In this document: piece after piece, positions 1 to 64,000 of the stretch
Layout of the letters: the number at the start of each line of letters is the position of its first letter
Numbering within the stretch: position 1 is the stretch's first letter
NCBI RefSeq assembly: GCF_009914755.1
Contig: NC_060934.1
Strand: one strand, 5' to 3'
Length of the DNA stretch: 64,000 nucleotides
Source: the human T2T-CHM13v2.0 reference genome, Homo sapiens
Position numbers and translations under genes: made by a program
The notes under the pieces: generated by a model
What the model saw: only the letters and a program-made list of their open reading frames with translations
Told to the model about the DNA's origin: nothing
Databases searched by the model: none

Positions 1-1449
1 TCACCTAGCTACTAAGTAGTGGAGTTTGGGTTTAAACTTCATTCTGAAGTTACCTGCTTCACTCTGAAGCAGGTACAGAGACTACCAATTTAGCACATTC
101 TATCATATGTCTGGGTGCCTAGAAGACATTCTCTTGCGAACGAGTGCTAGAGGACTTACTACATCTTTGTCATTAGCATCCCATGGTAGTCACCAGATAG
201 AAGAGTGCTGGCTGAGGCAGTTCTAATTCCAGTGACTCCCCTCTAGAACAATAGAAAGCACAGTGCCTGGAGCTGTTTTCAATAGGGAGCTAAAGACTGG
301 CGTTTACCTTTAAACCAAGCAATTTGGAAATTGAAGAATCATCCTTGGCACCTGTTTGGAATCTGTTATGCCATCATGTGACCAGCAGTGACGTGCACTG
401 CAAACACAAACACTGATTTACGCTTCGCTTACTAGAGCGGATGCAAGGTCTTTCCAAGGACAGAAGAAATTTGCCTTTAAACAGATTCGGAGAGCACAGA
501 GAGAAAGCAAAGCCCTTATGGAGAAGTCCATGGATCGAGTTAGGGAACTCGGAAGAGAAAGAAAACAAAATGTGAACTCTGCCTGGAGAGGAAGATAGAC
601 CTCGCCAGGGAGGAGCCACTGCTCCTAACTGGCAGGGCACAAGGAATGGAGATGGCATTTGCAAGAGATGGAGGTCAGCTGGTGTAAGGGTGAGAAACCA
701 TTTCCTGAAGTGTCCCAGGAAGAAGCTGAATGACCAGGCAGGAGCTGGGCTCTCTCCAGAAGGGGCGTGGAGGGGAGTAATAAGCATTTCCTGAGGACTC
801 AATATTTTCCAGGTGTGTGGATTATTATCTTCATTTTACACACGAGAGAACCAAAGCAGCCAGACGTTAAATTCCTTGCCCAAGATCACAGCTGGTAAAG
901 AGCTTTGGAGCCAGGTGGACTCCAGAGCCCACACTGTATTCGTGCAGCACTGAGTGTGAACGTAGTTTCATCACTTCATGTAGTGATGACACTTCCTGCA
1001 CTGAGTATGGTTCCCCATCTCAATCCCTGTTCTCCTGTGAGCATACTTATACTCAGTTACTGGACTACTATGAGGACAGACAATTATATCTATCAAAGTA
1101 TTGGTAGTAGTGTCTAGCACATGATGGGCATTCCATTAATGACAAATATTACTGTAATTCTCAAAATAACATCTGAGATGCGAATAACTCTCTAATGCCT
1201 CATGAACTTCAAAGTTTGCTTGTTTGTATGAGGGGAAAATGAAATAAACTTGGAAAATATCTCTAGAATAATGTTTTCCTCAGAATGTTCTATGGAATAC
1301 AAATGTCCAATAGATGTTCATTAATCAGACTTCTGGGCAAGGATAATCTCTTTGGGACTAATCTCCCCTGGTGGTTTTCCCTGCGTCCAGTTCTATCTAT
1401 CAGGCTATATTCTGATGTCTCCCTTTCCTTCATCCTGTTGTTATCCATC

Positions 1450-2030
1450 TCTGTCAATTGTACCTCCTAAGTGCTCTGAAATCATTCGATCTCATGCTTC
1501 CTCCCCAGCAATGGTGAAGACCTGGAGTTCTCTCTCCCTTGGCCTATAGCAATCCCCTTACTGGGTCTCCACCGTTACTCTTACCTCCCTCCAGTTTATT
1601 CTGGTAGCCAGAGTGATTGTTTTAAAAGTGCAGATCTGACCACATCCTTGAAAGACCTCCTGCTGCTCTCCAGGAGGTCTCTGAAACTCTTAATGTGCCC
1701 ACCCTGCTCTGCAGGCCAGGTCCCTGTCCACCTGAGAGCCTCACACTGCTCTCCTTCCAGTCCCTCACATCTCAAGCCTCCTGGCACCTGGTGTGTTATT
1801 CATCCTCAGGGAGGCCTTTCCTGACCCACAAAGGAGCTCAGTTCCCATCTCATGCCTTCTGGGTGCACTATAATTGTCCCTCCCAGCACTTAACGCTGCC
1901 TGTGGTTAAATTTTTATTGTGTGATAAATTGATTAAGGTGTGTTTCCTCCATCATGACAAGGAAAACTGATGCTAAAACAGTCACATGTCCATAGCCTAA
2001 GTGTCTAAAATATATCCTACTGACTGGATA
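1450..2030. mobile_element. L2 LINE remnant
   Basis: L2-like text (cagagtgattgttttaaaagtgcagatctgaccac; cctcagggaggcctttcctgacc). Boundaries approximate. Confidence 0.55.
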
Positions 2031-3379
2031 CATGGATAAAGGAATGAAGAATGCATATTTAGGATAGTGACAGCCTGAGGAAATACCACAGCAAACGCAA
2101 AACACAACAACAAACCCTGCTTAATTGTGTTTTAATTTGGCATATCGCAGATTTATTAGAATATAGGTCTCTATTTGTGAAACATCTACCAACATTTGTG
2201 GCAGAGACAGTTATGTGGCTTCTGCAAATTGACTTCCCCTTCCTTTGGTTTCATGAACTACCACATGGAAGCCAGGAACACCTGCCTTTTACTCTGATGT
2301 GATTAGAAATAACCTGTGTTGCAGTAAGCAACTGAGAATGTATGAGTTCTCCATAACAGCTAGCATCACTTTAAGTATTGACAATATCCCATGAGCCCGA
2401 TGTTTCTCAGTCGTGGTATATGGAAAATGTTGTTTAGGCTGTAGACATGGAGAATATGGATGTGACACTGCAAGATTCAGGGATACTGGTGATGTTTTTT
2501 ATCCATTCTTCCTCTTGGAATGCATTATTTTGCAACTGAAAGGAGGATACGGGAGTGCAACAAACTGTGATATAAGCATCTGGGGTGAACAGGATGACAT
2601 CAGCAAGGATTTGGCAAGAGATGAAATGCATGTTATAAAGACTGGAGGGAAATGCCTTTGATTGAAGTCCCCCACACTATCACGAGGACTTGAAATGGAC
2701 TTTAGTGGAAAAGGGGAAGGAATAAGGAAATGATTTAATGGAAGATGATAGTGGTCAAGGTGCCCGATAAGGAAAAGGGAGAGAAAGTTTAGAATCAGAA
2801 TACAAAAACTGTAAAGTGAATCTGACATTTTTAATATAATGAGGTAAACATAATATCAACTGTATGACCAGGCCTTGGTGAGATAAAATACATAACTCAG
2901 CCATAGCAATGGAAGAGTAAGTCCTCACTGGAAAGTAACATTTAATAGCAGGCAAATGTATGTTAACAAGATGCCTATTAAGATACTTTTCCCTCCCCAG
3001 GAGAGAGCATTGAAGTGAGGATAAAACAGGCTATCTTGGTGGAAGTGGGCTATGAACAGTGGTCTCAAGTGCTGGACCAGGGGCTTGTGCAAAGCTTGCT
3101 CTTGGGGAATCCTCAAGGATTTGGTTAAGTCTGGGATGAGGACTAGGAATAAATTTTTCTAACAAGATCCCCAGATGATTCTGGAATGCAGCCAGATTTG
3201 GTAGCCAGTTATAAGGACTTTATCCTCCCACCTCAGCTTCTTTTCAGTAGAGACTGCAATCTTTTGTAAAGGAAATCTATAAACACTAATGTACCAAAAG
3301 AGATCTACAGGAGTGGCGACGGGGAGACTGTTTCAACAATCTGGACACCCATGAGATGTCTTGTTCCCCCAAAAAATGT

Positions 3380-4160
3380 AGCATTTGTTGAATTCTTTAT
3401 ATGCTCTCTTCATATAAAGGAGACAGTGAAGAGAAGTGCAACTCTGGACTAATTCTGGCTAGCAAAGAAGTGGTTGTTAATATGGAAGTCACCAAGACAA
3501 TAGGAGACAGTGATCACCTTGCCTTAACTTAGAGCCTGTGATGGCTGACCACTTAACCGGACTAAGGTTTTGGGGATTCAAACTTCAAAACAAGATATAA
3601 ACCTATGGATAAAAAAAAAAAAAAACAAATGAAAACGCAATTGAAAAAGGAAAGAACATTCTAGAAAATTGGCAAATTCTGAAAAACTAAATTCTCACTA
3701 CAAAATCAGGAATAATTTTGGGGGGTGCAAAAAAGGAGAACCCTCTAAAGAAATCAATCTAAGCAGAAATCCAAGAGGCTCCATGGAACTTTCTGACCAT
3801 TTTATGGGTACACATACGAACTAGCTAAACTTTGGGAAATGGCACAGAAAAATATTGTTGAACATTAGAAAAAATGTCTAATTTTAAGGCTGTGACTAGG
3901 GCAAATGAAAGAGGGAAACACGGATGGCATGGATGCTTTCAGAAGAGAGTGTGATGTCAATGAAGAGGAGGTAGAAACATGCCTAGTTTGATTTTGAAAC
4001 TGGAAGAAGAGACATGGAATTCCAGTTTAGAAGATAAAAGAGTCAACTCTTTTCAATGAACTTTTCCAGGCTTAAGGGAATTATATGCCACAGCACTGAA
4101 AGGTATAGTGATTACAGAGCTGATTTTGTAATCTTGGTGAATTCATGGGTGCATAGTTCA
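3380..4160 (+). mobile_element. Ancient CR1/L3 LINE ORF2 remnant (endonuclease end)
   Basis: 3432..3517 reads RSATLD/LILASKEVVVNMEVTKTIGDSDH with one frameshift, matching the LD.I...GxSDH motif of LINE endonucleases. Boundaries approximate. Confidence 0.6.
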
Positions 4161-4175
4161 TGGTTAATGTTTTCA

Positions 4176-4562
4176 ACGCAGCCATAAAAAAGAGCAAGAT
4201 CAGGTCCTTTGCAAGAATGTGAATGGAGCTGGAGGCCATTTTCCTCAGCAAACTAATGCAGGAAACAGAAAACCAAGTACTGCATGTTCTCACTTATATG
4301 TGGGAGCTAAGTGCTGAGAACACATGGACACAGGACAGGGAAACAGCAGGCACTGGGGCCTACCTGAGGGTGGAGGGTGGGAGGAGGGAGAGGATCCAAA
4401 AAAATAATGAGAACTAGGCTTAATACCTAGGTGATGAAATGATCTGTGCAACAAACACCCATGACACAAGTTTACCTACATAATAAATAAGTTCAGGGTA
4501 TGTGTACTACTATCAGGGTAGTGCACATACCCTGAACTTGAAAGTTAAATTAAAAAAAAAAA
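4176..4562 (+). mobile_element. 5'-truncated primate L1 (L1PA-type 3' UTR with A-tail)
   Basis: gcagccataaaaaag...gcatgttctcacttat...gagaacacatggacaca...poly(A). Confidence 0.9.
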
Positions 4563-5439
4563 GTTTTAGCATTCCAGCGGAATCTATGCCCCTGCTCACA
4601 AGTTCTGCTTCTGCCCAGAACATAATCTGTGAACATCACCGGCTAGAGGGCTTGGCTACACTGCCCTAATGAGTATCGTCCATAGGCAGGCTAGACCCAT
4701 GCATTTGCTGTCGAGCTCAAACACATGAGCTCCCTGTGCTGGGGATTTGTCACCAAGGGAAAGTCTGGTTGTATGCAAGCACTTGAGGTAAATGATCCTG
4801 TAGGGTCAAGGCTGGGGTGGTCATGTTGTTGAAGCTAAAATTCCGAGGTTGCTGAAACTCAGAGGAAGCCTTTGGGGAGAGGGATGGGAATGGATGGGAA
4901 CAGTCAGGGAGCAGGAGCAGAGCCTTAGGAAGTGGGAGTGGAGAATCTGCCTCACTCTCTTGGCTTCCCACCTTCTCCAGGCTTCTCAGCCTCTCCTGTG
5001 TGTGGGGAGGTGTGAGCCTTCTCAAAGTAACCAGCCTGTCACATGCGCCTGTCCTCTTCATGTGGCTCAGATTGTGTTTCGGTGCCACCACCAAGAGTGC
5101 GAGCCCAGACAAGGAGAACCAGCAGGGCTGCCAGGGGGCTGAAGGGAAAACGTTCCAGCTTCCAAGATGGGGAAAGATTCATTCTAGAATCTCGTAGATC
5201 AGTAAGATTAACAGTAATTTTTGGAAAAATTCTAAATTAGACACTAAAAATAATTTGTCAACATGAAGCAAAGAAAGAGGTGATTATAATAAATGGCACC
5301 TGCTTATCTATGGAGTCATGCAAAACATTGATTTCTCTTTGCGGCAGTGTCAATAGAATGGTAGACTTGGGGGCAGCAGGAACACTTCCCCATGATCCCT
5401 GTGAGGGTGACAGGACACTGTGAGAGTGCTCCCGGGGTA

Positions 5440-5645
5440 TGTGGTGTTATGGCTGAGAGCATCGGTGTGGAGTTACAGTGCCTGCTAGAAAGCCGGCCTT
5501 GACACTTATAATCTTTCTGAATATGAACAACCTATATCTGCCTCACTTTTCTCACCTAACGAATGGGGATAATATTTCTTATAATACAGGGTTGCTGTGA
5601 GAATTACCTGGCAAATAATACATGCTGAATAAATATTAGCTTTTA
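5440..5645. mobile_element. MIR SINE
   Basis: MIR core-like ctgcctcacttttctcacctaacgaatggggataata...cagggttgctgtgaga. Confidence 0.6.
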
Positions 5646-5719
5646 TTACCTAGTAGTTTGCATAGTGCTATTCCAAAAGCACTTAATAATAGATCAATTT
5701 TAACCAAAAGAACTTATCA

Positions 5720-6260
5720 TTTAAGAGTATTTGAAATAGATGCAATCTTGTTTGACATTTTTATCAATTATTTTTGAAGAAGTACTAGGTCAGTGGCCAA
5801 TGAGTCTGTATGCAAATGAATAATGCTCTGAAAAGCAATGAATGAAGATTTAGGGAGGTCATGATGTGTTGGGATTCTCAGACAAAATCAAATCTGATTT
5901 ATTAGGAAAAATATCTCTGTTTAGATTCTTAAAAATCATATAATCATAAATTCATAATAATTCATGTAAAAGTGATATGGAGATTATAAATCTTGATATA
6001 GGCCAATATCATGACTTAGCTACAATAAACCCCATTTAACTTCAGCATAGACCACCAGAAATATATGAACTGGATAATACGGTTCCAACCTACTTGGGCC
6101 TAGCCAGGTTTAGTTGAACTGTTGCATCCAATTCTGGGGCCACATTTAAAGAGGCACTGACATACAAGAGAACATGCAAAGGAGTGTGTCCCACACACGT
6201 GAACTAGATGAGGACCAGTTAGGGAAATGAAGGATAAGGATTGGAGAAAAGAAGCCATCA
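5720..6260 (+). mobile_element. CR1/L3 LINE 3' ORF2 remnant
   Basis: Degenerate L3-like text (ttctggggccacatttaaagaggcactgaca...ggagaaaagaag). Boundaries approximate. Confidence 0.5.
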
Positions 6261-6401
6261 CTTACTCTGGTTTGTTACAGAGAGCCTCAGAATTCAGGGA
6301 CCTAGACTTCAGTCTACACTCACTCTCCTCTTTGTACCTCTTTACACTGTCTGGTTCCTGCTCTCGCCCCACAAACACTGCTCTGACCAGAGTCACATTG
6401 A

Positions 6402-6634
<233 letters not shown>

Positions 6635-9563
6635 ACAATCACCTCTTAGTGTTCCTACTTCCTCTTCTCACTACACACATGCTCCCTGTTGACTTAACAA
6701 ATACCCTGGGCTTCCTATACATCTCCATGTTGATTTCTCCCAAATCTATCATTTCCATTTCTATATTCAATCACTCGTTTGAAATCTCCTTTTCTGCATG
6801 GAGACTCAGACTCAAAATAAAAATGGAAGACTGAAATCAAGTTGTAAAATACAGCCAGAACTCTTCAGGTTGATTCCCCATGTTTGCACGGGCAAATGGT
6901 CTCACTCCTTTAAGCAAATGGTCCCTTCTCCCACTGTATATTTTATTTCCAGATCTGAAATATTTTGTTTTGCCCAGAGGGTGAAATAATAAAGGATGCA
7001 TTTGGTTTCCAATGGGATCTTTTCAAACCCATTCCTCTCATCAAGGCGGGATAGTGTCTGACCAGCACGTAATTAAGTCTTTTTGTAGTTTCCATTTTAT
7101 TAATTCAGAATAACTAAATTCTGGCTCTAGTAACAGGCATCCAGTTGGGATTTGGGGAAGTCAGTTGAAAAAACCCAGAAGCGATTAAAATAATGGAAGC
7201 TAGATTTCTGTGTGTGTGAGTTTTCTCTCTGTAAATGGTTGTTTGTGTGTTAAAATTTCCATCATAGACCAGCTATTGCAGCTATTGCTCTGGTCTGGCC
7301 TCTTGGCTCACAGAGATGGAAAACAATCTCCTCCCTCTGGCAACAGCGCCGTTTTTTTGGAAGGCCTTTCTGAACTTCTGGTTCTCATTTTGTATTTTTG
7401 CTCTTTCACCGTCAATGTTGCACAAGAGAAATGGCATGACCATAACATGACAGACACGTCATCCATAAGGGGCTCTAATGAGCTACTCTGCAGTTGCTGG
7501 AACAAGCATTTTTTAATTTGAGTTTTTAAACACCTTTTTGTTGCCATTTCATCCTCAAATGAGTCGAAAGAAATGGAGTTCAGGTCCTGGAAATGTTTCA
7601 TCTCTTTCCTCCCCCCTCTTTCTGCCAAAGCCTCCTTTAAAGCCCAATTCAAAAGCATCCTCCTTTCTGTGGCTTTCTCCATTACGCTTTACCAAATCAC
7701 GATTATGGTGCCCAGCACACTGTTATACGTGCAACGCTCGGCAAGATCATGAGTCCTATTTTGGTTTGTGCTCCAATTTGTAGGATTGCACTGCGTGTGT
7801 AGGAGGTCGTACAAAAACGCCAGTTTGGAATTCAATCTTTCTCATTCATTAGTAGTTATCATTAGACTGATACTAAAATATGGCTGTGATATTCAATTCA
7901 ACTTGAACTTACTGAACTCCTGTAATGTCCCACCTGTATAATAAGTGCCTGGGTTACAAAGTTAGTAGGAGACAGCACAGACCTTCGAGAAGCCCACAGT
8001 CCAGTGGGAATCAGAATAGTCCTAACTGGTAAAAGGAGGTATGACCAACTGCTGTGTTCACGGTATAAACAAAGGGCTTTGAAAGCAACTTTTCTGCTTT
8101 TTCTAAAACACAAACAAGGTCTCACCATGTGAAGAAATGGATGCCTATTCTAGTAGTATCTTAATGATACCATCCTGGTATCATTAAGCTTGTGAAGACC
8201 AGTTGAACTCCAGGTCAAGGAAGGTGGACTTTAAAACCATTGCCAAGTACGTGCTTGTAAGTTTGTTTCATGTTGTGTCATATTTTCTTAGAATACTGGT
8301 AAACAAAACTTTCTAATGGGTAAACACTATGGCTAATATTTCTGTAATATTGTACTTTTGTAAATATAAGGCAAAATTTTTTCCCAAAAAATTATCTCTG
8401 AAAAACAAGGGAATCTCCTTATAGTTAGGACCTCACAGAGTCTCTCAAAGTGCAGAATGCTTTGTTGTCACTCTTTGTTTTCATAAACAAAAGTGCTATT
8501 TGGAAAATATATGTTAACCTCAACCAACCTCAACCAATGCTAGTTTTCCTATACAACTTGTAAAAACACAATTAAGAACATTTTACAAGAATAACATATT
8601 TTTTCCTGGGAATATGACCCCAGAGTTGCCAGCAATGGATGTTGAAGTCTTTGTAAGTAAGACTTCTAAAAATCACTGACCACCTTAAAAACAACTACCT
8701 TAAGTCACTAGGCTGCAGGTAGGAGGGCAGGTGGGAAAAAAAATGTCCTGTTATCAGAGCAAGTACTTATCACTTCAGAAAGGGTATCTAGTGAAAACAT
8801 TATATGTGGATTTTTTGAAGTATTATATATTAACAATATAGACAGAAATAAAGATAATGCCTTAGATGACTCAAAAAGTTATTTTACTGATGATGAAACG
8901 TAGATGCCAAAATAACCTCCCAATTTGTAGCCCTAAAAGTTACATATGCAAGTTATCAAAAAGCTTTTTAAGTTAAAATTTCTTATTGCAAAAATAACAT
9001 ATTACCTTATATTCAAGGTTGCCTAATATTTAAGCAAGATTTATTGCCTGAAATTGCATACAGACAGTTGAATAAATGTTACTAGTGGTCATGATTATAA
9101 CAATTGAAACTTCAATTTTACAAAAATAAAAATATACTGAAATGAACTTACATTTAAAAATAAAAACAACAATTAAAACCATGATACCTCATACTAGAAA
9201 AATGACATCTTAAATAAATCCAAGATACCCAAACATTTTCTGATCTCTTATACACAGAGAACAAACATAAAAACAACCAACAAAAAATAGAGGTTATTAC
9301 TCTCCTTCCATGTAAGTTAAGTAATATGAGGTCAATGAGTCCAGAAGTTACACTGAAACCTAAAAACATAGATAGTTCTCTGTATTCACAATTTAATACA
9401 TTAAATATGAAATATACCTGTTCAAATACCATGGGTGGTTGGTGTGTTATAGATGCGTGGGGCAGAGTTAGGGATTTTATTCTAAAAAGCATGATGGATT
9501 CTAACTTGACACATCTCCCTTGATCTGAAAAAGCAGTGATCAATCAAGCTTTATAATACATAC

Positions 9564-9751
9564 CTCTAAATAATCTGTGGAGCAGTTTATGTGATGTTCC
9601 AAGTCAAATGCTAAAAATGTGTAGTTCACAGTGTTGCCTGTTGTTGCCCGGATGGTCCAGTTGCAATGCTGATTTTCAGAATAAGGATTCGGATACCCTA
9701 TACTCTCTAAGATGCCATAGGTTTGATTGACTATTACCACATTCTCACATG
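9564..9751 (-). CDS. CUBN: Cubilin exon 27 (188 nt), CUB8 first half: [23 protein letters not shown]...CSTDYLE
   Basis: Overlaps ORF 9540..9740; acceptor ttccag|CA, donor GAG|gtatgt. Confidence 0.96.
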
Positions 9752-9846
9752 CTGGAAAAAGAAATGACTGTTAAGAACCACTATTATATACTTCATAAGT
9801 GCTCCAAGATGAGATTTTCCTTTAAAAAAAATAAATAAAAATCATC

Positions 9847-9928
9847 TGTGTATGTACACACACACATATATGATGTGTATATATGTGTGTGTATATATAC
9901 ACACACAGAGACACACACACATATATAT
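9847..9928. repeat. Mixed (CA)/(TA)/(TG) microsatellite
   Basis: Alternating purine-pyrimidine tract ~100 bp upstream (transcript sense) of the exon 27 acceptor. Confidence 0.9.
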
Positions 9929-11406
9929 TTGGTGCAGTATTTTCATAGTGAAAGGATTTCCATTTAGAAGAAATGTGAAATAATACTGAAGTGAATTCAA
10001 ACTAAAGAGTCATGAAAATTAAATAGTCATGTTAAAATAGGCATCAAATTCCCTTGAATTTGTGGAGAGCAGAATAACTTGGTTATATTCAGGGATCAGT
10101 CTGATTTGTTTGTTAGAGAAGCGCATTCGACGTTCTGTGCTGCTGTTTTTTTAATGTTAACACGTGGAAGGGACAGAAATTCTGACTTTTAAATTCAACA
10201 GTTTAAAAACCCAAAATCCTATGGGAATGCTAAAAACCAGTAACAACATGGCTTTGTTGAACATTCAAAAGTCTGCATGAAATTCACAATAAAGGCTCCG
10301 TTCTCCCTCTAGTTAGTCATCAGGAAGTACCAAGCGAATAGATAGAGTAGAAAGGATTTAAAGAAGAAAGGAAAATGTGAAATTACAGAAAAAAAGTCTT
10401 CAATCCAATGGTGGCATTTTCTTGAGCTGAGTTTTCAACAAAACCAAACCAGATACCTCTAAGTATGTCTAATCCTGGGTGCCCAGTTCAGCCAATCCTA
10501 ATGACTTAAACAAGGAATATATTATCTCTATGATGTGCAATAAAAGAGAACGGGAAATAAACATTATATGGAATGAGCTGTCTCTGAAAGTGTGATTCAT
10601 AGATGTATTCCTACTACGATATGCTTTCTGAAGGTGGGTAGAACACCATTTATAACTTTGGTTTAAAAAAGTGTACATTTGTGGCTCTTCAAAATATTGC
10701 TTTGTTGGAGCAGGGAGAATACTTAAACCCATTCTGTTTGAAAATCTTTAGGTCACAGTTTTGTCCATAAAGGATTTTTAAAGAATAATCTTATTGTTTT
10801 AGAAGACTGTGAGAAGGTACACCTATTAGGCAGATAGGCATCACGTGCCTCGATGACTAGGGGCAACACAGGGCCCAGGAAAATACATTCCAGTAAACCA
10901 CATGGGCCACTCTCAGCACTCAGACCTTACACTATTTGTAAATCTCCAATTTCCCATGGCAAATTTTACAGATAATCTCACTAGTTTGCTCTGATTTTGC
11001 CTCTTATGTGCACTCATTTACACTTTCAGGATTCTGAAATTATGACAGAAAAATATCTCAGAAATGAAAAGAAAAAAAAGAAACCCTTAAACAATCTGAT
11101 TATAACCAGAAATAGATTAGCACAGCAGTAATAAAATTAGATAAATGATTACATAGTCAAACAGATGTATCTCTGATAGAACTTAGGAGACCTTTTTATG
11201 TACTAGTGATACATTTCTGAAGAACAAAGCTATATATTAAAACTTAATATTCAAAACTATCTAGGATTCAGCCTAATCCCCAGATATAAATCAATGTGAA
11301 TCTTAAAATTCATACATAATCAAGGTTAAATGTTATTACTCTTTCAGTTAATTCAAGGGATATTGTGTATACAGTTAATAATTTTGTGACTTTTAATTCC
11401 ACTTTC

Positions 11407-11492
11407 AGATAATTACATAAAATTATGGATAAATTTTGATTCTGTGGGAAAAGATAATTGTGTAAAATTATGGATAAATTTTGATTCAGTAG
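11407..11492. repeat. 45-bp tandem duplication
   Basis: taaaattatggataaattttgattc occurs twice, 45 bp apart, each preceded by agataatt. Confidence 0.9.
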
Positions 11493-12259
11493 AATTATGT
11501 TTCCAAAACCTAGACTTTACTTTGATAAAGTAAAAGTCTCTATCAAATAACAAATTCAAGAAAATATTGTTTTCTTGAATGTCCATTTTGGAACTAACTT
11601 CAAAAAGCATTTAATTCTAGAGCTAGAAGGCAGGTTTAGAGACCATCTAATTTAATCTCCTTTTCTAAAAGAAGAAACCATGGGACCACAAAGAAAAGTG
11701 ACTTTCTCAAGGGTTAGGAGCCAGAACAAACCCCAGGCCCCTTGACATTTTGCTCAGTGTTCCTTTAATTCCATCATGTTGCTATCTGGGAAAAGTAGAT
11801 TTAAAATGGCATCTGTACAATGGCCAGATTTTTCTACTGTAAAGAACATGCTTATTCCATGCATGACTCACATGGACCACAGCTTTCCCTAATAAAATTA
11901 AGGTACTTTTTAAGGTAGAGACTAGTGTGATAGAATACTATGTACATTGGAATAATATAATGTACACTGCAAGATTGCAATGTGTGAGGCAAATGAAAAG
12001 CTATTAGTCATTAGTCTGGTACACTGATCTTTCACTGAATTGCAACTCTCTCAGCATATTAAATACTCTTCTAAGTTTCTATAGTTTGCCAGATGTTTTA
12101 GTTATATGAGATTAAATTTAATACGTATTTCTCCCTCAAATGGAGTTAAACGATTCACAGAAGAAACTAAGATGAAGTTCAATTGCTCACACCAATGCGT
12201 TACACTTATTTCAGTTTGTTTCAAGAATTTGAAGGCCCACTCTAGGCACTGAACAGCGA

Positions 12260-12371
12260 GTATACATACTTACTCTGCCAGTATTCACACTTACTCTGCT
12301 GGTATTCACACTTACTCTGCCAGTATACACACTTACTCTGCCGGTATTCACACTTACTCTGCCGGTATTCA
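12260..12371 (-). repeat. 21-bp minisatellite (~5.3 copies) spanning the exon 26 donor; unit TGAATACCGGCAGA|GTAAGTG
   Basis: acttac (GTAAGT on minus) at 12268, 12289, 12310, 12331 and 12352, exactly 21 bp apart. Confidence 0.97.
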
Positions 12372-12514
12372 GCCTTGAAGCCACGTCCTTGCTGACCTTC
12401 ATCTGTCCTCAGTTTTATAAACATGCTGTCTCCACTAGAACGAATAAGAGGGGGTTTCTCATCCCCACAAAGCTGAGTTAGCAGATGAGAGTTGCTACTT
12501 GGGCCATCATATAC
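12358..12514 (-). CDS. CUBN: Cubilin exon 26 (157 nt), CUB7 second half: [22 protein letters not shown]...FKAEYRQ
   Basis: Acceptor ttaaag|GTA, first donor CAGA|gtaagt. Four further in-frame donors follow (see findings). Confidence 0.94.
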
Positions 12515-12597
12515 CTTTAAGAAAATATTTTGAATGTTAGATGGTTGAGACTATAAACATTATGTAAAGGACTATAATCCAGAAGAAGTGAGGAAGA

Positions 12598-12866
12598 AAA
12601 AATATATATATTTATTATGTATATATATTATAAATAAATATATGTAATTATATATAAAATATTATAAATATTCATTATATATAATATATTTATAAAATAA
12701 ATTTATTTAATACATATATTTTTATATATGTATTCAACACATATGTTTATATTTGCATTAAATACATATATTTATATATGTATTAAATATTTATATGTAA
12801 ACATAAATATATATAAAATAAATATATCTTTATATATAATAAATATATATTTTTTGTTATATATAT
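12598..12866. repeat. AT-rich low-complexity tract in intron 25
   Basis: ~270 bp of almost pure A/T with many TATA units. Confidence 0.95.
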
Positions 12867-13537
12867 GACATCACAAAAGAATAGCCATGAAATAAAATAA
12901 CCTTATAAATTATATTTAGGTATTTATAAACTCAGGCCATAAACTCAGGCAATTAAGCTGTGGACATGTGCAGCAGTAATAAGCGTGTGAGCTTACACTG
13001 AAGGCTGAATATTGAAAATGAAAGCCCAATACATATTGTAATGCCACAGCTGATGTCAACTGTCCTCCTTGTTTTTTGATTCCATAGTTTATGATTCATG
13101 ACACTTCAATACATTTTTATTTAGATTTTTAACAAATGAACAATGGTGAATTGCTGTACTGTGAAAAATCCTAGTGGAATGACTCATATTATCTTCTCTA
13201 CTTCGCCAAAACTGTCTTCTAAATTGTGATTTTTCAATGCATATGTGGAAAAACATAAATAATGATTATAATAAATCCTGTAATCCCTTTCAGGAGATTT
13301 TCACCATATCTTAATAGTCTATCAATATATTTTAAATACTTAGTGTATCGAGCCATTGAGTACTTCGAAGATGGTCACTTTCACCAAATTTCTTTTATGT
13401 TTTTATTTTGTTTGAATTTTTATATGGATGTTCGGTTTAGATGCTCCCCTTTCCTGAATCTCGAAAATAAAAATAAGTGCATTGTGCGTTGGGTGAGATG
13501 GGAGCAGGGAACAATATGATGGAAACATTATACATAC

Positions 13538-13719
13538 AGCCAGGTAATCTAAAGTGCAGTTTGGATGATGCTCCAAGTGAAAGTCTTTGAATTCCAGTTC
13601 AAATGCGCTGCCGTGGCTAGATTTCAACCACCAGTAGCATTCAGAGCTGTGGTAATAGGGCATCGGGTAGTTGGGAGATATGAACGTGCCGCTTGAAGTG
13701 GTGAGATTACCCCCGCAAC
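13538..13719 (-). CDS. CUBN: Cubilin exon 25 (182 nt), CUB7 first half: [18 protein letters not shown]...CTLDYLA
   Basis: Inside ORF 13403..13789; acceptor ctgtag|GT, donor GCT|gtatgt. Confidence 0.96.
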
Positions 13720-13867
13720 CTACAGGAGAAAGAAGTGGAATGACACACACCCCTTTCCTTCTGGGGAAATTGAATCTTTTTGTCTGCATTAAACTGGTGC
13801 CATTCTACTATCCTTTAAATCAAATTGCACAGCAAAATGGCATCATGAAAGAGTAGTTATAGCCTAA

Positions 13868-14216
<349 letters not shown>

Positions 14217-14464
14217 CCAATTTCCATTAATGCAATTTCCTTATTCTAACCAGGATTCTTATTTATTGATAAAAAGAAACTAGAACTTTCTCCCTTTGTC
14301 TGTTAAAAAGAAATGGCTGCTGTTAATTTAAAATTATTTGCAATATTGAAGTTTAAATACAGCTGGGCAAACATGGACAAGTGAGGGACAGAGCATGACA
14401 ATCCCAGAATCAAGAAACCAATCAGATTGGCTTCTCCAGTAAAAGACAGCTCTTTGCTATTTAC

Positions 14465-14625
14465 CTGTTGATGACCCATCCCAGTAAGCTGAGAATCCAG
14501 ACCTTGTGTCTATTTGGTCACTCTTAAATTTTAACCATAGTTTGTTACTATGAGAGATGATTGTTGGGGGTAGATTTGAGCCATAGAATATTCCCAGCAA
14601 TGGTGATTTTTCATAGCCTCCATCT
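14465..14625 (-). CDS. CUBN: Cubilin exon 24 (161 nt), CUB6 second half: [20 protein letters not shown]...AYWDGSST
   Basis: Acceptor tgccag|A, donor ACAG|gtaaat; read manually. Confidence 0.95.
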
Positions 14626-15944
14626 CTGGCAGAATACAGAAATTAAAATTTATTGGGTTACTGACAATATTACTGTATAAACATTTAACATAATTTGAAC
14701 TTTGGGATTGCAAACATTAGCAGTTTATTGGATGAAGTAATTTCTCTCAAACACTACACTTACTCTAAAAAACACGATTTTCACTTTTAAATTTTTAAAA
14801 ATCATATTTGAATGACTTAACAAAGAATAACCATCATTCATAGCTGGTATGGTGTTTTATATAACCAATCACAAACTGAGAGAATATGTTTAATCTTCAC
14901 CCTTTCGAATAAAGCCTCTGGCAAATGTGTCAGAGAAAACACGATAAAGAAACTATACTATTAACTATATAAACATACTGCTGTATTTTACAGAGAATCT
15001 TTCAACGTTTTCCTTCTGATTTGGAAATTTTTGAAATGTAATATATCATATTTGATATACTTAGCAAAATTCTGGAAATAGCATTTTCCTAAAAACTTCT
15101 GGGGCCTTAATTCTAGTTTATAATCTGTAGCTTTTTGAAACAAACAACAAAAAAGGGATTTATTCAACATCAAAGTCCAGTGAGTAACTGCTGTAAATTA
15201 AGAAAATTATGTCATTTTAGCACGATAGGGTCCAATTATGATTTATTATTTTAATACCTTACTTTATATTATAGAATAACATTTATAATACATAAGATTC
15301 CAGATTTAAAATCCCAAATAAAACATTTGATATAGATGCCCACCAGAATGATTAGCCTAATTTAACTCAAAGTAGTGGCATGGAGAGATAGTAACATATA
15401 AGCTAACTTACTTTTACTGCAAATATAACTTTTTAAACACATTCTTTCAAAATGATGATAATGAAAGAATAATGCCTTGTACTGAAATTCACAAGCCTAG
15501 ACTTTTATTACCTGAACATGAAAACTTTGTGAAAACTTTAAGATTGCTATCCTGCCATCATTTTATAATATAATTAGATTAAATGAACAGCAAACAGCCT
15601 AAAATTTACATCGATTTTACATAATTAAAGTAGGTATTCAACAGTAGCAAGTTACATCATTTCAGAGTAGTAGCACATCTGTTTCTTTGCCCACATAAAA
15701 TCTGGAGTTTATTTTCAAGTATTTCCAATAAAATAATCACTTCAAAATAACCACAGAATCTTATGCAATTCCTGTATTTCTCCTAAGTCAGGCTCCAAAT
15801 GACAAACTTTATTTCTTGCAAGAAAGTGCACAGCAGGGAGCTTTGCAGAGAATTTCCATATTTTTTTCCTTAATCTTCCTAGGAAAGATTATTAATGAGA
15901 ATAAATAATGAAAAGATTATAATGAAATAAATAAAAGTGCTGAC

Positions 15945-16134
15945 CTGATTTCCAGAAAATCTGTATAATAGTTTCCAATGGCTTCCTCCAAGGAGAAGTT
16001 TGTGAAGTGCACTGCAATCAGTTGGCCAGTTCTCACTGTGATCCGATAAATGCATTCCCAGTTGTTGGGATAATTATTGGGGAAGTTTGGAGAAGTGAAT
16101 GTCCCCAAATCATCTGTGTAGTCTTGCAAACATG
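15945..16134 (-). CDS. CUBN: Cubilin exon 23 (190 nt), CUB6 first half: [22 protein letters not shown]...DFLEI
   Basis: Inside ORF 15917..16195; acceptor tcacag|CA, donor ATCAG|gtcagc. Confidence 0.96.
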
Positions 16135-16972
16135 CTGTGAACAGAAACAGACCATAAGAGAGAAAATAGAAAATATTGATATGTTTATAATACATCCAGT
16201 AATATGTATTTCATTAATTTGTGCCTATACTTGATTTTCAATAAGCCATTCTGGAATGTGCAAATAAAGACTTCATTCTGAAACAAAGTTTTTGTAATCT
16301 TAAAGACAAAATAATTACCAACACTAAATCTAAGCTATGGAGAGGAAATTGTTATATATATCTTGAGTAAACAACCCTTTAAGTCTTGAAAGTGTTACGT
16401 TTTTCTAATCCTTGCAAATTACCATAAACATTAAAAATTAGGATCCACTGCAGGAGGGCCTAGAAATAATTCAATCTTGCCTTTTCATAAGCTCCCTTTA
16501 AAGTGGTTTTCACCAAAGCATGCATTTATGAGAAATGACAAAGCAGGTACCTCCACCACGGGGTGAAGAATAAGGGCCCAGGCTCAAGGATCAGAGTGAT
16601 CTCGAATGAAAACCCTCTCAAACACTGTCAAGCTCTGCAGCCTTGGGAGAGTTACTGTACTTCTCTAAGCCTTAGTTCTCACATCTCGCAAATGAAGAGG
16701 ATTGCTACCTTTGACTGAAGGTTTAAGAGTTAAAGATAATGCATTACAAGGGCTTAGCCCATGATATGCACTCAGTAAATGGTGGTCATTTACTTTATAA
16801 GGAAGACATTAGGTCATTTATAAAACATTTAGCATAGTACCTGGACAATTTTGAAGTCCTAAATAAATATCTTCTTTAAAAACTTTTCTAGTTTAACAGT
16901 TTTAACGTTACCTATTCAGTCGATTCTGTGTTTATTACCACCCACTCAATCTCCTATGCCCTCCAAATCTGA

Positions 16973-17275
<303 letters not shown>

Positions 17276-19610
17276 TAAACTATTGTGTTTCATTGTGAGT
17301 CAAAATAATAATAATAATAATAAGGATGTTTAGTTATGCTGTTTCCCTAGTTGCTGCTATATAATCCCCATGCTCAGAAAAGAAGAATCATTGGTATTGA
17401 AAACATAGAGATGCATAGAACATATTATAGGTTCTACTATCTGTGTGTAGCTCTCAAAGGAATGGGCATTCGCCAGATATTTGATTTTACTCTATTTTAA
17501 ACAGCAAGCAATCAAGGCTTTACTTTATTGAAGGAATTCACAGTGACATTTAACACCAAAGATTATGTTTAACTCCAAAAGTATAGAAAAGTATGCTTCT
17601 CTGTAGTCTGCCAAAATATTTCCACAAGTGGAAAGGAAGGTAGAGAGGAAGGGAATAAGACAGACAGAAGGGAGACAACAGGAAAGGCAGAAAAGAGGGA
17701 TAAAGAGAGCGGGGAGGAGTATAGCATTGGTCTATTAATATTTCAGACCCAGTAATGAAACTTACTAAGCTAAAAAAAGGACATCAAATGAAAGCAATGA
17801 CCCAGTATCCCTGAGTTGACAGAACAGACAGACTCATTGACCCACACACAGAGAGCTTTGGCCAGTAAATCAAATATTTAGAGGAAATTATCTGTCGTCA
17901 CTTGTTCTTGCTTACTCACTGTACTCCTGGAGGGGAAATACAATTGTCTTGCATATCTCTAATGCAACTTGTCTGTGGGAGAATGTTAAGTGTGATTAGG
18001 TCTCAGGTGGAGGAACCTGAATTAATGACATTTTGGGGCAATAATGATGGGTAGTTTCCCTTTATCTTGCTTACATGAATGTGATTATTCTGGAACAACT
18101 GGTGGGAGTCTGTTAATCTGTACTGAAATTTTGATTTACTCACCAAGCTTCTTTTCTGTTGCTGGCACAAAAGTAAACTACAGTTCTTGATGTGTTCCAA
18201 TGATATTTACACCATTCACTTTGTCTGAAATGCTTTACCCTTTACCTAACCCGCCACCCAACAACCCCTGCCAATACACAGTTTAACATATACACTCTTA
18301 CCCATCATTTAAGGTTGGCTGAAACCTTTCCCAACCAAGCAGAATTAATTTATTTAGCATAATAAAATTTTATGCAAATAGCAATTTGAACCCCAAACAT
18401 ATTTTGTAATTGTTTTTATGTGAGTATATTTACCTTACTAAACCTTGGGATATGACTAAGACTTTATTAACCATTATTTACTATCACTGTAGTACCTGGC
18501 CCAGATGAGGTCCCAGTAAGTAGTTGTTGAAATATTATTACATGATGTGTTGGAAACGAAGGGGACTGGTACATGCATCTAAGTTCCTCCCACTCTCCCT
18601 ACTCCATTCAGTTCTTCTCTTTCAAACTACCCCTAAACTCCAATCCTACGACTTCTATTTTTCTCACCTCATTTTTCCTCTCTCTCTCTTCTTCCTGTAC
18701 TCTATCCTGGTTGGCTGAGGTTCTTTAATATTTTTTTAATTCCAGCTATGACAAGCAACTGTACTAAACTAGCTGCTCTCCTTAAGAACTGTAAAACTGA
18801 ACAAAATATTGGACAATCTGCAGTACAAGATTGTGATTCTTGACAGAAAGGAAACTCATGATGTACGACTCTTGATTTCCTTGGCTTTCTACCTGTGCAG
18901 AATTTCCTGACCACAGAAGGGAGCTGAAGTCCAAGTAGTGAATGACAGTCCTACTGAGCTGATGATGCAAAGATTAGAGTTGCCAAAGCAGCTGGAACTA
19001 TATGGAAATTCTACAGAGAAGAAGAAGTATATAGAGAGGAAAGCCGGGCATCTGAGTAGGGCTTCCCATGGATTCTTAGCTAAGCCTGGGCTGAGAATAC
19101 ATAAGGTGAGACTTCAGAAAGCATGTCAGACAGGAGCTGCTACTAGGCTGGAAGCGGAAACAAGATCATTTAGAGTTCTCTCCCATTCCAGAATGGGGAT
19201 ACCTCCTTAACACCTCAGGCATTCAAATGAGACACCTAAAAGGCCATATCTTACAAGTGAAGACCATGGCCAAGAGTAGGGCTCTCTAGAACTTCCGGGC
19301 CAAAGGATAAGTCTTAACAAGACCTGCAGGAATCATAGAAGTTGGAGGTAGAGACCTAGCAAGTTAGAGGGGCTCGAGAAACAGGGATGTTCACAAATAT
19401 TCTTTAGCAAGTACAGATATAAACCTATGCAGATACAAAGTAATCAGCTAGATATCAAACTAGCTTCAGAGGAAGATAAGATAATACAGAGTGTCTACAA
19501 CACATAATTTACCCACATGATATGGGACCCCCATATCATGTCCCAATCTATCATGTCCACTATAAAACCCAAAACTATTACAAATATTAAAAAAAAAGAG
19601 AGAAAATATG

Positions 19611-19923
<313 letters not shown>

Positions 19924-20941
19924 TCAAATCAAGAAAAGAAATGTCATCAGTAGTCAAGAAAAATGTGGTCATAGTTGAGAAAAAAAATGTCATCTTGTGA
20001 TTCAAAGATGATCCAGGTGTTAGATTTAAAAGAGAAAGACTTTAAAGCAGCCATTAAAAATATGTGCAAAGACTTAAAGAAAAAGCCTTAAAAAGTAAAC
20101 AGATATGAAATTTTGGCCCAAAAAGGGAGAAAATTATTAAAAGGAACCATGAAAATTATATAACTTAAAATTACACTAATTCAAATTAAAACTTCATGAC
20201 AAGTTTAACAGTAAACTGTAGGCAGAAGAAAAAAAGGTCAGTAAACTTTAATATGTATTAATAGACATAATTTAATCTAAAGAACAAAGAAAAAAGAACT
20301 CCAGGAAAATGGACAGATATTTAAAAAAACAAAGAAAAAACAACAAATAGGTTAACACACATACAATTAGAGAACCAGAAGAAGAAGGTAATAAAAATGG
20401 GCCAAAAAAAGAGAAGGAAATAGCGGCTAAAATTCTCCTAAATTTTATGAAAAATGTCTAGTAAGATATAGGAGTTCAGTCAATACTAAACAGGAGAAAT
20501 AAAAGAAAACTACACTTGGACATGTCAGAGTGAATCTATTAGAAAACAGAAACAAGGAAAACACAGAAGCCAGTTGGGGCGGGGGGGAAGCCACATCACA
20601 TACAGGGACATCATGATAAGGATGACAGCTGGCTTCTAAACAGAAGCAATGGAGGCAAGAAGAAAATGGAATACATCTTTAAAATGTTGAGATGGGGAAA
20701 ACAGGTTTAAATATCCAGCAAAACTACTTTTTTAAAAAACGAGAGTGTAACATTTTTAGACAAACAGAAGCTGACATAATTTGTCACTGGAAGACTTGTA
20801 CTGTATGAAATAATAATATCCATTGGGCCAAAGGAAAATGATACCAAACAGAAAATATCTCCAAGAAGGAATGAAGAACACTGGAAATGATAAATCATTG
20901 TATAAATATAAATGATAGGCTTTCTTTTCATTATCTCCTTA

Positions 20942-21431
<490 letters not shown>

Positions 21432-22575
21432 TTACACTAGTATGACAGTATTTCACTTGTGAAGTATAAAGGGGAATTTGTGTAATATGAAGTGTCAGGT
21501 ATGAATTGGAAGGTATGAAATGTAAAGCAGCTGCATATTAACTCTAAGAAAACTTGCTTATAAGTTAAGGAGTATATTTTTAGACCTAATGTAAAAATAC
21601 AAAAAAAAAGGTATCATTAAAAAGACAATGAAGGAAATAGAATGGAATACTAATAATATTCTGTAAACCAAAATGAAGACAGAATAATGGCAACACAAAA
21701 AGAGATGAATGGAAAACAACTACCATAATGGTATGTTAAATTCAACCATAAAAATAATTACATTAGTTGTAAATGGTCTAAATACTTCAACTAAAACACA
21801 GAAAAAGCAGGACCCAATTATATGCTTTTTACTATGCATGCACATTATATATAATGATGCCATTATATATAATGGTGAAACTAAGTTGTAACTAAAAGAA
21901 TGAAAAAAGATATACCATATGAACAGTAAATATAAGAAAGCTGAAATCACTGAAATAATATCAAACAAAAGTGACTTCAAGAAGGATAATATTATTAGAT
22001 TTATAGAAAGACATTTCATAATGACAAAGGGGACAATTTATCAGTAAAACATAATAATCCTAAATGTGCATGCATGAAGTAATAGTTTCAAAATACACGA
22101 AGGAAAGTGAAAAGGCAAAAATTAAAGAAAAAAATAAAACCATGATTAGAGTTGAAGATTTTAACACCTTTCTCTCAGTAACCGAAAATGAAACAGATAA
22201 AGATGAATAGGGGTATAGAAAATCTGACCAACACTCAGCCGACTTAAAGCCAATTGACAGAGAGCACTACACTTAATAACTGCAGACAACACAGTTTTTC
22301 AAGCATACATGAAACATTCAGCAGCATAGACCACATGCAGGGCTGTAACACAATTCTCCATAAATTTTAAACAATTGAAAACTTAGAAAGTATATCATTT
22401 AACCACAATAAAACTGAAATTATAAATCAATAAGACATCTAGAAAACCTGCAAATATTTGAAAGTTAAATAATACATTTGCAAATAATCCATAGAACAAA
22501 GAAGAAATCACAAGATAATTGGAAAATATTTTGAACTGGAAGTTACTGAAAATAAAACATTAAAATTTGGGAGGT

Positions 22576-22873
<298 letters not shown>

Positions 22874-24855
22874 CTGGGGAGGTGAAGTGAAGTAGTGCTT
22901 AAAGGCTATATCTATATCTATCTATCTGTAGTTAATTTTTATCTAAAGAAACTAGAGAAAAGCTAACTAAGGCAAGAATTAAATGAAATAATATAAGAAC
23001 AGAAATCAATTAAATGGAAAATGCAATAGCAATAGAGAAAATAAACAATGTCAAAAATTGGTTCTTTGAGAAAATTATTAAAATTGATAGAATTCTACCA
23101 AAACTGATCAAAGAAAAAAGAAAAAAAACACAAATTACCATTTTCAGGAATGAAGAGGGGATGTCACTATAGAATCTTCAGACATTAAAATAATAGAAAG
23201 ACACCATTACAAAAAACTGTGCAAATATATTTGACAACATACATAAAATAGATGAATTCTTTCAAAATTCCCATAACTGACTCAAAATGAAATAGAAAGC
23301 TTTAATAGTCTCTATTAATTGAAGAAATTAAATTTGTAATATAAAACCTTCCTACAAAGAAAACTACAGGCTCAAATAATTTCACTGGTGGAATTGTATC
23401 AAACAATTAAGAAATTGTTTATATTCCACAAACTCAGAAAATAGAGGAGAAGATATTTTCTAACTAACAAGACCAATATTACTCCTATACCAAACCAGAC
23501 AAAGAAATTCAGGAAGATTACAGTTCAGTATGTCTTACACTGATGCAAAAATCCATAAGAAAATTTTAGCATAACAATTCTGAATACACGTAAAAGTTAT
23601 AATAGATCAGAACCAGGTGGAGTTCTGATGTATTACACAAGATTGGTTTGACAGTAGAAAACTAAATCAACATAATTTACCACCTAAACAGAATAAAAAA
23701 AGAAAAGCTTTGAAAGATACCAAAAGATGCAGAAAAATTCAACACCTATCCAGGATAAAAACTCAGCAAGTATGCCCAGAAGGGAACTCAACAAACTGAT
23801 GAATGGCATCTATGGAAAATCCAAAGCTAACATCATACTTAAGTGGTAAAGGACTAAACGCTTTCCTGTCAAGATTAAGAAAAAGGCCAACATTCCAACC
23901 TCACCCTTTCTGTTCAAGAATGCACAGAAAGTTCTAGCCATCACAGCAATACACATACACAGAGAAAGAGGGACAGAGAGAGAGAAGGGAAAAAATAAAA
24001 CTTATTTAACTTATTCACAGTTATTGTCATCTATGTAGTATATACTAAAGGATTTATTTAAGTCATTAGAACTAATAACTGAGTTAAACAAGACTGCAGA
24101 ATACAAGATATGTATACAAAAATCCATTTATGTTGCATATATCAGCCAAACAACCAGAAAGTAAAATTTTAAAATAGCATATATAATATGGCATGTCATT
24201 TTATAATAGCATAAAAACACGAAACACTTGATAACAAGTTTAATAGAAACATGCACAAACTCTACACTGAAAACTTTATTGCTGAAGGAAATGAAGGAAG
24301 ATCTGAATAAATGGAGAGGTAAAATATGTTCATGGATTGGAAGGCTGAATTTAAGATGACCTTTATCCCCAAATTGGTCTGTAAATTCAATGCAATCTCA
24401 ATCAAATTCTCAAGTTTTTTTATATATTGAAAAGCTGATTCTAAAATGAATATGGAGACACAAAAAATCTAGGATAGCCCAAACAATTTTGAAAAATAAG
24501 TACCAATCTAGAGGTTTTATACTTCCAGATTTTAATATACAATATGAAATTATGTAACATTAAGTAATATAATGTTCTATTGTTAAAGGGGTAAATATGT
24601 ACAGCAGTGTGATGAAATAGAGATTCCAGAAGCAGACCTACACATGAACACAGGCAGGTGATTTTCAACAAAAATGCAAAAGCAATTCAGTGGGAGTGGG
24701 GGTGAAGGAGAATCTTTTCAATAAATGGTGCTTGAACAATTAAATACCATTTGCTAAACACACTTGGACACATAACTCACACCATATAGAAAAATTGATG
24801 CAAAATGGATCATAGAACACGTATAAAATCTCAAACTATAAAACTTCTAGAAGGA

Positions 24856-25377
<522 letters not shown>

Positions 25378-25595
25378 TCATTAATAAGAAACAAACAAAA
25401 ATGAACCATATGGTTTTAATGAACACCTCACAAAAGAAAATAAATGAATTGTCAAAAAGCATGTGAAAAGGACTCAGCACTATTAGTCATCAGGGAAATG
25501 CAAAATAAAACCATCAGATACTGCTATGCAACTGCCAGTGGCTAAAAATGAAAAGATTGGCAATATTAAGGATTGGGAAAGATGGAGAAAAGAAC

Positions 25596-26002
25596 TGCTG
25601 CAAGGCAGGCAAGCCCCCATATTGGGACTCCACCCAGGAAGGTTTTGGGCTTTGGCCAGGAAAGAATTCAAGGGTGAGCTGGTGGTAGAAAAAATCAGCT
25701 TCACTGAGGTATCAGTGTTCCAGCTCCGTGACTGCTCCTGCAGAGCAGGGCTACCCCATAGGCAACGTGTTGAGGGTAGCAGCTTGGCGCAGTTGTGCAG
25801 TCATATTTACACCCACATGCAAATTAAGGGGTGAGTTATTTGGAAATGTCTAGAAAAAGGATGGTAACTTCTGGGTGTTGTCATGGCAATGGCACACTGT
25901 CATGGCGCTGTTGGGCATGTCTTATGCAGAGGTGCTTCTGTCTCTTCCCTGTTTTAGCCAGTCTTCCATCTGGTCTGGTGTGGAGCCCCAACTCCTATTT
26001 CA
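25596..26002 (-). mobile_element. Solo ERV1-class LTR (~407 bp) inserted in the L1
   Basis: TG...CA ends, 4-bp flanks gaac/gaat, and U5-like cttgaattctttcctggccaaagccc on minus. Family not assigned. Confidence 0.7.
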
Positions 26003-26366
26003 GAATTGTCAATTATATAGGTGGGAATATAAAATGGCATAACCACTTTGGAAAACAATTTGGCACTTTCTTATAAAGTTAAACATATCATTACCATATG
26101 AGACCCAGAAGTTCTACTCCTAGGTATTTTACGCAAGAGAATGAATACGTCCACAAAAAACCTGCAAGTCAATGTTCATGGTAGCTTTTTTTGTAATAGC
26201 TAAAAACTGGGAAAAAAAAGCTCAACTATCTAACAACAGGTGAACAGATAATCAAATTATGATATATCGATGCAATGGAAGGCTAGTCAGCAATAGAAAG
26301 AAAAAAACACATGAATACAGCAACATGAAAAATTTCCAGACACATTATGCCAAATGAAAGAAGCCA

Positions 26367-26680
<314 letters not shown>

Positions 26681-28520
26681 CTATGTATTCCTGTTCACAG
26701 CTGCCTTTTGCACAGTTAAAACTATTCTATATTGGTAGAAACCAGGTGTGTGTTTGCTGACATAGAGGTTGTTGAGGAAACTAATAAAAGGAACACGAGG
26801 ATCCCTTCTGGAGGGACAGAAGTATTCGATAGCTTGAATGGAGAGGTAGTTAAATGGGTGTACACAATTCTGAAAATTATGGATAAATTTACTGAAATTA
26901 CAGGGAAAAATCCATATTATGTTAAAAGCTTGAAAGTTCTGTGCACAGACAGGTTGCACTCTCTAGAGAAAGTCCAATAAATAATTCAGATATCTAATAA
27001 AGAATACATAAAATTGAAATAGAGAAATAAAACATCATATTTGAAGGGACCCCTGCTACACGTATTAAACAATAGGATATTTAATCTTAAAACCTGATGG
27101 TAGTTTTATGAGATTCAAATTTCATAGAGAGAAAAATTACTATTCTCTGAACTTAATGCATCTATTTCTTGAAAGATTAAAAACCCCTCTTAACTATCAC
27201 TGAACTCTATAGATGTTTACATTTCTTCCCTTGACAATATAAATGGCTCCTTCTAGAATAATAGTAATACTGAAAAATATCAATACTAAGTTTTGGTTTC
27301 CTCTTGTGATTTTCAACAAAGCACAAATGATTAAATTAGAATGTGTTTCCATACAAGGATATTTATGTGTTGGCATGATGCTTATTATTACATCAATACA
27401 AAATGCAAAGATAAAAATGTATCTATGCCTTTTATTTTATCTTGTATTGCCAAAGGAAAATTCATATCCAATATCAGTTTAGCCTTTTATTATGGTCTAA
27501 GAACATTTACAAAGAAATGAAAAATGAAAGTACATTTTTCCTATCCCCTAAATTCAACTGAACTAGCAATGGAAAAGCACATCTCTGAGGATCAAAGACA
27601 ACTGTTGGCAAAACTCACATATTTTTCTCTCTGACCAACCTCAAAAAAAAAAATGTAAAGAAAGAAATGAAAAAACATACAAATGCCTTCTGTGGACCAT
27701 TACAAAAATCACAAAACTAGACTTTTCTAAAACTCACAATGTATCTTTGCCTTCACTAAACATTTTCAAATAAGTTTTTGTAACACAGGACTTGGCTCAT
27801 TATCAAAGGGGAAAATGAGAAACATCTATAACCTTCCAAACCACAAAGCAACAATGATATCAGTCCCATAAAATTTGAGCCACAGAAATAGGATAAGCTG
27901 ATCCTCTGGAGAGAGGAATGCATCTCATAGGGAGACTCTAGATTATGGGGAACTGCTCCAGCTCCTTCCTGCTTTGCATTATGGGATGATTTATGTGACT
28001 ATCCAATTACATTGAGGCTCAATCTTTAGGCTATGCTTTCTGAAATCACTTATGAAATGTTTGGTTTCTGAATGAATCCATATGACCTCTGATATTCTAG
28101 GAATGTGCTAAATAAACAGCTAACCCAGGAGCCATCATCTGCTTCCACAGACATATTTGGTTTAGCATCCTTCAAAGTGAAGACCCAAGGGAAGATATAA
28201 TTACAGGTTCAGTTTCTCCCTTAAGAAAGAAGAAGCCTTCTCAATCAAACTCAACATTTTGCTACAATTTTCTGCTAGGCGGTCATGGTCATTGCTTTTT
28301 CTTTTCCCTCTCAGATGACCAGTGCAGATTCATATAGAAATAAGCAAAGTAGCTATTGTAAAATTGTCCTTGGATATTGAGAATCATATTTTATATCTGG
28401 CAAAGTCATGGTCCTTTACAACTCTAATGTAATTTTCACATTGAATGTCTCATTTTGTCTTCCTCAACTTTGCAAAACAGCCAGGCATTATCACCACACT
28501 TTTTAGAGAGGTGTAGATGA

Positions 28521-28996
<476 letters not shown>

Positions 28997-29292
28997 TAGG
29001 GAACTCAGAATATCATGATTAAGCATTTTGTTGCATTTTTATTCTAAGGAGTAAGAAATATAACAAACAAGATAAATGAACTGAGCAGAGAAGTGCTGGG
29101 ACACCTGTACATACAAAATTATGAGAAAACACTAGCCAGTAAGAAAGTAAATCTTTAAAAGACGAATCGACTTACTACAACACCTTTTCCAGAGGGAAAA
29201 TATCTGAATCTCTCATAGCAAAGAATACAGAATTCAAGGTCGATAGAAATAATCAGAGAGGCTTGTGAGTTGTCCAAAGTATTCCAAATTAT

Positions 29293-29636
<344 letters not shown>

Positions 29637-29829
29637 GTATTCCTAATTAGTATCAAGGCTGAGAGTAGGACCAAGACTTCTGACCTCCCTACAGCATCCC
29701 CTTTCCCTGTGTCATGAATAGTACTTTCCATCATGAGCAGTTACAGTCCAATCCACTATTGTATCTCCCTTGTAATTCTACAGCAATTCACATGCTAAGG
29801 CTTGACTTTCAGAGTCCTTGATAAACTAC

Positions 29830-29981
29830 AAAGTTTCATTAGAACCCCTTGAATTGCTTGGCGAACAAGCACCCTAGACCTATTTTAATCAGAATTTCTG
29901 GGTGGGGCCCAGATGCCTGAATTTATAGCAAGAAAATCCCCCATCTCAAATTCCTTATGAACACTAGAATTTGAGAACACT
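29830..29981. mobile_element. MER5-like hAT DNA transposon remnant
   Basis: aatcagaatttctgggtggggcccag...aatttgagaacac. A similar remnant lies near 3055-3210. Confidence 0.55.
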
Positions 29982-32900
29982 ACACTCCCAAACTGAAGTT
30001 TTAAAATAGAAACAGAACTCTCTTTACCCGTTTAGTGTAAAGAAGGCCTCTTTGGGCATGTTTGTCATCATTTCTTAACTTTGCACTGCTAGATGCCTCT
30101 TCTGAGCTCATTCCAGGATCACTGATAAAAAACAGCACTAACCACCCACTGATGAGTAGGTGGGAACCCTGCCCTGGGAAGGAGGGAGGCCAAGAAAGCC
30201 CAGTAGGGCTCATCTCTAATCCTGTGTTGTTGTTGTTGGGATCATCCTTGGCCATTTCCCTGGACAATTGTGAAGGTTTTCGCTTTGCAGGAAATATGAA
30301 AAATCCACCACAGTTTGATGATAGCCCTGAATTAAATGTTACTAGCTGTTATATGCAGTTCATTTAGAGCGTTTCTAAGAGCTAACCTAGACATGGCAAA
30401 AGCAATGGATTCTAAGACGGGACTCAGTTGTTTAGTCTGACTTTCAAACCAATCAGCTATGTATTCTTGGGAGGATAAATTCAACATCCTAGACTTCTAT
30501 CTCCCTCATTTAAAAATTAAGGTAACTGGAATAGATTTGTGCTTCAAACTTTCTTGACATACCCTAAAAAATACATTTACGTTAGCCACCCATGCGCGGA
30601 GATACTACAAACAGTTCTCATGAAGCGGCACCTTACTTTGTATGATAAACTCTGATACTTTCTCTCCTATTCCTTTCTATCCTACTCCATACTTTTAACA
30701 ATCACAAGTAGCAACCGAATAAATTAATTTCATGACTCACGAATGAGTCATGAATTGCAGTTTGAAAAGCACTGGACTAGATGTTACATAGGTTTTCCTC
30801 TAATATTAAAGTTGAAAATGAATCCGGTACATTTATCTGTCCCTGTTTATACTTTTAAAGTTCCCTCTTAGCAGGATTATATATTAATGTATATGCAATA
30901 CATGTTAATAGAATATAAAATTTTACTTTAAATTGATAACATTAGTCAATTATAGTCTCTCAGGATTCAAATATTTTGTAGTTTGAATGAGCAAAATCTA
31001 ATACGTTAAATTAAAGCTTAGTCTTGTAGTTTCTAAGAACTTCGTAAGAGTTTTAACCTGTTAAACCTGTACTTGTTAGTTCTTTTCTTTCTGTTTTCCC
31101 AGGCACATCTGGATAAAGGCAGAAACAAAGTAACAAGGGAGGAAGTCCCAGTAATCACAAGAAACCAATCTTTTTTCTCCCAAACACATATTTTGGGGCT
31201 GACATCATAGCCACATGGCACAAACTACAGATGGAAAAGTATCTGAACTCAAATCCGGAAACTTAACCTTTATCAGATGAAGACAAGAAAGACTTCAGCA
31301 GGCAAACTCACACCTGTTGGGCTGAGGAGCTAGAAATCAACAACCAAATACCAACATTACTGCTCTGGAAATAACTTCTGTTAGAACAATAAAGTAAGAT
31401 GAGGGCAAATGACTGAGCTTCCCTTGATGCTTTTCCCTGATGCTATTTTATTCTGCAGAAAATATCCAACATACGATGACACCTGAAAAGAATGAGTCCT
31501 AGCATCTCTGTGTTTCCACACCAGCAGCTCACTCTGACTCTGGCTGCCTTCTAGGTCTAGCCACTGCCTTAAAGTACTAGCCCACCACCTGGTGTCACCA
31601 GCCCAACACCAGCTCAGTCTCCTGACACCAGCCCTTCCCTAAAAAATGCTGCAGGACCCCCCCTCAGCAATGCATGAGAGCCGATCTCTCAGGTCTTGAT
31701 CTATGGGAAACTGTGACAGGCTCCAGAATTATAAACAGAAGGTGTGTTGTGTCTTCCTGGATCTCGTCATCTGATTGCTATTTAGAATGGCTTGACTGTG
31801 TTAGTCAGACCTATGAGTTCATCCAACAACAAGCGGGCACAGTGACCAGCCGGGCTCAGCCCAGGGACAGAAAGCAAACACTCCCTCGTCTGTGATTTCA
31901 GCCTTATGCAGACCAAATAGAGGCCAAAGTAATGATTATCACACAGGGAAGCCAGCTGGAGAATCTTTTGAGTTTCTATGAAAACATCGTCTCCCCTTCA
32001 CTTTTATTGCTTGCTTTTTCTTCTCTCTTTCTTTATAGTTTCCTTTCCTGTCCAGTTTGCTTCTATCTCTTTTCCTGACTCATTTTTATTTTACGTGTAT
32101 CTTATCTTTCTGAAAACTTTTAGAATTAAAATCTAATAACCTCCCTGCCCAATTATTTTAACTGCTCTGGGTTCTTTCTGCACAAAATATTGTCTTACAA
32201 GCTAGGATGGTAATAGAATTGTTTTACAAAGGTATGTCTTACTTTGCATATCATTACAAAGATTTCCACATTTTCAGGAGGCCCTGCCTGTATTATATGT
32301 TATCTAAGATACAGCCAGTTTATTCATGCACCAAATTAAAATTATGTTCATAGATGATTAAAGCCAGAAGTCATCTCTCGAAGATTACCAAATCCAATTC
32401 CTTAATTTTACAGATGAGAAAACTGTGGCCTAGAGAGTTCAAGTGACTTGCTCCAAATCCTGATCTAATATTCAGTGTGCTTTGGGGCCAAACATACCAG
32501 ACAGATAAAACTACAACAGCATGAAAAATTGTGTGCACCCTATAATTTCTTAAGAAACCAATTTTGGTCACTGGATGTTAACCACCTGAATGAAGTCCAG
32601 TGAATACGTCAATCACACACCATAGCCTATTGTAACTGCCAGGGATTCCATTTCGCATGTGCTTGCACTTGAGCTGGATAATGAACTGCTCCTGCAGAGG
32701 TTCCTACCTGGGAGAAAAGTATTGATTGATTCTCTCACACTCAGGATTCTGGAGCAAATCTAAAGCCATGCTTTTGAACATAGAACTTGAACTGCTGCAG
32801 AGTTTTGCCTGAAATGAAGAGTAGTGGCCAGCCCCTCTGAAGGAGAAATAAATGGGAAATTGGGTAAGATTTTGAGTGGGAGATGTTTAAACTTTTATTT

Positions 32901-34030
32901 ATTTTAGGGAGTGGGGACTTTAAAAGATAAGCATCTGGGGTTCTCAGGATGCCAGAGTGTGTCACAGGGTGCATGTCCCAACATAGGAAAAGCTACCAGT
33001 TCTTTCTGGAGGGAGCTCAGTGAATTGTACCATGCTGCTGGGGTAATCCCAAAGCGGAGAAATGCTTGGAAGCATGGTCACCATATGCCTACTATGGGTC
33101 TATGCTGGATGTTATTTGGGTCCTTTAATACAATGATGCAAAAGGAAAGCTCAGAGTCTCTAAAAAACAACACATCCTAGGGAAACATGAGCCTAACGAA
33201 ATATGACTCCTTCATCAATCCCATGCACAGGCTCTTGGGGCTGGGAGCATCTCTGGTTCACATCTTACCTCAAAGACTGTGCCTGCAAAAGGGATTTGTT
33301 TCCTATACTTCATTTGCAAAGGGCATAGTAATAATGAGAAATTAAGTAATAGGAAAAATACAATGAAAGGAATAAATGCTGAAAAGTTTAACTTCATTAG
33401 GTCAAATTGAGAAATGCATATTTTGCCAAGAAATCTTCCATTCCTTTCCCTGGAATTTCATGCGGTAGTCTCTAATTTTTATACATTGTTATTCTGTTTC
33501 TAATTTCTTAACATAAGTATTCAGTCTCTTTGGTAACTTTTCATTCTGATAGAATTTTAAAAGATGCAAGAATGAGCTCCTGAATTCTTTTTACCCAGAT
33601 TTATTATGTATTTGTATTCTGCTCCCATTACTTTATCATTTCTCTCTCTCTCTCCCCCCCCCACACACACACATGCACAGACACACAAATATTCACACTT
33701 ATTATCTCAGCCAATTCAGAGTACTTTGGAGACATTATATTTCTTTACCGTCTGAAAACTTCAGTGTATTGTTCCTAAGGGAAGAAAAAACGTTCTTTTA
33801 ACAAAACCACAGTACAATTACCAACATTAGAAGATTTAATATTGACACAATATTCTTATCTAGTCACTACTTTTAATAAGGAAGGTATTTAAGTCACTAC
33901 CCTTTATTCTAAATATAGCTCTCATTGTGTGCCACAGGTTTGCGGATGATGTATTCTCATTGTGTTTTAGCTATTAGCACTGTTTTGCAATGGAGTCAAT
34001 AAAACCGAGTATGCAATGCTGTTTTGTTAC

Positions 34031-34161
34031 CTGTTGCTGCACTGATTGCTTCATAGTTTATTAAGAAGCCTTCATAAGCGAGGTCGGAGTCAGTCACAAA
34101 CACCAGCATCAATGAGTTACCACTGCTTGTGAGAGATGGCGGGATCGACTTTCCACAGTAT
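34031..34161 (-). CDS. CUBN: Cubilin exon 22 (131 nt), CUB5 second part: [32 protein letters not shown]...AAT
   Basis: Acceptor gaatag|A, donor ACAG|gtaaca. Confidence 0.95.
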
Positions 34162-35339
34162 CTATTCCAAACCAAGAAAGGACAGATGTGTGTATTTTAG
34201 TTTGGTATACTGAAAATGATGTAACAAAAATTTGGACATGTAAATATAATAATAGGTTTTGTTCTCTACCTCTCATCAACCTTAAAACACAAATATATTT
34301 CAGGCAAAAAAGATTTGCAAACTTACGAAAGATTGTCCCGTTCATGATTATATCCCTGAAATGGTTTTAGGTATGTGACTGGCTATGTGAGTTGTCATGT
34401 ATGAGAAGTTTAATAAAAGCTACACTAGATTGCCATATAGCATATTAATACACTTTTTAATAGAAATGTAATAAACTTATACAACAAAGGGAAACAATAT
34501 ATCATAAAATCATAGAGTCATCTCTCTAATCTAAACTCATAGATCACTCAATCCCTGTGCCTTGCCTTCCTCATCCCTAAAATGGGAATGATGACAGTAC
34601 CTACTTCATAGAGTTGTTTTGAGAATGTGATGAGTTAATACCCTGTATATAAAGCACTTAGAACAGTGCCTACAATCGTAACCCCTATAGAGGGAATCTA
34701 TTGTCCTTAAACAGCTCACTTATAAAGAGATAAGAGTGATGATTCAGCCATGCCATGTTTCTGCTGAACAAAAGCAGTTTAGCTCAGAAAAACTATTCTA
34801 TTAATGTTAAAAAGAGAGTTGTGATAAAAGACAGAATGCCATGAGCTTTTATCTGGAGAAATACCTGTAGGAAGAAGTGACAATAAAATAGGAATCTCAA
34901 ATCAAAGCACACTTGGTAAAATTAACCAAAAGAAATGATAAAGAAAACAAATATAGAAACCAAAAAGAGAGGAAATGTTGAGTACGGGAAATGGATACGT
35001 CAATTGCTAAAGGAGAAAAAGAAAGAAAATTTGGTGTATAATACCATTGCAGTGTGAAAAAAAATTTAATATCTTCATCAAAATAAAGGTAGGTGAACTA
35101 ATTGATATTTTAAATGCCTTCGTATATGCCCATGTATATGAAATTTGGGGAAGATCATTATAGTTTATGCCATTCAGCAAACGTTCTGTATTTTGCAGTG
35201 GTGATGTGTTAAGTACCTTCCCAAAAAAGAAAAAGAAGAAAGTTAAAAAGATGAAAGATTAGGATAAGAAGGATATTTAAAACATGAATGAGAAATAAAG
35301 AAAATAAAATGCAAGATAAAGACATTTTAAAATATCAAA

Positions 35340-36415
35340 AGATTTCCATTTCCAACAGAAATGTAATAACAGGCTAGATTTAACTTTGCACCTGAAACAA
35401 CAAAAATCCTGGACAAAAACGTATAAAACAATGGCTCTCAAAACACTGGATATCAAGCAATGTAGGACAACAAACCTTCAGAGACAGGAAACAAATGAGT
35501 TTAAAGGCAAAACTGAAATGGATCAACCTGTTTCCAAGTAGCTTAACTGCTTTCCAGAACAACGCTCATGAATACTTACAGGAATATGACAATGTCCAGC
35601 AGCCAAAAACATAAAATTGAAAATGTCTGGTATCCCACTGAATATTACCCAGACATGAAAAGACGTGGGAAAGTATAACTCAGAAAGAGAGGAAAAATCA
35701 ATCTATAAAACCATAGCAGGAAACAATCCAAATGTCTGAATTAGTAGATAAAGTCATTAAAATAGCTACAACTATATCTCACAGATTTTTTAAGCTAGAG
35801 AAAAAAAATTCATGTGTAAAGTAGAGACATGGACTACATATAAAATGACTCAAATTGAACTTCTAAAATGAAAACTACAATATCTAAGATGAAAAATACA
35901 CTTGGTAAAGTTAATAGCAGATTAGACATTGCATAAGAAAAGATGAGTGAACTTGAATATATAGTAATAGGAACTTTCCAAAGTAAAACACACAGAGAAC
36001 AGAGGCTTGAAATCAAACAGACTATCAAGAGAGTTGTAGAACAATTTCAAGTGCCTAATATACATGAAATCAGAGTCCCTAATGGGGAGGAAAGACAGAA
36101 AAATATTTTAAGAACCAGTGGCCAAGAATGTTTCAATTTGATAAAACTACAAATCTTCGGATCCAAGAAGCTCAACAAAAATTATGCTAATTGAGGAAAG
36201 TCAGAAAAACATTCAGTACGTATAGTATGATTCCATTTAGATGATATGCAAACAAATCTACAGAGATAGAAAGTAGATTTGTGGTTTCCTGTGGGTGGGG
36301 GTGAGGAACAAAAGCAAGGAATTATAACGGAAAGGAAGAAAGTTTTGTGGGTAGTGGATATATGCATTATTTTAATTTTGGTTTTGACTTCATGAATATA
36401 TACAGATGTCAAAAC
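35340..36415 (+). mobile_element. Old L1M fragments (5'/ORF1-like piece joined to a 3' UTR piece)
   Basis: aatagcagattagacattgca...; tatagtatgattccattta...tggtttcctgtggg. Confidence 0.65.
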
Positions 36416-36585
36416 TTAATGCCTACAGGCCACAACTACAGAGTAGTTATGTAGAAATGGTCATTAAGAAGCATGAGGATCTCACCTGGTTTTCATAACA
36501 CAACGTGGTCAATTTTAAGATCCTTCACTGAAGCAGGAAATCAGTGAAGTTTTATTGTTAAACAAACAAACAAACATAACCTTAC

Positions 36586-36802
36586 CTTCCAAGGGATGTC
36601 TCAGAGTCGGTGTCATAAACTTCCAAGTAGTCGTTTGTGCAATTGTAATGAAACTCCAGATGAAATGTTTCGAACATTAAATGAATCAGGTGATTAGGTT
36701 GGACTAATATATGCCAAGTACAGTTGATACCGTGGGGGTAGACATTTGGATGGCCAGGACTTTGAATGGTCCCTGTTGATTCTGTAAGAATTTCTCCACA
36801 TG
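36586..36802 (-). CDS. CUBN: Cubilin exon 21 (217 nt), CUB5 first part: [22 protein letters not shown]...SETSLG
   Basis: Acceptor caacag|CA, donor GGAAG|gtaagg. Confidence 0.95.
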
Positions 36803-37126
36803 CTGTTGAAATAAAAATTATAATTACTGCAGCAAGTAACCAAGCTACCTGGATTTCAAATTAAAAGGCTCTGATAATAACCTCTTCAAAGATTAAAAGG
36901 AAAAATGTTTCTTAGTTGCCACTTAAGATAACCTGATTTTTCTCTTATTAATAAGTAACAATTAACTTTTGATATAAATGTTGATTAGAAAATATATATT
37001 CTTTGTCTTTGAGTGTACTTTAAAATTTTTCACAGTACAGATGATTTTCATATAATTTATTTCTATCATTCACTTATTCTGATACAAGCCCAAGAGGAGG
37101 AAAAAAAAAAGGGAACAATCTCTTAC

Positions 37127-37292
37127 CCAAATCCTCAGCACTGAACTTAGCCATGAAACCATGGTTTTCAGTAGAAGAACTTTTCACGAATGTGACATAA
37201 AGAAAATTGTACACAGATGTTATAAATGAAGGTATGTCTGTACCGCAATACTTTTTATTTTCAGGAGAACCCAAAATGGAACTGCTACCAAT
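37127..37292 (-). CDS. CUBN: Cubilin exon 20 (166 nt), CUB4 second half: [19 protein letters not shown]...FSAEDL
   Basis: Overlaps ORF 37074..37274; acceptor ttttag|ATT, donor TTGG|gtaaga. Confidence 0.96.
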
Positions 37293-37384
37293 CTAAAATT
37301 AGAGAAGATATGTTCAAATATGTTGTATATCAATTTTGAAAACTGCTTCAAGAATAATTATTTCTGAAATGTTTTTAATGGAGT

Positions 37385-39830
37385 ACAAATCAATTTGAGA
37401 ATACAATCAATTTTAGCACATTTTAGTCACCCCCCAAAAAACACTCATATCCTTTAGCAGTCACTCCTCATTCCCCTGAAACCACAGCCCCAGGCAGCCA
37501 CTAATCTACTTTCTGTCTCTGTAGATTGCCCATTTTGGACATTTCAAACAAAATGGGATTATACAATATGGGGTCTTTTGTGATTAGCTTCTTTCACACT
37601 GTATAACATTTTCAAAGTTCATCCACGTTGTAGCATGGATCATTATTTCATTCTTTTTTAATGCCTTGTAATATTCCACTGTAAAGATATACCACATTTT
37701 ATTTATCCGTTTACCAGTTGATGGACACTTAAGTTGTTTCTACTTTTAAAATTAAAAATAAAGATTGCATTTTGCTATTTGTATATGTTATTATAGATGA
37801 TGACTGTAGATATATTCACATACAAATTTTTGTGTGGACATATATTTTCATTCCCCTTGAGAATATATCTAAAAGTAGAATTGCTGGATCAGATAGTATC
37901 TCTATGTTTAACTTTTTGAGGAACTGCCAACTGTTTTTCAAGGTGGCTGTACCATTTTACATCTCCACCAGGTTCCAATTTCTCCACATCCTTGTCCACA
38001 CCATTATCTGACTCTTTTTATTATAGCTATCCTATGGGTGTGTCCTTTTGTTTTTGGCATTTCTTTTTTTTGATACAGGGTCTCACTCTGTTACCCAGGC
38101 TAGGGTGCAATGGCACAATCATAGCTCACTGCAGCCTCTACCTCCCAGGCTCAAGTGATCCTCCTACCACAGCCTTCTGAGTAGCTGAGGCTACAGGCGT
38201 GTATTACCACACTCAGCTATTTTTAAAATTTTTTGTAGAGATGGGGTCTCACTATGTTGCCCAGGCTGGTCTCGAACTCCTGAGCTCAAGTAATTCATCC
38301 ACCTTGACCTCTTAAAGTGCTGGGATGAGGTGTGAGCCACTGTGCTCAGCCTCCTTTGCCCATTTTAAAAATCAAGTTATTCGTTTTTAATTTTGAGGAA
38401 GTTATTTTTCTTTTTTCTTTTTTTGTTTGTACTTTTTGTGTCATATTTAAGAAGGCTTTGCCTAAACTGAAGGGCATAGAGACTACTCCTAGGTTTCTCC
38501 TAAGAGTTTCATGGTTTTAGCTCTGACATTTAGGTCTATAATCCATTTTTAGTTAATTTTTGTGTATGCTATAAGGAAGGGGTCCAGCACCATAATTTTG
38601 CATGTGGCTATTGAGCACCATTTGTTGAAAAAATGATTTTTCTCCATTGATATGTTTTGGCATCATTTTCATATATCAATTGGCCATAAAAGTATGTGTT
38701 CACTTCTGGACTTGCAATTGTGTTCCATAGATCTATATTTATATCCTTACTTCAATAAGATACTGTCTTGATTATTGTAGCTTTGTTCTAAGTTTTGAAA
38801 TCAGGAAGTGTGAGTCCTTCAACTTTGTAATTTTTCAAGAACATTTTGGTTATTCTGGTTCCCTTGCATATTCATATGAATTTTACGATCAGCTTATGTA
38901 TTTTTTTAAAAGAGCCCGCTGTGATTTTTATGGGGATTGAATTGAATCTTTAGCTCACTTTAGGGAGTATTGCCATCTTAACAATATTGTCTTCTAATCC
39001 ATGAACATTAAATGTCTTTCCATTTATTTAGGTCTTTTTAAATTTCTTTCAAGGACGTTTTATAGTCTCAGAGGACAAGTTTTACACTTATTTTTAAAAC
39101 TGTATTCCTTCATGTTTATTATTTTTTAATGCTATTGTAAATGGAATTGTTTCCTTGATTTCATTTTCAAATTGTTCATTGCTGGTGTATAGAAAAAGAA
39201 AGATTTCTATATTTTGATCTCATAACCCACAACTTGCTGAATGGATTAGTTCTAATAGTTTTTTATGTGTGTGGATTCCTTATGATTTCCTATATACAAG
39301 GTCATGTTATCTGTGAATAGAGAGAATTTTACTCGTTCCCTTTCATTCTGGATGCATTTTATCTCTTCTCCTTACTTAATTGCTCTAGCTAGAATTTCCA
39401 GTGTAATGCTGAATAGAAGTAGTGAGAACAGACGTTCTTGTCTTTTTGTGACCATAGGGGCAAAGCATTTAGTGTTTCATAATTAAATATGATGTTAGAT
39501 GTGAGTTTTTAAATGAATGTCCATTATGAGATTAAGGAAGGTTCCTTCTACTCCTAGTTTGTTGAGTGTTTCATCATGAAAGGATGTTGAATTTTGTCAA
39601 ATCCAGCAAAATCCAGATCTCACATCTATTGAGGTGATCATGGAGTTTTTGTTCTTTATTTTATTGGTACCATGTATCACATTAACTGATTCTGGGGTTT
39701 TATATCAACCTAGAATTCTCGGGACAAATCTCACTTAATCATGGTATATAAATCCTCTTTTTGTGCTAGATTCACTGAACCAGTATTTTGCTGAGGATTT
39801 TTACATATGTATCCATAAGACATATTGGTC
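37385..39830 (-). mobile_element. L1M 3' portion filling most of intron 19, co-oriented with CUBN
   Basis: T-rich reverse L1 text (ctaatctactttctgtctct; gcaccatttgttgaaa; aaggatgttgaattttgtcaaat). Confidence 0.85.
38062..38351 (-). mobile_element. AluJ-type
   Basis: atagctcactgcagcctc...ctcaagtgatcctcc; ttttgtagagatggggtctcactatgttgcccagg. Confidence 0.9.
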
Positions 39831-39935
39831 TACATAAACTACTTTCATTTCCTATAACAGATTTGAAGACAACAACCCATAATATTTTTTATAATATACA
39901 ACCAAATACAAATTCAAAGATTTTTTCCCTCTTAC

Positions 39936-40114
39936 CTCAACATAATCTGTTTCACAGTGGGCAGAATTTCCAATTTCAAAGACAGTGAAGTTGAGGAGAA
40001 TGACTTGGCTTTGGGGCTGGTGGATGGTCCACCTACAGGTTCTTTCTCCAGGATACACGTTAGGAAAAAAAGGTGAGCGAATGACCCCTTCTCCAGTTAA
40101 TTCATCCCCGCAAG
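39936..40114 (-). CDS. CUBN: Cubilin exon 19 (179 nt), CUB4 first half: [22 protein letters not shown]...CETDYVE
   Basis: Inside ORF 39852..40124; acceptor ttacag|CT, donor GAG|gtaaga. Confidence 0.96.
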
Positions 40115-40336
40115 CTGTAAGCATAAAAATTATAGTAGTGCTTGTCCAGATATTAATAATTTTATCTCAATTTTATTGCAAAATCTAATACTGCCTGAGG
40201 AGATAACCGAATATAACATTTCTATGAGAATATTTTCCACTTAACACTTGAGGACATAAAATGACTAAATTATTTTGAAGAATTAAAATATTACAATCAG
40301 GCAAATTAGACATTTAAAAATTATATGTTTCCTTAC

Positions 40337-40481
40337 CGACTTGATAAACAGCTCTGAAACTAGCTTTTTCAACAGAAGCATCTATTTTAAACCTGATCCA
40401 GACACTATTAGTAATGGATTTAATGTGAGAGATGGTTCCGTTGCCACAGACTTTTCCAAGTAAGGTTTCACCATCTCGAAC
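40337..40481 (-). CDS. CUBN: Cubilin exon 18 (145 nt), CUB3 second half: [16 protein letters not shown]...SFRAVYQV
   Basis: Acceptor tttag|GTT, donor GTCG|gtaagg. Confidence 0.95.
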
Positions 40482-40599
40482 CTAAAGAGAAAAATAAAAT
40501 AGAGATGTAATTCAAATAAAGAAACTTACGTCGGCAATGGTGGCGTTACTTGGAGATGAAAAAATGGCAGATTCAAAATGAATGATAATCCAATTTGAG

Positions 40600-41940
40600 T
40601 TACATATTTCTATTATTTTCTAAAGCAGTAGGTCATTTTTAAGCACAATGCAATAACATGAAATGCTGATAAAATCCTAAGCCAATAAAGTCCAAAAGCA
40701 CAAGAATTTAAAGAATGTTCTCCTAATAATTTTCACAATGTCAAAGAGGAAATAAATTCACAATTTAGACTACTTGGAAAACAATAAAAAATGAGAATAT
40801 TACCTATGAAAAAATACACGTGTTAGCCAAATCTGCAATCAAAGAAAGTTATGGACTAAACTACTTTTGCCATTGAAAGAAAAAAGGAAAAAAAAGAAAA
40901 GTTGATGAAAGAGAGAGAAAGTAAAAGAATGTAAGGAGTCAACTTAAAAACTTAGAAAGAAGGCCAGGGACAGTGGCACACACCTATTATCTGAGCACCT
41001 TGGGAGGCCAAGGTGAGAGGAATTGGAGACAGCCTAGGCAACACAGTGAGACCCAGCTCTATGTACAATTTTTTTAAGTTAGAAAAAAATCCTTAAAATG
41101 AGGAAGAATACAGTAAAAAGAAGAGCAAAACTTAATAAATGAAATACAAAATCATGTGGTATTCATAAATACATTCAAGAACTGTTTTTTTGAGGAAGGT
41201 TATGGGTGGGGATATAAAAGACAAATCTCTGGCAAGTCTAAAAAGAAAATAAATATATAAGCACAAATATACAAAATTGAAAATGACAAAGACACAGATA
41301 CTAAGATTTTTTTAAACGTGAAATCTATGTACAACTCTATGAATGTTTTTAATGGGTTATTTTCAGAAAAAGTATAACATTAAAATTATCTGAAGGAGAA
41401 GAAAAATAAGATTTGAACAGACATAAGTCATAAATAAAATTGAAAACATTATCAAATAATTATTCCCATCCCACCCTCAACCCCCAAAAAGAAAAATCTC
41501 CCATAAGATGCTCTACTTAGTACATTCTTTAAAACTTTTAAGGAAGAGATAATTCCCATGTATAATTTATTCTAAGCCATCCTCAAACATAGAATAATTT
41601 CCAAATAATTTTTGTTAGAACGCTGTTACCAAATCCCAACATAGATTATAGAAATAAAAACTATAGACTGATGTCACCTATCAATATAGATACACAAATC
41701 CTAAACACAGTTCTAGAAAAATAAATTCACAGTCCATTGCCAGCTTATATACCAGATCAAATATGGGAATAATAATAGTGCAAGAAAGGTTAGAAATTAT
41801 AAACTATAAATTAACTTCCTCAGTACATCAGATAAGATAAGCCATATGATAACTCCATAAATTCAAAAAACATTGTTAGCATTCCTGTTTTATTAGAAAA
41901 AAAAGGAATTTCCTTCATATAATAGACTACTGATTTTAAA
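40600..41940 (+). mobile_element. Highly degraded L1M ORF2 remnant containing a FLAM-like Alu monomer (~40962-41060)
   Basis: A-rich; actatagactgatgtcacctatcaatatagatacacaaatcctaaa resembles the RT-upstream L1 motif. Confidence 0.6.
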
Positions 41941-41954
41941 TCAATAACCAGCTC

Positions 41955-42256
<302 letters not shown>

Positions 42257-42775
42257 AAATAGCCAGCTCTTATAGTATAGTGGCCATGAATACAGTCTAT
42301 GGACTTGGGTTCAAAACCTACCTCTGTCACTTACAAACCACCTCACTTAATAGCCTTGAGCAAGTTACTCTATCTAAGCTCATGGGATTGTTGAAGCAAA
42401 CAGATGAAACAATAGTGTGAATTCCTTAGCCAAATGTTTGGTAATGGAAAATGTTGACTAAGGATAGCTGTTGTTATTCTGGACATTTTTGGAGGTGAAA
42501 CACTGGAGGCTTGCTACTATGAGCAGGAATTATTCGATGGATATATATACCGCCGCTGTTCAGTACAATTATTCTGAAGGATACAGACATCCAAATATTA
42601 ATTCATTCACTTCATTAACATTATCAAGGCATGAATAAATGCCAGGAACTGTGCAGGTGACAATACCATGAAACAGTCACTGCTCACAAGGAACTTACAA
42701 TAGGCAGGAACATTTTTGAAAAGTATGATGACTGCGGTTTTTGGGGAAGCGCAGGATACTTCATTGTTACCTAAC

Positions 42776-43442
42776 CAATGGTTCTCAGCAGGGACCACAA
42801 TCTAGCATTTGGGAAATGTGTGAGAGTACCTTTTTGGTTTTGTGTTAATTATTATCACAGCAATCATGGGGCATTACTGGCATTTAGTAAGTAGCAAGGG
42901 ACCAAAGACACGAGGCAGCCTGAAATGTGAGCGTCACACACAACAAGAATTCTCCTGAACCTGTGTGACATTCACATAAGTGAAAGTTCTGTTATTGGGT
43001 ATAAAATCTCGCTCTATTTTACATATTAAGCGCAAAGTAGTTTTGTGCAATTTTAATGCATACTGAATTTTCCAGGATTACAAGTAGAGTGTAAATTGAA
43101 GATTCTTTCTCCTGGAAATCTGTCAAGAGTTAGTCACTATTTCTGAAAAATTAGTCACCAACCCACATAACTGTGTCAGCCTGCATTTGTACTGTCATAT
43201 TCATAGCAATTTGGGGTCCAGACAATCAACTGCTTTATTTTGTCTTCAAGTACAGCTTGCCTAGGTTTTCAGATACTGAAATAAATGTGATTTTATTCTG
43301 TTACTCTATTTTTTCTTAATGTTATTCTTACAACTTTACATATTTTTAAATATAATGTGTCTAGTGGGGTTAAATCAGTGTATTTCATTTCTGAATAATC
43401 AAGGAGTGATATTAAAAAGTCTTAAATTGTAGAGAACCACTG
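42776..43442. mobile_element. hAT-Charlie/MER20-like DNA transposon
   Basis: Inverted termini caatggttctc ... gagaaccactg; internal ttactggcatttagta. Confidence 0.6.
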
Positions 43443-43569
43443 GGTTAACCAAAGACTCTGAACTCACCCAGGGGATTATGGAAAACTCAGTGGAAATAAC
43501 ATTTAAGCGGAGACTTGAAAGCTGAGTAGGAGTTATCTAGGCCAAGGCAAACAGGTAGTAAAGAGAAGA

Positions 43570-43894
<325 letters not shown>

Positions 43895-45029
43895 AGTAAA
43901 GGAAAGATTTTAAAAGGATGATATTCAAAGTTGGTAGGGATGTGGCGACAGTTACTCTCATCCATAACTGGTGGAAGTATAAAGTTCTGGAAAATAAACT
44001 GACAATATGTATTAAGGGTATTTCACTTCTAACACTGTATCACAAGGATATTCAAGATGCAGGAAAAGACATATACAGATCCACATCAAAGTCTGCTCTA
44101 TAATAACAATAATTGAAACCATTCTAAAGGCCTAATAATAGTGAGGTGATTAAATAAATAATGATTCAGCCATATGATAGAGTCTGACACAGACATGAAA
44201 AATCACATGCCTCTCCACTGACTCAGGCTCATACTAGTTCCTTTCTCTGAGCTCTTACAACATCTGTAACACAAATTTCACATATTGTAGTAAAGCTATG
44301 CTAAATTTATCTCTAACCAAACAGTAAGTCTCTGAGGGAAGGGAAAAATTTCTGTTTGCCCTTCAGCATCTAATAAAAAAAACTTTGCAAATAGGTATTT
44401 GACAAATTCTTGTTGATTCATTAATTTTAAGGTACAGTATGATGGTTCAGTTTTTGTTAGAGATACAGACATACTGCAGTTCTTGAAAACTAGAAAGCAT
44501 GAAACACAAAGTTATCTTCCTGCTCTCTAATCCTCCAGGGTTCTATTTGCTTCTTCGAAGATTGTAGTCTCTCTTTTCTATTTCGCCCATTAGAAGATGA
44601 CAAGAAGGAAAAAAAACAGCCAAATAGCATCACTGCAAGCTAAAGTGGGCCATTCCCCTGGGCCCCAACTAATGAAATTCAAGGATTTTAACAAGGAGAA
44701 AGGCAGCTGTAGTCCAAATGTTTTAAGAGGAACTCATAGGGCTCAAGGGCCCTGAACCTAGAAGGTGCAATTGATTTTGGCTCTGTTTCTCTCTCTCTCT
44801 GTGGAAATGAAACCTTATTAATTCTGAAAGCCTGTATTCTCCCTGGATTCTAGACATGGCAATACTTTAACTACAACTCCTTTGAAAGAGACACTAGAAT
44901 AAAATTCATCAAATGTTCTAAAGTGACCCTAGCTACCTCTGAAGCACGTATTGCGTTCAATAATCTAGGACTTGATAAATTTGCACCCCCACCAAAAAAA
45001 AAAAAAAAAACCTCTTTCCTTTATGCTCA

Positions 45030-45490
45030 TGAACTGGGATGGATGGCATTATTTTACATAGTTATTCACTTCCCTTCCTGTAAAAGGATTGACTATCTAT
45101 GCTTTTTGCCATGTGACTTGCAATACTGCCATACGGAGAATTAATACATAATCTTCCCATTGACTATGGGCTTAGCCATAGGACTTGCTTTGCCCAACAG
45201 AGTGTGAGCAAAAGTGATACACCAATTTCCACATAGAAGCTTTGGAAGTCACTGCATAATTCAACCATCTTTTACTTTTCCCCCAGCAAGCTCTAGAGCC
45301 TGGGTCTCAGGACGGTGAAGGCACAGGAAACTGACATAGGAAACAGAACTGCAATGGATCCAAAACTAACCTGCTATTGTGAGCAAAGAATAAACACGTT
45401 ATTGAAAGCCACAGACGCTTTTGGTTTGTTATTGTTTTTGATTTTTCTGGTTGTTGCTACTAATTGTTTGTTATTGCAGCATAACCTAGA
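45030..45490 (+). mobile_element. MaLR (MLT1-like) LTR remnant
   Basis: ggcttagccataggacttgctttg...aataaacacgttattgaaagccac...ttgttattgcagcataac. A shorter piece lies near 2195-2355. Confidence 0.65.
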
Positions 45491-46579
45491 GAAAGATGAC
45501 CAATATCTGAGTCTGGTTTGTGCAGAAAAACTGAATTTTTCTAAGTCAGGTGAAGCCATGCCGTGATCACTTGCAGAGGAGTCACAGTGAATTCATTCTT
45601 TTTAGTGAATCGCATTTGCAAGGAAACAACAAGAACCAATTCAAAATTCTAGTGTTTCACGGACCAGGTTCAGATTTCTTGTGGATTGCCTTATTCGTCC
45701 AGGAAACACTGAAGGTTTCAGGTCCCAGGATGTTCAGCATATGGTGTATTCCAAATGGCTTCCAATTTTTACATTCATCAGATTAAACTAGTTCCAGAAG
45801 AGAAACTACTCATAAAAAAAAACGAGTTTTTGTAAAGGAATGATTTTCTATAGAGAGAACTAAAATTTACTTTGCTGAGAAACACCATTTACATGAAATT
45901 TTAAATGTGGGCTTTTGAGCCTAGTGAGTCGTGAGCTTTAACATCTGGAATGAGTCAAGTCCCAAAGCCATGTCTTAATACGCACGCTCATTTGTCTTCC
46001 TCTGCTATGAATCCAGATTTGGTTTTATACTATAATTTCTAAAATAATAAGCATTAAATTTTAATTCAAAGCAATTCAAATATGCTGGCACTTACGCTTA
46101 GTCCATCTGAGAGCTGAAAAGAGAACCACACCGTATGGTAGTGTTTAACATGTGGCTTTCTGTGAAGTGAGCTTCAGGCTGACATACATCTTAGCTAAGT
46201 AAAGACTGGACCTTAGGGAGGAGCCTTGGGCTAATCTGGGTGAGCAGGAGAGGAATGAGGCCCTGCCCCCAGTGAGAGAATAAGGGGTGAGGAGGATAAG
46301 AGATGAGAGAAGCCATTTAGGATCTCAAAATCATTTACTTTGGTTATTATCCTTTGTTCTTTATTAGTATGTTTCATGATTTTTAGAGTTGGTATTTTAA
46401 ACCTTTTCATGCCTTGTGAAAGTGTCCCTTCTAACATCTCTATTAATAAATATAATCTGATCTTTTAAGATCTGATATTCTAAAATCAAGAACACATGAA
46501 TAAGTTTTACCTAGAAGTGCCTTCCCTCATGATTGCAAACTCCAGTAGGTCACCTTCTCCTGCCCTCTCTTCTCCTCCC

Positions 46580-46612
46580 CATCATCATCATCATCATCGT
46601 CATTATCATCAT
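46580..46612. repeat. (CAT)n microsatellite
   Basis: About 11 imperfect CAT units. Confidence 0.9.
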
Positions 46613-47590
46613 GATGTTAACTTTAGTGAGCATTCATTGTGTGACAGGCACAATGTGACAAGGAACATTCTAATTGTTTGTCCTTGCATATAGAATATAA
46701 CCCAGGCTCTTTATCTCGGTCTACAAGACCCTTCAGGGTCTAGCTCCTGCCTAACTCATATTTCTCTTTTCCATCCCTGTGTGATTCCAGCCACCCTGGT
46801 CTATTTCCAATTATTTTAGTTTATTTTTTCTGACTTCAGTCTCTAGGGCTGGGTTAGCACCACTACCTGGAGTCCTCCTTCTCTCAGTTCTTTGCATTGC
46901 TCACTCCTCATCTGCAGATCCTACATACAGGGTCTACAGATGAGAATGAGCTAGCCATACAAAGACCCTTGAGAAGCAAACTCAGACTGCTCCACTGAAG
47001 TCAGTAGCTCTGTTCTTTTCTCTTACAGTACTGTTTCTTTCCTGCCCATACTTATCTCCTCTTGAAATTATGTAGTGTGTGCTTACTTATTTAATATCTA
47101 TATTACATACCCATTCCCTAGCATGGTGACTGAAACCTAAGTGGTTTGATAAATATTTAGAGAATGAATAGATAAATGAATGAATGGTCTCTTTCTACTA
47201 GTACTACTAGTACTATCCCTATTACACATGAGGAAGCTGTGGCTTACAGGTATCTTGCCTTTAGTAACACAGAGAGCTGAAGGGTTTTATCATGTTTCCA
47301 TGCAATATTGTTTCCATTTTATATCAGAAAAGTACCAGCCATACCCTCTATTTGACCTAGGAATTTGTAATGTTCTTGATAATGGTCCATCCATATCCTC
47401 TTATTCCTGCTTACTGCTCTACATCACGCATGTTCAATGGGTTTGCAGCTTCTACATGAGCATGCAACTCCTTCAAACACAGCAAAAATGTATTCTCTAC
47501 AAGTTCTCACAACTCCAAATTAGGTGTTCTATCATCTCTCAGTCTGTTTCCTGCCTCCCACTACTCCAACCTACAGAATTATTTCACTAG

Positions 47591-48100
<510 letters not shown>

Positions 48101-51100
48101 TAGAAAGATATTTTTCTGACCTACAATTAATTTCAATATGTACTTAACTGAAAAACACAATACTATTCAGCCTATGTGGTGTGTTTGCTTGCTCCAGGCC
48201 TTATTCTGTTTCTGACATTTAGGTGTGTAGTCTGTGAATTGCAGCCATGAGACTCTGAGCAGCAGGTCCACTTGAGGGAAGCAAGTGCCTCATGCATTCC
48301 ACAAGTCCTGGCTCTCCCCCACCCAATCCCAAGCTCATAGTGGAATCATCTCAATGCCTAAGAAGTCACAAAAGGAGGTCCTTTGTGAATTTGCATTCAT
48401 CTAAAGACATGCAGGAGATGTGGGAGGGCTGCTTAGGCTGAAGCAGGAGTGTAGCGGGGAGGGAGAAGTAGAGGGAAGGATGCAGGGGAAGGTGGTGAAA
48501 GAAAAGGTTCAGACGGAGGACAGACCTTCCTGCCTCAGCTTCTGCTCTCCTGCTTTCCCAATTATTTTGGTTCTCTTCTTTTAAATCTTAAAGATTTTAC
48601 CAGGGAGTTGAGTTTCATCACATCTCACAGGTTTTGATACACAGCATTTCCTGTTTGTCATTTTCTATGTAGTCTTTCATTTTTTATTTCTTTCTCAAGC
48701 CAATGATTATTTTGGAGAGTTCACATACTTCCACACACTTGGGCATTTTAAAATGTTTATAAATAATCTTGGGTTATGTTATATTGTGAAGAGATGTACA
48801 ATTTCTGCTTTGTTAATTTACTGGGATTGCCATAGAGGTCTAAAATATGATGAATTAGGGTTCAACGCCACTTGTAGAACAGGTATATTCCCTAGATTTC
48901 AGAAATAAAATTCAATGTAAATTACTCCTTCCTGTCTTATTGATTATATTTTTCAACTTTTCTGTTTGTATTTGCTTTCCACATCTAAGAAACAACAACT
49001 TCTCGAAAGCCCTTCTCTTTCTCCAGAAGGCACATCGCTCTCCCTGCGTCTCTTGTAGAGCCCCCTTTCTGGTTCCTCAGTGTCTCTGGGGAGAGGAGGC
49101 AGATACTTTGGGATTGGTCAAGGAGATTTGATGGGTGAACAATTCTACTCATTTCCCTTCGTATCCTACCTCAAGCCTTCACCTTAACATCGTATAGCCT
49201 TCTGAATTTATTATTCAGCCTACAACTTCCCTTCTCTGGGATTTAAAATTAAACTTTCATTACTACCTATGTGTCCTTCACTCAGAGTTCTGATGGCTTA
49301 AATCACTTATGAAATATTAATGAGAGGTGCTGCTTTTTATTCTGGAAAGATGCTTCCATCACCTTCATTGAACTATTCTATACAATTTAAAAGCTCTCTT
49401 CGACAAAAACAGATGAACTAACAATTGATCTGTTCTTGTATTCATTCATTTGTAGCCATGTCACATCTTCCATGGGTAATGTATATCTTTAAAAGTAGAA
49501 ACTTCACTTAAGAGAGATATATAAATCTAAGAATTAACATGTTAATGTGTGTTACTTGTGTTAAAAAAAAAAGAAAGATATGCTACACTGGGTCAATATC
49601 ATTCTTATCTTTTGCAGTTAAAATCTATTCTTTAATGAGTGCTTATGGAACTCTCTTACTGAGCAAAAGTAAGTCTTTCAAAACCACAGTATCTGTGAAA
49701 GATACACACTCAGCAATGGTACCTTAATCTTCATTTGAAGGATATGTTTGCCTGGCAACCAAGGCACCTAAAACCACACAAAGAGAAGATCTAGGATTCT
49801 TAAAAGTACACCTATTCACATGCAAAGTAAATGTCCTTAGGATCATTCTCCCACATCTCTGTGGAATTTCTTTTCTCTTCTCCACTCTTTCTAAAATTTT
49901 GGGTGGACTGCTTTTACTCATCAATGGAGTCAGTAAAGGACAAAGTCAACCCCCCTCTAAACCACCAAAGTATTCGAAATACCAACATTCTTTTTTTAAT
50001 TCTTTTTCATAAATATTTCATTTTTTAGAGATAGCTTTAAAAAATGAAGACATCATTTTAGGGAACAATATATTGAGTCATAATAATGTTATTAGAATTT
50101 GGTTCCTGTATCACTTTCTTGTATGACCACTATCTGAAGAACAACAAGAGAAGTGAATATACTTTTTAGAAAACGGGTTCAGTTCACAAATTTTCCCAAT
50201 GGATAGAGATGATTTAAAGACAAGAGCTTTAACCAAAGTCAATGTACGTCCATCTAGAATCTCATAGAGGTACATCTAAGTTTTACTTTGACAATAACTA
50301 GAGTTTGACCTTTGTGAGCCTCAATTTTCTCATTTGTAAAATTAAGGTCCTTGCTGATGCCAAAATTCTACAGGTTGGTTGTATTCCTTTAGGTTGGTTG
50401 GTCAAAGATATAATATAAAAATCTATCTATTAATATTTAAATCACCGTACATGACCTCTCCTTCTGAATAATACAGTTTTTTTTTTCCATCAACAATCCT
50501 TGAGGGAAATTTGGTCAAGACTTTGAGGATATGTGGTTACATCAGAATGTAGATACCTCGCTGGCCAACTGTGACAGCCACATCGGCTGTCTCTGAACTG
50601 ATAAATTCAAGGCTAGAGTTAAAACTTTGTTCCAGAAAAACCTTGCATTTGCATTATTTTTTTTAACACTTCAAGCTTCTTTTTATCATTTATTTCCTTG
50701 ATTCTACCCCCAAAGTTTAGAGAAATAGATAGGACATCTTACTGAAGTAGGAACTGAAAGATCCAGATAAAGAATTGTCCAAGGTTATACGGTCATCTGA
50801 CAAATGAACTAAAATAAGAAGTTAGGTGAACTAACTTTAATCCCCTTCTGGCTACAAAACATTCCACCATTCTGGTTTATGAAATTAAAACTTCCAAAGC
50901 CAGTTTTATGATTTTTTGTGCGAACTTTTCAGAAGAATTCAGAGGAGTTCATGGAACCGCTCACTGAAATTCAGTTCTAGTGTTCTGCAAAGCCTGAGAG
51001 GATGAACCATTCAGAGGTACTGATAGTTCTTTAGAACCAGAGAATCACCATGAAGGCTTTAACAGAAAGGGCCCCAAATTTCCCTGAAAATTATAGTTAC

Positions 51101-51735
51101 ATTCTTGCGTATCTGAGAAAATCATGATGCTCGGCTTCATGTTTTAGTCTCGTGATCGGAGAGCCAGGTATGGAATTGGGTAATTCACAAGACCTTCCTC
51201 CCTATGGAAGATGAGACACCTCTTGTAGTCAACGTCACACAATTGCATTTCTGTTCTTACTGAAGATAAGTATAACTAGATCTCCTAAATTTGAATCCCA
51301 GCTCCATTACTTGCTAGACATGTAACCATGGACAAGTAACTTCTCTGGGCTACAGTTTCCTAAGATTAAAACAGAAATAATAATGGTTGTTGAGAGGATT
51401 CAATGAAATAACTCACGAAAAGCACTTACCACACATGGCAGGCAGTAAGCTGACAATGATCATTATCTATTTAATTTGTTATACTATTTTAAAGTCTTAT
51501 AATAGTGCCTGGAGTACAGGAAGCACTCTCTAATTGAAAGCTATTTTTGCTGTTCTCAAAAGTTAAAAAAAAAAGGGTTAATAATTTAATTTTGATTTAC
51601 ATAAAAATATTTGAAATTCTTCCGTAGTGTAAAACTTTAATATACTTTATAAGAGACTTTAGAAAACCTAAATTGAATAAATATACCCATTCTGAAATGA
51701 TCTTAAATAAAAATTTCTGGATTAAAAAAAATGCA

Positions 51736-52080
51736 GGCCGGTTGCAGTAGCTCATGCCTGTAATCCCAGCACTTTGGGAGGCTGAGGCCGGAGGATCACC
51801 TGAGGTTGGGAGTTTGAGACCAGCCTGCCCATCATGGAGAAATCTCATCTCTACTAAAAATGCAAAATTAGCCGGGCGTGGTGGCACATGCCTGTAATCC
51901 CAGCTACTCAGGAGGCTGAGGCAGAAGAATTGCTTGAACTCAGGAGGCAGAGGTTGTGGTGAGCTGAGATCATGACATTGTACTCTAGCCTGGGCAACAA
52001 GAGCGAAACTCCGTCTCAAAATAAATAAATAAATACATACATACATACATACATACATACATACATACATACATACATAC
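51736..52080 (+). mobile_element. Alu (S-type) whose tail has become (AAAT)n(TACA)n
   Basis: Full dimer plus a tetranucleotide STR at ~52034-52080. Confidence 0.95.
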
Positions 52081-52802
52081 TGCTGTAGTGCTATGGTCAA
52101 TGCACTTCAACTAAGTCTAGCTAGATCTTATGCTAAAGTTCTGTTTCCTCTGTCTAAATGTAGAAAGAAGAGGACAGGAGGTCACATAGGTTTTTCCTGG
52201 ATGAATAAATGGATTTAACTTGCACAAACAAACAAAATTGTAAATTCTTCTCTAGTTTATGTAAAATGATTATGCCCAAAAAAACAATGTTTTGTCTTGC
52301 TCAACACTTTAATTTGTGGCTTGACCAATAATTTAGCATAAGAAATACCAGGCCCAGCAAACAAAAACAGCCTGTCTCTGTTTCAAATATTCCCTGTATT
52401 ACAATCATTACCCACACTTAAATCAAAATTAAAGATTTCTGGAGGAGAGCAAGCAGAATAAAGGAAGGAAAAACCCTAACCTCCAAAACAAGGGTCATTC
52501 AACACTTAAACTTTATTACCACTTGACTAGCTGGGTCATCTGGGCAAATCCCTTCACTTCCCTGGGTTGAGTTCTTTCCTGTATTAATTATTCTAGATAA
52601 TAAATCTGTATCTTATTAGTACATCCTATCAGCCTTATTTGCCTGCACCTTAGTCATTAGAGCTTAGTTATTATTGTATTTCTAACAAGCTCTCAGGTAT
52701 TCTGGCTGCTGGTGGCCCAACAATCTTTTGAAGACCACCACTCTGCAGAATATAAAAATGTTGATGAATGTCATCTAAGGGCGATTGAGTAGTGAAAGTT
52801 AC

Positions 52803-52993
52803 CTCAATGTAATTCTGAGAACTGTCACTCTGGCATTGCAGCTCCACGTGGGTGAAGTTGATTTGTATTTGTTCTCCCTGGGGCTGCTTCATCATATAGA
52901 CGCATTGCCTGGTGTGAGTGAAAGGCCCAGACAACTCAGGCAAGAAGAGTTCACCCTCTGGGTCCGTGTAGTTCCCACCACAACGCAGATCCG
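52803..52993 (-). CDS. CUBN: Cubilin exon 17 (191 nt), CUB3 first half: [14 protein letters not shown]...SQNYIE
   Basis: Inside ORF 52671..53093; acceptor cttag|CG, donor GAG|gtaact. Confidence 0.96.
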
Positions 52994-53078
52994 CTAAGAA
53001 CAGGGAAGAGACGAACAGGTCATGGCAATGGCATTGCTCTGGCTTGCAGGCATTGGATCCAATTTCTAAAAATTTACC

Positions 53079-53096
53079 CACACACACACACACACA
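53079..53096. repeat. (CA)9 microsatellite
   Basis: Read directly; (UG)9 in the CUBN pre-mRNA. Confidence 0.9.
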
Positions 53097-54128
53097 AGCA
53101 CATATCCATTTTATTCACCCTCTATAGGCTTGTGCCTCTAATTTTAAGATTTTCAGTTTGATGTGTTGTGGGACATCTCTGTAGTGGCTTAAAGAAATAG
53201 ATGCAGAGATGTGTGATCTAGCTTCCAATCTGCCATTCTCTTCTATAAGTTGCTTTTTAAATACATTAATGCTCTGCTTCATTTCAATAAGATTTGAGAT
53301 GGTTATTAAAAACATGTAACAAAATAAACTACATAACTGTATACATGAAGCAGATTAAAGAAAAAATGAATACAGAATAGCAAGATGTAGCCAGGGGGAG
53401 TTGATTTGCACGGAAAACAATTGAAAGGGGAACAGGAGGTTGGCACCAGATTCCGTGGAAAGAAAAGGAAATGAAGAAAGGGGACAAGTAAAGATGTTCT
53501 TTGTTACTCTTCCTGATATTGAAACTTAAAAGGTACTTTTTCTGAGAACATTTATTAAGGGCACAATAATAGATGTCATAAACAAAATCCTCCACTTCCC
53601 TAAAAAAATCCAAATCATAGAGTATTTCCTGTGTTTTGTTGTTTGTTTGTTTTAAGGTATCAAAGCAACTGAGGTCCTAACAGCTAATAGTATTTGGCTG
53701 GAAGTGAAGCTCTAGAGTCTGGGACACTGTGATGCTGGAAGCCAGCCCCAGCCCCTGTGCAGCTGGACTTGATCCGAGGATAAAATCCAGAGAGACTGCA
53801 CTGCTCGCATGCACAAACCTCTCTCACAACTAAACATCAAACACCACGAGGGACCTGGTGCCCTGAATTATTTAAGTTTGGGTGCCTCATACATCTTTAT
53901 CATGATGTGGATCCCATAATTTAGGGATCAAAGGGTATTGCAGTATTAATAATAGAGCATTGGGAAGATAAAGAAAAAATATGAAGCTATGAGAGAAATA
54001 TTTATAAAGAAATGTTCTTGGTCTAAGACAGTCAGTCATCCTCTGAATCACATTAAAATATAAAACAGATGTAAGCATAGCATTGGCCTTCAAATCCCTC
54101 TTAAGCCCCCAACTGGTAGGTTACTTAC

Positions 54129-54291
54129 AAGGTGATGTTAAGTAGGTGATATGGAAGCCTTGGTCACTAATCTGGGAGTCTGAATGGAAGTGAATTCTGG
54201 CAAAGGGGCCAGTAGTCTGGAGCGGTGGGACAGAGAAAGTGGTGCAGAACTTCCCAAGAAGGGGGTCCTGATACAAAGGACCATCTCGAAT
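54129..54291 (-). CDS. CUBN: Cubilin exon 16 (163 nt), CUB2 second half: [19 protein letters not shown]...[10 protein letters not shown]
   Basis: Acceptor ttttag|ATT, donor CCTT|gtaagt; phases fit both neighbours. Confidence 0.95.
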
Positions 54292-54429
54292 CTAAAACAA
54301 AAGGATGAATCATTAAGCTCAAAGTGGTCAGATTTTTAACAAACTAGGTCACTTTGGATATTAACTTCATAAAATCTATCATTTAAAAGTGATCGCTCAA
54401 GGAAGTTTCCCCATCACATCCAAATGTAA

Positions 54430-54795
<366 letters not shown>

Positions 54796-55966
54796 TGTGA
54801 CTGGATTTCAATTCCAAGGCTGGACATATAGTTTGAATTTTTGTCATGATGTTACTAATCAAAGATCTTTCCCTTTTGATTTTTTTCATTATAAATTCTT
54901 AGTGATCTAGAAGAAAATGAATATAAGCAAAGAAAACAGAAGAAGGAACACCATTGATGCCAACTGATTCATAACTTGGTCCAGGTTTTCAGAAGGGTCA
55001 GAGGTAGAGAGGAAGTGCCATCAGATTAGACACAACAGAAAGACAGGTTAGTGAATTTAAAAATGCAACTTTGATAGTAAGTAAGTACTACAATGATAAT
55101 GACGTGACCTTAGAAATCCTTTTCTAATTGTTGGTTTTTAATCTATGATGTAATCATGTCAATCTCTCTATAATTTTGTTGTAATTGCAAATTCTATACT
55201 ATATAAACCACCGAGGAGTCAATGAACTAAAGAATATTTTAATATGGTCAATTTTGTCTATTCAAATTACTTTTCTTACTGGGATCAAAGTTAGATGGCA
55301 GCATAACTTTATTCTAATATTTAACTGGTTCTTTGAAATACTGTAGTTTAAAGAGAAATGAGAGACATTTCAATATTGTCAGAGTGGTTGACACTTTCTA
55401 CCATATGGTCTCCAGAAATGAATGTGTAGGAATTTTTTAAAGCCTCTAATTTTAACTTGATGGAATTTATTGAAAATTAATTTCAAGATAACTCACTTTT
55501 CTGTCAACATTTAAATGACCATTTTGCAGAAATTTTCCAGAGAGAGACAGATCTTCCAGTCATTCCCAAAGGTTTCAAATCCATTATTGCTGAATTACTA
55601 ATGACTTTTACTTGCAGAGCCCCTTTTTGACACCACATCCTTCTATCCTTTATGAATAATTGCATTGACTATCCCTCTCTAATGGACTTGGAAATGCGTA
55701 TTGTCTTTTTCACACTGCTGCAAGGGGCTGAGATTTATGGTGATAAAAAATACAGGACAACCTGGGAACTCAATCTTCTCCATTATCTTGTCAGTCTACA
55801 AATGAAGAGCAACACTTTTTGATGCACCTACGTACAAACGGCATTTGAATATAAGAGCCTTTTCTCCTCCTCCATATTTTAATCTTTTACTAATGGGTAG
55901 GCAGAAGGAGCTTCGGCTGATACCTCTCCTCTCAGTAATAATGATTACTTTATTCCAGGAACCTAA

Positions 55967-56370
<404 letters not shown>

Positions 56371-56701
56371 TGAAGGTTTGAATCTGCATTGAAGGAGATG
56401 GCTATTACTGAGTGTTTATTTCATAAATTCTGCATTCTCATGGCAGGGGTGTGAGCTTCCAGGTAACACCATAGCAGGGCAAGGTAATCTGTTTCCCAGA
56501 TTCAAATGGAACCCAGAAGAAGAAGCAACAAACAGGCACAGTTAAAAATAGAGACTTTGCAAGAGTTAGATATTGACTGACTATTGAGAAACACACCTAA
56601 CTACAGCTAATATTTTGGGGTCATCCATGGGCATGGCTAGACCATAGTGCCCTGAGTCCTAATCATATTGTGATATGTTCTATCTAAATATAATTATTTA
56701 C

Positions 56702-56883
56702 CTCAAGGTAATCTTTGTTGCAGTCATCATGGTGCTCGAGGCTCAAGGTCCCAAAAGTAAATGTTACCAGGAGGTCAGGACTAGTTACAACAATCCAGAC
56801 ACAATCTCTTCCTGGGGGATAGTTTCCAGGATACCCCGGAGACTTAATAGAACCGTAAGGACCAGTCAGGATACCTCCACACT
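56702..56883 (-). CDS. CUBN: Cubilin exon 15 (182 nt), CUB2 first half: [29 protein letters not shown]...CNKDYLE
   Basis: Read manually; acceptor ttttag|AG, donor GAG|gtaaat; not in the ORF track. Confidence 0.95.
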
Positions 56884-57879
56884 CTAAAATAAGAGGGAAA
56901 AATAATGTTACATTTGTATAGATGCTATAATTTATGGAGAATGATCAGAGCCCTTGGCGTAAGAAGCCAAACTTTGTTTAAATAACTATGAGCAGTTTTA
57001 GACACCCTCATAAATTAAAAAAGATTTACATTTTCCAGTTTTATAAAGTTACAAGTCTAGAAGTATCAATTGATAAACAAATGAATCACCCATGTGTCAA
57101 GCTCTGTGCTTGTGAGCCATCACATGCTGACACTATTTAAACAGGGCTGAACCATCTGAGCGATGAATACCAGGATTGTAGAGTCATCTTTTTCACTTTG
57201 ATGATATTAATTTCTGTATGTGAAATTGTAAAGAATTCCAGAACTTCTGCCAACCTCTGTGTGTTTCAGCAAACCAGATCACTTTGCATATTAAAATGGT
57301 TAAGTGTGACATAATTTTCATTTGAGAAGGTTTCTTAATACTATCATATAGTTAAAACATTCATTTAATAAATGAAAAAATTCAAATGTCTGTAGTGATC
57401 GAGCCACTGTTCCAAGAATGGAGCAAGTGAGGGACTGAGCCAGGCTTTCTGATGCTGACCCCACTACCATCCTCATTATACCACATCGGCCCCCTAACGT
57501 TGCTGACTAGTGACTGGAAGAACCTGCTCTTCATTAATACCCACATTTATTTAACAAAGAATCTGTAGTGGCTTAGATTTCTATGAGAAATGCTACTGTA
57601 AATCAAATGATAGAAACACTAAATAATAAAAATCCAGACTGTAGTAATACAGACATTAGAAATAAGTGAGATAGGTAACATTTTAGATGTGTAAGATATG
57701 AAATTTACATAGCTATACAGGTTGTTCAAATAAAAATTTTCCTGCCAAAGTAAAAAATGAAACAAATTAGTTCCATGAGTCTCATTGTTCCTACTGAGAA
57801 AACATCTCAGTTCCTCAGAAAAAGAGGCATTTCCCAATGTAATACTTTAAAAGTTACCAGTTTTAAATGCATAAAATAG

Positions 57880-60440
57880 CATAAGCAAAGGAAAAGATTA
57901 ATGACAAAATAAGAAAAAATGCAATATGCAACAAAGAGTTATTATCCTAAAATATAAAGAACTTCTAAAAAGAATAGAGACATGAATAGAGTGCACTGAA
58001 AAAAGTTCAGATGTCTCTTAAACATATGAAAGGATGTTCAACCTCACTCATCACAAAGAAGGTGCAAATAAAACCTTAATTGAGATGCCATTTCTTACCC
58101 CTCAGAATGTTAAAAATGCAGAGTTTTGAAAACAAATTATTGGAGAGGCTGTGGGGACATAGACATTCTCACACATTGCTAGAGAATGCAAGATGGTACG
58201 ATCACTACATAAGAGAATATAGCAATACCTAGCAAAAACCTATGCATTTCATTTTCTTTTGACCAAACAATACTACCATTGGAAAGATATCCCAAAGGTA
58301 CATTGGCAAAAATACAATACGACAAGTGAATAAGGTATTTTGTTGCAGTAACATTTGGAATTCCAAAAGATTGGAAACAAGACTGGGTGTGATGTCTCAT
58401 GCTTGTAGTCCCAGCACTTTGGGAGGCTGAGGCAGGAATATCATTTGAGCCCAGTTTAAGAACGGCCTGGGCAGCCATCGCTACAAAAAATAAAAAAATA
58501 AAAATTAGCTGGGTATGGTGGTGCGTGTCTGTAGTCCCAGCTACTGGGGAGACTGAGGAAGGAGGATCACTTGAGCCTGGGAGGTTGAGGCTGCTGTGAG
58601 ACACGATCGCACCCTGTCTCAAAAATAAAAAACAAAAGACTAAAAAGAAAATGGCCAAAGGACTGGAAACAAGCCAAATGTCCGTCAATAGAGTATTGAT
58701 TGAACAGAAAATGAGACATCACATAGCGGCATACTATGCTCTGATTATGGAGTAATCTCCAGGATATATGATGTGAAAAAAAGCCAACTATAGACCAGTG
58801 TGTATATTATGCTCCCTTTTATCTAAGAAAGAGGAAAATACAATTATATGAGATCATTTGCTTAATTTTTAAATAGAAGGATAAATCAAAAACTAATAAA
58901 AACTGTTCTCTAATGGGGGAGAAAGAACAGAGTGGAAGGGACAGGAAAAAAAAAAGCTAGACCTCTCATAATCTACCATGCCCATTGATTTGGCTTTGGA
59001 ACTATAAATATATTTTACATAATTATAAAGCAAAATTTGAGAAAAATGAAAGAAATATTTAAAATCACAACTGAAGTGAAACTGGTGAAATAATTGCATT
59101 GAGCTGACAACCATAGAGAGTAGAAATATTCCAAGGGACCTTAAACACTGTAATTTGACTATACCGCTCAAGCAAAACATATTTTAAATACACAAAAAAG
59201 AACAAAGAAATCTTAAATGGTTTCCAGTTATCATACCATTAGTAATAATATTAGTATTGTTATTTTGAAAATATGTACAGTAGGACTAAGTACATAAATA
59301 ATATGTTCATGTCATTGGGAACCAGGATTTTTACTGTATGAGAGAAGAGGTAGAAATGTAAAGTAAAAAAAAAAAAAAAAAGCAACTCTATAATCTCAAT
59401 ATTCCAATATAGTGTAAAATCACTATGAATATATAGGGTATTTTTTCTTTAAAAAACAACAAAAAAGTTTTTTCTAATTCTGTCCACTGAAAGGTCTAGA
59501 GACGATGACACACCCAGTACCAATAGCCATCCGTAGCACCCAGATTGTGAGATCTAAATACCATTTCCCACAGAAAAAGTCAGAGCTCTTTAGGGAAATC
59601 AGGGTTTTCAGTCCTGAGGTAAATAATGTGCAGGAAGAGCCTAGAACATCTTTTCTGACCAGAAAGCAAAGGAGCTTTCAAAGGTAACTGGAGTTTGGTT
59701 AAAACAAGTTCAGAAACTAACTGGAAAATTTTCCAGAGTTTTGAAAACAAATTATTAACAAACACAACAAACAAAACACGGAAAAGTGTTTCATTTTTAA
59801 ATGCCTAGAATTGATTAAAGCACATCAAATGTGATATAATATATAAATGTACAGATATCGAAAACAAAACAAAATAAAATGGAATAAGTGACCATTTTGA
59901 AGAATGCTAAGGAACCAAGTTATTAATTTGAATACTTTTTAAAAAAAGAAAAAGAGAGAAAATCAAGCATTTATCCTACCTTTCCTACATGATCTCTGTA
60001 TGAGAGCAACCAAATAGCTGATATGAGTAACTTCTATTCCATTAAAGAACTTCAAATAATAAATAAATAAAGAAGAAATAATAAAATCAAACTATTATCA
60101 TGTTGTAGGTCTCAGTGAATAACTCATCTAAATACTGAACCTAAAGAATGCTAAAACCATTAGAGAAAGTGCAAAAGAGGCTTTTAATGGGAAGTTCAAC
60201 CTGAGGAGATCAGAACACTCCGACCAATGTTAACTTCATAATAGAAAAGCAGATTTCATGTATCTCCTGAAAAGATTATTTTTTACCACATAAAACCCCC
60301 TGGATTTAACCAAACTTTTTGGTATAAGCACCAGTTTACAAACAACATGACAAATGGCATGTAGAATATAAACAGCAAAATCCAAGATGTGGGATGATCT
60401 ACAGAACAAACAATCCATTTCTTTCACAAATAAATTTGAA
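57880..60440 (+). mobile_element. Old L1M 3' region containing an AluJ (58381-~58650)
   Basis: aacatatgaaaggatgttcaacctcactca...; ggaaacaa repeated either side of the Alu. Boundaries approximate. Confidence 0.7.
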
Positions 60441-60445
60441 CAATG

Positions 60446-61451
60446 GGCCGCTCTGCCTATGGAGTAGCCATTCTTTATTCCTTCACTTTCTTAATAAACT
60501 TGCTTTCACTTTACTGTATGGACTCACCCCATATTCTTTCTTGTGAAAGGTCCAAGAACCCTCTCTTGGGGTCTAGATCAGGAATCCTTTCTGGTAACAT
60601 CTTCCTGGCAAACCCCACAGGGACGATACGGAGAAAACCCCTGACCCATAGGAAACAGACTGTAGCACCAACTGGCAGACTGTGGATATCACCTTTTATC
60701 AGAGTTATGAACGGGTCTCACCATACTGACGCTTTCTGACTAAGCTCCTCTCTACCCTGAATACAAGAGACCCTAATAGTTAGGCAGGAATATCATCACC
60801 CCTATTCATCCTGAAGGAGTTACAGAAAATGGACTGACATCCCTCTACAACCCTTAGGATTAAAGGTCCCCTTGTAAAAGGGAGTGGGGTAATAAACCAT
60901 AGACATTCAAACCAGAGCAACTCCATCTTGAATAGGGGCTGGATAAAATAGGGCTGAGACCTACTAGACTGCATTTCCAGGAGTTTAAGGAATTCATAGT
61001 CACGGGATGAGATAGGAGGTCGGCACAAGATACAGGTCGCAAAGACCTTGTTGATAAAACAGGATGCAGTAAAGAAGGCAGTCAAACACCACCAAAACCA
61101 AGATGGTGAGGAAAGTGACCTCTGGTCGTCCTCACTGCTCACTATATGCTAATTATAGTGCATTAGCATGCTAAAAGACACTCCTACCAGTGCCATGACA
61201 GTTTACAAATGCCATGGTAACATCAGGAAGTTACCCCACATGGTCTAAAAAGAAGAGGAACCCTCAGTTCCAGGAATTGCCCACCTCTTACCCAGAAAAC
61301 TGATGAATAATTCACTCCTTGTTTAGCAAATAATCACAAAATAACTGTAAGTATACTCAGTCAAGCAGTCCATGCCACTGCTCTGCTTATGGAGTAGCCA
61401 TTCTTTTATTTCTTTACTGTCTTAATAAACTTGCTCTCACTTAAGAAAAAA
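60446..61451 (+). mobile_element. MER41-type ERV retrocopy: R-U5, short internal segment, PPT, U3-R, A-tail
   Basis: R segment (ctctgc.tatggagtagccattc...aataaacttgct.tcactt) at both ends; U5 ends ggtaaca at 60599; U3 contains ccagagcaactccatcttgaatagggg; flanked by tgaacaatg. Confidence 0.85.
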
Positions 61452-61519
61452 TGAACAATGATTAATGATTGATAATAGTAAGGAATTATTGTTTGTTTGT
61501 TTTAGTTTTTATCATTTTC

Positions 61520-62985
61520 AGGCATTGAGAACAAACAGCAAAGGACTGTAATCTCTGAAAAGAGAAGCATATAAAGTATGTCCCATACACACTCAAGAAT
61601 TCAAAGAAGTGAAGCCCAAGGAGACAGCAATACCCTTGCTATGGCAAACAAACAACTCATGATTTAGGGCTACCAAAGCATCTGGCGGTTTTGGAGCTGC
61701 ACACTATAAGGAAAGCAGCTGCATGGAAATGGCACCTCAAAAATGTACAGGCATTTCCTTGGGTCCTTAGCTCATTCCCAAGCTGCAAATGCACAGAGAA
61801 GACAGCAGGTCTAACTAACAGAGAGCAGTTTTGGAGGGGAGGGAAGTTGCTAAGAATTGAAGAGAGACTGCATAATAAATACTGAAGGGATGTGTTGCCT
61901 CATTCAGTCAGAAAGGAGATACTTTTATGAAAACCCTGAGAACTGAATTGAAACGTGAGAAAAGTATGCTACAGGAGTAAGATTCATATTCTAGGAAATA
62001 TGGCAATCCACCAGGATTCATGGAAAATTTGAAATAGGTCCCCTGTAAATTCAAGCCTTGATTGAATGAAAGTGATCTGCCAGGAACATAAGTGCCTACT
62101 AGAAAAAAACCCAACCCTTCTGAGAGGAAGATAATATAATCCAGAACCCCTGCAACATATCACGTATAATGTCCTGCTCACAATAAAAACTGACTAGGCC
62201 TGTGAGGAAGTAGTAAAAAAAAAACCAAAACCCAATAATAAATAAAACAGGCAATCTCAGCAAAGCCAGAAACATTCCAGATACTGAGGCTACCAAACAA
62301 TGACTCCAAAATAATTATGATAAAACTTAGAGGAAAAGGTTGACAAAATAGTTGAAGAACATTTCAACAGTACTTACAGACTTTCCAAAACAAAATAACC
62401 AAATAGAATCAAAGCAAAAAAAGAAGGCAAGAATATAAAACCATAGGAACTATTAGAAACAGTCAAAACCTTCAGCATATGTGTAATTTGAGTCTCAGAA
62501 GGAGAAGAAAGAGGAAAAAAGTGGCAATGCAATATTTGAAAAAATATTGGCTGAAATTTCTCAAAATTGTATAAAAGAAAGCAACCTATAGATTCAAAAC
62601 TCTCAGTGACTCTCAAGCAGGACAAACACAGAGAAAACCAGATCTAGATACGCCATAATCAAGTTGTGGAAAATTAAATATAAACACACAATAAAAGCAG
62701 TGAGGGGGGAGAAAAAGACACATTATCTTCAGGAGAACAACAAGAATTACTGCTGAGGTTCCTCTCCCCAAAAAAATTATGGAAGTGACAAGACACTGAT
62801 GTGGTATTCTTAGAGAGCTAATAGGAAATGGTCAACCTAAAATTCTATGTGTAATAATATCCTTCAAAAATTAAGGTAAAAAATGCATTCTTAAACAAAA
62901 GCTGAGGGAATCTGTCTTCAACAGACATGCTCTGTGAGAAATATTAAAATATGTTCTTCAGGCTGAAGAAAAATGATCCCATTAG
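61520..62985 (+). mobile_element. L1M 5'/ORF1-like remnant
   Basis: atatgtgtaatttgagtctcagaaggagaaga; caacctaaaattctat; aaagctgagggaat. Confidence 0.65.
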
Positions 62986-62989
62986 AATG

Positions 62990-64000
62990 TAAAATGGTCT
63001 GTTTGCAAATGGCATGATCTTTCATACATAGAATACCCTAAAGACTCCACTAAAATACTTTTAGAACTAATAAATGAACAAACTAATTCAGTAAAGTTAC
63101 AGGATATAAAATCAACATATAAAATTAGTTGCATTTCTATACATTAACAACTAACTGTACAAAAAGGAAATTAAGAAGAAAATCCCATTTACAATAGTGT
63201 CAAAAAGTTAAATACTTAGGAATGTATTTAACCAAGAAAGTGAAATATCTGTATTTTGAAAACTATACCAGATTAATGAAAAAAAGAAAATATTTGGTGT
63301 TCACAAATTGAAAGAATACTGTTAAAATGTCCATACTATGCAAAGCAGTCTACAGTTCAATGCCATCTCTAACAGAATTCCAATGGTATTTTTCACAAAA
63401 TAGAAAAAGAATCCTATAATTCATATGAAACCACAAAAGACCCCAAATAGCTAAAGCAATCTTGAGCAAAAAGAAGAAACCTGGAGGCATCCTGATTTAA
63501 AAATACATTTAAAATAAAAATACACTACTTGATTTTAAAATATATTACAAAACTGTAGTAATCAAAACAGTATGGTATTGGCATTAAAAACAGATATCTA
63601 GACCTATGGAACAGAATAGAGAGCCCAGAAATAAGTCCATATATTATGCTGAATTGATTTTTGACAAACATGGCAAGAACATACAACATGTAAAGGATAG
63701 TCTATAATAAATGGTGCTAAGAAAACTGGATATCCATTTGCAGAAAAATGAAACTGAACCCTTATCCCACACCACATACAAAGTCAACTCAAAATTAAAG
63801 ACTTAAACATAAGGCCTAAAACTGAAGAACTAATCCAGGAAAACATACAGGAAAAGCCCTATGACATTAGTCTGAGTAGTGATTTTTTTGGATATGACCA
63901 CAAAAGCACAACTGAAATATATAAAAAACTCAACTCAATATCAACAAAACAAACTAACCCAATCTTAAAAATGGGCAAAGGATCCAAATAGACATTTCTC
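62990..64000 (+). mobile_element. L1M (MA/MB-like) ORF2 3' half, running off the window
   Basis: ctgtttgcaaatggcatgatc (degenerate LFADDM), atcaaaacagtatggtattggcat, aaatgggcaaaggatccaaatagacatttctc. Confidence 0.88.

What the first reader, a model, noticed from the sequence alone, without database searches (positions are those of the whole stretch)
60437..61460. Permuted MER41-type element that looks like an L1-retrotransposed, spliced ERV mRNA
Seen: the order is R-U5 (60446-60599), PBS-like leader, only ~290 bp of internal sequence, polypurine tract (60876-60889), then U3-R ending 13 nt after AATAAA (61424-61429). A short A-rich tail follows, and the whole is flanked by tgaacaatg (60437-60445 / 61452-61460). 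It lacks the 5' U3 and the 3' U5. Established: this is the structure of a retroviral RNA, not a provirus or solo LTR, and such L1-made processed copies are known for HERV-W. Inference: the internal sequence was removed by splicing, with a junction near 60685 (gactgtgg|atatc). The copy would be a fossil record of this ERV's TSS, splice sites and poly(A) site.
Basis: partly seen in the sequence, partly recalled or inferred. Interest (0 to 1): 0.7.

Follow-up and report, generated by a model that had tools for sequence, protein, structure and literature searches.

The report
LINE-1 copies of MER41 retroviral RNAs
This 1-kb stretch in a cubilin intron has the layout of a retroviral RNA, with a splice-type joint, a poly(A) tail and a duplicated target site, and was likely pasted in by LINE-1; dozens of related MER41-type copies, including 37 inserts of only about 66 bases, carry the same marks, so this old virus family likely spread through LINE-1 much as HERV-W did.

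Summary
Observation confirmed at every coordinate. The junction at 60685|60686 behaves as a splice joint. Related copies that keep the middle start it with GT (18 of 22) and end it with AG (18 of 19). Seven other loci share the junction, start at the same R base, and are rejected as one clade (p-AU 0.0065). The same donor also joins four other AG acceptors. Published MER41B motifs match the U3.

The feature is family-wide: 21 of 30 and 11 of 20 leader-bearing copies lack U3 (overlapping sets). 207 genomic sites show the R end plus poly(A). Of the 75 exact ones, 37 are R-only inserts of about 66 nt, with target-site duplications far above a swapped control.

The mechanism is known (HERV-W; one HML-2 rec copy), but a review calls HERV-W the sole group mobilised this way. 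Ten searches found no report for MER41 or for R-only inserts; three key older papers and Dfam/Repbase notes were not readable. The origin of R-only inserts (short RNA, template jump or R-R recombination) is open.

The parts
60437..60445 (+). 5' copy of target-site duplication
   Evidence: chance rate 2 of 8429
60446..60511 (+). 5' R; the first base marks the inferred transcription start, and that G is not matched by this element's own 3' LTR (possible cap-derived G)
60512..60599 (+). U5, ending in CA
60606..60623 (+). decayed PBS-like stretch (tRNA not tested)
   Evidence: same position and TGG-type start in most relatives
60600..60685 (+). leader, end of exon 1; relatives continue here with GT
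60686..60875 (+). last exon, internal part; relatives have a pyrimidine tract and AG just before it; about 4-8 kb of internal sequence is missing at the joint
60876..60889 (+). polypurine tract
60890..61375 (+). 3' U3 (MER41-type)
61268..61297 (+). tandem GAS (STAT1-type) pair spaced 21 bp; first intact, second with one mismatch
   Evidence: spacing described for MER41B in PMC2897888
61311..61336 (+). match to the published MER41B-derived motif M2 (23 of 26; next best in window 17 of 26)
61376..61442 (+). 3' R with AATAAA (61424-61429); ends at the inferred cleavage site
61443..61451 (+). short poly(A) tail
61452..61460 (+). 3' copy of target-site duplication

Best explanation
The element has the R-U5 ... 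U3-R-poly(A) layout of a retroviral RNA with one GT-AG-type joint and a target-site duplication, and is likely a LINE-1-made DNA copy of a spliced MER41-type transcript, one of many such copies that likely arose from several source proviruses. Steps: (1) a provirus was transcribed from the first base of R (inferred; the shared start base across copies is shown). (2) The leader donor was spliced to the last of at least five acceptors, removing about 4-8 kb (GT/AG ends shown; splicing inferred). (3) The RNA was cleaved and polyadenylated 13 nt after AATAAA (shared end shown). (4) L1 ORF2p copied it to the cap by target-primed reverse transcription into an older repeat in a CUBN intron, antisense to the gene (inferred from tail, TSD and extra 5' G). 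It has no upstream promoter and is likely inert; its 3' U3 keeps one intact GAS site whose activity is untested. Family-wide, such copies make up roughly half to two thirds of sampled leader-bearing copies.
For: Layout and TSD. GT in 18 of 22 and AG in 18 of 19 intron-keeping copies. Same junction in L002-L006, L009 and L017, each with different flanks and an R start; poly(A) plus a visible TSD in L002, L005, L009, weaker in L003 and L006. These copies carry different U3 types (403-502 nt where uninterrupted), and seven of them held as one clade is rejected (p-AU 0.0065). The same donor joins four other acceptors preceded by AG in relatives, and L043 shows a second GT-AG intron. Long unspliced R-start copies have exact 15-16 nt TSDs (L036/L123, L048/L007). 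In 5 of 7 copies whose own 3' LTR has C or T at that place, the 5' base is G; the other two have A after C. PMC4859970 treats untemplated 5' G as a cap mark of L1 copies.
Against: No outgroup empty site was seen; the two paralogues of the 5' flank diverge at the insertion point and do not continue into the 3' flank (inconclusive). The site as it stands is an imperfect TT/AAAA match. L004 and L017 lack a readable tail or TSD. One related copy (L041) joins the same donor at a non-AG site with short microhomology, so deletions at this spot also happen. The tree is mostly unresolved and includes some U3. The 5' G could be templated if source proviruses had unlike LTRs. Census samples are small, overlap by 9 loci, and one was ranked by similarity to this copy.
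Confidence: 0.92

Rival explanations
1. One provirus that had already lost the intron (spliced RNA copied by retroviral RT, or a DNA deletion) acted as master, and L1 copied its unspliced RNA; the shared junction would be one event, not repeated splicing.
For: Spliced RNAs reintegrated in retroviral fashion are described for HML-2 (PMC3590776). L041 shows a non-AG join at this donor.
Against: None of the 8 same-junction copies has a 5' U3; their U3 types differ; one clade is rejected, p-AU 0.0065; five AG acceptors are used.
Confidence: 0.05
2. Two independent LTR fragments, or a provirus trimmed by unrelated deletions, mimic an mRNA.
For: The 9-nt TSD is short, and the endonuclease site is imperfect.
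Against: Both ends fall on the same bases as in dozens of other loci; the element is collinear end to end with 6 other copies.
Confidence: 0.01
3. For the R-only inserts: MER41-type 5' or solo LTRs made a capped RNA of about 66 nt, polyadenylated at the signal inside R, and L1 copied it whole.
For: 37 of 75 exact R-end+poly(A) sites start at the same base as long copies, while truncated U3-bearing copies start at scattered points. A T precedes the tail in 2 of 37 R-only versus 12 of 30 U3-derived copies (Fisher p 0.0007; p 0.013 with the unedited automatic classes; noticed after the fact), hinting at a separate RNA pool. Retroviruses must suppress this 5' signal, in HIV-1 through U1 at the donor (PMC12789967), and solo LTRs lack the donor.
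Against: No RNA evidence here. Promoter proximity is discussed as a brake on such sites (titles only). The cleavage difference could reflect source subfamily or tail slippage.
Confidence: 0.45
4. For the R-only inserts: they come from long RNAs or long copies, through an R-to-R jump during L1 reverse transcription or later recombination between the two R repeats of a long processed copy (like solo-LTR formation).
For: It gives the same start base, 5' G, tail and TSD without a new RNA; long copies with two R repeats are abundant.
Against: Only 66 nt of homology would have to yield about as many products as all other poly(A)-ended copies together (37 versus 30). The base before the tail differs between classes.
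Confidence: 0.5

Closest known systems
HERV-W processed pseudogenes (Pavlicek 2002 and Costas 2002, not read; as described in PMC5537654 and PMC5016936)
   Same: R-U5 / U3-R LTRs, poly(A), short TSD; about two thirds of group members (135 of 213). A minority lack a pre-gag intron by splicing (PMC6995185).
   Different: Here the LTR is MER41-type (about 640 nt versus 780), nearly the whole internal region is spliced out, at least five acceptors are recorded, and an R-only class occurs that the passages read do not mention. PMC5537654 calls HERV-W the sole group specifically mobilised by L1.
HERV-K(HML-2) rec-like retrocopy at 2q32.1 (PMC3590776)
   Same: Spliced ERV mRNA copied by L1, with short poly(A) and TSD.
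   Different: A single 5'-truncated locus with an ORF remnant; here many copies start at the RNA's first base and the spliced form shows no Pfam-matching ORF.
Spliced HERV-H genomic copies (Goodchild 1995; title and one citing sentence only)
   Same: Spliced ERV RNA preserved in the genome by retrotransposition.
   Different: Not read, so details cannot be compared.
MER41 (MER41-int with MER41A/B/D/E/F/G LTRs; Repbase table in PMC5753468)
   Same: U3 carries the MER41B motif M2 and the 21-bp GAS pair.
   Different: The papers seen treat it as LTR enhancers; permuted RNA-shaped copies are not mentioned in them. Subfamily not assigned here.

Membership tests
L1-made processed ERV pseudogene (HERV-W-type definition, PMC5537654) | 5' LTR is R-U5 and 3' LTR is U3-R | tested here: met
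L1-made processed ERV pseudogene (HERV-W-type definition, PMC5537654) | poly(A) tail after the 3' R | tested here: met
   9 nt with one G
L1-made processed ERV pseudogene (HERV-W-type definition, PMC5537654) | 5-15 nt target-site duplication | tested here: met
   9 nt exact; chance 2 of 8429
L1-made processed ERV pseudogene (HERV-W-type definition, PMC5537654) | TT/AAAA insertion motif | tested here: inconclusive
   A-rich flank but imperfect match; TSD start uncertain. Many sister copies have A-rich TSD starts.
L1-made processed ERV pseudogene (HERV-W-type definition, PMC5537654) | empty site with one TSD copy in an outgroup | not testable with these tools
   no relative genomes offered; paralogue proxy inconclusive
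Spliced ERV RNA copy | missing segment starts GT and ends AG | tested here: met
   18 of 22 GT; 18 of 19 AG
Spliced ERV RNA copy | same junction in independent insertions | tested here: met
   7 other loci; one clade rejected
MER41 | published MER41B motif M2 and tandem GAS spaced 21 bp | tested here: met
   23 of 26; GAS at 61268 and a one-mismatch GAS at 61289
MER41 | best match to Dfam/Repbase MER41 LTR and MER41-int models; subfamily | not testable with these tools
HERV-W (LTR17/HERV17) | 780-nt LTR17 with R at 256-326 | tested here: not met
   U3+R+U5 here total about 640 nt with U3 of about 486 nt (LTR17 figures)

The most novel reading that the evidence does not exclude
MER41 is a second human ERV group that spread largely through LINE-1, so HERV-W is not unique. 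Its copies preserve an extinct transcriptome (one start base, one poly(A) site, at least five splice acceptors). About 100 of them (extrapolated: 37 of 75 applied to 207) are unreported micro-retroposons copied from a capped, polyadenylated RNA of about 66 nt made by premature polyadenylation inside the LTR.
Probability: 0.35. Interest if true: 0.72.

Novelty: new variant of a known kind. Interest (0 to 1): 0.58.

Why it matters
If confirmed, the statement that only HERV-W RNAs were mobilised in bulk by L1 needs revising, and the open question of what makes an ERV RNA an L1 substrate gains a second family for comparison. Many MER41 annotations, a family studied for STAT1-bound enhancers, would be promoterless R-U5 pieces, U3-R pieces or bare R inserts rather than solo LTRs, which affects copy counts, dating by LTR pairs and enhancer statistics. 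The copies map the start site, poly(A) site and alternative splicing of an extinct virus at base resolution. The R-only class is either fossil evidence of very short polyadenylated Pol II RNAs from LTRs or a natural record of 66-nt repeat collapse; primate alignments can tell which. The CUBN copy itself is probably inert.

Tried and rejected
Empty-site proxy from two paralogues of the 5' flank: inconclusive. Junction pattern search: 22 matches, of which 8 were real copies already known and 14 had no alignment to the element; its reversed control was high (712), so it was not used as a count. Donor-motif count (182) is not a MER41 count: 9 of its 29 exact matches had no MER41-type R within 300 nt and were dropped before the 11-of-20 count. 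Coding role: the 98-aa ORF at 60443 borrows its ATG from the TSD and has no Pfam match; 7 of 18 open frames (the plus-strand ones) from the middle of one long copy also had none, so what the removed region encoded was not established. In the 75-site set, 8 were unclassified by the script, and 3 of its 40 R-start calls (L135, L156, L168) were moved by eye to U3-derived because they begin a few bases upstream. Single-master and independent-fragment readings were rejected (see rivals). Pavlicek 2002 and Chuong 2016 were not held. No supplements were read.

Full report
1. Observation. The two R copies are 58/66 identical. No U3 precedes the element and no U5 follows it. A 9-mer recurred by chance at this spacing in 2 of 8429 trials. 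By the hub's annotation the element lies in a CUBN intron, antisense to the gene.

2. The junction. A search of the window's own genome with the internal 291 nt gave 41 matches (40 of 453 candidates scored; 30 fetched). Most begin abruptly at window 60685-60701. In 19 fetched copies that keep the upstream sequence, 18 have AG, after a pyrimidine tract, just before the base matching 60686: 17 by script, L014 read by eye, and L013 has AT. A search with the leader (40 matches, 30 fetched) showed that of 29 other copies, 22 keep the sequence after 60685. Of these, 18 start it with GT (14 GTAAGT), 3 have a one-base change and 1 a small deletion. Copies holding both sites place them about 4.2, 6.1 and 7.8 kb apart, later insertions included.

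3. Recurrence. Seven other loci (L002-L006, L009, L017) have the identical junction, different flanks and a start at the same R base. L002, L005 and L009 show a tail and a 15-19-nt TSD; L003 and L006 show a tail and a weaker TSD; L004 and L017 have damaged 3' ends. They are 79-86% identical to one another and carry different U3 types. On a tree of 27 natural copies (L003, L022 and L027 left out for insertions or deletions in the segment), holding seven same-junction copies together is rejected (p-AU 0.0065), though most branches are unresolved. The remaining 7 of the 29 leader copies join the donor to something else. Six use four other acceptors that are preceded by AG in intron-keeping relatives; one (L041) uses a non-AG site with microhomology. 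L043 shows a second GT-AG intron.

4. Cap mark. In 7 copies whose own 3' LTR has C or T at the position of the first base, the 5' end has G in five (this one included) and A after a C in two. PMC4859970 describes untemplated 5' G as the cap signature of full-length L1 and SVA copies (passages). Reading it so here is an inference.

5. Family. The U3 matches the MER41B-derived motif M2 at 23 of 26 (next best in the window 17 of 26) and has a GAS pair spaced 21 bp, the second with one mismatch. Both features are given for MER41B in PMC2897888 (passages). No Dfam or Repbase model was available, so the subfamily is not assigned, and other LTR families may share the R end used below. End branches of about 0.08-0.11 changes per site suggest roughly 40-55 million years at a recalled neutral rate near 0.2% per million years.

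6. How common. Of the 30 fetched leader hits (this copy included), 21 start at R without U3 and 9 have U3; this set was ranked by similarity to the window. Of 29 exact matches to a donor motif (182 matches with up to 2 mismatches), 9 had no MER41-type R nearby and were set aside; of the other 20, 11 start at R and 9 have U3. The two sets overlap by 9 loci. Genome-wide, the R end followed by poly(A) matched 207 times (75 exact; reversed control 0), against 1564 for the R end followed by U5.

7. R-only inserts. All 75 exact sites were read. The script called 27 U3-bearing, 40 R-start and 8 unclear; 3 of the 40 begin a few bases into U3 and were moved by eye, leaving 37. These run about 66 nt from the same start base to the same poly(A) site; 30 of the 40 begin with G. 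TSD scores of 5 or more occurred in 14 of 40 true pairs versus 16 of 1560 swapped pairs. In the 20 sites read with 600 nt upstream, truncated U3-bearing copies start at scattered places, so the R-start peak is not random truncation. Three origins fit: a short prematurely polyadenylated RNA, an R-to-R jump during reverse transcription, or later recombination between the two R repeats of a long copy. A T precedes the tail in 2 of 37 R-only versus 12 of 30 U3-derived copies (p 0.0007; 0.013 with the automatic classes; noticed after the fact). That leans towards a separate RNA pool but could reflect source subfamily. PMC12789967 notes that retroviruses with the signal in R must suppress it at the 5' LTR, in HIV-1 through U1 bound at the donor (passages); solo LTRs lack that donor.

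8. Mechanism. Shown: RNA-shaped layout, shared ends, GT/AG boundaries, tails and TSDs. Inferred: transcription from R, splicing, polyadenylation and L1 target-primed reverse transcription. The copy has no upstream promoter and no Pfam-matching ORF, so it is likely inert; enhancer activity of its GAS site is untested. Against: no outgroup empty site (the paralogue proxy was inconclusive) and an imperfect endonuclease site.

9. Literature. HERV-W processed pseudogenes have the same hallmarks and number 135 of 213; the review calls HERV-W the sole group specifically mobilised by L1 (PMC5537654, passages), while PMC5016936 says 'few HERV groups' used alternative routes (passages). Splicing is recorded in some HERV-W copies (PMC6995185, passages) and in an HML-2 rec-like copy, whose paper also cites HERV-H (PMC3590776, passages). 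Passages of PMC5753468, PMC4724089 and PMC11359688 mention MER41 without such copies. Ten searches (listings only, apart from the papers named) showed no report of MER41 retrocopies or R-only inserts, and 'solo R' with 'processed pseudogene' and 'LTR' gave 0 papers. Pavlicek 2002 was not held; Costas 2002 and Goodchild 1995 were seen as titles only; no supplements and no Dfam/Repbase notes were seen. Any of these could already mention it.

10. Verdict. Taken alone it is a new member of a known kind. The family-wide scale, the recorded alternative splicing and the R-only class make it a new variant of that kind. Interest 0.58; 0.72 if the short-RNA origin and the lack of prior report both hold (probability about 0.35).

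Noticed in passing
37 loci among L052, L109-L181 (e.g. L114, L144, L145, L172): R-only inserts: about 66 nt from the shared start base to the poly(A) site, then a tail and TSD. TSD score of 5 or more in 14 of 40 true pairs versus 16 of 1560 swapped pairs.
   Followed up: partly
L052 (G000:C17 near 49,939,900) and L110 (G000:C1 near 202,863,270): Two R-only inserts lie antisense inside the R of another MER41-type LTR, at nearly the same spot, with TSDs; targeted insertion or a fold-back product.
   Followed up: no
L056/L008, L050, L047, L039, L043, L053: Other splice forms from the same donor. L043 has two GT-AG introns; L056 and L050 have a middle exon of about 120 nt whose second donor is likely but blurred by small changes. 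The acceptor of L053 rests on one intron-keeping copy.
   Followed up: yes
L041: Joins at the donor position to a non-AG site with short microhomology; likely a deletion or template switch.
   Followed up: partly
L048/L007 (G000:C3 40,358,364-40,367,490) and L036/L123 (G000:C14): Long intron-keeping copies that start at R and end in poly(A) with exact 16- and 15-nt TSDs; the C3 copy's tail begins 6 nt further into U5.
   Followed up: yes
L084, L085, L090, L092-L095, L098, L099: The leader donor motif occurs in copies with no MER41-type R within 300 nt, so other ERV groups may share this donor.
   Followed up: no
G000:C1 120.3-148.7 Mb: Six identical one-mismatch R-end+poly(A) matches, likely segmental duplicates that inflate the 207 count.
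   Followed up: no
window 60364-60436: The 5' flank is itself an old dispersed repeat with paralogues on C3 and C23; family not identified.
   Followed up: partly
L002: Carries a second copy of the last 250 nt of U3-R before its tail.
   Followed up: no
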